Assembly: GCA_937992175.1 (NCBI GenBank)
Contig: CALKLF010000080.1
Location: forward strand, 2,936-66,935
Reading direction: 5' to 3'
DNA from: an uncultured Fimbriimonadales bacterium
Lineage (GTDB): Bacteria; Armatimonadota; Fimbriimonadia; Fimbriimonadales; GBS-DC
DNA length: 64,000 bases
The position numbers and the translations under genes were made by a program. Shown in pieces: positions 1 through 64,000 of this stretch; within the stretch, counting starts at the first letter, position 1, and each line of letters opens with the position of its first letter. Under the pieces are notes generated by a model. It ran no database searches, was not told where the DNA came from, and was given only the letters and a program-made list of their open reading frames with translations.

Positions 1-663
1 GGGCGCAAGAGCGACCATCGTCAGGTGATGCAGGCGTTGCAGCGCACGCTCAAGCGCGACCGCGCGCGGTTCCGTATTGGGCGCATCAGCTCGCTGGGGC
101 TGGTGGAGCTCACGCGCAAGCGCACGGGCGAATCGGTCACCGAGAGCCTCACCCGCCCATGCCCCACCTGCCACGGGCGCGGACGCATCCCCGCGCCCGA
201 CACGGTGAGCCTATGGATTGAACGCGATTTGGAAGCGCGCGCCCGCAAAGAGCAGGTGGAAGCCTACCTCATCGAGGCGCACCCCAGCGTCATCGAACAC
301 CTCGTCGGCGAGGACGGCGTGAACATCGACCTGCTGGAGCATAATCTGGAGGTGGGGCTGTTCGCCCGCGCCCGACCCGAACTGCCCATCGACGAGTACC
401 GCATCCAAAGCGGCGCACTGGAGACGCTCAAACGCCAACACTTGCCCTACAAACTGCTCCAAGTCGTGGAGTGCCAGCTGACCCCCTCCGCCATCGACGA
501 GGAGAGCAAAGTCGCCTTCACCAAAGACGGCTACCTCATCCTCTGGGAATCCGAGCCGCCCAAGCAAGCAATTAGCAAGGTCACCATCAGCGAGGTGCGC
601 CGCTCCTTCGCCTTCGCCGAGCCTGTGTATGAGGGCAAACTGAAGAAGGCGGAAGTGATGTAG
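1..663 (+). CDS. rng: Rne/Rng family ribonuclease, C-terminal part (runs off window start)
   Basis: ISSLGLVELTRKR and the Zn-link CPTCHGRG are typical of RNase E/G. Confidence 0.9.
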   Translation, partial: GRKSDHRQVMQALQRTLKRDRARFRIGRISSLGLVELTRKRTGESVTESLTRPCPTCHGRGRIPAPDTVSLWIERDLEARARKEQVEAYLIEAHPSVIEHLVGEDGVNIDLLEHNLEVGLFARARPELPIDEYRIQSGALETLKRQHLPYKLLQVVECQLTPSAIDEESKVAFTKDGYLILWESEPPKQAISKVTISEVRRSFAFAEPVYEGKLKKAEVM

Positions 664-665
664 AG

Positions 666-1004
666 CTATTGCTCCGCCAGCACCTGGGCGCAGTCGCTGC
701 ACTCCAGCCACTGCTCGCGGGGGAGTTGCTGCATCGCGTTGTGGGCGCGCCCCTTGCGAAACACAGGGCGATAGAGCGTCTCGCCTGCCCCAAAATGGCG
801 ATGACAAGTGTGGCACTCGGCGTCGCTCTCCACCGAGACCGGCACAAAGCCCGCCACAATCCAACCCTCGTGCCCCAAGTGCGCCGCCAGCGACTCGACC
901 GCCGCACGCACCGCCTGCGACTTGTTGCCGTGATAGTATTGGTCGGCAATCCGATTCAGCAAGCGGATTGTCTCTTCATCTAAAGTGAAGTTCAGCCGTT
1001 TCAT
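666..1004 (-). CDS. Ribbon-helix-helix (CopG-like) protein with C-terminal CxxC...CxxC zinc-binding domain
   Basis: MKRLNFTLDEETIRLL...GNKSQAVRAAV RHH pattern; CHTC and CSDC; TGCTATAAT ends 7 nt before ATG. Confidence 0.7.
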   Translation of the reverse strand: MKRLNFTLDEETIRLLNRIADQYYHGNKSQAVRAAVESLAAHLGHEGWIVAGFVPVSVESDAECHTCHRHFGAGETLYRPVFRKGRAHNAMQQLPREQWLECSDCAQVLAEQ

Positions 1005-1059
1005 CGTGTGTATTATAGCACATACCCCTTGCGAAAATTAATCGGCGCGCCGATAATCC

Positions 1060-1827
1060 ATGTTGATGTTGGCGATTGAAGTGCGCGAGTTGGTGGTGTC
1101 GTATCGGCGTTGGTTCAAGCCGCCCTTCCGCGCCGTGAACCGTCTCAGTTTCGAGGTGCAGGAGGGCGAGATTGTGGGGTTTCTGGGCGCGAACGGCGCA
1201 GGCAAGACCAGCACGATTAAGACGCTGATGGGCTTCCAGCCGCCGAGCGGGGGCGTTGTGCGTATCTTCGGGATGGACGCGACGGACGCCCGCGCCCGTC
1301 AACTGGTGGGGTTCCTGCCCGAAACCGCGCTCTATTCGCCTTACCTCACGCCTTACGAGACGCTGCGCCTCTACGGCGAACTGCACGGATTGCGCAAACA
1401 CGCGCTCCACGCGCAAATCGAAGCGCTGCTGGAGGCTGTGAACCTCGCCCACAAGATGCACACGCTCAACAAGAACCTCTCGAAGGGGATGTTGCAGCGC
1501 GTCGGGATTGCCCAAGCCCTGCTGGGCGACCCGAAACTGCTAATCCTGGACGAGGTCTCGTCGGGCTTAGACCCCATCGGCAAGCGTGAACTGCGCGACC
1601 TGCTGGCGAGCCAACGCGCGCGCGGCGCGACCATCTTCTTCTCCTCGCACGAACTGGCGGAAGTGGCGTCCATCTGCGACCGAATCCTAATCATCCATCA
1701 AGGCGTGCTGATTGCGCAACATCGGCTGAGCGACCTCGCAGGGCGCGTGGACTCGCTGGAAGACTACTTCATCCGCACGGTGCAAGCAGGGCGCGACATC
1801 CTCGACACGGAGGTACACGCCGCATGA
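1060..1827 (+). CDS. ABC transporter ATP-binding protein
   Basis: Walker A GANGAGKT, signature LSKGM, Walker B LILDE, H-loop SSH. Confidence 0.95.
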   Translation: MLMLAIEVRELVVSYRRWFKPPFRAVNRLSFEVQEGEIVGFLGANGAGKTSTIKTLMGFQPPSGGVVRIFGMDATDARARQLVGFLPETALYSPYLTPYETLRLYGELHGLRKHALHAQIEALLEAVNLAHKMHTLNKNLSKGMLQRVGIAQALLGDPKLLILDEVSSGLDPIGKRELRDLLASQRARGATIFFSSHELAEVASICDRILIIHQGVLIAQHRLSDLAGRVDSLEDYFIRTVQAGRDILDTEVHAA

Positions 1828-2606
1828 CACGCACATTCCAAATCACTCGGGCGCTAATGACGGCGGGACTGCTGGAGACCATCCGCCGCAAGGATTTGTA
1901 TGTAGTGCTGATACTAACCGTGCTGTTGGTGCTGGGCGCGTCGGCGTTCCGCGTGTTCGGCGTGCAGGGACTGGAGATTTTCGTGAAGGATGTGGCGTTC
2001 ACCGCGATTGGCGTGATGACCACCATCCTCACCGTACTTATCGCGGCGCGTCAGATTCCTGAGGAGATGCAGCGGCGCACCATCTACCCACTGATGGCGC
2101 GCCCCATCACGCGCGGGCAACTGCTGCTGGGCAAGTGGGCGACGGCGTACTTCACCGCGAGTCTGTGCTTCTTGCTGCTGACGCTGGCAACGCTGGGGCT
2201 ACTCATCGCGCTGGGCGTCCCTGTGAAGCCGATATTTATGCAATATGTGCTGCTCAAACTCATCGGGATTGGCTGGCTCTGTGCGATGGTGGTCGCCCTC
2301 TCGCTGTACCTCACGCCCGCCGCGAATGTCACCCTGACGCTCATCTTGGCGTTCGGTTCAGGCGTGTTCAATCGCCTGCTGCTGATGGCGCACTGGGAAC
2401 ATGGATTGAACGCGCTATGGCTGAACCTGCTATATGGCGCTCTACCCCACTATGACTATTTCGACATGAGCAAGAAGGTCGTGTTCGATTGGGACTTAGC
2501 GCCGTGGTGGGTGCTGGGCGCGCTGGCGGGCTATGCGCTGCTCAGCGGCGCGGCGTGGCTGCTCATCGGCTGGCTCAAGTTCCGCAAGCAAACGATAGGT
2601 TCGTAG
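1824..2606 (+). CDS. ABC-2 type transporter permease
   Basis: Multiple TM helices, RTIYPLMARPITRGQLLLGK motif, ATGA overlap with the ATPase gene. Confidence 0.9.
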   Translation: MTRTFQITRALMTAGLLETIRRKDLYVVLILTVLLVLGASAFRVFGVQGLEIFVKDVAFTAIGVMTTILTVLIAARQIPEEMQRRTIYPLMARPITRGQLLLGKWATAYFTASLCFLLLTLATLGLLIALGVPVKPIFMQYVLLKLIGIGWLCAMVVALSLYLTPAANVTLTLILAFGSGVFNRLLLMAHWEHGLNALWLNLLYGALPHYDYFDMSKKVVFDWDLAPWWVLGALAGYALLSGAAWLLIGWLKFRKQTIGS

Positions 2607-2648
2607 CCGCGCGAGACTCACCGAATGGACGCAGTGATAGCTCTTCGC

Positions 2649-3602
2649 CTACCTCCCGTGCGCCGCTTGGGCTTGGGCAATCAGCGTGCGCGGCGGGATG
2701 AACTCCACATCTTCCTCCAGCACTTTGAGCGTTTCGACAGTTGCGTTGGGAGCGTACTCCAGCAGTTTGCCGACAATCGCTTCGGTGGAGCGTTCGGGGG
2801 TGGACGCGCCGCTGGTAACGCCGATGACACGCGCCTGCTGCACCCACTCGGGACGCGCCTCCTCTGGCTCCAGCAGCAGGTAGGCGGGCACGCCCTGCGC
2901 CTCGGCGACCTCGCGTAGGCGGTTCGAGTTGCTACTTGTGCGGCTGCCTACCACCAGCACCAGGTCGCTCTGCTGCGCAAGCGCTTTCACGGCGGTCTGG
3001 CGGTTCGTGGTCGCGTAGCAGATGTCCTCTTTTTTCGGCTGTTCCAAGTGGGGGAAGCGTCGGCGCAAGACGCTTAGGATTTGGTTCACCTCGTCGACGC
3101 TGAGCGTGGTTTGCGTGGCGACGGCGAGCGGGACGCCTGTCGGGGGCTGCACGGTTTCCGCCTCTTCGAGGTTATCGATGAGCGTGATTTGGTTGGGCGC
3201 GTGTCCCATACTGCCGATGGCTTCCACATGCCCCCGATGCCCGATGTAGAGGATATGATAGCCCTGCCGTGCGAAGCGCGTGATTTCGCGATGCACCTTG
3301 CTCACCAGTGGGCAAGTCGCGTCGATGACATTTAGGCGTCGCGCCCTTGCCCGCTCGCGCACGGCGGGAGAGACCCCATGCGCGCTGAAGACCACATTCG
3401 CGCCCTCAGGCACATCGTCTAAGTCCTCCACGAAAATCACGCCGCGCCGTTCGAACGCGCGCACCACATGCTCGTTATGCACAATCGCGTGGCGCACATA
3501 GAGCGGCGCGCCGAACGCCTCCAGCGCGAGATCGACCACTTCTATCGCATACGCGACGCCTGCGCAAAAGCCGCGCGGCGCTGCCAGTAGCACCTTCTCC
3601 AT
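2649..3602 (-). CDS. ispH: 4-hydroxy-3-methylbut-2-enyl diphosphate reductase
   Basis: PRGFCAGV, SAHGV, DATCPLV, ICYATTNRQ, SSNS motifs. Confidence 0.97.
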   Translation of the reverse strand: MEKVLLAAPRGFCAGVAYAIEVVDLALEAFGAPLYVRHAIVHNEHVVRAFERRGVIFVEDLDDVPEGANVVFSAHGVSPAVRERARARRLNVIDATCPLVSKVHREITRFARQGYHILYIGHRGHVEAIGSMGHAPNQITLIDNLEEAETVQPPTGVPLAVATQTTLSVDEVNQILSVLRRRFPHLEQPKKEDICYATTNRQTAVKALAQQSDLVLVVGSRTSSNSNRLREVAEAQGVPAYLLLEPEEARPEWVQQARVIGVTSGASTPERSTEAIVGKLLEYAPNATVETLKVLEEDVEFIPPRTLIAQAQAAHGR

Positions 3603-3694
3603 CGCCCTAAGTGTACCCTGTATCAGATTTCGCACTTTTCACAGGCGTCTCGTTGCGAAAATGGTGTATAATAGACGCTGGAAAGGAGCCGACT

Positions 3695-5239
3695 ATGCGA
3701 ACGATAGCACTCGTAGGGCTGAGCCTCTGCATCGGAGTTAGTTGGGCGCAGTTGCAGCCGAACGCGCCGTGGCCTGCTTTAGGCAAGGATTACCAGAACA
3801 CACGCCGCGCCACGCACGGCGCGCCGACGAACGGCAGCGTTCGCTGGACTTACGACGGCGGCAGTCGCTCTTACTCTTCACCAGTGGCGGCGGCGGACGG
3901 AACCATCTACTTCGGGGCGACCAACGGCGTCCACGCCGTGCGCCCGAACGGGCAGCGACGCTGGCTTTGGAGCGCAGGCTACTCCGCCGCCAACAGCACG
4001 CCCGCGATTGGCGCGGACGGCACGGTCTATGCGTTAGTTAACCCCGGCGACGCGATTCTGGTTGCTCTGAACCCAGCGAACGGCACGCTCCTGTGGAGCT
4101 TTTATCTCGGCGGCGCGGAAGTGCGCTCCTCGCCTGCCATCGGACCCGACGGGCGAATCTATGTGACGAACGGGCAAATCCCTGGCGGCTACCTCTACTG
4201 CATCAACCCTGACGGCACGCTCGCGTGGCGGCTCTATCTGGACACGGAGGCGAACAGCACGCCCTGCTTTGGCGCGGACGGCGCGATTTATGTCGGCTCG
4301 GCGCGCCACCTCAACGCCATCAACCCCAACGGAACCTTCCGCTGGCGGTTCCCAGTGTTCTACCCCGTGCAAGGTACGGTGGGGATTGCAGGCAACCGCA
4401 TCTTTTTCGGCGCATGGGACGGGATGTTCCGTTCGGTAAGCACAGCAGGCGCACAACAGTGGATGGTTCCTGTGAACGCAGTAGTTGAGTCGGGCGTTGC
4501 CATCACGAACGATCGTGTTTATATGACTCACTCTGGCGACGAGCTGCGTGCCTACTTACACACGGGTTCGCTCCTATGGCGTCATCGGGCTGCCTATCGA
4601 GGCAGCACGCCTGCTGTGGGTGCAGACGGCGTGGTCTATGCGGTAGGGGGTAATGGAGGCACCGTCTACGCGCTTGCGCCCTCCAGTGGATTGGTGCGTT
4701 GGCAGGCAAGTATCGGCACAGCAAACTGGTACGCCTCGCCCGCGATTGGCGGCGACGGCACGGTCTATGTGGTCAACGGCGATGGACGCCTGACTGCCTT
4801 CGGACCGCTGGGCGGCTTCCTGTGGGCGGGCGGCGATGTCGACGGCTGGAACGGCGACTATGAAGGGCACAGCGCGATTGTGCAGTTCTACCAATATGGC
4901 GAACTCAAATACGAAATGGTCGCGCCCCTGAACGCCGACGGCACTTTTGAGCTGCATGAGACGCCTGTCGGCGAACACGATATCCGAATCCGCATCCACA
5001 ACTCCCTGTTCGGGCGCGTGCCGAATGTGCCTCTCGAAGTCGACCAGACTGCGCAGGTTCAGGTACACTTGCTCAACGGTGATGTGGACGGCAATAACAT
5101 GGTCGACGACGCTGACCTCCTCTATGTCCTGCTCAACTTCGGTCGCCACGCGCCCGATTACGACCTGAACGGCGACGACTTTATCGACGACTCCGACCTG
5201 CTCGTTGTGCTGTTCAACTTCGGCGCGATAGGCGAGTAA
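3695..5239 (+). CDS. Secreted PQQ-like beta-propeller repeat protein with C-terminal dockerin/EF-hand-like module
   Basis: AAGGAG RBS, signal peptide, repeated SSPAIGxDGTxY...LRW blades, C-terminal GDVDGNNMVDDADLL / DLNGDDFIDDSDLL. Confidence 0.85.
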   Translation: MRTIALVGLSLCIGVSWAQLQPNAPWPALGKDYQNTRRATHGAPTNGSVRWTYDGGSRSYSSPVAAADGTIYFGATNGVHAVRPNGQRRWLWSAGYSAANSTPAIGADGTVYALVNPGDAILVALNPANGTLLWSFYLGGAEVRSSPAIGPDGRIYVTNGQIPGGYLYCINPDGTLAWRLYLDTEANSTPCFGADGAIYVGSARHLNAINPNGTFRWRFPVFYPVQGTVGIAGNRIFFGAWDGMFRSVSTAGAQQWMVPVNAVVESGVAITNDRVYMTHSGDELRAYLHTGSLLWRHRAAYRGSTPAVGADGVVYAVGGNGGTVYALAPSSGLVRWQASIGTANWYASPAIGGDGTVYVVNGDGRLTAFGPLGGFLWAGGDVDGWNGDYEGHSAIVQFYQYGELKYEMVAPLNADGTFELHETPVGEHDIRIRIHNSLFGRVPNVPLEVDQTAQVQVHLLNGDVDGNNMVDDADLLYVLLNFGRHAPDYDLNGDDFIDDSDLLVVLFNFGAIGE

Positions 5240-5260
5240 ACCAGTAAGCGGGTTCGAGTG

Positions 5261-5337
5261 GAGATTCCTCGCTTCGCTCGGGATGACAGAGGGTTTAGGC
5301 TCCTACAACCTTATCATTCTGAGCGCAGCGAGGAATC
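5261..5337. repeat. Palindromic repeat family A (GAGATTCCTCGCTTCGCTCGGAATGACA plus inverted copy)
   Basis: Inverted pair; related copies at 12065-12092, 12159-12237, 31568-31628, 49671-49694, 50896-50921, 59455-59515. Confidence 0.85.
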
Positions 5338-5396
5338 GGCTTTTTCTGGCAGGGAAACCAACGCCCGCAGCGAATCCCCCTACGGAGGTTTACCCT

Positions 5397-6371
5397 ATGC
5401 CCATTCGCATCGGCTTTGTCGGTACAGGAGGGATTGCACAGGCGCATTTTGACGCGCTGAGCCAGATTGAGGACGCCCTGCCCGTTGCGTTCTGTGATAT
5501 CGAGGCGGAACGCGCGGAGCGCGCCGCACAGCGTTTCAACGGACGCGCCTACACCAACTGGCGTGAGATGCTGGATAAAGAGACGCTCGACGCGCTCTAT
5601 ATCTGCGTGCCGCCACATGGGCACGACGGCGCGGAGGAAGCCGCCGCTGAGCGCGGGATTCACCTGTTTGTCGAAAAGCCCGTCGCCCGCACGCTGGAGC
5701 GGGCTAAGCGTATAGAGGCGGCTATCCAGAAAGCGGGCATTCTCAGCATGGTCGGCTACCACTTCCGCTACTACGGCGCAACAGAGCGTGCGACAGAGCG
5801 ATTGCAGGGGCTGCCCGTGCTGATGGTCAAGGGCGCGTGGGAGGGCGGGATGCCAAGCGTGCCTTGGTGGCGCAGACATGAACTTTCGGGCGGGCAACTG
5901 GTGGAGCAAACCACGCATATCTTTGACCTGGCGCGCCATCTGGTAGGCGAAATCGTGGAAGTGTTCGCCTATAGCCTCAACCGCCCTGAACTGCTGCACT
6001 ACCCCGACGGCGATGTGAATGTGAGCGATGTGGTGTGCTTGAAGTTCGAAAACGGCGCGGTCGGCGTGATTACCGACACGAACGGCTTGCACGCTCCTGG
6101 CGAGGTCGGGCTGAAAGTCTACACCCCCGAGCGCGTGGTGGAAGTCTCGTGGGGACGCATGACCGAGAGCGAGCCGAACCGCAAAGAAGAGTTCTTTTCG
6201 CGCGATAACCCGTATCTGCGCGAGTCGCAAGCGTTTCTGGAAGCGATTCGCACTGGGAACCGTAGCCTCATCCGTGCCGACTACAGCGAGGGCGTGAAGA
6301 CGCTGGCGATGACTTTGGCGGCGGACGAATCGGGGCGTAGGGGCATGCCTATACCCGTCGCCCGTGATTAG
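5397..6371 (+). CDS. Gfo/Idh/MocA family oxidoreductase
   Basis: [11 protein letters not shown]ossmann motif, VEKP motif, GGAGG RBS. Confidence 0.9.
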
Positions 6372-6406
6372 AACCGCCGACAGGTATAATCACGCGGGAG
6401 GCAGGT

Positions 6407-7990
6407 TTGGAGACTCCGCGAGTTGCGGTTATCGGACACGGCTACTGGGGCAAGAATCTGGCGCGGAACTTTTTTCAACTGGGCGCGCTCGGGGCGGTCT
6501 GTGACGCGGACGCCTCGCGCGCATCTGCTGTTGCGGAGCAATACCCCGGCGTAACTTTTGTCTCCGACTCCGAAGCACTGCTCCGGCACGCCGATATTGA
6601 CGCCGTTGCCATCGCCACCCCCGCCGCAACTCATTATGAAATGGTCAAACAGGCGTTGCGGGCGGGCAAAGATGTCTTTGTGGAGAAGCCGCTCGCCCTC
6701 GCCACAGCGCAGGGCGCGGAGCTGGTACGTATGGCGCGGGAGCAGCGGCGTATCCTGATGGTGGGGCATCTGCTGCGCTATCACCCTGCCGTAACGCAGC
6801 TCAAACGTCTCATTGACGGCGGCGCACTCGGCAAACTTTATTATCTCTACTCGAATCGTCTTAACTTAGGGCGGTTTCGCACGGAAGAAAACATCCTCTG
6901 GAGCTTCGCGCCCCACGATGTCTCCGTGATGCTTTATCTGTTGAACGAAATGCCAGAGCGCGTCGCGGCGCACGGCGGCAACTATCTGCATACCCAGATT
7001 GCCGACACCACGATTACCGTGCTTGCCTTCCCCAGCGGTGTGCAGGGGCATATCTTCGTGAGCTGGCTTCACCCTTACAAAGAGCATCGGCTCGTGGTAG
7101 TTGGCAGCGAGGGTATGGCAATTTTCGCGGACACGGAGCTGGAACACAAGCTCCGCATCTTGCGTCAGCCTGTAGAGTGGCGCGAGCGTATGCCGGTACC
7201 GCGCCTGACCGAAGCGCAACCCGTGTCGTTTGAAGCCGTAGAGCCGTTGCGCGTGGAGTGTCAGCACTTTCTGGAATGCCTCGCGACGCGACGCACGCCC
7301 GAAACCGACGGCGAGGAGGCGCTGCGCGTGCTGCAGGTGCTGGAAGCGTGCCAGCAATCGCTCAACCAAAACGGCGAACCCATCGCGATTGCGCCTGCCC
7401 CAAAGCCCGCCTACTTCGCCCACGAAACCGCCGTAATCGACCAGCCGTGCGAAATCGGCGAAGGCACGCGTATCTGGCACTTCTCCCATGTGATGCAAAA
7501 CGCCCGCATCGGCAAAAACTGCAACATTGGGCAGAATGTGTTCGTCGCGTCGGGCGTGGTGGTGGGCGATAATGTGAAAATCCAAAACAATGTCTCGCTC
7601 TACACGGGCGTCGTGCTGGAGGACGATGTGTTCTGCGGACCGAGCATGGTATTTACGAATGTAATCAACCCGCGCAGCCACATCTCGCGCAAGGCGGAAT
7701 ACAAGCCGACGCTGGTCAAGCGCGGCGCGACGCTGGGCGCGAACTGCACCATCGTCTGCGGAACCACCATTGGACGTTATGCGTTTGTCGGCGCGGGCGC
7801 GGTGGTCACTCGCGATGTGCCCGACTATGCGCTCGTGACAGGCGTGCCTGCCCGGATTACGGGCTGGATGTGTCAGTGCGGCGTCCGACTCCATTTCAAG
7901 CCGCGCGAGGATGCTGAATACGCCACATGCACCCACTGCGGCGCGTACTACCGCAAAGAGGGCGAAAACGTGCAGGAGGTTTCCAAATGA
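6407..7990 (+). CDS. Fused Gfo/Idh/MocA NDP-sugar dehydrogenase (WbpB/WlbA-like) and hexapeptide N-acetyltransferase (WbpD/WlbB-like)
   Basis: N-terminal GHGYWGKN and VEKPL; C-terminal IWHFSHV...NVKIQNNVS...[14 protein letters not shown]...CQCG. Confidence 0.88.
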
Positions 7991-9111
7991 ATCGCATCCC
8001 CCTACTGGACCTGAAAGCCGAGATTGAACTGCTCTGGGATGAACTGAACCGCGCGATTCAGGAGGTGCTGCGCAACGGCGTGTTTATTATGGGCCCGAAT
8101 GTGAAGGCGCTGGAGCAGGAGGTTGCTGGCTATTTAGGCGTCCGGCACGCTGTCGCGCTCAATTCGGGTACCGACGCGCTGGTTTTAGGCGTCCACGCAC
8201 TGGGAATCCAGCCCGGCGACGAGGTGATTACCACCCCGTTCACCTTCTTCGCAACCGCCGAAGCTATCAACCACTTCAAAGCGACGCCCGTTTTTGTCGA
8301 TATCGACCCGCGTACCTTCAACCTCGATGCGGAGCAGATTCGCGCGAAAATCACCCCCCGCACAAAGGCGATTATCCCTGTCCACCTCTACGGACACGCC
8401 GCCGATATGGATCCGATTATGGAGATTGCGCGTGAGTATGGCTTGAAGGTGCTGGAAGATGTCGCGCAGGCGTTTGGTGGCGAATATAAAGGGCGCAAGT
8501 TAGGCGCGATAGGCGACGCAGGTGCGCTCTCGTTTTTCCCCTCTAAGAACTTAGGCGCGTTCGGCGACGGCGGGATGCTGGTCACCAACGACGACGATGT
8601 GGCTGAGACCGTGCAGATGCTGCGCGTGCATGGGGCGCGTAAGAAATACTTCAACGAGCGCGTGGGGGTCAACTCGCGCCTGGACGAGATTCAGGCGGCG
8701 ATTCTGCGCGTGAAGTTCCGCTACTTAGACGAGTGGAACCGCAAGCGGCGTGCGGCGGCGGCGCGCTATAACGAACTCCTGCGCGACATTCCTGCCCTCG
8801 AGACGCCCTACGAAGCGCCCTACGCGTATCATGTGTATCACCAGTACACGATCCGCGTGCGAGGCGACCGACGCGACTGGCTGCAGGCGCAGCTGAAAGA
8901 GGCAGGAATCGATACTTTCGTTTACTACCCCGTGCCGTTGCACCTGCTGCCGATTTACCGCGAGATGGGGTTGAGTCTGCCCGAAGCGGAACGGGCGTCG
9001 CGCGAGGTGTTGAGCTTGCCGATGGGGCCAATGTTGACCAAGGAAAGCCAGTACGAAGTGGCGCGAAGTATTCGTCGCCTGCGAGAATCGGGGCGCGATG
9101 AGCCGAGTTAG
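7987..9111 (+). CDS. DegT/DnrJ/EryC1/StrS aminotransferase (WbpE/WlbC-like)
   Basis: [38 protein letters not shown]. Confidence 0.95.
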
Positions 9112-10483
9112 CTTTGGCAGCGGTTTCTGGTTTCTCTTCTCAGGCGCAGCGGCATCCCAGGCGATACTGGTCCTCATCGCGCCTGTAATCACTCGCTTGT
9201 ATAGTCCTGCAGCGTTGGGTGAGCAAGCAATCTTCGTGGCGACTGTATCGGTGCTGACCGTGTTCGCCACAGGACGCTATGAACTGGCAATCCCTTTGCC
9301 CGCGCAGCAACGCGAGGCTACTGCGGTGATGATGTTTGGCGTTGGGCTGTGCCTGATTGTGGCGGTCGCTGCGGCGATTATCTCCGCATCGTTTCATGGC
9401 GTGATTCGGGAAGTTTTCGGGGTAAGCAGCGTGACCCTCTGGTTGTTGCCTGCAGCGGTCTTGCTCTCGGGGCTAGTGCAATTAGCCTATCAGTGGCGGC
9501 TTCGGCAGCGCGCCTATCAGCGCTGTTCCAGCTCGCGCCTCGCCTACTCGTCTACGATGGCGGTCGGGCAGTTGACGGGTTTTCCCTGGGGGGTCGCTGC
9601 GCTTCAAGCCTCAGTTGTTCTTGGGTTCGCCGCGCAGCTACTCACACTGGCGGTGCAACGCGGGATTCAGCTTGGGGAGCTTGCATTGCAGACGATTATG
9701 CAAGCAGGGCGTCGATATCGCCACTTCGCCCTGTTCTCCACATGGTCGGTTCTCTTGCAAACGCTCAGTCTGCAGATACCTGTCTTTTTACTCAGTGGCT
9801 CTTTTGAGCTGGCGATTGCGGGGAACTTTGCGTTAGCGCTGCGCGTGCTACAAACCCCGACCCACTTGCTGGGCGCTGCTCTGGGGCAGACTTTTCTGGC
9901 AGAGGCGGCGCGTCAGCGGGAGCAGCTGCCCGAAATGACGCGCGTGTTGTATCGGCGTCTGACGGCGATTGCAGTTCCTGTGGCACTTATCGGCGCAGCG
10001 CTGAGCGGGGTGCTGTTTCCCCTCCTTTTCGGGCAGGAGTGGCGTCCCGCGGGTGTCATGGCGCAGTGGATGGCAGTGTGGTTGGCTTCGGTGCTGATCG
10101 GGACGCCACTGAGCGAGGTGATTACCCTCCTGGAACAACCGTGGCGGGGGCTGCTCTTTAATGCAACGCTTTTGCTCACACGCGCGACAGGACTGATCCT
10201 CGGGATCTGGCAGGACGACTGGCTGCTGGGCGTCGCGCTGATGGCGATACTCAGCACGATATGCTGGTGGGGGTTGATTATCTGGTGTCTGAACGCGGCG
10301 GGAAACCCGATGAGGGTTCTTATGGAGCCAGCGCGCAGTGCCGGATGGTGGCTCGCCCTTCTGGGGCTGGCGTTAGGCGTTGCTCACCTGAGCAGCTGGC
10401 TCCAGGCGGTCAGTGGTGTTTTGCTTACACTCACCATGCTGGGTTACACAGTCCGAGTGATTAGACGGGAGGCGTTGCCCTGA
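9098..10483 (+). CDS. Wzx-like oligosaccharide flippase
   Basis: About 12 TM segments, PVITRLYSP...GRYELAIPLP motif, context in the glycan locus. Confidence 0.85.
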   Translation: MSRVSFGSGFWFLFSGAAASQAILVLIAPVITRLYSPAALGEQAIFVATVSVLTVFATGRYELAIPLPAQQREATAVMMFGVGLCLIVAVAAAIISASFHGVIREVFGVSSVTLWLLPAAVLLSGLVQLAYQWRLRQRAYQRCSSSRLAYSSTMAVGQLTGFPWGVAALQASVVLGFAAQLLTLAVQRGIQLGELALQTIMQAGRRYRHFALFSTWSVLLQTLSLQIPVFLLSGSFELAIAGNFALALRVLQTPTHLLGAALGQTFLAEAARQREQLPEMTRVLYRRLTAIAVPVALIGAALSGVLFPLLFGQEWRPAGVMAQWMAVWLASVLIGTPLSEVITLLEQPWRGLLFNATLLLTRATGLILGIWQDDWLLGVALMAILSTICWWGLIIWCLNAAGNPMRVLMEPARSAGWWLALLGLALGVAHLSSWLQAVSGVLLTLTMLGYTVRVIRREALP

Positions 10484-12090
10484 TGCACATCGTTGTCCGC
10501 TTGACTCACCCCGATTGGCGACAGGATTCGCAGCAGCGGCTCTGGCTTCGCGGCGCACCGATTTTCGAGAACGCGTCGATTGACGCGGAGGCGTTCGTAA
10601 AGCGCATAGCCACTTGCTCCACAACGGCGCAGTGGCGGGCCTTCGTAAGTCGATTGGAAGGTTTTTTTGCCTTCGTGTCGCTTACACCAACTGGGGCAGC
10701 CGTTGGCGTCGATCGGGTGCGCAGCATCCCCCTTTTCTACGCGGAACATGATGGCACCCTCTACCTGAGCGACAGCGCGGAGTGGCTGCGTCAACAACTG
10801 CAGATTAAGACCCTCCAGCCCGACGCCCGACAAGAGTTCTTGCTGACGGGTTTTGTTTCGGGCAATCGTACCCTGTTGCCAAGCGTCAGGCAAGCGCAGG
10901 CGGGCGAAGTCGTGCTTATTGAGTCGGCTGAAGCCTCATGGAAATATACGCCCCTGCGCTACTACCTTTTCCGTTCCTTGCCGCCTGCCTCCTTGAGTGA
11001 GGCGGAGTTCGATGAGACGCTGAGCCGGGTGGTCTTCGAATGCATCGAGCGGCTCACTCGATGGGCTGCAGGGCGTCCAATTGTCGTGCCGCTGAGCGGC
11101 GGCGCGGATTCGCGCCTGATTGTGACCGCGCTGCGCTATTTGAACTACAGTCCCCTCCTCGCTTTCAGCTACGGCGCAGCGGGCAGTCGCGACCCGAAGC
11201 GTAGCTCACAGGTAGCACAGGCGCTGGGAGTTCCTTGGCAATATGTTGGATACAGTCGCCGCCTGTGGGACGCCTACTGGAACACCGAGACGCGGCGACG
11301 CTACTGCCTCTGGGCGTCTAACTGGAGCGCGATGCCCCATACTCAGGACTGGATAGCCGTGCAGGAACTCAGGCGCACGGGATTTCTCGCGCACGATGCT
11401 GTATTGGTTCCTGGGCACTCCGCTGACTTCGTTGCTGGCAGCCATATTCCAGCGACTTTTTTCGAGCCGCGCGGTTTTGCCTCCGCCGAAGTCGCCGCCG
11501 CCATCTGGGAGAAGCACTGTAGCCCGCCCTATCGTCCGCCTGTACGCACTCGCTATCTCGAGCAGATTCAGCGCATGCTTCACATAGAAGGGGAGATCCC
11601 GCAGCAAGAGGCTGTAGATGCGTTCGAGCAGTGGGACTGGCAGGAGCGTCAGGCAAAGTATATTGTAAACTCTGTGCGGCTGTATGAGTTCTGGGGCTAT
11701 TCCTGGTGGCTGCCGCTGTGGGACAACCCGTTTGTAGAGTTCTGGCAACGCACGCCACTGGAGCAGCGTTTTGGACGCAGACGCTACCTCGAGTTCGTGC
11801 AGTATTTTACCCGCGCCTACGGCAATGAACGGTTAGCGCAGGTTCCCTTGGCAGTTCCAGCGCGCCATCGTGTGTCGCTGCCACCCTTCCTCCAGCGGGT
11901 TCTCCACATACATCGGCGTATGGCGCATCTGCCCGAAGCGAACAACCCCTGTGCGCTCTGGCAAATCGGTTGGGGAAGACAGATTAATAGCTTCTATCAT
12001 CACGGCTTTATACGAGAGGCAGAGCAGACCCTGCGGAAGCCCATCCAGCTCCAAAACATCATCGGGGATTCTTCCCTCTGCTCAGAATGA
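10483..12090 (+). CDS. Asparagine synthase-related protein (probable glycan amidation)
   Basis: VDRVRSIPLFY, PP-loop PLSGGADSR, WDWQERQAKYIVNS; no N-terminal Cys. Confidence 0.85.
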   Translation: MHIVVRLTHPDWRQDSQQRLWLRGAPIFENASIDAEAFVKRIATCSTTAQWRAFVSRLEGFFAFVSLTPTGAAVGVDRVRSIPLFYAEHDGTLYLSDSAEWLRQQLQIKTLQPDARQEFLLTGFVSGNRTLLPSVRQAQAGEVVLIESAEASWKYTPLRYYLFRSLPPASLSEAEFDETLSRVVFECIERLTRWAAGRPIVVPLSGGADSRLIVTALRYLNYSPLLAFSYGAAGSRDPKRSSQVAQALGVPWQYVGYSRRLWDAYWNTETRRRYCLWASNWSAMPHTQDWIAVQELRRTGFLAHDAVLVPGHSADFVAGSHIPATFFEPRGFASAEVAAAIWEKHCSPPYRPPVRTRYLEQIQRMLHIEGEIPQQEAVDAFEQWDWQERQAKYIVNSVRLYEFWGYSWWLPLWDNPFVEFWQRTPLEQRFGRRRYLEFVQYFTRAYGNERLAQVPLAVPARHRVSLPPFLQRVLHIHRRMAHLPEANNPCALWQIGWGRQINSFYHHGFIREAEQTLRKPIQLQNIIGDSSLCSE

Positions 12091-12237
12091 CAATTGTGGT
12101 CTACCAAAGTGCCTCAAAGATCATAACCCAGGTTGCACCTGTCGGTTTTGAGCAGGCAAGATCTTGCTCCGCTCGGAATGACAAGGTCGTTTTTGCGCAA
12201 ATAAGCGTGTCATTCCGAGCCCAAGGCAAGGAATCTC
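12065..12237. repeat. Cluster of family A palindromic repeats
   Basis: GCTCAGAATGACA, GCTCGGAATGACA and inverted TGTCATTCCGAGC; the first copy supplies the TGA stop of the upstream gene. Confidence 0.75.
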
Positions 12238-12265
12238 GGCACAGGGAGCAACTTGGGTTAATTTG

Positions 12266-12398
12266 CCCCCGTCCCAACCTCCCCCGTAGGTGGGGGAGGC
12301 ATTGCGGCTCCCCGCGCATGCGCTCTCTCCCCGCTTGCGGGAACGGTCAGGGTGGGGGTGGCTTTGGCGTACATTTCAGGGTAAAAAGGAACGATTTA
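12266..12398. repeat. Dispersed ~135-bp hairpin repeat, family B
   Basis: Colinear similarity to 20438-20565 (ACCTCCCCCGT..GGGGGAGG..CTCCCCGCTTGCGGG..CTTTGGCG..AAAAAGG.ACGATTTA). Confidence 0.8.
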
Positions 12399-12419
12399 CC
12401 CCACGAGGAATCACCGCAC

Positions 12420-15122
12420 CTACCCCATCTGTCGCAACTCCGCCACACTCCCGTTCGGCAGGGGTATCTGACTCGCGTTGCGGTTCAGGTACTCTGCCAG
12501 CGCGCCGCGTAAGCCCCGCGCCCACGGATTGCGCGGCTCGTCGGTCAACACCACAATCAGGTAATCGCGCGCTCGCGTGAGCGCGACATAAAGCGTGCGT
12601 TGCGCTTCCGCCTCCGTGCGTTTGTCCGCCTGCTCCTGCAGCACGCGCAGGGGGAGGGGAGCATAGGGCGCAGGGTGGTCAGGGCGCAGGATCTGCATCG
12701 CCACGACGCCCGCCTTGGCGTCCACCTCCAGGTGCGCCTCGCGCGGGCGCGGGCGAAACGCCGTATCCGCCACGAACACCACAGGAAACTCCAGCCCCTT
12801 CGCGCCATGCACGGTGTAGAAGCGCACGACATTCGCCGTCTCCTCGTAGGTAGGGGCGTTGCCCTCGCGCTGTTCGAGGCGGCTGGTCAGCTCCAGCTGC
12901 TGCGCGAAGTCGCGCGGGCGTGTGTGGGGCTGTTCCAGCGCCATCGCCAGCAGTTTACGCACATTCGCCGCCGCCTGTCTGCCCCTCTCACCCTGCGTGA
13001 GCAGCTTCACCTCGTACTGGCTGCCTTCCAGCGCGCGCGCCAGTATCGCGCCCACCGTCCACTCGCCCACGCGCTCCGTCAGCGGCTCGAACCATTCGCG
13101 GAACGCCTGCAGTCGCTCGGCGTCGGGCGGGTCGAGGTCAGTCTCGTCGTCCAGACACAGGCGCAGGGGCAGCTCGGTCTGCTCAGCGCGTTGGGTGAGT
13201 ATCATCAGCGCGTCGGGACTAAGCCCTGCCAGCGGCGAGCGCAGCACGCACGCCAGCGCGAGGTCGTCTTCCGCGTCGCTGAGGGCGCGCAGCAGGTTCA
13301 CCAGGTCGCGCACCTCGTACCGCGCCCAGTAGCCTCTCCCGCCCCCAACCACAAAGTAGGGCACACTTGCCTCGCAGAACGCCACCTCGAACTGCGCCAC
13401 TGCGGTGAACTGATGGAACAGTACGGCGAAGTCGCCATACTGCGCGGGACGCTCTGCGCCTGTGTCGGGGTCATGCACGGTCAGGCTCTGATTTTCGACC
13501 CAGTGACGGATTTGCGTTGCAATCAGCGTTGCTTCTCGTTGCGAGTTGCGCTGAGGCAGTCGCCAGACCTGCACGCGCGGCTCGGCGGGCGAGGGCGCAG
13601 GCGGGCGCATCGGCTCCAGACGCAAAAACCGCGCTCCCCATAAATGCCCGAACACCCGCTCCACGAACGCCAGAACATCGGGGTGCGAGCGGAAGTTCGC
13701 CTGCAGGGGCACAAGGCGTCCATTGGTCTGGCGCGTGCGCTGTTGCCATCCCTCGAACACGCACGGGTCGGCATAACGAAAGCCATAGATGGACTGCTGC
13801 GCGTCACCCACCACCATCAGGTTGCCCCCCGCCGATAGAATATCGATAATCTGCGCCTGCAGCCCGTCGATATCCTGCGTCTCGTCGACCAGCGTATACA
13901 GGAACTGGCGCTGGTAGCGCTTGCGTACCGTGGCGCAGTCGCGCAGCATCTGCAGGGCGCAGATTTGCATATCGTCGAAATCGAGTGCGCTGCGTTGCTG
14001 CTTGAGGGCTTCGTAGGCATGCAGGTACTCGAGGGTGAGCGTCAGCAGGGCGCGGCTCATCTCGCGGGCGCGCGCCTCCAGTTCGGGGTTCAGGTCACCC
14101 CACAGGCTCTGCAGCGAGCGCTGGAGTTCTCTCTGAATCTCTGGGTTCTCGATGGGCATTTCCTGATCGCCGATCAGGAGCCTGATTTCGCCGATCGGAG
14201 GGTTCGGGTCGACAATCGGAAGCCTGATGTTTGGGAAATTGGAAACCTCACCCTCCAGCCCCCTTCCGATAAGGGTACACGGTTCTGCCTCAACTGCGGG
14301 CGCAGCCGTCTTATTTTCTCCCGCCTTCTGAACCTCACCTCCCAGGTTCCTCTCCGTACACGGAGAGAGGGAGTCAGGCGCGTGGGCGGGGGCAGCTCCC
14401 CCCTCTCCGCTTACGGAGAGGGGGTCTGGGGGGGTGAGGTCAGTGCGCACGGAGAGGGAGGACAGGGGGTGAGGGCTAAGAATCTCGCTCACCGCCCTCA
14501 GCGTGTAATACCGCATCAGCGTCTCGGCGTCGGGGTAATTGTCCAGCCAGCGTTGCAGGGCGTCGGCGGTCAGCCCCTGATGGCGCACGGTCTCAGCGAC
14601 GCGCTGCACGATTGTATAAAGCGACTCCAGCGGGTTGCCGCGGACATGGTCTAAGTTCAGGTAATCGGCGATGAGGTCGATGAGTGGGTCGGTTTCGAAG
14701 TCGCGGGGTTCCTTGAGCAGCTGAGCGAGGGCGCGATGGAATGCCTCGCGCTTGAAGTGGTGCGCGGCGGGGCTGGGCAGCACGCTCAGGTCGGGGTCGA
14801 CGCCCGCTTCGAACGGGTTCTCCTGCAGCAGGCGGCGGCATAGGGCGTGGACGGTATGGATGTAGGCGTTCTCGACGCGGGCGCGGGCGTCGCGTAGCCC
14901 GCGCTGTTCGAGCTTGCGGATGATGCGCGTTTTCATCTCGGCGGCGGCGTTGCGCGTGAAGGTAATCGCCAGGATGCGTTCGGGATCGACGCCCCGCTCG
15001 GCGACTAAATGCACGAAGCGCTCAGTCAGCACGCCTGTTTTGCCCGAGCCTGCGCCCGCGACGACGGCTAACAGCCCCTCGCCGTGCGTGATGGCGGCGT
15101 GTTGCTCTGGCGTCCAGCGCAT
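12420..15122 (-). CDS. UvrD/AddA-like SF1 helicase with in-frame repeat insertion
   Basis: AGAGSGKT, ITFTRNAAAEM, VDETQD, VGDAQQSIYGFR, NFRSHP, TVHGAKGLEF, YVALTRARD. Confidence 0.93.
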   Translation of the reverse strand: MRWTPEQHAAITHGEGLLAVVAGAGSGKTGVLTERFVHLVAERGVDPERILAITFTRNAAAEMKTRIIRKLEQRGLRDARARVENAYIHTVHALCRRLLQENPFEAGVDPDLSVLPSPAAHHFKREAFHRALAQLLKEPRDFETDPLIDLIADYLNLDHVRGNPLESLYTIVQRVAETVRHQGLTADALQRWLDNYPDAETLMRYYTLRAVSEILSPHPLSSLSVRTDLTPPDPLSVSGEGGAAPAHAPDSLSPCTERNLGGEVQKAGENKTAAPAVEAEPCTLIGRGLEGEVSNFPNIRLPIVDPNPPIGEIRLLIGDQEMPIENPEIQRELQRSLQSLWGDLNPELEARAREMSRALLTLTLEYLHAYEALKQQRSALDFDDMQICALQMLRDCATVRKRYQRQFLYTLVDETQDIDGLQAQIIDILSAGGNLMVVGDAQQSIYGFRYADPCVFEGWQQRTRQTNGRLVPLQANFRSHPDVLAFVERVFGHLWGARFLRLEPMRPPAPSPAEPRVQVWRLPQRNSQREATLIATQIRHWVENQSLTVHDPDTGAERPAQYGDFAVLFHQFTAVAQFEVAFCEASVPYFVVGGGRGYWARYEVRDLVNLLRALSDAEDDLALACVLRSPLAGLSPDALMILTQRAEQTELPLRLCLDDETDLDPPDAERLQAFREWFEPLTERVGEWTVGAILARALEGSQYEVKLLTQGERGRQAAANVRKLLAMALEQPHTRPRDFAQQLELTSRLEQREGNAPTYEETANVVRFYTVHGAKGLEFPVVFVADTAFRPRPREAHLEVDAKAGVVAMQILRPDHPAPYAPLPLRVLQEQADKRTEAEAQRTLYVALTRARDYLIVVLTDEPRNPWARGLRGALAEYLNRNASQIPLPNGSVAELRQMG
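14244..14477. repeat. Family C palindromic repeats (CCTCACCCC..CCTCTCC..GGAGAGGGG) inside the helicase ORF
   Basis: Same motif occurs intergenically at 31195-31306 and 38210-38250. Confidence 0.8.
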
Positions 15123-15292
15123 AGAACGCTTATTTTACCCTCCCCGTGTACCCGCGCCATCAGGAGGCGACACATCCTCATAGCACGCGCTATCGAAGAG
15201 CGAATCGCTACCGACTTCGATAGGATTCGGGGTGCAATTCTCCTGCCAAAGTGAACATCCAAAACAAGTAGGCGTCTATAGGCGCGTGGAGG

Positions 15293-16060
15293 ATGAAAAC
15301 GATGCGACTTAAATGGATTGCCGTAAGCGTCTTTGCCGCGGCGCTGGTGGGTAGTGCGTTCGCCCAGAGCGGGTTTGGGCAACCCCGACAGGGCGCGCCG
15401 GGACAAGGGCAGCAGCGTGGACAGGGCTTCGGACGCATGATGGGCGCGGGTATGGCAGGCACGCTGCTGGAGCGACCCGATGTGCAACGCGAACTGAACC
15501 TGACCGAGCAGCAGAAGAGTCAGATTCGACAGATGCAGGAGAACCAGCGCACCGCGATGCAGGAGCTGCGCAACCTCCCGCCTGATCAGCGACGACAGCG
15601 CATGCAGGAAGTGCGCGAGAAGAACGACCCGACCAAAGTGTTGAACGAGACCCAGAAGAAGCGACTGCGCGAGATCGAACTGCAGGCGATGGGGTCAACT
15701 GCTCTCCTGCAAGACGAGGTGGCGAACGAGCTGAAGCTCACTCAGGAGCAGCGCTCCCGCCTGCAAGGGATTGTGGTGCAACAGATGCAGCAGCTGCGCG
15801 AGCAGTTTCAGAGCGGCGGCTTCGGTCAGGGTCAGGGCGCACAGCAGATGCAGCAGATGCGCGAGCAGATGGAGAAGCAGATGCTCGAGGTGCTGACCCC
15901 GGCGCAGCGTCAGCAGTGGCAGCAGATGCAGGGCAAGCCGTTCCAGTTTGAAGGCGGTCGCCCGATGCCGTGGGGCGGCGGACGCGGCGGCTTCGGCGGT
16001 CTGCAGGGCGGTCCGCGCGGCGGTTCGGGCTTTGGCGGCGGACGCGGCTTTGGCAACTAA
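15293..16060 (+). CDS. Secreted Q/G-rich helical protein, Spy/CpxP-like (LTxxQ repeats)
   Basis: Signal peptide; LNLTEQQK, LKLTQEQR, VLTPAQR motifs. Confidence 0.75.
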   Translation: MKTMRLKWIAVSVFAAALVGSAFAQSGFGQPRQGAPGQGQQRGQGFGRMMGAGMAGTLLERPDVQRELNLTEQQKSQIRQMQENQRTAMQELRNLPPDQRRQRMQEVREKNDPTKVLNETQKKRLREIELQAMGSTALLQDEVANELKLTQEQRSRLQGIVVQQMQQLREQFQSGGFGQGQGAQQMQQMREQMEKQMLEVLTPAQRQQWQQMQGKPFQFEGGRPMPWGGGRGGFGGLQGGPRGGSGFGGGRGFGN

Positions 16061-16100
16061 AACCTCTTTCGTGAAGCTTACCTCCTCAAGCGAACACCGG

Positions 16101-16138
16101 CAGAGTGCGCCCTCCCGCAAGGGAGGGCGGCTCTGTTT
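16101..16138 (+). terminator. Probable intrinsic terminator
   Basis: CGCCCTCCC-GCAA-GGGAGGGCG hairpin extended by CAGAG/CTCTG and followed by TTT. Confidence 0.6.
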
Positions 16139-16170
16139 AAGAAGTACCCTTAGCGATATTCGTCAGGGAG

Positions 16171-16434
16171 TTGCCCGTATCTTGTTTCCTCGGGGCAACT
16201 TCTGGTTCTTATGTGAACCGAGCCGTGTCGGGCGACATAGACAATGGCGGAGACGCGGAGCGTGGTACGGCATCTAACCCTTTCAACACGATCCACGAGG
16301 GTGCTTTCTGTGTACCAACAGGCGATACGGTTCGTATCGCGCCAGGCAACTACAACGCGCGGTTCCGCCTCTGGCGACCGATGCGGCTGGAGCGCGACGG
16401 CGCCTCAGGAACTGTCGTGATTGGTAGACCCTGA
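16171..16434 (+). pseudogene. Orphan C-terminal fragment of a surface protein (DUF1565-like GTxxxPFxTI..A...GDTVxIAPGxY)
   Basis: Motif GTASNPFNTIHEG...GDTVRIAPGNY; no credible start or signal peptide. Confidence 0.55.
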
Positions 16435-16513
16435 AACCTACAACGCGGGGGCGCATACTGATTTCGCACCCCAACCGAAGCAGGTTCTTAACTACCAGAG
16501 GAGGCACTTTGCG

Positions 16514-16936
16514 ATGAAAACGCTCTTACGATGGCTGAGCCTCTCGGCAGCCCTGCTGCTGAGTCTGATTTTCGTCTATGCCCAACAAGGCGGCAACTAC
16601 GACAACAGCTGGTGGAGCATCGACAACGGCGGCGTGTCGTTCGCGTCGGGCGGCGTGTATGAGACAGGCGTGACGCTGGGACAGTGGGACGCCTCGAACG
16701 AGCTGCTAGGACCGCCCCCCTATCGCAACACAGGTGGGTTCTGGGCAGTGCCGTTGCTCGCGCCCTCCAACGGTGATGTGGACGGCGACGGCTGCGTCGA
16801 TGACGCCGACCTATTGAGCGTGCTGTTTGCCTTCGGGCAAAGTGGATTAGGTCTGTTCCAGGATCTGAATCAGGACTACGTGGTAGACGGCGCAGACCTG
16901 TTGACTCTGCTATTCAACTTCGGGCAGGGCTGCTGA
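16514..16936 (+). CDS. Small secreted protein with C-terminal dockerin/EF-hand-like module
   Basis: GAGG RBS, signal peptide, WWSIDNGG...GGFW, GDVDGDGCVDDADLL..FGQGC. Confidence 0.8.
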   Translation: MKTLLRWLSLSAALLLSLIFVYAQQGGNYDNSWWSIDNGGVSFASGGVYETGVTLGQWDASNELLGPPPYRNTGGFWAVPLLAPSNGDVDGDGCVDDADLLSVLFAFGQSGLGLFQDLNQDYVVDGADLLTLLFNFGQGC

Positions 16937-16978
16937 CCCATGTAAAGCGTGCGGCGGGCGATTCCTGCCGCACGACTC

Positions 16979-18394
16979 TCAATTCTCTACCGATTCCTTC
17001 GCCCGCTGCCATAGTTCCTCCCATTCGTCGGCGGATAAACTCTCCAGTGCGCGCCCTTGACGCGCGGCTTCCGCCTCCATCCACTGAAAGCGGCGCGTGA
17101 AACGGTCCACCATCGTGCGCAGGGCGTCCTCAGCGTCCACCTGCGCGTGGCGAGCGATGTTGACCACCGTGAACAGCAAATCGCCCAGCTCGCTGGCGAT
17201 GCGGTCCCTGTCGCCCGACTCGATGGTATGGCGCAACTCAGTTTCCTCTTCGCGCAGTTTGTCCAGCACGCCGTAAATTGAATCCCACTCGAAGCCGACG
17301 CGCGCGGCGCGTTTGGAGATCTCCTGTGCGCGGGCAAGCGCGGGCATGGCGCGCGGTACGCCCTCCAGCACTGACTCACGCCCCGATTGCGCCTGTTTGG
17401 TTCTGTCCCAGTTTTTCAGCACCTGCTCGGCGGTCTCGGCGTGCGCCTCGCCAAACACATGCGGGTGGCGCGAAATCAGTTTCTCGGTCAGGTACTGCAC
17501 GACGCCGTCGATATCGAACGCGCCCGTTTCCCTCGCCATCTGGCTGTGCATCAGCACCTGCAGCAGCAGGTCGCCGAGTTCCTCGCGCAGCGCGACGGGG
17601 TCGCCCGAGTCGATGGCTTCCAGCGTTTCGTAAGTCTCTTCGAGCAGGTGCGGTTTGAGGCTTTCGTGGGTCTGCTCGCGATCCCAGGGGCAGCCGTCGG
17701 GCGCACGCAGCGCGGCGACCACGCGCGCCAGTCCCTCGAAACCGCTGTATACCTGCTCCCGACGGGAGCAGGAGGGCACAAGCAGATAGGTAATCGCGTC
17801 GCAGGGCAGTTGATGCAGCTGGTGCAGCGCGACGCGGCGATACTCGGTCAGCGACTCGTCGCCCGGCGCGTGAATCAGGAACGCTTCGAACGCCGGAGGG
17901 TAGAAACGCGCTAATTGCTGTTGCACAGCGCGTAGGCGTTCGGGCGTTTCTACGCCAAACCAGAGCGACGGAACCGTCGGGTCGAATCGCAGATGAGGCA
18001 GGCGACGCGCGTCCAGAACCTGCAGCCCCTCGACCGCGGGAAACAGCACTGCCTCCAGCGTAGGCTCGATAAAACTTCGGCTGGGCACCAGGCGCACGGG
18101 GCGTCCCCGTTCCGTCGCAGCTTGCAAGATGGTCGCCGAAAGCAGATTCGCAACTAGCGGATGTCCTGGCGTCGCGACGGCGACCGCGCGTTCGGGCGCG
18201 TTCAGGATGAGTTCCAGCGCCTTCTCTGGCTCTTGGGGGCATGGCTCGTAGTCGACGCCCGCCCATTTGAGGGCGCGGGCGCTGGGGTGGTCGGGATGGG
18301 TGAGAAATACGCGCTGAGCGCGGCGCAGGGCATTAAGTGCGTATTCGCTCAGCTCCTGCGCGCCGCCCGCGCCCAGCCCGACCAGGTAAATCAT
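16979..18394 (-). CDS. mazG: Tetrapyrrole-methylase-like/MazG fusion NTP pyrophosphohydrolase (YabN-like)
   Basis: IYLVGLGAG N-domain; GCPWDREQTH, EETYE, EELGDLL, two MazG domains. Confidence 0.92.
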   Translation of the reverse strand: MIYLVGLGAGGAQELSEYALNALRRAQRVFLTHPDHPSARALKWAGVDYEPCPQEPEKALELILNAPERAVAVATPGHPLVANLLSATILQAATERGRPVRLVPSRSFIEPTLEAVLFPAVEGLQVLDARRLPHLRFDPTVPSLWFGVETPERLRAVQQQLARFYPPAFEAFLIHAPGDESLTEYRRVALHQLHQLPCDAITYLLVPSCSRREQVYSGFEGLARVVAALRAPDGCPWDREQTHESLKPHLLEETYETLEAIDSGDPVALREELGDLLLQVLMHSQMARETGAFDIDGVVQYLTEKLISRHPHVFGEAHAETAEQVLKNWDRTKQAQSGRESVLEGVPRAMPALARAQEISKRAARVGFEWDSIYGVLDKLREEETELRHTIESGDRDRIASELGDLLFTVVNIARHAQVDAEDALRTMVDRFTRRFQWMEAEAARQGRALESLSADEWEELWQRAKESVEN

Positions 18395-19479
18395 CAGCGT
18401 TTCTCAGCAGGTTTCTGTTCTGCAGGTTTCGCCGACTGCTCTGCGGGTTTCCCGCCGTCGGTCGGCTTGCCCTGCTGCGGCTCCAGCTGCGCCAGCGTCT
18501 TCTTCAGTTCGTCCATAGCCTTCTCATACTGCTTCTTCCAGGTCTCGGACTTGATTTCCACGGGCGTGTTCGCCATCCGCTTCATCATCTCCAAGTTAAG
18601 GTCGCGGTTGGTCTGCATGCCCTTCTGCAGCATGAGCTGCTCACGGATGTTATCCTTCACTTCCTCGAAGGGCATCTGGCGTCCTGCGCTTTTGGCAAGC
18701 ACTTCGAACCGCCCTACCCAGCCGTCGCCAACAGGGATCCAGTCCGTCACCTGCATCGGCTTCGCGTTTTTGAGAACATTGCGCACGCGCTGAAGGATTT
18801 GCCCATTCGGGGTGTTGGGTAGTTGCCCTTCCAAAGGAAACTCGTTCTCGCCCGATTGCACGTTCGCGACAGGGTTCTGCGAGTATTTGTTCACGATGCT
18901 CTGGAAGTTGAAGCCGCGCTTGAGGTCGTTATCGATCTGTTGGCGCACTTCGGGGTTCTGCACGAGGATGACGCGCACGCGCGCGGTGGCAGGGCGATAG
19001 AACGCCTGCTTGTTCTCCTCGTAAACCTTCTTTACTTCCTGCTCGGTGACGGTGACGCCCTTCGTGCGCAGATTGAATTCAGCAAGCGCGACTCGCACGC
19101 GCTGACGATAGTCCTCCAAGGTCAGCTGCTGCTCGTCGATGGCTTGTTTGACCTGGGGATTATTTTTCAGTTCGCGCTGCACGCGCTCATCGACCTGCTG
19201 GTCGGTTGGCAATACGCCTTCTTCTTTTGCCATGTCGAGCAGCACCTGCTCGCGGATCATCTGCACAAGGGTCGTGTAGCCCGCGGGGGCAGTGGTGGCC
19301 TGGTTCCCAGCGATTTGGACAGGGGTAGGCATCAGTTCCAGGCGGCGCAGGTACATATCCTTGTCGATAGAAGTTTCGCCCACTTTGGCGACGATGTTGT
19401 CTTGTTTCCCACCGCACGCGCTCAAAGCAACCACTGCCAGCGCTGCGAACCCTGCTCCAAAAAGACTCGATAATTTCAT
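18394..19479 (-). CDS. PrsA/SurA-like foldase lipoprotein
   Basis: Lipobox LSAC, VAKVGETSI, VTEQEVKKVYEENK..F, PFEEVKDNI. Confidence 0.8.
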   Translation of the reverse strand: MKLSSLFGAGFAALAVVALSACGGKQDNIVAKVGETSIDKDMYLRRLELMPTPVQIAGNQATTAPAGYTTLVQMIREQVLLDMAKEEGVLPTDQQVDERVQRELKNNPQVKQAIDEQQLTLEDYRQRVRVALAEFNLRTKGVTVTEQEVKKVYEENKQAFYRPATARVRVILVQNPEVRQQIDNDLKRGFNFQSIVNKYSQNPVANVQSGENEFPLEGQLPNTPNGQILQRVRNVLKNAKPMQVTDWIPVGDGWVGRFEVLAKSAGRQMPFEEVKDNIREQLMLQKGMQTNRDLNLEMMKRMANTPVEIKSETWKKQYEKAMDELKKTLAQLEPQQGKPTDGGKPAEQSAKPAEQKPAEKR

Positions 19480-20048
19480 CCGTTCTCCTCCGTACTGCGT
19501 CGTGTGAGATTGAGTATCAGCTCCACTTCGCCTTGGGCGTAGCCAGTCTGTCGGGCGATTTCGGGCACGCTCAGCCCCCGCTCCGCCAGAACCGCGACGG
19601 CGCCATACGGCGAAGTTTCCGATGCTGATAGGTTATACCCTGAATCGGGCGTGAAAGTTTCATGCACTGTGGCTTGAGCGTCCTGCTCAAGTATTGGCAA
19701 CCCCGTGGCTTGAGCGTCCCGCTCAAGTATGTCACTGCATCCGGTGCGAATGCTCTTTTGCACGGACGAGACGCCCGTGCCACGCGGGGCATAGTCGGGC
19801 TGCACGGACGAGACGCCCGTGCCACGCCGCTCCAGCTCTTTCAGCCTTGTTTCAATCCGCGCTTCCGCCTGCGCCGCCTCCTCCGCGAGCTTCTGGAGTA
19901 GAGCGTCCACCGTTTGTCGCAACTCTTCCAGCTCGCCAGTAAGCGACTGGCGCGCCGCTTGGGCGCGCAGCTCAGCCTGGGCGCGTAAAAACAGGAGCCA
20001 CCCTGCAATCAGCAGCAGCGCTTGCAACAGCACCATCAGTTCCGACAT
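19476..20048 (-). CDS. Membrane-anchored coiled-coil protein with C-terminal HTH-like domain (DUF2802/DUF6115-like), containing in-frame REP-like repeats
   Basis: N-terminal TM, coiled coil, C-terminal GLSVPEIARQTGYAQGEVELILNL; ATGA overlap with prsA-like gene. Confidence 0.75.
   Translation of the reverse strand: MSELMVLLQALLLIAGWLLFLRAQAELRAQAARQSLTGELEELRQTVDALLQKLAEEAAQAEARIETRLKELERRGTGVSSVQPDYAPRGTGVSSVQKSIRTGCSDILERDAQATGLPILEQDAQATVHETFTPDSGYNLSASETSPYGAVAVLAERGLSVPEIARQTGYAQGEVELILNLTRRSTEENG
19669..19827. repeat. Four REP-like palindromes inside the CDS
   Basis: GTGGCTTGAGCGTCCYGCTCAAGTAT x2 (19669, 19705) and TGCACGGACGAGACGCCCGTGCCACGC x2 (19759, 19801). Confidence 0.85.
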
Positions 20049-20051
20049 CGT

Positions 20052-20231
20052 TTAGACCTCCACATCCAGCGCGTGCGGTTCATCGTCGGGCGCGGGTTCA
20101 TGTGCAAGGGATGGCAGCTTGCGCGGAGGCTGCCCCTTACGCGTGTCCTGCTCGCGCTCTTCGCGCGGGGAGCGCTCTTTGACCTGCGGAACCATCGCCA
20201 CACGCTCTGGCGGGCGCACCGATTCAGGCAT
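20052..20231 (-). CDS. Small 59-aa charged protein (below ORF-track cutoff)
   Basis: Manual translation MPESVRPPERVAMVPQVKERSPREEREQDTRKGQPPRKLPSLAHEPAPDDEPHALDVEV; GAGG RBS; its end carries the GGAGG RBS of the next gene. Confidence 0.65.
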   Translation of the reverse strand: MPESVRPPERVAMVPQVKERSPREEREQDTRKGQPPRKLPSLAHEPAPDDEPHALDVEV

Positions 20232-20437
20232 CGCGTCGCCTCGTGCGGAAATTATCGGAAATTTTGGAAGCGCGCTTTACAGTTGCGAGGAACCTGCTGA
20301 GATCTCTTCGAAGGGTTTAACAAAGGTCACCCTCTTTCGCAGCGAGTTACGGGATGTTCTTAAGTGCTTCCTGCAAGAAGCTCGCGCATGGTAAGTCCCT
20401 CAAAGATTAACTCGTCCTGTTTACCTGCTGTTCTTTC

Positions 20438-20565
20438 TCCCGACCTCCCCCGTGAACGGGGGAGGAGTCGCGGCTGCCCGCGCGTGCGCTCCCTCCCCGC
20501 TTGCGGGGAGGGTTGGGGTGGGGGGAGACTTTGGCGCAGGCGTGGGGAGAAAAAGGGACGATTTA
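20438..20565. repeat. Dispersed hairpin repeat, family B
   Basis: Homologous to 12266-12398; partial copies at 50931-50991 and 62789-62816. Confidence 0.8.
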
Positions 20566-20612
20566 ACATTGGAGGCTCTACCATGCGCTGTCGGCTCGCA
20601 TGTGGGAAGGAT

Positions 20613-20873
20613 TCAGCAACCATCGCCATCGCCGAACCGTTCGAGTCGCTCAGCATACAACTCCTCCCGCTCCAGATAGCCCTTGCCCCATATGGAAAAG
20701 CCCTCGCGCATCTGTTGTACCATGCGCTGAATTGCCTCAGCGCGTCGCGCACGAGTCTCTTCTGAGGGAGTCTCGAACACCACCAACACTTCCGCCTCCT
20801 GTATTCCAGGAGGCAATTGCTCCAGAATAATCTGCCCGTTTCGATAGCGTCCCTTGACGACGGTCAGCGCCAC
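20613..20873 (-). CDS. Putative antitoxin (AF2212/DUF104 or AbrB-like fold), apparently orphan
   Basis: VVKGRYRNGQIILEQ..EVLVVF beta-rich N-terminus; C-terminal REELYAER typical of VapB-type antitoxins. Confidence 0.6.
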   Translation of the reverse strand: MALTVVKGRYRNGQIILEQLPPGIQEAEVLVVFETPSEETRARRAEAIQRMVQQMREGFSIWGKGYLEREELYAERLERFGDGDGC

Positions 20874-20911
20874 AGTTTCACCTTGAAGGAATATACCTCT
20901 GTAGGAGCGGA

Positions 20912-23005
20912 CTAACTCACCGTCGCCAGCGCGAATCGATGGCGGAAGCGGCTCACGGCGTCGCGAAGCGCCGTATGGTCGGGCTTGCTCAAATCAGGGT
21001 CTTGCTCAAGCATGCGGAACGCCTCCTGACGCGCCACCTCCAGCAGGCGCATGTCCTTCACCAGATCCGCCACGCGAAACGAGGGCATCCCGCTCTGCTT
21101 CGTGCCGAAAATCTCGCCCGGGCCGCGAATCTTCAAGTCTTCCTCCGCGATTATAAAGCCGTTGTTTGTGCGCGCCATGATTTCCATGCGCCGCTGGGCG
21201 TCTTCCGATTTCGGATTGGCAATTAGCACACAGTAGGATTGATGCTCGCTGCGTCCGACGCGCCCGCGCAGCTGGTGCAGCTGCGCCAAGCCGAACCGAT
21301 CGGCGTCCTCAATCACGATTACCGCGGCGTTGGGCACATCGACGCCCACCTCAATCACGGTCGTGGAGACCAGAATGTCCAACTTGCCCGCACGGAACGA
21401 CTCCATCACTGCCTCTTTCTCGGCGGGTTTCATGCGCCCGTGCAGGAGTCCGACGCGCAGGTCGGGGAAGACATCTTTCTGCAGGTGTTCCGCCATCTCT
21501 TCGGCGGCGCGCACCTGCAGCTTGTCCGATTCGTCAATCAGCGGGCAAATCACATACGCCTGTCGCCCCTCTTCGATGAGTTTACGCACGCCCGCGTAGA
21601 CTTTCAGTCGCTCTTCGGGCGTTTTCCAGTGGGTCTTGACGGGCTTGCGTCCGGGGGGCATCTCGTCGATGATGGACACATCGAGTTCACCGTAGAGGGT
21701 CATCGTGAGCGTGCGGGGGATGGGCGTTGCGCTCATCACGAGCAGGTGGGGCATAACGCCCTTATCGCGCAGGGCGGCGCGTTGCAGCACGCCGAAGCGG
21801 TGCTGCTCGTCCACAATCGCCAGCCCGAGCCGCGCGAAGCTGACCTCTTCCTGAATCAGAGCGTGCGTACCGACGGCGACCATGCCGCGCCCTGAGGCGA
21901 CGCGCTCGCGCGCCTGCTGACGCTGCTTGTTGCTCAGCCTGCCCACGAGCAGCTCCACGCTGATTCCCAGTGGCTGGAACAGGCGATGCAGGTTGATATA
22001 GTGCTGCTCCGCCAGAATCTCCGTTGGCGCCATCATCGCCGCCTGATACTGGTTGTCCACCGCCGCCAAAATCGCCGCCGCTGCAACGATGGTCTTGCCC
22101 GATCCGACATCGCCCTGCAGCAGGCGGTTCATCGGGTGAGGCTGCGCCATGTCGCTCCAGATCTCCTGAATCACGCGCTTCTGGGCGTTCGTAAGTTCGA
22201 ACGGCACAAGACGCTGCAGCTGGGTGTTCAATCGGTCGGCGTCGATGCGCATCGCGATGCCGCGCTCCTGCTGGTTCTGCCGCCGCTGCATCCCGACGCC
22301 AAGCTGCATCAGGAAAAACTCTTCGAACACCAGGCGTCGGCGGGCGGGTTCAATCTGATCCGCCTCGTCGGGGAAGTGAATCTGTTGCAACGCCTGCTGG
22401 ATGGGGGGCAGTCCAACGCGCTCACGCACGCTGCGCGGCAGAATCTCGGGCGCAAGGTGGGCATACTGCACGGCGTTGTAAAGAATCTGGCGCATGCGCT
22501 TCTGGCGGATCCCCTCCGTGAGTGGGTAAATCGGCACGATGCGGTTCACGCTGAGCAGGCTGTCGGGGTCTGCGCCGTCAGGCAGGTCTTCCCACTCGGG
22601 CGTCTCCATCTGTAGGCCGTAGGGGTTGTCTTTGACCACGCCGTAGGCGACAATCGTGCTGTTGCGCAGTCGGTTCAGCGTGTCCTTCATATAGGGCTGG
22701 TTGTACCAGACCAGCTCCATCACGCCCGAACCGTCGTCGATATAGGCTTTCGTGACGGTCATGTTATTGCGAACTTTGATGTTGTCGACCGTCACGAGTT
22801 TGCCTGCGACAGTGACGGCTTCGCCGGGTCGGGCGTGGGCGATTTTGCGGAAGTGGCGTCGGTCTTCGTAGCGGCGCGGCAGATGGAACAGCAGGTCGCC
22901 CAGCGTGTAGATGTTGAGCTTGCTCAGCACCTGCGCCAGCTTCGGACCGACGCCTTTCAGGTACTGAATCTCCGTCTCCAGCGTATAGCCCCGCGTCGTG
23001 GACAT
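20912..23005 (-). CDS. recG: ATP-dependent DNA helicase RecG
   Basis: LQGDVGSGKT, DEQHRFGV, SATPIPRTL, QLHQLRGRVGR, RGPGEIFGTKQSG. Confidence 0.98.
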   Translation of the reverse strand: MSTTRGYTLETEIQYLKGVGPKLAQVLSKLNIYTLGDLLFHLPRRYEDRRHFRKIAHARPGEAVTVAGKLVTVDNIKVRNNMTVTKAYIDDGSGVMELVWYNQPYMKDTLNRLRNSTIVAYGVVKDNPYGLQMETPEWEDLPDGADPDSLLSVNRIVPIYPLTEGIRQKRMRQILYNAVQYAHLAPEILPRSVRERVGLPPIQQALQQIHFPDEADQIEPARRRLVFEEFFLMQLGVGMQRRQNQQERGIAMRIDADRLNTQLQRLVPFELTNAQKRVIQEIWSDMAQPHPMNRLLQGDVGSGKTIVAAAAILAAVDNQYQAAMMAPTEILAEQHYINLHRLFQPLGISVELLVGRLSNKQRQQARERVASGRGMVAVGTHALIQEEVSFARLGLAIVDEQHRFGVLQRAALRDKGVMPHLLVMSATPIPRTLTMTLYGELDVSIIDEMPPGRKPVKTHWKTPEERLKVYAGVRKLIEEGRQAYVICPLIDESDKLQVRAAEEMAEHLQKDVFPDLRVGLLHGRMKPAEKEAVMESFRAGKLDILVSTTVIEVGVDVPNAAVIVIEDADRFGLAQLHQLRGRVGRSEHQSYCVLIANPKSEDAQRRMEIMARTNNGFIIAEEDLKIRGPGEIFGTKQSGMPSFRVADLVKDMRLLEVARQEAFRMLEQDPDLSKPDHTALRDAVSRFRHRFALATVS

Positions 23006-23029
23006 GGTATACAGGAGTATACCTGTTCG

Positions 23030-24985
23030 CTACTCCTCCTGCCCTTCGTACTTTTCCTTGAGGGCTTGCACAACGGTGGGATCGGCGAGGGTGGTGGTGT
23101 CGCCTAACGCGCGCCCTTCAGCGATGTCGCGCAGCAGGCGGCGCATAATCTTGCCGCTGCGCGTTTTGGGCAAATCCGCCGTGAAGAACACCTGGTCAGG
23201 ACGGGCAATCGCGCCGATTTTCTGCACCACATGCCGTTTCAGCTCGTCCTTGAGGCTCTCGTCCGCGGTGTAGCCCTCTTTGATGATGACGAACGCCGCC
23301 ACGCCCTGCCCCTTGATTTCGTGATGCACGCCAATCACAGCGGCTTCGGCGACGGCGGGGTGATCCACCAGCGCGCTTTCCACTTCCATCGTGCTGAGGC
23401 GGTGCCCCGATACATTAATTACATCGTCCACGCGCCCCAGCAGCCAGAAGTAGCCATCCTCATCTTGACGCGCGCCGTCGCCCGTGAAGTAAATCCCCTC
23501 ATACTTGCTCCAGTAGGTCTGGATAAAGCGTTCGGGGTCGCCCCACAGCCCGCGCGTCATGGAGGGCCACGGCTTCGTTATCACCAGATAGCCGCCGTGA
23601 TGGGTATCTACGGGCTGTCCCCTGTCGTCCAGAATCGCGGCGAATGTGCCTGGGAAAGGTTTCGTGGCGGAGCCGGGTTTTGTCGCAACGATTCCGGGCA
23701 GCGGGGTAATCATAATCGCGCCTGTTTCGGTCTGCCACCATGTGTCCACAATCGGGCAGCGTCCGCTGCCGATGTGTTCGTGATACCACATCCACGCTTC
23801 GGGGTTGATGGGTTCGCCCACGCTGCCCAGCAGGCGCAGGCTGCTCAGGTCGTGCTTCTGGGGGTACTGCTCGCCCCATTTCATAAACGCGCGGATGGCG
23901 GTCGGCGCGGTGTAGAGGGTGTTCACGCGATACTTCTCGACAATCGCCCAGAATCGGTCGCGGTCGGGGTAGTCGGGCGCGCCCTCGTAAATCACACAGG
24001 TCGCCCCGTTCGAAAGCGGTCCGTACACGATGTAGCTGTGCCCCGTCACCCAGCCTACATCGGCGGTACACCAGAAGATGTCTTCGTCTTTGAGGTCAAA
24101 CACCCACTTTGCGGTGAGCGTGACGCCGGTCATGTAGCCGCCTGTAGTGTGCATGATGCCTTTCGGCTTGCCTGTGGAGCCGGAAGTGTAGAGCAGGTAG
24201 AGCAAATCCTCGCTGTCCATCGGCTCCACGGGGCAGGTGAGGGGCGCATCGCGCATCAGGTCATGCCACCACAGGTCGCGCCCTTCTTGCATATTGACCG
24301 TGTAATCGCCGCCGATGCGCTGGTACACGACAACTTTTTCGATGCTGGGCGTATGGCGCAGGGCGTCGTCGGCGTTGCGTTTGAGGGGCACGATGCTCCC
24401 GCGTCGCCAGCCGCCGTCAGCGGTGACTAAAACTTTCGCCTGCGCGTCGTTAATGCGGTCAGCGAGCGCGTCTGCGCTGAACCCACCGAAGACCACCGAG
24501 TGCGGCGCGCCGATGCGGGCACATGCCAGCATCGCAATCACCACCTCAGGAACCATCGGCATATAGATACATACGCGGTCGCCTTTTTGCACGCCGAGCG
24601 ATTTCAGCACATTCGCGAACTTTTGAACCTCACGATGCAGGTCGCCATAGGTCAGCACGCGCTCATCGCCCGGCTCGCCTTCCCAGATGAGCGCCGCTTT
24701 GTTGCGCCGCCAGGTCTGCGCGTGCCGATCCACGCAGTTGTAGCAGGCGTTCAGCTTGCCCCCGATGAACCACTTCGCGTAGGGCGGGTTCCATTCCAGC
24801 ACGGTATGCCATTTTTCGAACCAGACAAGCATTTGCTCGGCGTACTTCGCCCAGAACGCCTCATAGTCCCGCGCCGCTTCGTCGTAAATCGCAGGGTCGT
24901 TGATATTTGCCTGTTTTACAAACGCCTCTGAGGGCGGAAAGATTCGCGTCTCCTGCAACAGTGCGTCGATCGCTGTTGGTTGCAT
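23030..24985 (-). CDS. acs: Acetyl-CoA synthetase
   Basis: [32 protein letters not shown]. Confidence 0.97.
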
Positions 24986-25099
24986 CGTCGTCGCCTCCAA
25001 AGTGACAGTTCGCGAAGCAACGGGGAACTCCTGCCCCGACCACGTTTCGGAAGCATTTTTCTCGGGAAGCACTTATTATCAAGCGGATGGACACGACGC

Positions 25100-26571
25100 T
25101 CAGCACCCCTGCCCGAAGTTGAACAATACAATCAGCAGGTCGGCATTGTCCACATTTCGATCGCGGTTCAGGTCTTCCAGCCTGCCGATACCCGTTGCGC
25201 CGAAGTTGAACAGCACGATGAGCAGGTCGGCATCATCCACGCAGCCGTCGCCGTTCACATCGCCTGCGCGGCGCGTGTCCTGAATGCGGAAGTTGCCGGG
25301 GTTAGGACTGTAGAACACATGCCCGACAGGCTCTACGATAAGGCGGGCGCGCGTGCTGACCACATTCGGCACAACGACGGTTTCGACGCCGTCGTTGGGC
25401 GTGTTCGCCTTCAGCACAATCAGATTGCCCGATTCGTAGTCCAGCCCGCCGTCCAGCGAGAGCAGGATATTGACCGTAGCGGCGATGCTACCTCCGCCCA
25501 CCTGCCAGATGACGGCTTGCGTGGAGCCGACATTCCATGTCGTGTCGGATGCGGGTTGCGTGACGCGAAATGGCGCGCCGTTAACCGTGACCCGGGTTGT
25601 GGCGATGGCTACGCCACCCCCACCTGCGCGATTATCACGCACGGTGCAGCGGAAGGTCATCGTGCGGTTCGTGGCAGGTAGCGTCTCCCACCGATCGGTC
25701 GTGTTGTTCATCACGGTTTGCAGGCGTGGGAAGAAGCGCGTGGGACTGAGGACAGGCAGGCGCGAGCGGAACAGGGGGGTGCTATCGTATTGCTCCCAGC
25801 AGTAGGTGAGGGTGTCGCCGTCGGGGTCGCTGCCGGTGGCGGTCAGGCGGAACGGTGTGCTTTGCGGAACGCGCACGAAACTCGGCGCGGTTACGGTGGG
25901 GACTGTATTATTGATTGTGGTACGCGCGGCGCAGGCGTTGCCCACGCTGTCTGTGATGAAATTGATCGTCTCTGTGATGTTGTGCGTGTGGAAGTAGGGG
26001 TCAGAGTTTGGCTGCACATCATCGCTTGCGCCGCAGACGCCCGCATACGCCATAATCGTGCTGCCGCTGCCTGGTTCATAAGGGAACGGCGCGCTGCTGC
26101 CTGCGCATGAGCGATAAGTATGGTTCGCCGCGAACTGGTGTCCCATTTCATGCGCCACATAGTCGATGTCAAACGCGTCGCCGCGAGGCACTAACAAGCC
26201 CGAGACGCCGTGCGCCTTCTGCCCTGCACGGCACACCACGCCCAGTCCTGCGTAGCCGCCAAAGTTGCCTCGCGTGAAAACGTGTCCAAAATCGTAGTTC
26301 GCAGAGCCTAACACAGAATCCAGTGTCGCTTGGTTCTCGCTGCCACGGTATCTTCGTGCGGCGCGTTCCAGAGGATTCGGCGCATACGCGCTTCATCCAG
26401 CCGAAAGGTTCGATAGGCGCGCAGTTCCGAAACGAGGTCGTAGCCCAGACCTGCATCAGCTGTCGGTGCGGGAACCGGCTGCCAGAGCGCGTCTGGCGAT
26501 TGTTGAGCGGACACCGTCGTTATGAAACAAACCAGCCCCAGTGTAAGGCTGAGCATCTTTATCCTGTTCAT
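25100..26571 (-). pseudogene. Reprolysin-like (M12B) zinc metallopeptidase with dockerin-like C-terminus, disrupted by internal deletion and frameshift
   Basis: Signal peptide/prodomain ORF (26571-26308) out of frame with catalytic part (HEMGHQFAANH, EPGSGSTIMAYAG); junction near 26340. Confidence 0.8.
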
Positions 26572-26616
26572 GGCACTCACCATAGGAATTATACATCGTG
26601 CGCGGTTCAGTCATCG

Positions 26617-27975
26617 TCAAAATTGCGTAATCGCCTGCAAATACCAGCCTGCGCGGGTGTCGGGCGCGCCGTCGTCGCGCAGGCGACTCGCGCGATAGCG
26701 CAGGGTGAGCAGGCTCCGCTCCGTCGCCTGGTAGCCGATAAGCAGTTCCAGCGTATAGCCGCGCGCACCGGGGCGGTACTCGTGGAAGCGGCGCAGGTGC
26801 GCATAGTCCATTGCATAGAGCCAGCGTCCGTTCTGATGCTCCGCGCGGGCGTAGAAGCCGATGCGGTTCGCGCCGAGAGGGTGTCCCATCGGCAGGTCTT
26901 TGTAATAGTAGGCGTAGCGGCGCGGGTGGTTGGAGTTGTCGTACACGCCGCCTGTGCGCGTGCCGTCGGAGCGCGCGATTTCCAGAATCAGGCGCGTGTT
27001 GGGTGCGGGGGAGAGCCGCGCGCCCAGCAGCACGGCGACCTTACGCGGGGTAATCGATGACCCCCCCAACGCCGTCGGCGCACGCATGTCGTCCATCAGC
27101 CAGAACAGATAGATGCGATTCGTCTCGTCGGGCTTGTAAACGACGCCCACCTCCGCCAGATAGTTGAACCATCCTGAACCAAGTTGCGCGTTGCTGTACC
27201 ATTTCTGATAGAGGTAAAACGGCACAATCTGGCTGACCGCCGCGCCGGGCAGCTCCAGCGCCTTGAACGCCTCGGCGAGCGCGAGTGTCCACCGCTCGTG
27301 GAAATCCCGCTCGATGCGCCGCGCGCCCCACCAGGTCGGCTTGCTGTCCTGTTCGAACTGACTCAGGAACTGCTCGAATCGCCATTCGCCGAGCAAGGGA
27401 ATCCACAGGGGGAACTGAACGCGGGCAAAAGGCACGGCAGGCATCTCGTCGTTGACGAGCAGTCCACCGCTGTAGCCGCCGAGCCAGCGCAGAGTCCCGT
27501 AGCCCGCCTGCCATCGCCATTCACCTGCATTGAGGGTGAGCTGGGCGTAGGGGACGGTGCCGAACGCTTTTGGGTTCGCGCCGCTGTGGCGTCGGGCGTC
27601 GCTCCAGACAACCTCCAGTAACGCCTGCTCACTAATTGCCCACGCACCTGTAAGACGGTACGCCCCGCTTACGGCGCGCCCGTCGCTTCGGTCGGGATAG
27701 GCGAACCCCTGCAGCTCCACGAGGAAAAGCGTCGCCTTGCGTGGCAGGGCAGTCGCAGCGTTCAGTTTCCAGCGCGCGAGTAGGGCTTCGGGGCGGGCGT
27801 CGTTGCGCAGGGCGTCGATGAACTCGTCTGTGCTACGCGGAACGCGCTCCAGAGCGCGGGCGGTCGGCTTCAGGCGCGTCAGGTAGTCATACAGCGGGTC
27901 GTCGCGCGAGGGCAGTTCTTGCGCAGAGCAAACGCCGATGAAGGTCAAAGCCGCCAGCGCGCCCCAATATCTCAA
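26617..27975 (-). CDS. Capsule assembly Wzi-like outer membrane protein
   Basis: Signal peptide, DDPLYDYL, RWLGGYSGGLLVND, PMGHPLG, terminal Phe; coupled to capD-like gene. Confidence 0.65.
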   Translation of the reverse strand: MRYWGALAALTFIGVCSAQELPSRDDPLYDYLTRLKPTARALERVPRSTDEFIDALRNDARPEALLARWKLNAATALPRKATLFLVELQGFAYPDRSDGRAVSGAYRLTGAWAISEQALLEVVWSDARRHSGANPKAFGTVPYAQLTLNAGEWRWQAGYGTLRWLGGYSGGLLVNDEMPAVPFARVQFPLWIPLLGEWRFEQFLSQFEQDSKPTWWGARRIERDFHERWTLALAEAFKALELPGAAVSQIVPFYLYQKWYSNAQLGSGWFNYLAEVGVVYKPDETNRIYLFWLMDDMRAPTALGGSSITPRKVAVLLGARLSPAPNTRLILEIARSDGTRTGGVYDNSNHPRRYAYYYKDLPMGHPLGANRIGFYARAEHQNGRWLYAMDYAHLRRFHEYRPGARGYTLELLIGYQATERSLLTLRYRASRLRDDGAPDTRAGWYLQAITQF

Positions 27976-29867
27976 CTCCGCACTGCCCTCCGCTCATGCG
28001 CGGCTAGCTTGCCTGTCGCCAGTTCCATCAACATCGCGCGCGCCGCTTCGGGCTGCTCCTTCTCGCAGAGATTGAGCAGCGTCTCCAGCTGGCTCTGGAG
28101 CCAGCGCCAGTTCGGCGCGGTGTTGTTGCGCACACGCTTGATTTTGGGGTTTGCGGTGTCTTCCAGCACCTCCTGGTCATAGCAGAGCTGCTCGTGGAGT
28201 TTTTCTCCGGGGCGCGTGCCCGTGAACGCGATGGCAATGTCCTGCCCCGGCACCAGTCCGTACAGGCGAATCAGGTCGTGTGCCATGTCGATAATCCGAA
28301 TCGGCTCACCCATATCGAGGATGTAGATGTCTCCGTGGCTGGTAAACGCGCCTGCGCGCAGAATGAGGTGAACAGCTTCGTTGATGCTCATGAAGTAGCG
28401 TCGCATGTCGGGGTGCGTGATGCGTACAGGACCACCCTGCTCGATCTGCGCCTGCAGGGTCGGGATGAGGCTACCGCGGCTGCCCAGCACATTGCCAAAC
28501 CGCACAATCGCGAATTCGGTATCGCCCTCACAGGCAAGCGCGCTGACAATCATCTCGCCGACACGCTTCGTCGCGCCCATGATGCTCACAGGGTCGACCG
28601 CCTTGTCGGTGGACACATAGACGAATTTGCGCACGCCGTGGCGCAGCGCGGTCTCCGCCATGACCCATGTACCCAGCACATTGTTTTTGATGGCTTCGAT
28701 GGAGTTGGCTTCCATGAGGGGGACATGTTTATGCGCCGCGGCATGGAACACGAGCGTCGGTTGCTCCAGTCGAAATACCGCCTCGATTCGGGCGGCGTCG
28801 CGCACATCGGCGATGATGCATTCCGGTTCGTAGTTCAGACGAGTACGCAACTCTTGATCAATCTGATAGATACTGTTTTCGCCTTTGCCCAGCAGGGCGA
28901 GGCTGGCGGGACCGAGGTCAGTAATCTGTCGCGCCAGCTCGCTGCCGATGGAGCCGCCTGCACCCGTAATCAGCACGCGCTCGCCTGCGATATACTCCGC
29001 CACGGGGCGCAAATCGAACTGCACAGGCGCGCGCCGCAGCAGGTCTTCGATATTCACCTCGCGAATCTGGGTCAGCTGGAAGCCCTGCGTGGGTTCAAAG
29101 GGCGGCACAATGCGCACGCGCGCGCTGGTGGAACGGCAAATATTGAAGATGCGGCGCACGACCTCGCCGTCGGCGGCGGAGATGGCGATAATCACATCCT
29201 GCACGCCGTATTCCGCAACAATCTGCGGAATATCCTGCGTCGTGCCCAGACAGGGATAGCCGTGAATATACATCGATTGCTTCTGGGGGTCGTCGTCCAC
29301 GAAGCCCACCACACGCAGCTCCGCATAGGGATTGCGCCGTGTCTCCCGCATCACGATTTCGCCCGTGTCGCCGCCGCCCACCACCAGCGCACGGCGACGC
29401 GGCGTCTGATTGCGCGTGTAGGCAAAATACCAGTCATACAGACGCCGCCCGATACGGGGTGCCGCGAGCAGACTCGTCGATAAAAAGCCGAACAGCACCC
29501 ACTCCGCCAACAGAAACGGACGCCCTCCGTAATAGGCAAACGCCAGCATCCCCACCAGGCAGGCTATATTAATGCCGACACTCGCTTTCAGCAAACGAAA
29601 CAGATCCATAATCCCCGCATAGCGGCTATGAACCCGATACATTCGCTGCACGAACAGTGCGCCGATGCCAATCACGGCGATTAAGGGCGTCAACCACTGC
29701 AGCATACGCTCATCCTGCGCAGTATATCGAAAATCCTGCGCCAGACCAACAGCGATCACCAGTGACGCCGAAATCAGCAGAATATCCGTGAACACCGCTC
29801 TCAGAAACTCCGCCCAGCGTCGGGGGGGTATCTGTCGCAACCATCCTATTGTGCCCTTGTTTCCCAA
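27972..29867 (-). CDS. Polysaccharide biosynthesis NDP-sugar 4,6-dehydratase (CapD/PglF/WbpM family)
   Basis: 4 TM helices, ITGAGGSIGSEL, FHAAAHKHVP, STDKAV, RFGNVLGSRGS, RPGEKL. Confidence 0.95.
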   Translation of the reverse strand: MGNKGTIGWLRQIPPRRWAEFLRAVFTDILLISASLVIAVGLAQDFRYTAQDERMLQWLTPLIAVIGIGALFVQRMYRVHSRYAGIMDLFRLLKASVGINIACLVGMLAFAYYGGRPFLLAEWVLFGFLSTSLLAAPRIGRRLYDWYFAYTRNQTPRRRALVVGGGDTGEIVMRETRRNPYAELRVVGFVDDDPQKQSMYIHGYPCLGTTQDIPQIVAEYGVQDVIIAISAADGEVVRRIFNICRSTSARVRIVPPFEPTQGFQLTQIREVNIEDLLRRAPVQFDLRPVAEYIAGERVLITGAGGSIGSELARQITDLGPASLALLGKGENSIYQIDQELRTRLNYEPECIIADVRDAARIEAVFRLEQPTLVFHAAAHKHVPLMEANSIEAIKNNVLGTWVMAETALRHGVRKFVYVSTDKAVDPVSIMGATKRVGEMIVSALACEGDTEFAIVRFGNVLGSRGSLIPTLQAQIEQGGPVRITHPDMRRYFMSINEAVHLILRAGAFTSHGDIYILDMGEPIRIIDMAHDLIRLYGLVPGQDIAIAFTGTRPGEKLHEQLCYDQEVLEDTANPKIKRVRNNTAPNWRWLQSQLETLLNLCEKEQPEAARAMLMELATGKLAAHERRAVRS

Positions 29868-29977
29868 GGCTTCCCTCCGTAGAAATCAGTTTCCTGCAAC
29901 CACCAGCGAGAACTCGCCCTGTAAAGTATACCCGTCCGAAGCGCGTTCGAAGCGGTTCGGGTATACTTTAGACGCGC

Positions 29978-30070
29978 GGAGCGGTGCCCGAGCGGCTGAA
30001 GGGACACGACTGGAAATCGTGTAGGCTCCGAAGAGGGGTCTCGTGGGTTCGAATCCCACCCGCTCCGCCA
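29978..30070 (+). tRNA. tRNA-Ser(GGA)
   Basis: Acceptor stem GGAGCGG/CCGCTCC, anticodon arm CACGA-CTGGAAA-TCGTG, long variable arm, GGTTCGAATCC, encoded CCA. Confidence 0.97.
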
Positions 30071-30074
30071 GCGT

Positions 30075-30527
30075 TCACGCCAGCAGAAACCGTACAACCC
30101 CGTGCAATAGCCACAACGCCAGTAGCACAACCAGAATCAGATTGAAGCGATCGAGATCCAACCGAAGCGTGCGTCCCGCCACCAGCGCGACAAGGCTGCT
30201 CAAGCCCACCACGACCGCCGTCGCCACAATTAGAAACCCTATCGGGTTCGCTTTCCATGCCAGCGCAAACTCCCCGTGCAGAATCGCGCTCACGCTGGTC
30301 GTCAAGCCGCAGGAGGGGCAGGGGCGTCCCGTGAGGAAGTAAATCGTGCAGGGGGGCAAGCCCAGTTGCTGATGCGTGCCGTGCCCTGCAGGGTTGGGTG
30401 TCAGATAGAAGCCCACCCCGAACATGACCACGACGCCCAGCAACAGCAACGCATGGCTCCAGCGCGCCCAGCCCGCCACTGGAACGAACTCGATCCAGCG
30501 CGGGCGCGCCGCGCGCCCCTGAATCAT
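30075..30527 (-). CDS. DUF2752 family membrane protein
   Basis: GTHQQLGLPPC...TGRPCPSCGLTTS motif; ATGA overlap with upstream gene. Confidence 0.85.
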   Translation of the reverse strand: MIQGRAARPRWIEFVPVAGWARWSHALLLLGVVVMFGVGFYLTPNPAGHGTHQQLGLPPCTIYFLTGRPCPSCGLTTSVSAILHGEFALAWKANPIGFLIVATAVVVGLSSLVALVAGRTLRLDLDRFNLILVVLLALWLLHGVVRFLLA

Positions 30528-31135
30528 TCCGCCCATAACCAAATCATGATACTCCAGTTGGTGTTGCCCCGAATAATTGTGCCGCGCAATTCCACCTGAT
30601 TGCTCGGTCGCCATGCGAGCGCGGCGTTGATGTGGCTGCCCGTATGCTCCGCCCGCAGGAAAAGCTGGTTCGTAAGGGGAACATCGAAACCGATAAAGAA
30701 GCTCGGCATGTTCGCCCAGCCGAATCCCAGGTGCACGCGCAGGTCGTGATCCAAAGGCGTCTGTCCGAGCGCAGCGATTCCGTACGAGACCGCCAGAAAA
30801 TAACCCCTGCCCTGCGTCGTGCGGTTGAACAAATCCGACACGCCGACCGAGACTCCTGGCGCATAGCCTGGGATTTCGGGATAGAGGCTGTATTGAAGTC
30901 CATAGACCTCCAGTCGACGATCGAATCCTGTGCGTGCACCTTGCACCTCCAGCAAGCCACCAATACGCAAATTGACGAGAACGCGCTCGCGTAGAGGCTC
31001 TCCTTGAAAGAAGCCCGCCTCGATTGCCAGTCGCTCAGGGTAGACGAGTCTGCCTGTAGGGATCTCGATCAGGCGATCGGCGAGGGCGGGAAGGGCAATT
31101 AGACATATAAGAAGCAGGCAGAGGAGGGTTCTTAT
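30524..31135 (-). CDS. Putative outer-membrane protein (YjbH-like); start uncertain
   Basis: Signal-like RTLLCLLLICLIALPALA-DRLIEIPT followed by amphipathic beta strands; the long upstream ORF extension is read-through across repeats. Confidence 0.6.
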   Translation of the reverse strand: MRTLLCLLLICLIALPALADRLIEIPTGRLVYPERLAIEAGFFQGEPLRERVLVNLRIGGLLEVQGARTGFDRRLEVYGLQYSLYPEIPGYAPGVSVGVSDLFNRTTQGRGYFLAVSYGIAALGQTPLDHDLRVHLGFGWANMPSFFIGFDVPLTNQLFLRAEHTGSHINAALAWRPSNQVELRGTIIRGNTNWSIMIWLWAE

Positions 31136-31194
31136 ACCGATTGGGGTTTCAAGTGCCGTAAAACTTTCGTTGAGGTCGCGCCTGCTGTTTTTCG

Positions 31195-31306
31195 CCTTCA
31201 CCCCCAACCCCTCTCCCATGGCGTGGGAGAAGGGGGTCGAGCGCGCGCGCTGCGTCGTTTGTTCCCCCTCTCCCGCGACGCGGGAGAGGGGGCTAGGGGG
31301 TGAGGG
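31195..31306. repeat. Family C palindromic repeat pair
   Basis: CCCCTCTCCCATGGCGTGGGAGAAGGGG and CCCCTCTCCCGCGACGCGGGAGAGGGGG hairpins with inverted CACCCCC/GGGGGTG ends. Confidence 0.8.
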
Positions 31307-31336
31307 TGAAAGTGCGACGCTTGATGCCCCGATTGG

Positions 31337-31488
31337 TAAGTACCTCCCGCAAAAGATCGTCCGCTTGGTGCGACGGCATTCCTGCCGTTGCGGGGTGCGC
31401 TGGTACATCGGTTCAAGTGCGACGGCATTCCTGCCGTCGCACCAAGCGTGTCCTCGATTGGCATGCGATTCTTTTAGGTAAGCACTTA
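31337..31488. mobile_element. Putative MITE (152 bp) with imperfect terminal inverted repeats and TTGG direct flanks
   Basis: Left TAAGTACCTCCCGCAAAAGA, right (reverse complement) TAAGTGCTTACCTAAAAGA; TTGG on both sides; internal GTGCGACGGCATTCCTGCCGT x2. Confidence 0.55.
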
Positions 31489-31567
31489 TTGGCTTGACGC
31501 TCTCACCCCCATTCCCTCTCTCACGGCGTGGAAGAACGGGGACACCTGCCAAGAAACGATACTGAAA

Positions 31568-31628
31568 GAGATTCCTCGCTTTGCTCGGAATGACACAAGT
31601 TGCCATTCCGAGCAAAGCGAGGAATCTC
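31568..31628. repeat. Family A palindrome
   Basis: GAGATTCCTCGCTTTGCTCGGAATG / CATTCCGAGCAAAGCGAGGAATCTC. Confidence 0.85.
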
Positions 31629-31634
31629 AACCAC

Positions 31635-32609
31635 TTATAAGGCAACCTTCGCCTCATACAGCACCCTTGCTTGCTCATCGGGCAGGTCGCGGTTGCGTTT
31701 GTGCAGCACGCGCACGATGGCTTCCGTTGCGCCGTCGGGGATGGGCGCGCGGATGACCCTGCGCTCGCCAGGCTTGAGTCGGGTGTCATTGCCGTCGATC
31801 GCGACATTGTCTGCCAGCAACGTCTGGTGCTTGCCCGCCTCCGAGTCGCCCTTCAGAAAGCGCGCTTCCACAATTACGACCACATACTCGGGACCAGTGG
31901 GCACGGTGTGCCCCACTTCAACGCTCTCCATCTTAATCTGCAGGTAGTCGTCGCGCCGTTCGTGGGACATTTTGACCCCTTTCTGGAACATGGCGGGGGT
32001 TGCGCCTTCGAACTTATGCACGCGGGCTTTGCGAGCGGGCACGCCGTCACCTGTCGCGATGGGACGCTCCACCACAGGCATATGGCAGTTCACACAGCCA
32101 TTTGGATCCTTGCCCCACTCACTCTGCCGATACCAGTCCACTGTGCCGAAAATCTCGTGGCAGGTGGCACACATATCGACCGTGCCGAACTTTTCGTTTT
32201 TCACGGTGGGGTGGGCGTCGGTTTTCGTGCCAAGCGTGCCGTGATACGCGCCGTTGGCGTCCTGATGGCAGCTGATGCAGTCGATCCCGTGAGGGCGGTC
32301 TTCCTCGCGCAGGGCGGGATGTTCCCCGAACCCCTTAACCAGAATCGGTTCGGGCGCGTGGCAAGGCAGGCACATTTTAAGCGTGCGGTTGCGCGAGGTC
32401 TGTCCGAAGGTTTCGCTCTCCCACGCAGCGGCGTGGCGCGACTCCGCCCAGTCACGCGCCTCGTTGGGATGACAGGTCTGACAGTCGCCGCGCACTTTCG
32501 GCAAGTCGCTTTTTGGCGATGCGGGCGCGTCCTGAGTCGCCCGTACTGCGCCGACAAGCATCAGTGTCAGCGCGACCGTTGAAACGCTCCAGCCCAGCAG
32601 CGTATACAT
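31635..32609 (-). CDS. Multiheme (5 CxxCH) c-type cytochrome
   Basis: CQTCH, CLPCH, CISCH, CATCH, CVNCH; signal peptide. Confidence 0.9.
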   Translation of the reverse strand: MYTLLGWSVSTVALTLMLVGAVRATQDAPASPKSDLPKVRGDCQTCHPNEARDWAESRHAAAWESETFGQTSRNRTLKMCLPCHAPEPILVKGFGEHPALREEDRPHGIDCISCHQDANGAYHGTLGTKTDAHPTVKNEKFGTVDMCATCHEIFGTVDWYRQSEWGKDPNGCVNCHMPVVERPIATGDGVPARKARVHKFEGATPAMFQKGVKMSHERRDDYLQIKMESVEVGHTVPTGPEYVVVIVEARFLKGDSEAGKHQTLLADNVAIDGNDTRLKPGERRVIRAPIPDGATEAIVRVLHKRNRDLPDEQARVLYEAKVAL

Positions 32610-32651
32610 AACGCGGGCTAGATTCGAGAAGCGCTCACGAAATCCTGCCAG

Positions 32652-33485
32652 TTAGTCCGTGCTCCATTCAAAATAGCTGCGCGGCGTCTCCCACAGGCGC
32701 ACTGTCGCGAGCTGCGCCCCGCTTTGCAGGCGCGGGCGCAGCCGCTCCACGATAAACGCCACAATATGCTCCGAGGTGGGCGGGATCCGGTCAAACGGAG
32801 GCGTCTCGGCGTTCAAAAACTTATGGTCTAAGTGGTTCAGAACCTCGTCTTTGACCAGCGTGTCCAGCTCGGTCAGGTTCATCACCATGCCTGTGACGGG
32901 GTCGGGGACGCCTTTGACCGTGATTTCGAGCCGATAGTCGTGCCCGTGCCCGTGGGGATTGGCGCACTTGCCATACAGCGTGCGGTTCTCCTCCTCGCTG
33001 AGCTGGGGGTTATAGAGGCGGTGCGCCGCGGAGAAGGTGTAGACGCGCGTCATCGAGACCACGGGGCGCGAATTGCCCTCGGCGTCGGTCATCTGCTCGC
33101 TCGTGTAATGCGAGGCGAGCGTTTCCGATTCGTGGACGCTGACCGATTCGACAGGCGCGTTCAGTCCGTCACGCAGATCGCGATACAGATACACCGCTAA
33201 ATTCTCCGTCGTGGGCAGCTGAGTCTGGAACGCTGGGTGTTCGAGGTTGATGCAGCGGTGGTCGAACTGCTCATCGATGCGCTGGCGCGTTGCCTGCGCG
33301 AGCTGTTCACGGCGGGCGATTGGCTCGTTCGGCTCGACGCGATAGACAACCTGCACGCGATAGTTGTGCCCATGATGGCGCGACGCCCTGCCGAACTGTC
33401 GCGCGTTCTCCTCGTCGCTGAGGTGCGGCAGGCGATAGAAGTGCGACGCCTCAAACGCAAACCAGAACGCTGCCCGCTGCGCCAT
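32652..33485 (-). CDS. Tandem-domain 6-pyruvoyl/6-carboxy-tetrahydropterin synthase (QueD/PTPS)
   Basis: Two domains: HGHNY..PTTENL and FSAAHRL..CANPHGHGHDY..PTSE..ETP. Confidence 0.9.
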   Translation of the reverse strand: MAQRAAFWFAFEASHFYRLPHLSDEENARQFGRASRHHGHNYRVQVVYRVEPNEPIARREQLAQATRQRIDEQFDHRCINLEHPAFQTQLPTTENLAVYLYRDLRDGLNAPVESVSVHESETLASHYTSEQMTDAEGNSRPVVSMTRVYTFSAAHRLYNPQLSEEENRTLYGKCANPHGHGHDYRLEITVKGVPDPVTGMVMNLTELDTLVKDEVLNHLDHKFLNAETPPFDRIPPTSEHIVAFIVERLRPRLQSGAQLATVRLWETPRSYFEWSTD

Positions 33486-33557
33486 AACGATGGGAGTATA
33501 CCCCGTATGTGAATTCGCTCCCCCCACTGTGGTAAAACCCCTATGCGGAGGACTGCC

Positions 33558-34424
33558 ATGCCAACTACCCTGACACGGACCTTTGAATCGGCGGAGGAAC
33601 TGATTACTCGGATGCAAGACCTACCGAGTTTGCCCGCGGTGGTGATGCGGGTGTACCAGATGGTGGACGACCCGAATGTCCACGCGCAACAGGTGGCGCA
33701 GGAGATTAGCAAAGACCAGGGATTCACAACGCGCGTGTTGCGTATCGCGAACTCGGCATACTATGGGATGAGTCGTCAGGTAGCGACCATCGAAGAGGCG
33801 GTCGTGGTGCTGGGGATGAATACAGTGAAAAATCTCGCTCTGATTGCGGCGACTTATCCACTGTTTCAGCGCGCCCTGATTGGCTACACGCCCCATGTGA
33901 GCGGAATGTGGACACACTCGCTGGCGGTGGGGTTAATTACGCAACTCGGCGCGCGGCAGTTCGATACGCGCGTGCGCAACGAGGCGTTCACGGCAGGGCT
34001 GCTCCACGATGTGGGCAAGCTCGTCATCAGCGCCGCGCTCACGAACTGGATGGGCGAGCTGCACGATCTGGTGCATCATCAGGGCAAGCCCGTGCATGAA
34101 GCCGAAAAGGAGCTGTTCGGCTTCACACACGAAGAGGTAGGCGCGCTGCTCGTGGAGCGATGGAAGCTGCCCACGCACATCGTGCAGATGATCCGCTACC
34201 ATCATCAGTCACTGGAAGCGAACGACCCCGCCTGCGCGCTGATTGAGTACGCAGATTACTGCGCCAATCGGCTCGGCTACCAGATGAACCCCGAAGCAGT
34301 GGAGGAGCCGTTCGATACGCGCGTGTTGAATCGGTTGAACATGACGCTTGAGGAGTCAGAGCTGTTCCTGCAGCGAGCCGATGAGCTGCTCAACGCTTCG
34401 CAGGCGTTGTTCCAGCTGAAATAG
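33558..34424 (+). CDS. HDOD domain signal transduction protein
   Basis: LPSLPAVV, LRIANSAYYG, AGLLHDVGKL, ERWKLP..IRYHH. Confidence 0.93.
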   Translation: MPTTLTRTFESAEELITRMQDLPSLPAVVMRVYQMVDDPNVHAQQVAQEISKDQGFTTRVLRIANSAYYGMSRQVATIEEAVVVLGMNTVKNLALIAATYPLFQRALIGYTPHVSGMWTHSLAVGLITQLGARQFDTRVRNEAFTAGLLHDVGKLVISAALTNWMGELHDLVHHQGKPVHEAEKELFGFTHEEVGALLVERWKLPTHIVQMIRYHHQSLEANDPACALIEYADYCANRLGYQMNPEAVEEPFDTRVLNRLNMTLEESELFLQRADELLNASQALFQLK

Positions 34425-34554
34425 CGGTTCGGGAGCGTGGGGGGCGCGCGCCGCGGCACGCTGTGGCTTGAATGGGGAAGCTCAAGCAGAGCCACGCCGC
34501 GGCGCGCTGTGGCTTGAGCGGGGAATTCTACCAAGCGCAGTCACGGAAATATCT

Positions 34555-34914
34555 TCACTGAAGTCCCCACGGGCAGCAGCACATAGAGCAGTTCCACATC
34601 GTCATCTCGCAACGCGATACAGCCGAGCGTCCAGCTATCACTGCCTCCGCCACTACAGGGTCAAAACCTGCCATCGTGCGCTGCTCGAGAGGCTGTTTCT
34701 GCTCTAACTCCCACTGCTTTCGCTTTTCCTCAAGCATGGATATTGACTCGGTATCGTTCAGTCGCCCTAACTCCCAGATGGCGTGCAGCATTAGGGTTGT
34801 GTAGGTTTCTTCGTGTGCGGGGTTATACGGGCGGGTATATTTGTATTTACCCTCCAGATAGCGCCGTGCGTAGTCGCGGCGCTGTAGGCGGGGTACGTCG
34901 TCGCAGTGGAGCAT
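34555..34914 (-). CDS. Hypothetical protein or fragment (HEAT-like segment)
   Basis: HAIWELGRLNDTESISML resembles a HEAT repeat; no clear RBS; lower GC region. Confidence 0.35.
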   Translation of the reverse strand: MLHCDDVPRLQRRDYARRYLEGKYKYTRPYNPAHEETYTTLMLHAIWELGRLNDTESISMLEEKRKQWELEQKQPLEQRTMAGFDPVVAEAVIAGRSAVSRCEMTMWNCSMCCCPWGLQ

Positions 34915-34952
34915 CAGGATAATTTTGTCTAAGTTATTGGGCAGAACAGGGT

Positions 34953-35537
34953 CTAACTCGTCGATATGAACTCATCAGTCAAGTGTACCCAGCCCCAGCG
35001 AGGAGAAGAAGGAGCGAAAGATATGCTTGGGCACTCCCAGCGGATTCGCTCCGCATAGTAACGCAACCCGTCAATTCCAAAGAGAGGAAAATAGATCGAG
35101 AAATAAGGACCTACTAATATGGCGCATTCTGCTCCCACAGGAACCTTAAGCGAGACGCCGCTCGAGGTCTCCTTGAACACAAATTCGTTTTCCCCAATTT
35201 CAGGACAGCCCAGCGGGTCTACTGTGCCAAGAAACTTGAGCTTTTTCACATATATAAGCCCAGAACGATAATATCCTTCAGAGTAAAGCAGCGCCGTAGA
35301 AAATGGGTCGTTGTCGGAAATAGTCGAGTTGACAAGAGTGCGCGTAGAATGAGTGAGCAGAGTGATTGTTCTTCGAGGCGTGTTGTAATCAAAACTCAAA
35401 TCGGTGTAGCGCAGGGCATGCGCGCGATATATTCTAGAAGGAGGGTCGTAGTAAAAAGCGTTCCCTTGACCTTGACGATTGAACTCTATACGACTCTGCA
35501 CATCGCTGCAGTTGGGTGCAGCCTGATGGCAACCCAC
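34953..35537 (-). CDS. Hypothetical protein or fragment in low-GC patch
   Basis: 194-aa ORF with AT-rich codons; in-frame stop immediately before the GTG. Confidence 0.4.
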   Translation of the reverse strand: MGCHQAAPNCSDVQSRIEFNRQGQGNAFYYDPPSRIYRAHALRYTDLSFDYNTPRRTITLLTHSTRTLVNSTISDNDPFSTALLYSEGYYRSGLIYVKKLKFLGTVDPLGCPEIGENEFVFKETSSGVSLKVPVGAECAILVGPYFSIYFPLFGIDGLRYYAERIRWECPSISFAPSSPRWGWVHLTDEFISTS

Positions 35538-35584
35538 TTATGTGGGATGCGTTCGTTTGCGTTATTTGGTGGCGCACGAGGGTC

Positions 35585-35612
35585 TTGACAAACCCGCTCG
35601 ATAGGGTATAAT
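35585..35612 (+). promoter_or_regulatory. Sigma70-type promoter
   Basis: TTGACA (35585-35590), 16-bp spacer, TATAAT (35607-35612). Confidence 0.85.
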
Positions 35613-35618
35613 ACCATA

Positions 35619-35910
35619 CCTTGCAGTGCGTTGGACGCGCTGCACGCAGTATCCCAAAGGGGGGAGGCGAGACGGGCGCTATGTCGCGGTCCAACTCGGT
35701 GTAGGAGTCGTCAATCGGCGTCGGTTCGTTGGAATCGGTGCGATTGAAACGCCGATTTGGATCTCTGCCACATAGGCGCTTGTGCCCCTCGGGGCGCGCT
35801 GTGAGCGTCTGGTACCGAAACCGACCGCGCTAATACACCCACATCGCCTCCGGGTTCGGGGTAGCCCTCAGCTGCCGCCGCAACTCGGTCGTAGCGCACA
35901 GCTACGAGAC
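35619..35910 (+). ncRNA. Unclassified structured RNA or 5' leader upstream of speD-metX
   Basis: Nested helices 35663-70/35844-51, 35685-91/35823-29, 35696-700/35814-18, 35713-21/35749-57, 35773-81/35803-11, plus flanking hairpins. Confidence 0.6.
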
Positions 35911-35935
35911 TATCACACAGTCAGGAGATACAAAA

Positions 35936-36493
35936 ATGATCAGGGTTGGCATTCTGGGGCGCCGACCTGCGCGGTCGATCTGCATCCCCGCGTGGATGCA
36001 GGCGGTCTGGCGCAGCGCGCGCGATTGGATTGCACGCATCTTCGCACCCGCAGCCCGCACGGCGGCGGTTCATCCCTTGCAACAGCCGTTCGAATACGAG
36101 ATTGCGCCCCGCTCGCTGCGGCAGGACGACGCACGCACGCTGGGCACGCATATCCTGGTAGAACTCTACGGCTGCAACGGACGCACCTTAGAGCGCGTCG
36201 CCTATGTCGAAGACGCCCTGGTGCGCGCCGCCCACGAGTCGAACGCGCATATCGTGAGCCACTTTTTCCACGAGTTCGAGCCATATGGCGTGTCGGGTGT
36301 GGTAGTGATTGAGGAATCGCACTACACGATTCACACCTGGCCTGAGCATCGCTACGCGGCGATTGACCTGTTCTTCTGCTCCGAGACGGTGGACGCCGAG
36401 CGCGCGCTGGAGGTGCTGCGCCGCGCGTTCGAGCCGGAGCATGTGGATGTGATGCTGATTCGGCGCGGGGTGCTGGATAGGACGCCGGGTTGA
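35936..36493 (+). CDS. speD: S-adenosylmethionine decarboxylase proenzyme family, with N-terminal extension
   Basis: LGTHILVELYGC, FEPYGVSGVVVIEESHYTIHTWPE (E-S cleavage site); AGGAG RBS. Confidence 0.9.
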   Translation: MIRVGILGRRPARSICIPAWMQAVWRSARDWIARIFAPAARTAAVHPLQQPFEYEIAPRSLRQDDARTLGTHILVELYGCNGRTLERVAYVEDALVRAAHESNAHIVSHFFHEFEPYGVSGVVVIEESHYTIHTWPEHRYAAIDLFFCSETVDAERALEVLRRAFEPEHVDVMLIRRGVLDRTPG

Positions 36494-36534
36494 CTGGTAT
36501 GCCTGTCGCGCCTCCGCGCGACCCGTGAGCGGTT

Positions 36535-37689
36535 ATGGAACACACGCATAACACCGCGCTGCGAGCGGGCGCGCCCCACGGCGAAGGTGAAGTGGGCGTC
36601 GTTACGCCGCAGCGCGCCGTGTTCCCTGACGGCTTCGAGCTCTCCTGCGGGCAGCGGCTCGCCCCTGTTGAAGCCGCCTACGAAACCTACGGAATCCTCG
36701 CGCCTGATAAAAGCAATGTAATCTTGCTATGCCACGCGCTCTCTGGCGGGGCGCACGCGGCAGGCAGACACCATCCCGACGAACGCAAACCCGGCTGGTG
36801 GGATCTCTACATCGGACCCAACAAAGCGCTGGACACGAACCGATTTTTTATTATTTGCGTGAATGTGTTGGCAAGCCCCTACGGAACCACCTCGCCGCTT
36901 TCTATAGACCCCAGCACCAGGCAGCCCTACCACCTTAATTTCCCGCCGATTCGCGTGACCGACTGGGTGGAGCTGGAGCGCGCCGTATTAGAGACGCTGG
37001 GCATCGAGCAACTGTACGCCGTGGTGGGCGGCTCCACAGGGGGCATGCGCGCGTTCGAGTGGGCGGTGCGCTATCCCGACCGCGTGCGCAAGGCGTTGGT
37101 AATCGCTGCGCCTGCCCGCAGCAGCCCGATGGTGATTGCCCTCAACCACATCCAGCGCCAAACGATTCTAATGGGGTTGGAACACGGCGGTATCAAGGGC
37201 GCGGAGCGCGGGCTGATGCTCGCCCGCATGCTGGCGCACATCTCCTACCTGTCGGAACACGCGCTCTGGAGCAAATTCGGACGCGACACCGTACCTGAAA
37301 CCGAGTTCTGGAGCGTGATGTACCAGATGGAGAGCTACTTAGAATACAAAGCGACCACCTTTCTGCAGCGGTTTGACCCGTTCTGCTACCTCTACATCAC
37401 GCGAGCGATGGATAATTTTGATCTGGGCTACACCTACGGCGGGGGCGACCTGCGCGAGGCGTTGAGGCGCGTGCAGGCGCAGATGCGCTTCGTCAGTTTC
37501 ACCTCCGACTGGCTGTTCCCCCCGTATGGTCAGCAGGAAGCGACGGAGATTCTGCAAACGCTGGGCAAGCACGCAGAGCATATTATTATCGACAGCCCGT
37601 GGGGGCACGACTCGTTTCTGGTAGAGCGTGTGAAGCCTCAGCTGAAGCCCGTTATCAAGGATTTTTTGGAAGGGCAGATGAGGTACTGA
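36535..37689 (+). CDS. metX: Homoserine O-acetyltransferase
   Basis: AYETYG, CHALSG, GWWD, GGSTGG nucleophile, SDWLFPP, GHDSFL. Confidence 0.92.
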   Translation: MEHTHNTALRAGAPHGEGEVGVVTPQRAVFPDGFELSCGQRLAPVEAAYETYGILAPDKSNVILLCHALSGGAHAAGRHHPDERKPGWWDLYIGPNKALDTNRFFIICVNVLASPYGTTSPLSIDPSTRQPYHLNFPPIRVTDWVELERAVLETLGIEQLYAVVGGSTGGMRAFEWAVRYPDRVRKALVIAAPARSSPMVIALNHIQRQTILMGLEHGGIKGAERGLMLARMLAHISYLSEHALWSKFGRDTVPETEFWSVMYQMESYLEYKATTFLQRFDPFCYLYITRAMDNFDLGYTYGGGDLREALRRVQAQMRFVSFTSDWLFPPYGQQEATEILQTLGKHAEHIIIDSPWGHDSFLVERVKPQLKPVIKDFLEGQMRY

Positions 37690-38209
37690 TTGAATTGATA
37701 TAATACCAGTTAGAGTTTCAGGTATCGTAGAACTTGCGTTCGTGCCATGCAAATCGTGTTCATGGCATGCTGGCAACACGGGGCACGCACAGGGGGCGTG
37801 TCCCTACGGTGCTGCATGGCGAGAGCGCCTGCGCCGCACGGCATTCGGCGACGATTTCATCTTTGAGGGGCTGGAGAAAGAACAGTAGGTAAACAGGACA
37901 CTTTAATCTTTGAGGGACTTACCAACTGGCAAAACGGGCATCGTGGATTGTCGGCGGGGATGCCGTGCAGCAGGAGTTGCTGGACGAGGCAGGCAGAGCG
38001 CGGCACGCCTACCAGCGCCTCGAGTGGCTCCAACACTGCATTGAGCAGGTAGTGATTGCGGGCTTCTGCGAGCGGGCGGCGCAGCTCATGCAAGAACTGC
38101 ACGCGGACGAGTATGAACCGAGTTTTGTAAGGCGTATCGCTGCTGCTGCCTGCCGATGCGCCTTATTGAGACGCTGCAGTGGATTGCCGCGTGTATGGAA
38201 AACCGTTAG

Positions 38210-38250
38210 TCCCCTCTCCCACAGCGTAGGAGAGGGGCTGGGGGTGAGGG
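38210..38250. repeat. Family C repeat
   Basis: CCCCTCTCCCACAGCGTAGGAGAGGGGCTGGGGGTGAGGG. Confidence 0.75.
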
Positions 38251-38254
38251 TAAA

Positions 38255-40386
<2,132 letters not shown>

Positions 40387-40436
40387 CACGACTTGTTTGA
40401 GTTTACCCTGCGCCTCTTTGACAGGCAGGGGCTTGA

Positions 40437-41282
40437 TCAGGCTTCGCGCTTCCCCGCCTGGACGCCTTCCCAGATAATCTCCATCGGCTCGCCGTCGGGT
40501 GTGCAGTTGTAGACCGAGAAGTCGGTCACGCCCGCCTCGCGCAGGAGGTCTTCGTCGATCCACGCATGACCAGTGCAGGTATGCGGTTCGCGTCGCACGA
40601 GTTCGTACACGGCGTCCGCCATAATGTCCGCCTTGCGCCACTGTTGGGGCGTGCCCAGCCCCCATGCGAGGGTCGCCTGACTCTCGATGAGCGTGCGGGG
40701 CCAGAGCGCGTTCACGGCGATGTTATGATCCTGCACTTCCGCTGCCAGTCCCAGCGCGAGCATCGTCATCCCGAACTTGGAAATCATGTATGCCACCTTA
40801 CCCGGCAGCACGCTCAGGTCGATAGGCGGCGACATGGTGATGATGTGCCCCCAGCATTGCGTGATCATCTGCGGCAAGACGAGCTGGGAAGCGATGAACG
40901 ACGCCCGCAGGTTCACCTGCATCACTAGGTCGAATCGCTTTGGGGGCGTCTCCAGCACGGGATACCACCAGAGCGCGCCCGCGTTATTGACCAGGATATC
41001 CACGCGCCCGAAGGTCTCCAGCGTTTTGTCCACCATCCGTTGCAGGGCGTTCTCGTCGCGCACATCGACGCGCAGGGGCAGGGCGCGCCCACCCAGTGCT
41101 GCTACCTCTTCGGCTACGGTATAGATGGTACCAGGTAATCGAGGGTCTGGCTCAGCGGTTTTGGCGGCGATGACAACCGCGACGCCCGCTTTCGCTAGGC
41201 GCAGCGCAATCGCCCGCCCGATGCCTCGACTCGCACCCGTGATAATCGCCACGCGCCCTTCGATGTCTGTGTAGGTCGGCAT
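40437..41282 (-). CDS. Short-chain dehydrogenase (HSDL2-like)
   Basis: TGASRGIG, AAKTAEPDPRLPGTI, YMISK. Confidence 0.92.
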   Translation of the reverse strand: MPTYTDIEGRVAIITGASRGIGRAIALRLAKAGVAVVIAAKTAEPDPRLPGTIYTVAEEVAALGGRALPLRVDVRDENALQRMVDKTLETFGRVDILVNNAGALWWYPVLETPPKRFDLVMQVNLRASFIASQLVLPQMITQCWGHIITMSPPIDLSVLPGKVAYMISKFGMTMLALGLAAEVQDHNIAVNALWPRTLIESQATLAWGLGTPQQWRKADIMADAVYELVRREPHTCTGHAWIDEDLLREAGVTDFSVYNCTPDGEPMEIIWEGVQAGKREA

Positions 41283-41326
41283 GGCTATAGGATACCTTGC
41301 AGGTTGCTCATGCTGCGCTGTACCTT

Positions 41327-41600
41327 TCAACTGCGTAAGCGCATCAGATACCGCGATGCCGAGTCGGTGGACGGGTCGGCGTCCGCTTCGGGGTCAATGC
41401 CGCGCAGCATCATGCCTTGCCCGCGCGAGAGGTGGGTCGCGACGGTCGGATGGTCAGTCGGGTCGCGCATCTGCACGAGCAATGTCGTGCGCGCCTCATG
41501 GGTGGTGTTCACACCCGAGCCGTGAATCGTGAGGTAGTTGAACACCACCACATCGCCCGCTTTAGCAGGCACAGGCGTCGCGCGTTCCGTCGGCGGAGAT
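41327..41600 (-). pseudogene. Phytanoyl-CoA dioxygenase family C-terminal remnant
   Basis: AKAGDVVVFNYLTIHGSGVN..R motif; N-terminal HxD half missing. Confidence 0.7.
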
Positions 41601-41705
41601 GGGGAGCCAGCAGCTCGTCGCGCTTGGATTCCCTCCCCTATCAGCCTTACACAGGGGGCGTTCAACTACGAATCTCTCTGATCGCTCAGGTACAATACTC
41701 CCTCG

Positions 41706-43448
41706 ATGCGATACGGATGGGCGCTCGCCGCAGGGATGGCAATGATGTTGGCAACAACTAATTCTCAACAGGCGGAGTTTCGAGGGTTCTGGGTCGATGG
41801 GTTCAATCAGGGATTCCACACGCCTGAGCAGGTAGATTTGCTTCTGCAGCGCGTGCGCGCCGCGAAGCTAAACGCCGTGATTGTGCAGATGCGCAAGCGC
41901 GGCGACGCACACTACGCTTCGCTCTTGGAGCCGTCGGCAACACAGCAACAGGCTGGCTTCGACGCGCTGGCGTACCTGATTGAGAAAGCGCACCACGAGA
42001 CCCCGCGCGTTGAAGTACATGTCTGGGTGAATAGCCACCCTATCTGGCCTGGCGGTGGCTGGCCCAGCGACCCAAAGCATATCCTGAACCGCTACCCCGA
42101 AATCCAGACCGAAGACTACGACGGCAAGCGCATTACCGAAGTGGGCTACGGCGGCGACTGGGGACACCCGCTCTATCACGAGTGGTTCACCAAAGTCGTG
42201 CTGGACATCGTGCGCCGCTATGATATCGATGGAATCCACTTCGACTACATCCGCTACACGGGCGAGCGGTGGGGCTACAACCCCGTGAGCATCGAGCGGT
42301 TCAATCGTCGCTACGGGCGCACAGGCAAGCCTGACCCCGCTGACCCGCTCTGGAAGCAGTGGCGGCGCGACCAGGTGACGGCAGTGGTGCGTAAGATCTA
42401 CGCACAGGCAACCGCGCTCAAGCCTCGCCTCAAAGTGAGCGCGGCGTTGATTACCTGGGGCGATGGACCCCAAAACACCGACGACTGGGTAAACCGCTCC
42501 GCCTATCGCGCCGTGTTTCAGGACTGGCAGGGCTGGCTCAAAGAGGGCATCCTCGATATGGCGATCCCGATGGTCTACTACAACGAGGCGAACCCGCGCC
42601 ATGCAGAGTTCTATCGCCGCTGGGCGACCTTCCTGAAAGACCACCAGCACGGACGCATCGGGGTTGTGGGGATTGGCAACTATCTCAACAGCATTGAGAA
42701 CACACTCCAGCAGATTGAGTTCGCGCGTGCGCCATCGCCGTCTGGCAATCGGGTCTATGGGGTGAACTTTTTCTCTTACGCCGCGACAACGGGCGTCGGC
42801 ACGGAGGAAGGCGCGCGTCTGTATCAAGAGCCATTCTACGCCGCGCTGGGCGACTACTTCAAAGAATGGGTTCCCACCCCGCCCATGCCGTGGAAGCTTG
42901 CGCCCACAGCGGGACATCTAATGGGAACGGTACTGAACGCCGCCGACCTGACCCCCGTAGAGGGCGCGACCGTGGAAATTTATCAGGCAGGCTCGCTCGT
43001 GCGCACGCTGACCGCCGACGGCAACGGCTTCTTCGCAGCGGTTCACCTGCCCGCAGGCGTCTGCTCGCTGATTGTGCGAGCAGACGGGTTGCCGGCACAG
43101 CAACTCAGCAGCGTCTGGGTCACGGCGGGCATGGGCGTCAATCTCCCCATTCTGCTGGGTGATACGGAAGCCGTCGCCGTGCGTCGTCTGGAAAGCCTCG
43201 CGAATCTGCCCGATGGAACGCCCGTGCTAATCGCAGGCAAAGTGGTCGTGCAGAACTGGCTCTCGCCCGATCTGTCCCTGATTGTGCGCGACGCGCTCAG
43301 CAACGAGACGGTTGAGATTCAGGTCGCCGTACCTGCCCTACCCCTGCTGCAGGGCGACCGGGTGGCGGCGAAGGGGATTGTGCGAACGCGAGCCGACGGA
43401 ACACGAGTGATTGAGAACGCGGTAGCGCAGTGGTTGGGGGCGATATAA
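41706..43448 (+). CDS. Glycoside hydrolase-like 10 (GHL10/YddW-like) protein
   Basis: EFRGFWVD, EVHVW, DIDGIHFDYIRY, QWRRDQVT, FQDW. Confidence 0.9.
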   Translation: MRYGWALAAGMAMMLATTNSQQAEFRGFWVDGFNQGFHTPEQVDLLLQRVRAAKLNAVIVQMRKRGDAHYASLLEPSATQQQAGFDALAYLIEKAHHETPRVEVHVWVNSHPIWPGGGWPSDPKHILNRYPEIQTEDYDGKRITEVGYGGDWGHPLYHEWFTKVVLDIVRRYDIDGIHFDYIRYTGERWGYNPVSIERFNRRYGRTGKPDPADPLWKQWRRDQVTAVVRKIYAQATALKPRLKVSAALITWGDGPQNTDDWVNRSAYRAVFQDWQGWLKEGILDMAIPMVYYNEANPRHAEFYRRWATFLKDHQHGRIGVVGIGNYLNSIENTLQQIEFARAPSPSGNRVYGVNFFSYAATTGVGTEEGARLYQEPFYAALGDYFKEWVPTPPMPWKLAPTAGHLMGTVLNAADLTPVEGATVEIYQAGSLVRTLTADGNGFFAAVHLPAGVCSLIVRADGLPAQQLSSVWVTAGMGVNLPILLGDTEAVAVRRLESLANLPDGTPVLIAGKVVVQNWLSPDLSLIVRDALSNETVEIQVAVPALPLLQGDRVAAKGIVRTRADGTRVIENAVAQWLGAI

Positions 43449-43457
43449 TTAAGAGCG

Positions 43458-43691
43458 ATGAGCGCGGCAGGCAAGGTGTTGCTGGGGCTGGGCGTGGTGC
43501 TGATTCTGGTCGGATTACTGCTCATCGGTTTGGAGCGGCTTGGCGTGCGTGGCTGGCGCATGCCGGGCGATATTGCTATCCATCGTGACGGGTTCCACTT
43601 CTACTTCCCGCTGGGCACGAGCATCCTAATCAGCATTATCCTCACCCTGCTGCTGACTTTCTGGGCGTGGCTAACCGCGCGAGGACGCTGA
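43458..43691 (+). CDS. DUF2905 family membrane protein
   Basis: PGDIAI..FHFYFPLGTSILISIILTLL; typically found next to queA. Confidence 0.9.
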   Translation: MSAAGKVLLGLGVVLILVGLLLIGLERLGVRGWRMPGDIAIHRDGFHFYFPLGTSILISIILTLLLTFWAWLTARGR

Positions 43692-43693
43692 CG

Positions 43694-44704
43694 ATGGATG
43701 CGAGCCTGTTTGACTATGAGCTGCCTGAGGCACTGATGGCGCAGGAGCCTGTGGAGCCGCGCGACCACTCGCGCCTGATGGTGTTGCATCGCGCCGAACA
43801 GACCATCGAGCATCGGCGGTTTTACGAGTTGCCTGAATACCTGCGCGCAGGTGATGTGCTGGTGCTGAATGACACGCGCGTGTCAGCGTGGCGACTTAGA
43901 GGGCACAAACCGACGGGGGGGCAAGCAGAGGTGTTGCTGATTCATCCGCTTGCCGACGGGCGATGGCATGCGCTGGTGAAGCCGGGCAGACGCCTGCCCG
44001 ACGGCAGTCGTGTGCTGGTGGGCGACGCGCTGGAAGTCGTGGTAGAGGGCAGGCTGGAGGGGGGATTGCGCCTTGTACGTCTTATCGGTAACGAGCCACC
44101 CGATCAGATTCTGCCGCGCATCGGACAGGTGCCGCTGCCGCCTTATATCCACAAGCAGCTCACCGACCCCGAACGGTATCAGACCGTATACGCGCATCAG
44201 CCCGGCTCCGCCGCCGCACCGACCGCAGGATTGCACTTCACGCCCGCGCTCCTCGAGCGCCTGAAAGGGCAAGGTGTGCAGATTGTCTCCATCACCCTGC
44301 ATGTGAGTCTCGACACCTTTCGCCCGCTCAAAACCGAGCAGGTGGAGCAGCACAAAATGCACGGGGAGTGGTACACGATTACTCCGGAAGCCGCCGCCGC
44401 TATCAACGCCGCGCGGGGACGCATCGTCGCCGTCGGCACGACCAGTATCCGCACTTTGGAGAGCGCAGCGGTCGACAGGCGCAGAGTCCTGGCGAGTTCC
44501 GCCGAGACGCATCTGTACATTACGCCGGGCTACGAGTTCAAGGTCGTAGACGCGATTATCACCAACTTTCACATGCCGCGCACGACGATGCTGGTGTTAG
44601 TGAGCGCGTTTGCGGGGCGCGAGTTTGTGCTGCGCGCCTATCAGGAAGCCTTGCGCGAGCGGTATCGGTTCCTGAGCTTTGGGGACGCGATGCTAATTTT
44701 ATGA
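43694..44704 (+). CDS. queA: S-adenosylmethionine:tRNA ribosyltransferase-isomerase
   Basis: FDYELP, PLPPYI, YQTVYA, AAPTAGLHFT, TNFH, YRFLSFGDAM. Confidence 0.98.
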   Translation: MDASLFDYELPEALMAQEPVEPRDHSRLMVLHRAEQTIEHRRFYELPEYLRAGDVLVLNDTRVSAWRLRGHKPTGGQAEVLLIHPLADGRWHALVKPGRRLPDGSRVLVGDALEVVVEGRLEGGLRLVRLIGNEPPDQILPRIGQVPLPPYIHKQLTDPERYQTVYAHQPGSAAAPTAGLHFTPALLERLKGQGVQIVSITLHVSLDTFRPLKTEQVEQHKMHGEWYTITPEAAAAINAARGRIVAVGTTSIRTLESAAVDRRRVLASSAETHLYITPGYEFKVVDAIITNFHMPRTTMLVLVSAFAGREFVLRAYQEALRERYRFLSFGDAMLIL

Positions 44705-44743
44705 CGGTACGACGGCGTGGACGCCGCCGTACCGTCGGGTTGT

Positions 44744-46231
44744 TCACGCCCAGTCCTCTGTACGGATACGCGGTGCGCGGGAGATGAACTTGCGCGCCTC
44801 TTCGGGCGTCATGCTGGGGTTCTTGTGCGACAGCCCGAACAGCTTGAGCATCTTGTAGAAGGCGTCGGTGTTGCGAATCAGCCCGTGGAACTCTTCACGC
44901 CCTGCGCCGAGCGCGGTAATCCAGGTATAGTCGGCGGTATGCGAGGTGCCGACCCAGCCGTAGCCGTTGTAGTTGCTCAGGATCTGCCCCAGCAAGCCCT
45001 GCAGGCTGCGGTGCTGACGATTCCAGATAGGCGGCAGGTTGCCTTTGATCGCCCCCGCGAGCGCGTTCGCCTCTTCGCCGTTGATTTCGATGCCCAGCTG
45101 CTCCTTGATAACCGTGCGCACCTCGTCCGCGCCGCTTGCGCTGCGCAGCTTGCCGGGGAGCTCCTCAAAGGAGCATTTCGCGTACTGGAGCAGCGCCATC
45201 GCTTTGTTCGACGCCTCGTACTCGCCACCCATGCCGTTCAAGCCAGGGTTTGAATTGCCGTGGTCGCTGGTGACGACGACGAGCGTATCGTCGCGCTTGG
45301 AAGCGAACTCGTAGACTACTTCCACGGCGTCGTCGAAGGCGAGTTGATCCCACATGATGCCCGCGGCGTCGTTGGCGTGCGCCGCGTGGTCAACGCGCCC
45401 CCCCTCCACCTGCAACAGGAATCCGTTGGGCGCGTCGCCCAAAATCTCCAGCGCCTTGCGCGTCATTTCGGCGAGCGTGGGAACCGTGCGACGCAGTTCT
45501 TCGGAGTGAATATGATCCACTGTGTAGGGCATGTGCGATTCATAAAACAGCCCCAGCACTTTCTCAGGGCGCGCGTTGCTGATGGCTTGCTCGCGGGTAT
45601 TCCAGTAGGTATAGCCCGCGTCCTGATAGGTTCTGATGAGGTCTTTGCCGTCCTTGCGGCGGTTGGGCGCGTAGTGGCGCAACCCGCCGCCCATCAGCAC
45701 ATCGACGATATTCAAATACTGCGGGGCGATGTCGTCCTCATCGTCGCGCCTGGGCTGCACCGCGGCGAAGCCTGCGGGCGTGGCGTGCGTGATGCGTGTG
45801 GTGGTCACCAAGCCCACTTTTTTGCCCGCCTGCTTCACGACCTGCGCAATCGGGGTCAGGCGCGTGCCGTCAGGCAGCACATTAATCTGCCCGTTAAAGA
45901 TGCGGCTGCCGCTGCCCCACGCGCTGGAAGCGGAGGCGGAGTCCGTCACCAGTGAGTTAAGCGACGCCATGTCGAAAAACCCCAGCGTCGCCTCGGGGTT
46001 CTGGAGCAGTTGATACCAGAACGAACCTTTCCCGCGCACCACTTTGCCGAACTCGTCGGCGAGCGAAGGAACGCCCGCGCTCATCCCGTCGGAAACCATG
46101 AAGATGATGTTCTTCACACGCCCCTCGTTGCGGGTGCGTTGCTGCGCGGGGGAGAGTTTCGTAAGCGCCAGCCCCGCCGCGCCCGCCAGACCCAACCTCA
46201 AAATCTCCCTGCGTGTATAGCGGTCATCCAT
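44744..46231 (-). CDS. Alkaline phosphatase with Tat signal peptide
   Basis: TRREIL Tat motif, VSDGM, TDSASA, THATPA, EGGRVDHAAH, TSDHG. Confidence 0.95.
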   Translation of the reverse strand: MDDRYTRREILRLGLAGAAGLALTKLSPAQQRTRNEGRVKNIIFMVSDGMSAGVPSLADEFGKVVRGKGSFWYQLLQNPEATLGFFDMASLNSLVTDSASASSAWGSGSRIFNGQINVLPDGTRLTPIAQVVKQAGKKVGLVTTTRITHATPAGFAAVQPRRDDEDDIAPQYLNIVDVLMGGGLRHYAPNRRKDGKDLIRTYQDAGYTYWNTREQAISNARPEKVLGLFYESHMPYTVDHIHSEELRRTVPTLAEMTRKALEILGDAPNGFLLQVEGGRVDHAAHANDAAGIMWDQLAFDDAVEVVYEFASKRDDTLVVVTSDHGNSNPGLNGMGGEYEASNKAMALLQYAKCSFEELPGKLRSASGADEVRTVIKEQLGIEINGEEANALAGAIKGNLPPIWNRQHRSLQGLLGQILSNYNGYGWVGTSHTADYTWITALGAGREEFHGLIRNTDAFYKMLKLFGLSHKNPSMTPEEARKFISRAPRIRTEDWA

Positions 46232-46246
46232 ATTGGTCGCCTCCGC

Positions 46247-46296
46247 TTAAGGGTACCATACAAAGGTTTAAGGGACAGTTAAGGGAACTTTATAAG
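46247..46296 (-). promoter_or_regulatory. Candidate Pho-box direct repeats
   Basis: TTAAGGG at 46268 and 46279 (11-bp period), degenerate copy at 46290, another at 46247; directly upstream of the phosphatase. Confidence 0.5.
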
Positions 46297-46369
46297 TGCT
46301 TCCTGCGGAAAATACTCCTGCCTGACAATCCCACCTCAGCGCAGGCTGTCTGGCAGCAGCTACTCCTGA

Positions 46370-46893
46370 TTAATCTCCGCCTCCAGCTAACTGCTGAGAC
46401 GCCCGACTCCAGACTCGGGCGCGCCACCACTTCCTCCAGTATGCTGTGGGCGATGAGTTCAGCTCCGACGCGCACGCGTGTGCCACCCTCAATGTCCTCA
46501 TTGTGCAGCCCGCGCAGAATCAGGGGACTGGCGCTGAGGATTTGCACCATCAGCGCGCGCAAGTGCAGCTCATTGTCGGGCAGGCACAGCAGGCGCAGGC
46601 GGTAGACGCGCTCCAGCTCGTTCGCGCCTTCGCCTGTCTGGTCGATTCGGCGGGCAATCGGGCGCAGCAGGGATGTTGCTAATCAGCACCAGCAGCGCGG
46701 CGATAGTCGCAGCGATGAGGTCGCCTGAACCTGCCAGCACGCCGACCGACGCCGCGCCCCAAAGCGTGGCGGCGGTGTTCAGCCCACGCACGTCTGCGCC
46801 CTCACGGATAATCACGCCCGCGCCGAGGAAGCCAATCCCCGACGCCACCTGCGCTGCGATGCGTGTGGGGTTGTTCTCGCCCTCCACCAGCAT
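46370..46893 (-). pseudogene. MgtC/SapB family pseudogene (5' truncated, frameshifted)
   Basis: RIAAQVASGIGFLGAGVI..RGLNTAATLW in one frame; ACT-like C-terminus ...GVSAVSW in another. Confidence 0.8.
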
Positions 46894-46962
46894 GCGACAG
46901 CATTCGTAGCGTCGGCGTCTGCGCCGACGACACACGGCACTTGAAAGCCTGATTGGGATAAG

Positions 46963-48261
46963 CTACTCGTCGCCTAACACCCGCTGTACGGTCGTCTCCA
47001 GGTGGCGCAGGTGATGCTTTAGGCTCAGGCACTGGCGAATCTCATCCTCGCTCAGGTACTGGCGCACTTCGGCGTCGCTGAGCAAGGCGTCAATGAACGC
47101 CACGCGCTCGTCCCACACGCGCGCCGCGTTGCGCTGTACGAGTTTGTAGGCGTGCTCGCGCGGAAGCCCCTTCTGAACCAGCGCGAGCATCACATGCTCG
47201 CTGTAGGGTAGGTCGCCGAGCAGACTCAGGTTGCGTTGCATGTTCTCTGGCAGTATGACCAGTCCGCTGAGAATGCCCGTGAACTTGCGTAGCATCCAGT
47301 GGATGAGCGTGCAGGTATCGGGGATGACAATCCGTTCCACGCTGGAGTTGGTCAGGTCGCGCTCGTGCCATGTGGCGACCGATTCGAGCATCGCGAGCGC
47401 GTTCGCCCGCACAATCCGCGCTAAGCCGCTAATGGTTTCGCAGTTCCACGGGTTGCGCTTGTGGGGCATGGCGGAGGAGCCGGTCTGCCCCTGCGCGAAC
47501 GGCTCCTGCACTTCCAGAATCTCGGTGCGTTGCAGGTTGCGAATCTCGGTAGCGAACTTCTCCAGCGAGGCTGCCAGCACGGCGAAGGCGCACAGCAGGC
47601 TTGCGTGCCGATCGCGCGCGACGATTTGCGTGGAGGCGGGGTCGGGCGTTAAGCCGAGTCGGGCGCACACATACTCTTCGACGCGCGGGTCGACATTCGC
47701 GTGAATGCCTACTGCGCCCGACACTTTGCCGACGCTGATTTCAGGTAGCAGTCGCTCCAGTCGCTGGATGTGCCGCTCCACCTCGGCGTACCAGCCCAGC
47801 AGTTTGAAGCCGAAGGTGATTGGTTCGGCGTGGACGCCGTGCGTGCGCCCAATCATCGGCGTCTGCAGATGCTCCAGCGCGAGTCTGCGTATCTCGGTCT
47901 GCAGCGCGTCACACTCGGCGAGAATCAGCTCCACCGACTGTTTCAGGCGCAGGGCGAGCGCGGTGTCGACCACATCATAGGAGGTCACGCCATAGTGGAT
48001 CCAGCGTCCCGCCTCGCCCACCGTTTCAGCGAGGTTGCGCACGAACGCCATCACATCGTGGCGGGTTTCTTGCTCCAGTTCGGCGATGCGCTGGATGTCG
48101 AAGCGGGCGCGCTCGCGAATGACGGCGGGCGCGTCGGCAGGGATATAGCCGCACTGCGCCAGCCCCTCGCAAATCGCCATCTCCACTTCCAGCCAGGCGC
48201 GGAACTTGCCCTCCTCACTCCAGAGGGCGCGCATTTCGGGCGTCGTGTAGCGGTCAATCAT
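46963..48261 (-). CDS. purB: Adenylosuccinate lyase
   Basis: MIDRY, GRTHGVHAEP, GSSAMPHKRNP. Confidence 0.98.
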   Translation of the reverse strand: MIDRYTTPEMRALWSEEGKFRAWLEVEMAICEGLAQCGYIPADAPAVIRERARFDIQRIAELEQETRHDVMAFVRNLAETVGEAGRWIHYGVTSYDVVDTALALRLKQSVELILAECDALQTEIRRLALEHLQTPMIGRTHGVHAEPITFGFKLLGWYAEVERHIQRLERLLPEISVGKVSGAVGIHANVDPRVEEYVCARLGLTPDPASTQIVARDRHASLLCAFAVLAASLEKFATEIRNLQRTEILEVQEPFAQGQTGSSAMPHKRNPWNCETISGLARIVRANALAMLESVATWHERDLTNSSVERIVIPDTCTLIHWMLRKFTGILSGLVILPENMQRNLSLLGDLPYSEHVMLALVQKGLPREHAYKLVQRNAARVWDERVAFIDALLSDAEVRQYLSEDEIRQCLSLKHHLRHLETTVQRVLGDE

Positions 48262-48327
48262 TGCGGCAAGGAGTATAGCACATGGCGTCTTCGAAGACGA
48301 CTCGGCAGTGTTTTTCGCAGGAAGCCA

Positions 48328-49560
48328 TTACCCCTGTCCGACGCGCTCGTTCCCGCTCGTCCGAATCGCGCCTTGCGATGTTTGAGGCAGTCCCCACGCC
48401 GCCAGTGCGAGCGCAATCACCAGGTCGTCATGCGCCCCTCCTGCGCCCTGCAGGCGCGCGCCGCGGTGGGTAGGCGTCGCTTCGAAGTGATAGAGTTCGC
48501 TCAATAGCGCAGGTTCCGGCAACAGCTGCAGCCTGCCCTGCTCCAGCATCAGGGCTAAATGGTCGATCAGGTTCTGCTTGACCGCGGGTGTGAACACGAC
48601 GCCTTCCGCCTGCGGAATGCCTGCTTCCTGCAACGCCTCCAGCAGCGGGTCGCCCACGCCTGTGCGGTCGCACAGTACGCGCACGGGTTGATACAAGCGC
48701 AGCAGTCCTGCGACGGCTTCGAGTTGCTCCCGCCACGATAGCCCTTGCCAGCGGCGGATGAGCAGCATTTTCGCCCCTTCGCGTGCGCCGCGCAGAATCG
48801 TCAGCGCCGTGTAGTCCTGCCGCCGCGCCCAGTCCACCCCTGCCACCATCAGCCCCTCCTCAGGCAGGTTCTGCTGCAGCGCGCGATCGACCCACTCTGT
48901 GCGGAACACCTGTCCCGCGTCGTCCAGAAACATCGCGCCGTACTCCACCTGAAACTGTCGTGCGCTCATCAGGCTCGCCTGCATCTGCAGCAGGGTGGGT
49001 GAGAGGAGCGGGTTGTGCCATGAGGGGCAGCGCAAGCTCCAGATGTGGACGCCGTCCTCCTGACCCTGTTGGTAGAGGCGATAGAAGTAGTTCTTGCCGC
49101 GCGGGGTGGAGACCAGCGCGAGTTTACCCCCCGTGTCGGCGAGCATTGGCATCAACACTTCGTTAATCACCGATTCGGGCACATAAGCGGCTTCGTCGAC
49201 GATAACCATGTGTGCTTTGCGTCCGCGCAGGAGCATGCCGCCGCGCGCCGCCGAGCGCGCCCAGAGCTTCGAGTCACCCAGTGCGAGCGTGGGAGCGGGC
49301 GTGCGTCGAATTGTCGGGCGCACGCCAGCGCGATGCAGGAACTCAACTGCCCGTTCGAACCCCAGCATCGCCTGCTCCTGTGACGGGGCGACCAGCAACA
49401 CTTGGCGGGGCGCGTCACGGCGCAATGTGCGGGTAATCTCCGCTGCGATGACCTCGGTCTTGCCCCACCGCCTGCCGCACGCCAGCACGCGCACACGCGC
49501 CTCAGAAGCGAGAAAGGCAAGTTGACCCGGATGGGGATGCCAGCCAGAAATCACAACCAT
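48328..49560 (-). CDS. Phage terminase large subunit (Terminase_6-like), intact
   Basis: HPGQ, Walker A GRRWGKT, Walker B VIVDEAA, STPRG, RNase H-like GVDWA..DYT, DRTGVG, HDDLVIALALA; GGGGAG RBS. Confidence 0.92.
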   Translation of the reverse strand: MVVISGWHPHPGQLAFLASEARVRVLACGRRWGKTEVIAAEITRTLRRDAPRQVLLVAPSQEQAMLGFERAVEFLHRAGVRPTIRRTPAPTLALGDSKLWARSAARGGMLLRGRKAHMVIVDEAAYVPESVINEVLMPMLADTGGKLALVSTPRGKNYFYRLYQQGQEDGVHIWSLRCPSWHNPLLSPTLLQMQASLMSARQFQVEYGAMFLDDAGQVFRTEWVDRALQQNLPEEGLMVAGVDWARRQDYTALTILRGAREGAKMLLIRRWQGLSWREQLEAVAGLLRLYQPVRVLCDRTGVGDPLLEALQEAGIPQAEGVVFTPAVKQNLIDHLALMLEQGRLQLLPEPALLSELYHFEATPTHRGARLQGAGGAHDDLVIALALAAWGLPQTSQGAIRTSGNERVGQG

Positions 49561-49794
49561 TACTCCCCCGCCGATTCTGTCGACGCGGTGGGAGACAGGC
49601 AACCCAGATCGACGCCGACGCAAGATGCGCCCTGAATGATAAGCCCTTCCTGCAAAGAATGATCCCGAAAGAGATTCTTCGCTTCGCTCGGAATTTAGGG
49701 CGTCCTTCTTGTCTCAACACTTGCCTCAGAGCCACCCCGCCCCGACCCTCTGGCAAGGGTACGCATGCTTTGCGAGGTACAATACGCGAGGCGT

Positions 49795-50865
49795 ATGAGG
49801 AGACGCGCATTCTGGATCGCTGTGAGTTTCGTGATTATGGCAGCCGTTGGGGTGCGCTTACTCTATCGGTCGCCTGAGGACGCGCAAGAGCGTATGCATG
49901 CGGAGGAGGCGCGTGCGCGGGAGGCGATTGATGCGCTGGCGAGTCTGCCCCCTGAGCAGCAGTTGCCCCTGCTCAGGAAGTATCTATCGCTGGAGTCGCC
50001 TGTTGCGGTGCGCGTGGCGGCAGTGGACAGCGTTGCTCGCGTCGACGCGCCGGAAGCTCGCGCCATGCTGTTCGAGGCGTTGCACGACTACGCCTCGCAG
50101 GTGCGTGTGCGCGTGGCGGAGATGTCGAGCCGTTTACCGCGCGAGGCGGCATCGGAGCTGCTCATCAGCTGCCTGATCGATCACGATACGGTTGTGCGCC
50201 AGACGGCGATTATGCAGCTGCAGTCGCTGCGCGAGCGGCGCGCCGTGGCGCCTCTTATCGAGCTGTTGCGCGACGATCCGAACGAACAGACGCAGCAGAT
50301 GGCGATGAGCGCGCTGCGGGCGATTACGGGGCGGCCCTACTACGCCCGCTACACCGACCCGCCCGAACAGCGTGCGAAGGCGCGTCAGCAGTGGCTGGAA
50401 TGGTGGCGCGACGCCCAGCGCGAATACCCCGCCGTTCAGCCCCAGCTGTATTCCCCGAAACACTCGATGCCCGCGCCCGACATCACCCTGCGCACGCTCG
50501 ACGGCGAGACCATCGCGCTGCGCTCCTCGCCCAAGCCGCTGCTGATTAACTTCTGGGGCACATGGTGCGGCGAGTGCCAATCCGAGCTGCCCGATTTCAT
50601 CCGTTTCCACAACGAGTACGGTGACCGTGTGATGGTGGTTGGGGTGGCATTCGACGAGCCAGCGGGGGAGCAGGGACAGCGCAAGTTCTGCGCCGAGCAG
50701 GGCGTTCGCTATCCGCAGGCACTGGGTACGGAGCGTATTGCCGACGCCTTCCATCTGCACGGCGTGCCCCAGACCCTGCTCATCGATACGCAAGGCAGGA
50801 TTCGCTTCTGGTGGACAGGCGCACGTGACTTCGGCACGCTCCAGCGGGCGCTGCAAATGTTGTAA
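49795..50865 (+). CDS. Membrane-anchored HEAT-repeat plus TlpA-like thioredoxin fusion
   Basis: N-terminal TM, HEAT repeats, INFWGTWCGEC, GVPQTLLID. Confidence 0.88.
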   Translation: MRRRAFWIAVSFVIMAAVGVRLLYRSPEDAQERMHAEEARAREAIDALASLPPEQQLPLLRKYLSLESPVAVRVAAVDSVARVDAPEARAMLFEALHDYASQVRVRVAEMSSRLPREAASELLISCLIDHDTVVRQTAIMQLQSLRERRAVAPLIELLRDDPNEQTQQMAMSALRAITGRPYYARYTDPPEQRAKARQQWLEWWRDAQREYPAVQPQLYSPKHSMPAPDITLRTLDGETIALRSSPKPLLINFWGTWCGECQSELPDFIRFHNEYGDRVMVVGVAFDEPAGEQGQRKFCAEQGVRYPQALGTERIADAFHLHGVPQTLLIDTQGRIRFWWTGARDFGTLQRALQML

Positions 50866-51059
50866 ACTCAAGTTCGTTTGCGCGGAAACAGCCCCGTCGT
50901 CCCGAGCGAGGCGAGAGATCTTGACCGCTTCCGACCTCCCTCGTGGACGGGAGAGGCGGGGCGGGGTCTGCGCTTGCGTTCCCTCCCCGCCGACGATGTT
51001 GCACCACTCGATTTGCCCGTCGGTGTCAGCTCAAGGAGTGAGGGCAACCTGCAACCCCG

Positions 51060-51989
51060 TTATCCTGTCCCCATCAACGCCGTCTGCCACAGTCCGTAGC
51101 CAACGCCGTAGCGGGCGCGCGCGCCGTACAGCACCTTGTCGCGCATAAATACCTGCTCGCTGTCGGGCTTGTCCAGCGCGGCGAACTCCAGCGGCACATC
51201 CCGGCGTTCCTGCAGCACCACCGCCCGCATCGCTCGCGAAGTGTCCAGCAGGAACCACTTGGTCTCATGTGCGCCCGTGATGTAGTGCGACACAATCAGG
51301 CGCAGCTTGCCCTGCAGCACATTCCGATAGGGCGTGAAGTTGTTCGCCGTGTTCGCCTGCACCACAATCGGCGACTCCAGCAGTTCCATCGCCAGCCACT
51401 GCAGCTTGGGACCCACCAGCAGCGTGTCGGGCATGATTCCCATCGGGCGTCCGCGGTCGTCTTTGAACTGCATCATCTGCGCCATCGCCGCCTGCAGGCT
51501 GTTCGTGGAGAGCGCGCCGTTGTAGATATTGCTCTGCAGTCCGCTGTCGCCCTCTTTGTGGTCGGTATCGAACAGGAACTGTCCGTCGTAGCAGCGCCCG
51601 TCAATTGAGCCTCGAATCAACGCCTCGATGACGAGCTGCTCCTTGTGGCGCACGGCTTCCCGCGCCAGATCGCGCACGCGCATCCGAATCATATCGTACT
51701 GCTCGTCCTCCAGAGCGCGTCGCTCGACGGCGATGGACGCTTCCCACACCTGGTCGCTGATAGTGTATTCGTATACGCCCAGCCCTGCAGGTTGGCGTTC
51801 GTCCACCAACTCGCGCATCACGGGCACACTGCCCAGCCAGCCATATTTTTGCACGGGCAGGTTCGTGCGCACAATCGTGGCAATCTGGGGCGTGATACTC
51901 GCTTCATTGAGCTGGCGATAGGCGCGAAAGAACTCCGTGCGCAGCCCCGCCTCCACCAGCGAGAGCAAATCGCTTCGTACTAACGGCAT
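51060..51989 (-). CDS. Mu-like major capsid protein (gpT family, HK97 fold)
   Basis: YGWLGSVPVMRE, CYDGQFLFDTDH, DDRGRPMGIMPDTLLVGP, WFLLDT, YGARARYGVGYGLWQ; GAGGAGG RBS. Confidence 0.92.
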   Translation of the reverse strand: MPLVRSDLLSLVEAGLRTEFFRAYRQLNEASITPQIATIVRTNLPVQKYGWLGSVPVMRELVDERQPAGLGVYEYTISDQVWEASIAVERRALEDEQYDMIRMRVRDLAREAVRHKEQLVIEALIRGSIDGRCYDGQFLFDTDHKEGDSGLQSNIYNGALSTNSLQAAMAQMMQFKDDRGRPMGIMPDTLLVGPKLQWLAMELLESPIVVQANTANNFTPYRNVLQGKLRLIVSHYITGAHETKWFLLDTSRAMRAVVLQERRDVPLEFAALDKPDSEQVFMRDKVLYGARARYGVGYGLWQTALMGTG

Positions 51990-52003
51990 CTCGGCTCACC
52001 TCC

Positions 52004-52417
52004 TCAGACCGTGTGGTTGTCAATCCGAATCCGCACGCGGTTGCCGTCCAGCAGCTCGACCACCGTGCCGACGAGGATGTTGTTTGTGCTGATCTTGGCG
52101 ACCTCGTTGTCGCTGGCGGCGCGCACGGTTGCGCCGATGTCCGCTTGCGTGTAGCTCCCGACGCGGTTGTAGACGAAGCTGCCGCGCTTGATTACGCGAC
52201 ACCGTTTATCGCCGTTGCCGCCGCCCGTGTTATCCACGCTTTCGAACGCCACGCCGACGAAGCGCAGCCCTGAGGCATCGGCGGCGGGAATCAGATGACC
52301 CGTGCTGTCCACGCACACCAGGGCGCCTTTCCAGATTTTCGCGTTCGCCTTCACGGGATAGGCGATAATCAGCCCTTCGCGTTCGTGGGCTTCGTAGGGT
52401 TGCGTCAGTGCAGGCAT
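52004..52417 (-). CDS. Head decoration protein (DUF2190-like, Mu-like head operon)
   Basis: PVKANAKIWKGALV..GVAFESVDNTGG..DIG..SDNEV; position between protease and capsid. Confidence 0.75.
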   Translation of the reverse strand: MPALTQPYEAHEREGLIIAYPVKANAKIWKGALVCVDSTGHLIPAADASGLRFVGVAFESVDNTGGGNGDKRCRVIKRGSFVYNRVGSYTQADIGATVRAASDNEVAKISTNNILVGTVVELLDGNRVRIRIDNHTV

Positions 52418-52419
52418 CG

Positions 52420-53172
52420 TTATCGCGCCTCCTTCTGCAAAATTTCAGCGGGGTTCAGGTCGGGGAACGCCTGGTGCAGGAACTCTAAAGCGTCCGCGCT
52501 GAAACCCAGCGTCTCGGTTTCGGGCGTTGGGGCAAGCTCGCCCAGCAGAGGTTGTGGAGGCAGGCTGTTCACAAACTGGCGGAACAGCTCGGCGACCGAA
52601 GTAGTCGTGCCGCTGAACTGCACGGGCGCGTCGCCCTGCATCAGGATGGCTTCGGCAAGCGGCGCGAGCGCAGGGGGTAGCTGCCCGCGCAGGCTCCACT
52701 GCTGAATCTGCTCACGCGCCTCGCGTCGGCGCAACTCGGCTTCCAGCTCGCGTATGCGGGACTCCAGAATCTCAACACTCTCCACTCGAATCACCTCCAT
52801 ATGGTGGGGCGCAGTGTGGAACAGTTGCGCGCTGGGGACGCGGGGGCTTGCGGTGATGGAGACTTCCAGCAGGCGACGCAGGTCGCGGCTCAGCCCGACG
52901 CTCAGCCCGCGCAGGCGCAAACGGCGCAGCAGCGCGTCCGCCTCAGGGAACAGTGCGAGCCTGCCATAGAGCGCGTCGCCCCGCCGCCACAGGCGCACCA
53001 GCCATCCCAGCAGCAACGGCGACGGACGATGCTCCACCAGAATCGGCGCGGGCGCGCGGAACGAGCTAACCAGCCCCTCCAAATGCGCCGCCGTAATCGC
53101 TACTCCCTTGTCGGGATAGATCCCCGCCTCGATGAGTTTCGCGTCGCGGTAACTCCACTCTGCGCTCAGCAT
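52420..53172 (-). CDS. Mu gpI-like prohead protease with C-terminal scaffold
   Basis: PILVEH..LGWLVRL..GDALYG..GLSVG..EVSITASP protease pattern, then coiled coil; first gene of the head operon. Confidence 0.75.
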   Translation of the reverse strand: MLSAEWSYRDAKLIEAGIYPDKGVAITAAHLEGLVSSFRAPAPILVEHRPSPLLLGWLVRLWRRGDALYGRLALFPEADALLRRLRLRGLSVGLSRDLRRLLEVSITASPRVPSAQLFHTAPHHMEVIRVESVEILESRIRELEAELRRREAREQIQQWSLRGQLPPALAPLAEAILMQGDAPVQFSGTTTSVAELFRQFVNSLPPQPLLGELAPTPETETLGFSADALEFLHQAFPDLNPAEILQKEAR

Positions 53173-53226
53173 TCCATGCGCATGCGGATAGAAGCAATCA
53201 GTTCGGGCAACCGTTCTAGATATCGG

Positions 53227-54966
53227 CTATCGCACGATCTCCTGCACCAGCTGCTCGTCTACAAAGATGCGTATCTTCACCGAACCGCCCTGTGCTTCCA
53301 CAGGGACTGTGTAAATTTGCCCGCCCGGGCGCAGCTCGTCCAGCACGACGCGTTTACCGAGAGCGTCTTCCACCTCGATGCGAATCCGTCGGTCGGGCTG
53401 GTCAGTCAGGTCGATTTTCACCTCGAAAGTGCGTTTGGGGGCGTCGGAATGGGCGGGCTGCGGTTCGGGTTCAGGCGTTGTGGGGGGCAGGGCGTCGTAG
53501 CCAGAGCCGATGCTCACGATAAGCTTAATCGGACGCGAGCGGTCGATGCGCGCTCCTGCAGGCGGAACCGTGCCAATCACATGCCCTAAAGGGACAGTCG
53601 CGTGCTTGCGCTCTTCCACGCTGTCCATCACGGCAAGCCCCATGCCTTCCAGTTCGCGGCGGGCGCGCGATTCGGGCATGTTGTTCACATTCGGCACTTC
53701 CACAAAGCGCGAGCCTTTGCTCACCCACAGGAACACCTTGCTGCCTTTGCGCACCACACGCCCTTCTGGGGGGCTAACCGAGTAGACCACGCCGGGCGGG
53801 TACTGCTCGCTGTAGCCCTCCATGCGCACTTCGGGTTCCAAATCCGCCGCGCGCAGGATGCGGTTCGCTTCGTCCAGCTTTTTGCCCACTACCTGCGGCA
53901 CAGGGCGGTCTTCAGGAGCGAAGCGCATCGCCATCCACGCCGCGACGCCAATCACCAGGCCCAGCGCGACCAGCGCGCCCGTGAGCCGAATCATCGTGCG
54001 CAGCCATTTCGGGATGTCGTCCTCTTCTTCCTCGACAGGCGGGGGCGGCGGGGCGGGTTTGCGGGCGAAGATGTCGCCTGAGGCGGGTTTCGCGCCTGCA
54101 GAGTCGGGCAGGTCAATCGGTGACCAGCCGAGCGACTTGCCGAACCGCAGCGCGTCGCGCACCGCTTTCAAATCGTTCAGCAATTGCAGGGTAGTGGCGT
54201 AGCGTTGGGCGGGGTCTTTCTGCAGGCACTTGGTCACGATGCCTTCCACCGTGCGAGGCGCGGCGGGGTTGCGTTGGCGCAGCGACGGAATCGGGTCGTT
54301 CAGGTGCGCCTCGGCGGTCAGCACGGGCGTCTCCCCCGCGAAAGGCGCGGCGGCGGTAATCATCTCAAACAGCATCACGCCGCAGGCATAGATGTCGCTG
54401 GCGACGCTGGGGGCGGCGCCGCGAAACAGTTCGGGCGCAGTGTAGGCGGCGGCGCGGGCTTCGTGCGCGGCGGCGAGTCCCGGCTCGGCGCGGTACACGC
54501 CTCGCATCCCCATCCCGGTCAGCCACACATGCCACTCCGAGCCGACCAGCACATTCGCCGGTCGCAGATCCCCATGCGTCAGCCCTGCGCTGTGAATCGC
54601 CTGCAGCCCCTCCACAATCCCAATCATAATCTCAATCGCAATCGGCACAGTGAAGGGCGCGGTGCGGCGGATGCGCGTCTGCAAATCCAGCCCACGCACG
54701 AACTCCTCCACGAAAAACGGGGGCTGAGCGGCTAAGTCCGACTCGTACAGTTCCAGCAGGTGCGGGCTGCGCACGCGCTGGCGCGAGTCGAGCACCATCT
54801 GCAAGGTGTCCAGCAGCGACTGATTGTTCGCGTAGGGGGCGCGCACGGCTTTCAGCGTCACCACGCGCGAGCGGGTCAAATCGCGGGCGCGATACACATG
54901 AAACAGCAGCCCCTCCGAAAGCTGCTCCAGCAGTTCGTAACGCGCCGCCAGCACATTCCCTGTCAT
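53227..54966 (-). CDS. PknB-like Ser/Thr kinase-fold protein with TM helix and PASTA domains (degenerate active site)
   Basis: RYELLEQL, HGDLRPAN, APE, SDIYACG; TM; VPQVVG and VPNVNN PASTA repeats. Confidence 0.9.
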   Translation of the reverse strand: MTGNVLAARYELLEQLSEGLLFHVYRARDLTRSRVVTLKAVRAPYANNQSLLDTLQMVLDSRQRVRSPHLLELYESDLAAQPPFFVEEFVRGLDLQTRIRRTAPFTVPIAIEIMIGIVEGLQAIHSAGLTHGDLRPANVLVGSEWHVWLTGMGMRGVYRAEPGLAAAHEARAAAYTAPELFRGAAPSVASDIYACGVMLFEMITAAAPFAGETPVLTAEAHLNDPIPSLRQRNPAAPRTVEGIVTKCLQKDPAQRYATTLQLLNDLKAVRDALRFGKSLGWSPIDLPDSAGAKPASGDIFARKPAPPPPPVEEEEDDIPKWLRTMIRLTGALVALGLVIGVAAWMAMRFAPEDRPVPQVVGKKLDEANRILRAADLEPEVRMEGYSEQYPPGVVYSVSPPEGRVVRKGSKVFLWVSKGSRFVEVPNVNNMPESRARRELEGMGLAVMDSVEERKHATVPLGHVIGTVPPAGARIDRSRPIKLIVSIGSGYDALPPTTPEPEPQPAHSDAPKRTFEVKIDLTDQPDRRIRIEVEDALGKRVVLDELRPGGQIYTVPVEAQGGSVKIRIFVDEQLVQEIVR

Positions 54967-55112
54967 GGCAGTGTGATTATAAAGATACCTGATAGCAACC
55001 TGCAACAGAGCGCGATAGAGACGAGTCTTATACAATGGTCTCACGGAATGGCACATAAAGTGCTGTGCTGAGACTCGTCGCCCGCGCGGGAAGTCGGGCA
55101 AAAGATACGCTC

Positions 55113-55610
55113 ATGAATATACTAACGGGGTACCAGACCTAGGCGCGCCGAGGGCTGCGCCGTTGCGCTGCAGTATCGTTTTTTGCGCTGGGCGTGCTGC
55201 TTGGCGCACTGACCAGTCTCCATGCGCAGACGCTCACATGGCTGGGTACGCTGGGGGGCAACCGCAGCATCGCTTACGATGTGTCGGATAACGGCGATGT
55301 CGTTGTCGGCGAAGCGTTCACGATGTATGAAGGTCCACGCGCCTTCCGCTGGACTCCGAACACAGGCATGCAACAACTGCCCAGCCCGACAGGCAATCCT
55401 CAGTACGGACCGCATCGCGCACTCGATGTGTCCGCCGATGGCACGGTCGTCGTCGGGCAGGCGTTCTTCCGCGCATGCCGATGGGAAAACGATTCGGTCA
55501 CAGTCATGACGCCCATCATGCCCTTCCACCTCAACGCCGCAAACAATGACAACATCGTGGACGACGCCGACCTCCTGATTGTGCTGTTCAACTTCGGCAG
55601 CGGCTGTTGA
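55113..55610 (+). pseudogene. HAF-repeat extracellular protein remnant with dockerin-like tail
   Basis: ATG 55113 with in-frame TAG at 55140; LTWLGTLGG, AFRWT..GMQ, SADGTVVVG; only about 2 repeats joined to DDADLLIVLFNFGSGC. Confidence 0.7.
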
Positions 55611-55709
55611 CCCAAGACGAGGTCTCCCCTGAGGGCGCACCCGCCCTCAGGGAACCCCTTTTAAGTCTGCTCGCAGGAACTCGCCCGCAGTGAACGAAAT
55701 TACCCCTGC

Positions 55710-57773
55710 ATGCGCATTCGCCCTGTGTTGTGCTGCGTGTGGTTGTCGGCGACGGCGTTCGGACAGATCCAGACCGACGCATGGTTCAAGGAAACGCTGG
55801 CGCAGGCGAACCTTGCTCCTCAGGAAGTGCGGTTTGACCCCCGCCTGTTCGACTATTTTTTCCGCACGCAGCACGCCACGCCGCTGTTTGAGATGCTCCT
55901 GCGCGACCCGCTGCGCCTGCCCTACTACGCCGAACGGTTGCGCAACAGCCTGGTGGGGGCGGTCGGGCGTCCCGTGACGGCAATCGAATCGGGCGCGAGC
56001 GCGATTGGCGTCTCGGTGCGACGCACGCTCATCGGCGACCCCTTGCAGTCGCTACGGGAGCAGGCGAACGCCCCTGACGCGCTGGAGAAGGCGGTGCTGG
56101 AACTCTACAAAGCGGCGAACGCGCCAGTGCCGCCCGCCGTGCGTCAGCAGCTCGAGCAGGCGAAGCAGTCATTGCCCGACCTCGTGCAGCATCAGGCGGC
56201 GTTTCTCATCTACACGGCTATCGAGGCGCGGCGCTGGCGCGACGCTGCCCTGCGCGACCTGACGCCCGACGAGCAGAACGCCCTGTTCAAACTACTCAAC
56301 ATGCCCATCAAAGAGTTCGAAGCGACGCTGGGCAGCTCGGAGCCGAACGAGGAGCTGCGCTTACTGGAGCGCGCGCTGGAGAAAATCGACCTGCCGCGCC
56401 TGCTATCGGGTGGACACGACTGCGCCCTCGCCATGCAGCAGGTGATTGAAGCCTTCCAGAAAGCCGACGCGCCCGTCAAGGAAGCCCTGAGCAAGTCGTT
56501 TGAGTTGAATATCGATACGCCGTGGGGACGCGTTCGGCTCTGCGGCGGTGGGAACGATACCCACCCGCGCCTGCCCTACCTCCTGCTCATCGACGCGGGC
56601 GGCGACGACACTTACTACGGCGGTGGGGCGACCCTCACGCTGGAGAACGCCGTGTCGTTCCTGATTGACCTCGCTGGCAACGACCGCTACGGCGACGACG
56701 CCGAGACGCTCCAGAAACCCCTCGTTGAGCGGGAGAAGCGCGAGGGCAAAGGCGCGATGGCGTTCGGCGGCGCGACGCTGGGCTACGCCATTCTCGCCGA
56801 CCTCGGGGGGGACGACCTCTACCGCACGCAATCGGCGGGGCTGGGCGCAGCGCGCTTTGGCGTCGGGATGCTCCTCGACCTGCAGGGGAACGACATTTAT
56901 GACGCCTACGCCTTCGCGCAGGGCGCGGCGCTCGCAGGCGTGGGCGCGCTCATCGAGCGGGAAGGGCGCGACCAGTACGCATGTTTCTATGAGTCGCAGG
57001 GCTTTGGCGCAGTGAAGGGCTTCGGCACGCTGCTTGACGCGCTCGGCGACGATGCCTACGCGGCGCACCCCACGCCGATTGAGTTCCCCTCGCCGCAGAC
57101 CGCCGAGCGGAATGTGAGCATGGCGCAGGGCGCGGGCTACGGGAGACGCGCCGATTACCTTGATGGACGCTCGTGGGCAGGGGGCGTCGGCGTCTTAATC
57201 GATGTGCAGGGCAACGACCGCTACGCCTGCGGCGTGTTCGGGCAGGGCGTTGGCTATTGGGGCGGCGTCGGGATGCTCATCGACCTGCAAGGCGACGACA
57301 CGCGCGAGGGCGTCTGGTATGTGCAGGGCGCAGGCGCGCACTTCGCGATTGGCTACCTCGAGGATCGCCTCGGCAACGACCGCTATCTCGCCTCGATGAA
57401 CATGGCGATGGGCGCAGGGCACGACTTCTCCATCGGCTATCTGATCGATTTTGACGGCAACGACGAATACAACGCGCCCAGCCTCGCGCTCGGCGGCGCG
57501 AACGCCAACGGAATCGGGATCTTCGTCGACCTCGCAGGCGACGACCTCTATCAGGCGCGGCGCAACGAGGCGAACTTCGGCAGAGCGAACCCCATCGGCA
57601 GAGGGACGCTCCGCGAGCGCGGCTTCGCCCTCGGACTGTTCTTAGACGCGGGCGGCAACGACTCCTACCCCCCGAATGTGGAGTTCGCAGGCAACGAACG
57701 CAACTGGATAATCTGGGCAATCCAGAACGAACGCCCCACCGAAAGCCAGCTGGGGCTGGGGATGGATAAGTGA
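55710..57773 (+). CDS. Secreted protein with about 12 DxxGxDxY repeats
   Basis: Signal peptide; DAGGDDTY, DLAGNDRY, DLQGNDIY and similar motifs separated by GxGxxGxG strands. Confidence 0.8.
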   Translation: MRIRPVLCCVWLSATAFGQIQTDAWFKETLAQANLAPQEVRFDPRLFDYFFRTQHATPLFEMLLRDPLRLPYYAERLRNSLVGAVGRPVTAIESGASAIGVSVRRTLIGDPLQSLREQANAPDALEKAVLELYKAANAPVPPAVRQQLEQAKQSLPDLVQHQAAFLIYTAIEARRWRDAALRDLTPDEQNALFKLLNMPIKEFEATLGSSEPNEELRLLERALEKIDLPRLLSGGHDCALAMQQVIEAFQKADAPVKEALSKSFELNIDTPWGRVRLCGGGNDTHPRLPYLLLIDAGGDDTYYGGGATLTLENAVSFLIDLAGNDRYGDDAETLQKPLVEREKREGKGAMAFGGATLGYAILADLGGDDLYRTQSAGLGAARFGVGMLLDLQGNDIYDAYAFAQGAALAGVGALIEREGRDQYACFYESQGFGAVKGFGTLLDALGDDAYAAHPTPIEFPSPQTAERNVSMAQGAGYGRRADYLDGRSWAGGVGVLIDVQGNDRYACGVFGQGVGYWGGVGMLIDLQGDDTREGVWYVQGAGAHFAIGYLEDRLGNDRYLASMNMAMGAGHDFSIGYLIDFDGNDEYNAPSLALGGANANGIGIFVDLAGDDLYQARRNEANFGRANPIGRGTLRERGFALGLFLDAGGNDSYPPNVEFAGNERNWIIWAIQNERPTESQLGLGMDK

Positions 57774-57847
57774 CTCCAGATCGCCAAAGATACGTCGCAC
57801 CCAAGCCGATGATCTTCTGAGTTGTGGAATAATTCGTCAGGAGCAGC

Positions 57848-59311
57848 GTGATGCAGGGCTGGACGCAGGCGATTTTGTGGCTAAGCGTGGGGCTATACGG
57901 CTACCTGATTGTTCACCATGCACTGCAAGCGTATCTCTCGAAAGAGCGGGCGCGCAATCTGTGGCTGATTGCGTTCCTCGCCTGCTGTCTGATTTTCAGC
58001 TTTGTCGATGTGCGGATGTATCAGCCTGCGCCCCAGCCGCCGCCAAACGCCTACGCCTACGCGGTGGGTCAGTTCGTGGCGTCTGCGTTCTGCGCCACGC
58101 TGTTCGTCCAGATTCTGAACGACCTGCTCAATTTGGGATTATACCGCTGGACTCGCGCATTATGGCTTATTACCGCTCCGTTGCCCCTGTTTGCGCTGCT
58201 GGGCTGGATTGTCGCGCCTACCTTCGAGCCGCGCCCGATTGCTCTGGGCGGCTATTACATTCAAGCCGACAGCACGCCCCTCGGAGTCGTCTACTCCGTA
58301 GTATATTTGCTCACTTTTCTTGGGGTGTTTGGAGTCGCCTTTCGTCAGTGGCGGCAGCGTAGTCTCCAGGATAAAGCCCTGCTCAGCGCATTGAGTTTGA
58401 TGGTTCCGCTGGTAACAGCGGACATGCTCGTCTACTACGGCATAGTCGCTTTCTTGCCCACCTGGAACTACAACTACTGGGTCGTGTCGCTTGCGTTCTC
58501 GCTGCGACTGAACGCGCAGATTTATCAGCTTACCAGCGATCTGGCGCAGGCGAACCGTGAGCTGCAGGACGCCTATCGGCAAATGGTGGAGCAGGAGCGG
58601 CTCAGTACCATCGGGCAGGTGGTGCGCGGAATCGTGCATGACCTGAAAAACTTCTTCAACAATGTGCAGTCGCTCTCGGATGTGGGGATGGTGCGGGCGA
58701 GCAAGGATCCGCAGTTCGACTCCACACGCTACTTCGAGAACATTCGCAACGTGACGCAGCAGGCGCACCAATATCTGATGGACCTGCTGGCAATGACGCG
58801 CGAAGAGGGCGAGGTGGAGCTGACGGAGGTCGCCCCCGCGCAGATTGCTCGCGAAGTGGAACGGCTTTCTGGCGCGCGCTTGCTGAACCCGCCCGTGCAA
58901 ATCGTGAACCTGATCCCGCTGAATCTGCGTATGCAGGCGGATCGTCGCTACCTGATGCAGCTCTTCTTGAACCTGACCTTGAACGCGATTCAGGCGATGC
59001 ACGACTGGGACGGCGAGCGCCGCATCGAATACGCATGGATAGAACACCCCGAAAAGACCATCCTGGTCATCCGAGACACCGGCCCTGGCATGCCACCCGA
59101 GGTGCGCGATCATCTGTTCGAGCGCGCCATCACCACCAAACAAGGCGGCAGCGGCATCGGACTGATGCTGGTGCAACGCGCCGTCGAGAAACATCAGGGC
59201 GTAATCCAGATTCAGTCAGAAGTGGGCAAAGGCGCGGCGTTTGTCTGCGTGTTCCCGGCGCCGCCCGTACTGGAGCAGATGCAAGGCGAGACTTTGGTCA
59301 GCGCAGCCTAA
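57848..59311 (+). CDS. Membrane sensor histidine kinase
   Basis: About 7 TM helices, H-box IVHDLKN, N-box NLTLNAIQA, DTGPG, GSGIGL. Confidence 0.93.
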   Translation: MMQGWTQAILWLSVGLYGYLIVHHALQAYLSKERARNLWLIAFLACCLIFSFVDVRMYQPAPQPPPNAYAYAVGQFVASAFCATLFVQILNDLLNLGLYRWTRALWLITAPLPLFALLGWIVAPTFEPRPIALGGYYIQADSTPLGVVYSVVYLLTFLGVFGVAFRQWRQRSLQDKALLSALSLMVPLVTADMLVYYGIVAFLPTWNYNYWVVSLAFSLRLNAQIYQLTSDLAQANRELQDAYRQMVEQERLSTIGQVVRGIVHDLKNFFNNVQSLSDVGMVRASKDPQFDSTRYFENIRNVTQQAHQYLMDLLAMTREEGEVELTEVAPAQIAREVERLSGARLLNPPVQIVNLIPLNLRMQADRRYLMQLFLNLTLNAIQAMHDWDGERRIEYAWIEHPEKTILVIRDTGPGMPPEVRDHLFERAITTKQGGSGIGLMLVQRAVEKHQGVIQIQSEVGKGAAFVCVFPAPPVLEQMQGETLVSAA

Positions 59312-59454
59312 TCGCCGTAGGCACTCCCTGAAACCCCGACGAAAATTATACCACTTAAGTTCCAGGTGTTGCAACTCGTTGGCGTCCCGCCGACGAGTTC
59401 ACAGCATCTGCTCCGCCAGTTGGTAGCTGCTTCCAGTGAAAAATGATACCGAAT

Positions 59455-59515
59455 GAGATTCCTCGCTTCGCTCGGAATGACAACGGTTGTCATTCCGAGC
59501 GAAGCGAGGAATCTC
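59455..59515. repeat. Perfect 61-bp family A palindrome
   Basis: 30-bp arms around a single central G; lies between convergent genes. Confidence 0.9.
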
Positions 59516-59565
59516 AGCGTTTCCCCCTGCATTTCCGCAGCATTTTTCGTGGGAAGGATCCATTA

Positions 59566-60714
59566 TTACCGCGCCGGCGACCACTTCGGCGTGATGTGAT
59601 CGCCCGACTGCGTGCGCGCTTTTAGCTCCGCGCCGTCAATGCGCACGGTGTAAATCTGGCGGTTGCCTGGCTTGCCCATCGCGAACACCAGCTGCTGTCC
59701 GTCGGGCGACCAGTCTGGGTGGTACACCTCGCCTTCCACGATTATGGTCGGCACGCCGCCCGTTTCAGGCACGCTTGCCAGCCCGATTCGTTTGAGGCTC
59801 CCGTCCTTGAGCCGCTCGCACAGCACGAACGCCACGCGCGAGCCGTCAGGCGACCATACCACTTCAATCGCCGCCTGTGAATTGTCGCGTGAGAGCCACA
59901 GCGGGAGCGGCTGAATCTCCCTCGTGTCCTGCCCGAAATCGAAGCGGATGACGCCGCCAATCCGTAGTTCACCTTCCGAGGTCGGCAACAGCAAACCTAC
60001 GCCGCTCACCACGAGGCTCTGCCCCTGCGGCGCCCAGTCGAGGTCGACCTGCTCGCCCCCGATTACGACTGGCAAAGTGAACTGCTGCTGCGCGAGCGTT
60101 AAATCCTGCAGCACGACCTGCTCGCCGTCGTCGATGCGCTGTACCGCCGCGATGAGGTCGGGATTCGGACGCTTCGCGTAGCGGAAAGCAATCTGCCCGT
60201 ACTGCTCGCGCACCTGAATCATTTGTGAGGCGGACGGGATGAGCTGCAGGGAGTGGACGCCCTTCACATCGACTTCCGTCACCAGCCCCTGCGCTACATG
60301 CAAAATATTTTGTCCATCGCGGTCGTAATAGGGCGCGAGTTTCGCCCCGCCGCCGATAGTGAGCTGGCTCAGCCCCTTGCCGTCGGGGTCGATCGTCCAG
60401 AGCTGATACACCATATCGCGCCGATTGGACGAGAACACAAGTTTCTTGCCGTCGGGCGCCCAGTCGGGGCTGCGGTTGTCGAAGTCGTCCTCCGTGAGAG
60501 GCAGCGTTTTTCCGTCGGGCAGGAGCATCAGCAGATCGCCGTGCGCGTCGTCATTCAGGCGCACGCAGACAATCCAGTTCGGCGTGTTCGGCTTAATCGG
60601 GCGCAGGTCAATCCGCCCCCAGGGCTGCGAACGAATCAGCGCGAGCGCAGCAACCATAATTACCACGCATAGCACGCCTATCAGCAGGCGTTCACGGCGT
60701 TTAATGCGGTTCAT
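59566..60714 (-). CDS. TolB-like (PD40 repeat) beta-propeller protein
   Basis: SPDWAPDGKKLVFSS, WSPDGSRVAF, PDWSPDGQQLVF. Confidence 0.85.
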   Translation of the reverse strand: MNRIKRRERLLIGVLCVVIMVAALALIRSQPWGRIDLRPIKPNTPNWIVCVRLNDDAHGDLLMLLPDGKTLPLTEDDFDNRSPDWAPDGKKLVFSSNRRDMVYQLWTIDPDGKGLSQLTIGGGAKLAPYYDRDGQNILHVAQGLVTEVDVKGVHSLQLIPSASQMIQVREQYGQIAFRYAKRPNPDLIAAVQRIDDGEQVVLQDLTLAQQQFTLPVVIGGEQVDLDWAPQGQSLVVSGVGLLLPTSEGELRIGGVIRFDFGQDTREIQPLPLWLSRDNSQAAIEVVWSPDGSRVAFVLCERLKDGSLKRIGLASVPETGGVPTIIVEGEVYHPDWSPDGQQLVFAMGKPGNRQIYTVRIDGAELKARTQSGDHITPKWSPAR

Positions 60715-61330
60715 AATTCGGTCTTTGAGGCAGTGGGGGCGTGCAGAATCAGCCATGCGACGACGGCGGACGGCGCGTCCACATTCGTCGCGATTCGCTC
60801 GATAATCCGATTCAGCTGCCGTTCGTCGGCTTCCGTCTCGACGGGGATCCGCTGCAGAGCGTCGCGCACGAAGTCAATCATCTCGTTCAGGTAGCGGGCG
60901 CGGTTGGAGGCGAGGCTGCGTCCGGGTGTCTCGGCGAATTTGCGCCCGACCTGTTCGTATACGGCCTCCCAGTTCGTGTAGGTGCGCGTCTCGGTCTCGC
61001 GTTTGCGCACGCTCTGCTCGCTTAGGCGGCGCAGCTCCTCCTGCTTGCGCTGGTGCAGTTGCCAGTCGTGGAGGGTCGCGCCCTCAATGATCACAACCTG
61101 CGGGCGGATGGCGTATGCCTCTTCGATGAACTGTTCAATCCACTTGCGCACGGTTGGGGCGTTCAGGTGTCCCGCGAGCTGATACTCCTCGTGGGGCAGC
61201 CCCAGCACGACGGTGTCGCCCTCGATAGTCACCAGTTGCAGCGCATCGAGGGCGCGATAGAGCGTGCGCCCCGTCACCTGCTGTTTGACGCGCTCGCGGA
61301 TCAGGCTCCACGCCTGCTGCATCTCCTGAT

Positions 61331-61334
<4 letters not shown>
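60711..61334 (-). CDS. Hypothetical protein (N-terminus weakly DnaA_N-like)
   Basis: ATGA overlaps on both sides in the coaX operon; host-like codons. Confidence 0.7.
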
Positions 61335-62101
<767 letters not shown>

Positions 62102-62137
62102 GGAGAGAAGTATACCATGTCGCCTGACAGGGACGGA

Positions 62138-62195
62138 ATTTTGCACCTGCAAAAAAGATTTTGCAGGCGCAAAAGAGGATTTTGCTGGCTCAAAA
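62138..62195. promoter_or_regulatory. Three tandem palindromic sites ATTTTGC-N4-GCAAAA upstream of coaX
   Basis: Units at 62138, 62158 and 62179. Confidence 0.5.
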
Positions 62196-62223
62196 ATCTG
62201 TCCTGCAGTTGCCGTTTAAGACT

Positions 62224-62763
62224 TCAGCTTGTAAAACACCCCGCGCCGAGTCCCGATTCGCTCCAGCCTGTTCTGCTCGACGAGCATTCTAAAGCGTCCA
62301 TGCCAAGTTGCGCGATTGTATTCGCTGTGAAATCGACCAGCCCCATCGAATGAAGCTTTTGGATGCGCAACGAACCTGTAAGTGGCTTGCATTCACGCCC
62401 CACTCTAATTTTTGCACTGCCATCTGTTGTCGTATGGATGCCTATGCCTTGCGGGATGTGTACCAGTAATAGAGTCAAACCATACGCTTCAACATTAATT
62501 TTAGCATCTGTGCTTTCATAAATACGAGAGCGCATTTCTGATATGTTGTAGGAGCCACATCCCGTACTGTCGCGAATCCCCAGCACGAGAGTACCCCCCA
62601 TGTGGTTAGCAAAGCAAACAGCATACTCCGCAAGCATCTTTTAAAGACGATGCGCGTTGCGTATCCACTCCTTGAATTCATGCGTCTCGCTTTCCAGCAA
62701 CTGGGCTTTGGTCGAACCCAGTTGCCCAATTAGATTTAGAATCTGTTCCTTGCTGTGGCGCAT
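62224..62763 (-). pseudogene. AlbA_2/Schlafen-domain protein remnant
   Basis: ESETHEFKE..(TAA at 62643-62641)..AVCFANHMGGTLVLGIRD; AT-rich; C-terminal domains missing. Confidence 0.8.
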
Positions 62764-62805
62764 ACGATCTATGATACCCCTCACTAACTTGCGGCTCCCT
62801 CCACC

Positions 62806-63777
62806 CTACTGGGAGGTTATCCGCTCCAACACCGCGTGCGCGTTTGCCACTGCCATGCGCCCGTCGTAGCCGTCGAATGGCAGCGGTTCGTGATGCAGGA
62901 TTGCCCGCACAAAGCTGCGCAGCTCCCACATGTAGGGTTCGGGCGTGCCAATCTCTTCAGGGGTCAGGTTCACCTCTTGCCCTTCAAAGCGTTTGTAGCG
63001 AATCGCGCCGCTGAAGCCCGTATGTTCCAGCGTTCCTTCCGTCCCGACGACGCGCACGGTGTAGCCACCCAGTGGGTCGATGATGCTACACTCGATGTCG
63101 CCGATAACGCCGTTTTCGAAGCGCAGCAAGGCGTGCCAGTGCTGGATGAAGTTCGGTTCAGCGAAGGGTTGCCTGCCCTGCGCGGCGAGGACTTCGAACT
63201 CGCCGAACAGCCAGCGCAGGTAGTCGAGTTCGTGCACATTCATCTCCAGCAATACGCCGCCGCTGAGCGCAGGGTCGGCGCGCCAGCCTTCCCTAAACAG
63301 GTTCAGCTCATACCCGCGCCGTTGCAGATGCACCGCTACAGGCTCGCCAATCACACCTTCCTGCAGCCACTGCTTCGACTGCCAGAACAGGGGGAACAGG
63401 CGCAACACCTGCCCGACCATCAGCACGCGCCCTGCCTGTTGCGCCGCCTGCAGCAGCGCGTCGCAGTGATCCACGGTGAGCGCGAGGGGCTTCTCGCAAA
63501 ACAGGTGTTTCCCCCTCTGCAGGATCTGCATGCCGAGTTCGTAATGTGTGTAGGGCGGCGTGGCGAGGATACAGGCGTCAATAGCGGGGTCCTGCAGGAG
63601 GGCTTCCAGGCTCTCGTAAGCAGGAACCTCTAGCTCCGTCGCGGCGCGTTGCGCAAGTTCCGCGTCGGCGTCGTACACACCCACCAGTTTCGCCTCGCTC
63701 AGGGGGCGCAGCTGCCACGCCAGATGACGCCCGATGCCCCCTGCGCCTATCAGTCCAATCCTTAACTGCGCGTGCAT
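62806..63777 (-). CDS. Gfo/Idh/MocA family oxidoreductase
   Basis: IGLIGAGGIG, CEKPLA, SGGVLLEMNVHELD. Confidence 0.92.
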   Translation of the reverse strand: MHAQLRIGLIGAGGIGRHLAWQLRPLSEAKLVGVYDADAELAQRAATELEVPAYESLEALLQDPAIDACILATPPYTHYELGMQILQRGKHLFCEKPLALTVDHCDALLQAAQQAGRVLMVGQVLRLFPLFWQSKQWLQEGVIGEPVAVHLQRRGYELNLFREGWRADPALSGGVLLEMNVHELDYLRWLFGEFEVLAAQGRQPFAEPNFIQHWHALLRFENGVIGDIECSIIDPLGGYTVRVVGTEGTLEHTGFSGAIRYKRFEGQEVNLTPEEIGTPEPYMWELRSFVRAILHHEPLPFDGYDGRMAVANAHAVLERITSQ

Positions 63778-63905
63778 GAGCGCACCTCAGTATACCTGAA
63801 GCAACGAAACCTGTCATTTCTCCTGAGCGCATAGCCGCCGCCGCGTGGAAAATCCGATTGGGGGAGTTCACATCCTCAATCAATCGACAGACGGGAGGTT
63901 AATCG

Positions 63906-64000
63906 ATGCGATACAAGGCACTGGGCGCCGCGGCGGCGCTGATACTGACAAGTGTGGCTTTGGCAGCGGTGATTGTAACGCGCGTGCAGGCGCGCGGCTA
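63906..64000 (+). CDS. Start of a secreted protein (runs off window end)
   Basis: GGGAGG RBS; MRYKALGAAAALILTSVALA signal peptide. Confidence 0.65.
   Translation, partial: MRYKALGAAAALILTSVALAAVIVTRVQARG

Follow-up and report, generated by a model that had tools for sequence, protein, structure and literature searches.

The large terminase gene and the three-gene head operon in the window, i.e. the whole analysed stretch of 64,000 nucleotides, almost certainly form part of a functional head system that was derived from a phage, became domesticated and is now owned by its host. With regard to function, we lean toward a role in gene transfer by tail-less heads filled with DNA. No description of this system was found in the literature searched.

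The four open reading frames were found where the preliminary description had placed them, and all of them are open (Table 1). The terminase matches the Terminase_6N, Terminase_6C and phrog_2 profiles of Pfam and PHROGs, and its nearest relative among solved structures is PDB 4zni, which we take to be from Thermus phage P74-26. Its ATPase and nuclease motifs are intact, as claimed: CGRRWGKT and DEAA (presumably Walker A and Walker B) and the nuclease acids D243, D298, D378 and D379 are invariant across 16 orthologues. Translation likely starts at ATG 49560, preceded by GGGGGAG, rather than at TTG 49623. The capsid protein has the solved relatives 8rkc, 8rkx and 9jod. The decoration protein matches Phage_cement_2 of Pfam below cut-off, and a sequence search among solved structures returned no relative of it. 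In the protease, H48 and S91 are invariant in 27/27 sequences. A ribosome-binding site is clear ahead of the terminase, decoration and capsid genes but not ahead of the protease gene, which corrects the earlier attribution of strong sites to the whole head operon. The sole addition from an atlas search was the gpT family.

Table 1. Features of the head system in the window and elsewhere in the source genome (G000)
Feature	Position	Strand	Basis
Large terminase (Terminase_6 type DNA-packaging ATPase-nuclease), single-gene unit	48328..49560	-	Pfam/PHROGs
Promoter-like motif GTTGCC-N15-CGACA upstream of terminase	49578..49604	-	Held-out test 24/24; putative promoter
HEAT-repeat/thioredoxin host gene, outside the system, between terminase and head operon	49765..50865	+	Pfam
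Major capsid protein, Mu gpT family (HK97 fold)	51060..51989	-	PF10124 E 1e-60
Capsid decoration/cement protein	52004..52417	-	phrog_1731 E 4e-28
Head maturation protease with scaffold tail (Mu gpI/Z-like)	52420..53172	-	phrog_976 E 1e-6
Promoter-like motif GTTGCC-N15-TATCC upstream of head operon	53186..53212	-	Held-out test 19/19; putative promoter
Portal	G000:C38:21157-22293	-	Mu-type portal family
Neck operon with adaptor and stopper	G000:C106:2541-3953	+	Found from relatives

Profiles confirm the identities given earlier for the neighbouring HEAT-thioredoxin gene, purB and PASTA kinase, and, as noted before, none of the 61 window proteins scanned matched a family of integrases, transposases, portals, tail proteins or lysis proteins. 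The GC content is 0.62-0.66 across 48-53 kb compared to 0.536 at 35 kb and 0.527 at 62 kb, in line with the host-like composition noted by eye, and mgtC, phyH, reprolysin and AlbA, described as broken, give only partial profile matches. The proximity of the terminase to the head operon, pointed out in the preliminary description, is not conserved among the loci of the family: the HEAT-thioredoxin gene adjoins the terminase in 0/26 other loci of family f1, to which the source genome belongs. Conserved synteny with purB or the PASTA kinase, which the picture drawn in the preliminary description would lead one to expect, was rejected. Gene order is generally scrambled in the source genus; the closeness of terminase and capsid in the window is therefore incidental, and dispersal is not special to phage-type genes.

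Further head genes are encoded outside the window. The portal, which was expected elsewhere in the genome, was found on contig C38, and of the scattered gp36, head-tail and tail genes that had been anticipated, an adaptor and a stopper emerged on C106, but no tail gene did. Both proteins have folds resembling phage neck proteins, and neither matched a Pfam family. In comparison with Mu, no gp36-type adaptor was matched in G000 by a profile search whose control was equally silent and which is therefore uninformative. All four units occur in both G000 and the closed genome G307, neighboured by host genes and without linked integrase or replication genes. In G307 they lie far apart, at 1.23, 1.41, 2.27 and 2.56 Mb, in agreement with the claim of several loci.

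Distribution, selection and phylogeny all bear on the domesticated state of the system. Terminase, portal and adaptor are each present in 27/28 genomes of family f1 and the capsid in 25/28, nearly always as a single copy. In a sample of 301 genomes from the phylum, 77 of the 79 adaptor-bearing genomes also match capsid, terminase and portal; the adaptor is found in 13/31 genomes of family f2 and in none of many families, and capsid, portal and adaptor are all missing from one genome that is 98% complete (G327). Supported splits are the same as in the RpoB tree for 24/27 (terminase), 16/16 (portal) and 24/31 (capsid), with at most 2 in common after label shuffling. Six of the capsid splits disagree with RpoB, among them an f1+f16 conflict, and the capsid of one tailed phage groups next to family f23. 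Vertical inheritance, as proposed, is upheld, with trees that largely follow RpoB. The suggested dN/dS check points to purifying selection, with values of 0.07-0.19 (terminase 0.19, protease 0.18, decoration 0.12, portal 0.096, capsid 0.068) versus 0.14 for the host, and dS is host-like. In the codon adaptation check, the codon usage of the capsid gene ranks at the 94th percentile of the genome and that of the decoration gene at the 96th. The stopper evolves fast (dN/dS 0.41), which fits changing tail partners and equally well a relaxed, tail-free role.

These results contradict the view that the genes are the decaying remnant of a Mu-like prophage, or a misassembly, which is extremely improbable. 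The capsid, portal and protease families are indeed those of Mu-like transposable phages (Mu, JBD30, D3112 group), broken genes lie nearby and some genomes have lost the system. However, dN/dS far below 1, fixation in the family and congruence with RpoB do not agree with decay, and unlike a Mu-like prophage, such as the tailed, transposase-bearing one of G307, the genes are scattered, are not strain-specific and have no transposase or tail gene found with them. No phage capsid exceeded 37% identity to the window capsid, and viral contigs yielded one distant capsid (28%). Contigs from three runs of one study, which may include the source sample, bridge the terminase-HEAT-capsid and protease-kinase junctions without differences. 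Judged by its sequences, the system is not a decaying prophage, and none of the testable outcomes that the preliminary description had named as contrary to its reading, such as a patchy distribution or dN/dS near 1, appeared.

In family f1, one bipartite promoter-like motif of the form GTTG[A/C]C-N15 precedes all four units (81/82 held-out upstream regions), and the copy before the head operon is the best of 251 genome-wide matrix hits. A scan for further copies gave 31 candidates compared to 20 in a reversed-genome control; it added nothing to the regulon and disclosed no sigma factor under its own control. The motif is rare in other families (5/218 gene-upstream regions, null 1.3%), where all five cases stand before the protease or small terminase. 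A different element, which we take to be a LexA-type box, lies ahead of the module in 12/23 loci of families f7, f20, f23, f27, f30 and f44, and in 0/18 loci of f1, f3 and f16 (f1 alone 0/8). Motif and box are candidate signs of expression controlled by the host.

An adaptor and a stopper normally join a tail, and an ordinary tailed gene transfer agent (GTA) would result if the tail genes were too divergent to detect or lay in unassembled parts of the genome, which is 93.8% complete. Profiles can miss tails: the tape measure of the G307 prophage was recovered with PHROGs but not with PF10145, and five genomes were searched per profile. Nevertheless, eight tail profiles found nothing in G000 or in the closed G144, tail searches in the closed genomes G144, G147 and G153 were negative, and the tail genes of three host prophages have no homologue among the G000 genes at E 1e-4. 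Furthermore, 0/16 contiguous loci of other families carry tail genes after the neck, and the promoter scan adds no unit. A second tape-measure match in G307 was rejected as a glycine zipper. A tailed GTA is therefore improbable, and with tail genes found nowhere the system would, on present evidence, not form an RcGTA-like tailed particle.

Neither a module-type endolysin nor a module-type small terminase (best E 0.06) was found in G000, and these gaps in release and in the start of packaging count against the gene-transfer reading. Weak small-terminase matches were rejected as module members, being satellite genes. G000 has five copies of such a satellite-type small terminase; in the three examined, the neighbours include an integrase and a tRNA gene every time and a primase twice, but in no case a capsid or large terminase. 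Profile phrog_7344 matched nothing in G000, G138, G078 or G141 and once in G307, inside a primase-bearing island. As the large terminase has a single match in G000, the head system could be a helper kept mainly for, or exploited by, satellites whose own small terminase directs the host terminase to island DNA. This is very improbable: the satellite-borne small terminase is patchy (8/28 family f1 genomes), and satellites so distributed cannot explain why head genes that are fixed in the family are kept; the islands may also use ordinary phages.

In other families the module is a single operon running from small terminase to stopper, followed by lysis genes and without a tail; its small terminase was found only in f7, f20, f23, f27 and f44. 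Downstream of the neck genes, 12/16 contiguous loci have small genes of membrane type and a peptidoglycan hydrolase rather than tail genes, and some families have variable lectin-like or large proteins between capsid and adaptor (a LamG domain in locus L045). Family f30 has extra tail-less copies of the module on integrase-primase-repressor islands with a size of at least about 35 kb, and a mobile element therefore uses such a head. These copies are closer to capsid-forming PICIs (cf-PICIs) than the scattered resident genes are. The island of G130 showed no clear attachment repeat. In the excerpts available (bioRxiv 10.1101/2025.02.11.637232), cf-PICIs likewise have capsid, protease, portal, terminase, adaptor and connector/stopper without a tail module, their heads take phage tails, and adaptor and connector set the tail choice. 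As mobile islands of 10-18 kb, they carry integrase, regulation and replication modules and an HNH nuclease but lack lysis genes (same excerpts), whereas the Armatimonadota genes are scattered chromosomal residents that track the host tree and have lysis genes in many lineages.

Two further readings dispense with gene transfer. In the first, which is fairly unlikely, heads and terminase act as an anti-phage device that soaks up tails, mis-packages phage DNA or lyses the cell early. A tail decoy needs exactly a head and neck without a tail, the hosts are infected by tailed phages with related head genes (G177:C6, G034:C68 and the transposase-bearing prophage of G307), and the fast stopper and the LexA-type box of other families fit such a device. 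However, defence genes usually have a patchy distribution and spread horizontally, whereas the head genes follow RpoB, a conserved nuclease-ATPase motor is not obviously needed by a decoy, and the box is absent from the f1 loci. In the second, which is unlikely, sealed heads shelter or shed chromosomal DNA (uptake, repair, biofilm) and a tail is never used. The lack of detected tail genes and a relaxed stopper agree with this, and the lectin-like or large proteins of some families could bind cells directly, but these surface genes were not found in G000 and we know of no mechanism by which DNA leaves an HK97-type head and enters a cell without a tail.

Encapsulin-type compartments consist of an HK97 shell with enzyme cargo, without portal or terminase. 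Here, conserved genes for portal, terminase, adaptor and stopper occur together; as all four are kept, a pure protein compartment, the alternative raised in the preliminary description, is unlikely. Its other proposal, a multi-locus GTA-like particle, stands as far as vertically inherited, selected head genes at several loci are concerned, but the tail genes that it had suggested looking for were not found. In the sections considered of PMC5026251 and PMC9953437, GTAs and viriforms such as RcGTA are alike in having vertically inherited, host-owned head and packaging genes at several loci; genes for replication and integration are absent, and those for lysis occur in many lineages. Their particles are tailed-phage-like, whereas the present system, which belongs to the phylum Armatimonadota, has no detected tail genes; its Mu gpT-type capsid and Mu-type portal mark an origin separate from RcGTA. 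FpGTA of Faecalibacterium is also encoded by a host operon that is nearly ubiquitous and includes terminases, portal, scaffold and capsid, and its particles have no visible tail. It differs in encoding short-tail, baseplate and fibre proteins, none of which were found in the Armatimonadota system; Armatimonadota go unmentioned in the part of the FpGTA paper considered (PMC12946183 for all three statements, in excerpt).

For the favoured gene-transfer role, phage biology suggests that scaffold and portal would nucleate a procapsid, which the protease would mature; the terminase would then cut DNA and pump it in by the headful, and adaptor and stopper would seal the portal. The cargo would be mainly chromosomal DNA, because no replication or integration genes, and in family f1 no small terminase, were found. 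The regulon would be switched on in a few cells, which would lyse, and DNA may reach recipients via phage tails that the heads take over, in the manner of capsid-forming satellites, or by tail-less release. With tailed prophages confined to particular strains, a tail donor will at times be missing.

A fuller scenario is put forward only tentatively. A large branch of the Armatimonadota may early have domesticated a head-only virion, whose sealed heads, filled with the cell's own DNA, would be completed extracellularly with the tails of local phages; this would be the host's own equivalent of the tail piracy of satellites. In family f1, the four units would form one regulon from which the sequence-reading small terminase is gone, the stopper would track tail donors, and satellites with their own small terminase would parasitise the system.

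The gene transfer agents known so far are tailed-phage-like and limited to few lineages. An old head-only system, retained widely within another phylum, would represent an independent phage domestication, and would raise the question of what a cell gains from a sealed, DNA-filled head without a tail of its own. If the tails are borrowed, tail piracy would be more than a trick of selfish islands and also be a route of host gene transfer, with its range set by local phages.

The gene set for a phage-type head, packaging motor and neck is complete, conserved and host-inherited. In the window, all four head and packaging ORFs were found open, at the positions given in the preliminary description, and Pfam and PHROGs identify their products as a Terminase_6-type large terminase, a Mu gpT capsid protein, a decoration protein and a protease/scaffold. 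The ATPase and nuclease motifs of the terminase, already noted as intact, are invariant across 16 terminases, and residues H48 and S91 of the protease are invariant in 27/27 sequences. A scan of 61 window proteins bore out the reported lack of integrase, transposase, portal, tail and lysis families, and the neighboring mgtC, phyH, reprolysin and AlbA genes, described as broken, are indeed partial. A 138-residue fragment of a longer repeat protein was also seen, as was a single-base difference at window position 46670 in other contigs.

The portal, which had been suggested to lie elsewhere in the genome, is present in the source genome G000 (2.83 Mb, 133 contigs, 93.8% complete) as a lone Mu-type gene. 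A separate neck operon consists of three small genes, one of whose products is helical and begins hydrophobically, and genes for proteins of 132 and 104 residues, both confidently modeled (pLDDT 90 and 91). The adaptor model matches the phage head-tail adaptors HK97 gp6 (Z 7.4, rmsd 3.9, 90 aligned) and Bxb1 (Z 7.6), scores that are only middling for a helical fold, but neck proteins make up most of the top matches and the gene order is concordant. The stopper model matches the Pam3 neck (Z 10.0, rmsd 2.4, 79 aligned), the R4C stopper (Z 9.1) and RcGTA (Z 7.9).

Features located in this analysis
Feature	Genome, contig	Positions	Remarks
Portal, Mu-type	G000 C38	21157-22293	adjoins gatC/gatA
Neck operon	G000 C106	2541-3953	five genes
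PICI-like islands	G000 C84, C8, C93	13149-19730, 19370-23583, 775-2790	L358, L359, L357
Further small-terminase copies	G000 C45, C56	21955, 5865	
Extra module copies, f30	G130 C1	3929600-3965500	L345, L073, L074
Extra module copies, f30	G112 C1	216000-250600	L347, L069, L070
Extra module copies, f30	G291 C2, C3; G130 C2		
Mu-like prophage	G307 C1	661000-689000	L351-L353
mgtC, phyH, reprolysin, AlbA, 138-residue piece	window	46570-46935, 41327-41665, 25100-26583, 62224-62637, 55194-55610	partial genes
Palindromic repeats	window; L062	49640-49700, 50890-50990, 59330-59420; 2390-2480	by eye

The placement of the terminase near the head operon, between purB and a kinase, did not hold up as a conserved arrangement: terminase, purB, HEAT gene and kinase are absent from all 23 close capsid loci (several of them short), and purB or the HEAT gene lies within 1.5 kb in 0/26 terminase loci of the source family, f1. 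The proximity in the window is thus incidental. The window itself is probably correctly assembled, since contigs from three runs of one study, which may include its source, span 49216-51294 and 52163-53727 and differ from it in no more than one place. Gene order in the genus is shuffled down to nearly single genes: congener loci of 14-21 kb (L083-L120 and L164-L189; 73-93% nucleotide identity) map gene by gene onto many different G000 contigs. Short intergenic palindromic repeats of the TCCGAGCG(A/G)AGCGA and GGGAGAGG types, noted by eye, often lie at shuffling boundaries. Scattered pathway genes are described for Chthonomonas calidirosea in the part of PMC4959169 drawn on here.

In families f7, f20, f23, f27 and f44, the genes form a contiguous module, often broken by unrelated genes, in the order small terminase, large terminase, portal, protease, decoration, capsid, variable gene, adaptor, stopper and small membrane-type genes, followed by an amidase, M23 or M15 hydrolase in 12/16 loci. 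The variable slot (L033, L045, L050, L198, L205) encodes 120 to 1005 residues, with a LamG domain in L045; its products may be head spikes, and no homologue of these genes was found in G000, nor were a module-type endolysin or small terminase. No tail gene was seen in the 16 contiguous loci, part of the downstream genes being scanned and the remainder judged by size. Eight tail profiles gave zero matches in G000 and the closed genome G144, as did five in G147 and G153, and the matches obtained in G307, G230 and G138 are not near the module. When tail-region genes from three prophages of these hosts were compared with the 2656 predicted genes of G000, no homologue came up at E 1e-4. A Mu-like prophage of G307 carries a transposase, gpT capsid, portal, tape measure and minor tail gene, and is a possible tail donor within the genus. 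Its tape measure was detected by PHROGs and missed by PF10145, so that absence of a host-encoded tail is likely rather than proven; a rival reading is that the system has tail genes that escaped detection.

Among 28 further f1 genomes, terminase (one a short fragment), portal and adaptor each occur in 27 and the capsid in 25, nearly always in single copy, compared with 8/28 for a satellite-borne small terminase taken as mobile control. In the closed f1 genome G307, the four units sit at 1.23, 1.41, 2.27 and 2.56 Mb; capsid, portal and adaptor were not found in G327, and in G312 the matches to these genes are split. Across 301 genomes of the phylum, searches at E 0.001, which include unrelated prophage genes, matched capsid in 95, terminase in 135, portal in 116 and adaptor, with a profile derived from these same families, in 79, of which 77 match all four. 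The system is close to fixation in f3, f7, f16, f20, f23 and f27 and partial in f2 (13/31), f14 and f30, and many other families searched gave no match to it. The closest capsid relatives carry Fimbriimonadales or Armatimonadota record titles, 79 of the 80 retained loci have bacterial titles (one, an archaeal bin), and identity to annotated phage capsids is at most 37%.

Pairwise NG86 dN/dS against G000, from non-independent pairs, is 0.068 for capsid (24 pairs), 0.096 for portal (24/26), 0.12 for decoration (19/20), 0.18 for protease (17) and adaptor (26/27), 0.19 for terminase (24) and 0.41 for stopper (25). Neighboring host genes, with similar dS, give 0.136 (223/232 pairs), a value biased low by filtering to at least 55% identity. 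Codon usage places capsid and decoration at the 94th and 96th genome percentiles and terminase and portal at the 44th. In quick trees compared with RpoB (60 genomes; splits with support of at least 90), excluding extra and prophage copies, G022 and G053, identical splits number 16/16 for portal (33 taxa), 24/27 for terminase (39 taxa, 3 conflicts) and 24/31 for capsid (55 taxa without G214, G260 and G326; 6 conflicts, including f1 joined to f16), against at most 2 after label shuffling. One tailed-phage capsid nests beside f23 on a long branch. The capsids of G022 and G053 stand apart as a clade of their own and are accompanied by different types of terminase, portal and protease. These second modules (L046, L215) have a related capsid; in L046, small membrane genes and a GH25-like lysozyme follow, with no tail gene seen.

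The four f1 units share an upstream motif, GT[T/A]G[C/A]C-N15-Y[G/A][T/A]C[C/A], 35-75 bases ahead of the start. Similarity among genomes stops just upstream of it, and therefore the putative promoter and its gene move together. As the pattern was read from the tested sequences, each unit was held out in turn: 24/24, 19/19, 15/15 and 23/24 regions, from related and non-independent genomes, scored above the 95th percentile for 2591 upstream regions of G000. Of 251 matches across G000, the one before the head operon ranks first, and no further member stood out. The spacing of the motif suggests an alternative sigma factor promoter. Instead of this motif, GAAC-N4-GTTC, presumably a LexA box, precedes a module gene in 12/23 loci of f7, f20, f23, f27, f30 and f44 (1% per random window).

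Mobile relatives exist. Family f30 has additional copies of the tail-less module, which are sister to its chromosomal copies and occupy small contigs or islands with a serine integrase, primase-helicase and repressor; these islands are rich in restriction-type genes. G000 carries five copies of a small terminase distinct from that of the module; the three copies inspected adjoin an integrase and a tRNA gene, on islands that lack capsid and large terminase and in two cases encode a primase. These PICI-like islands may parasitize the host head system or phages, and a rival view is that the system serves satellites. Capsid-forming PICIs (cf-PICIs) share the gene set, although this system does not fit their island definition. 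FpGTA has short-tail genes, according to the portion of PMC12946183 used. The system would work much like gene transfer agents as defined in the relevant parts of PMC9953437 and PMC5026251, and is a candidate for that class. In the main text of the Fimbriimonas genome paper, as far as covered, a single prophage is mentioned and a capsid system is not (PMC4072686), and the satellites in the consulted part of PMC12822802 are unrelated. No paper on this system was found in the literature searched, which covers subscription journals thinly and main texts rather than supplements.

The system is real and domesticated, and probably previously undescribed. Packaging is predicted to be headful, followed by sealing, as in tailed phages. 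The cargo would be chromosomal DNA, because no genes replicate or mark a genome of the system's own. Rival proposals are that the system serves defence, or shelters or releases DNA. For cf-PICIs, tail borrowing has been shown, with adaptor and connector setting tail choice, in the part of bioRxiv 10.1101/2025.02.11.637232 relied on. Particles of the present system would be released by lysis and deliver DNA through borrowed phage tails, like cf-PICIs, or without tails, and the fast-evolving stopper is equally compatible with both.
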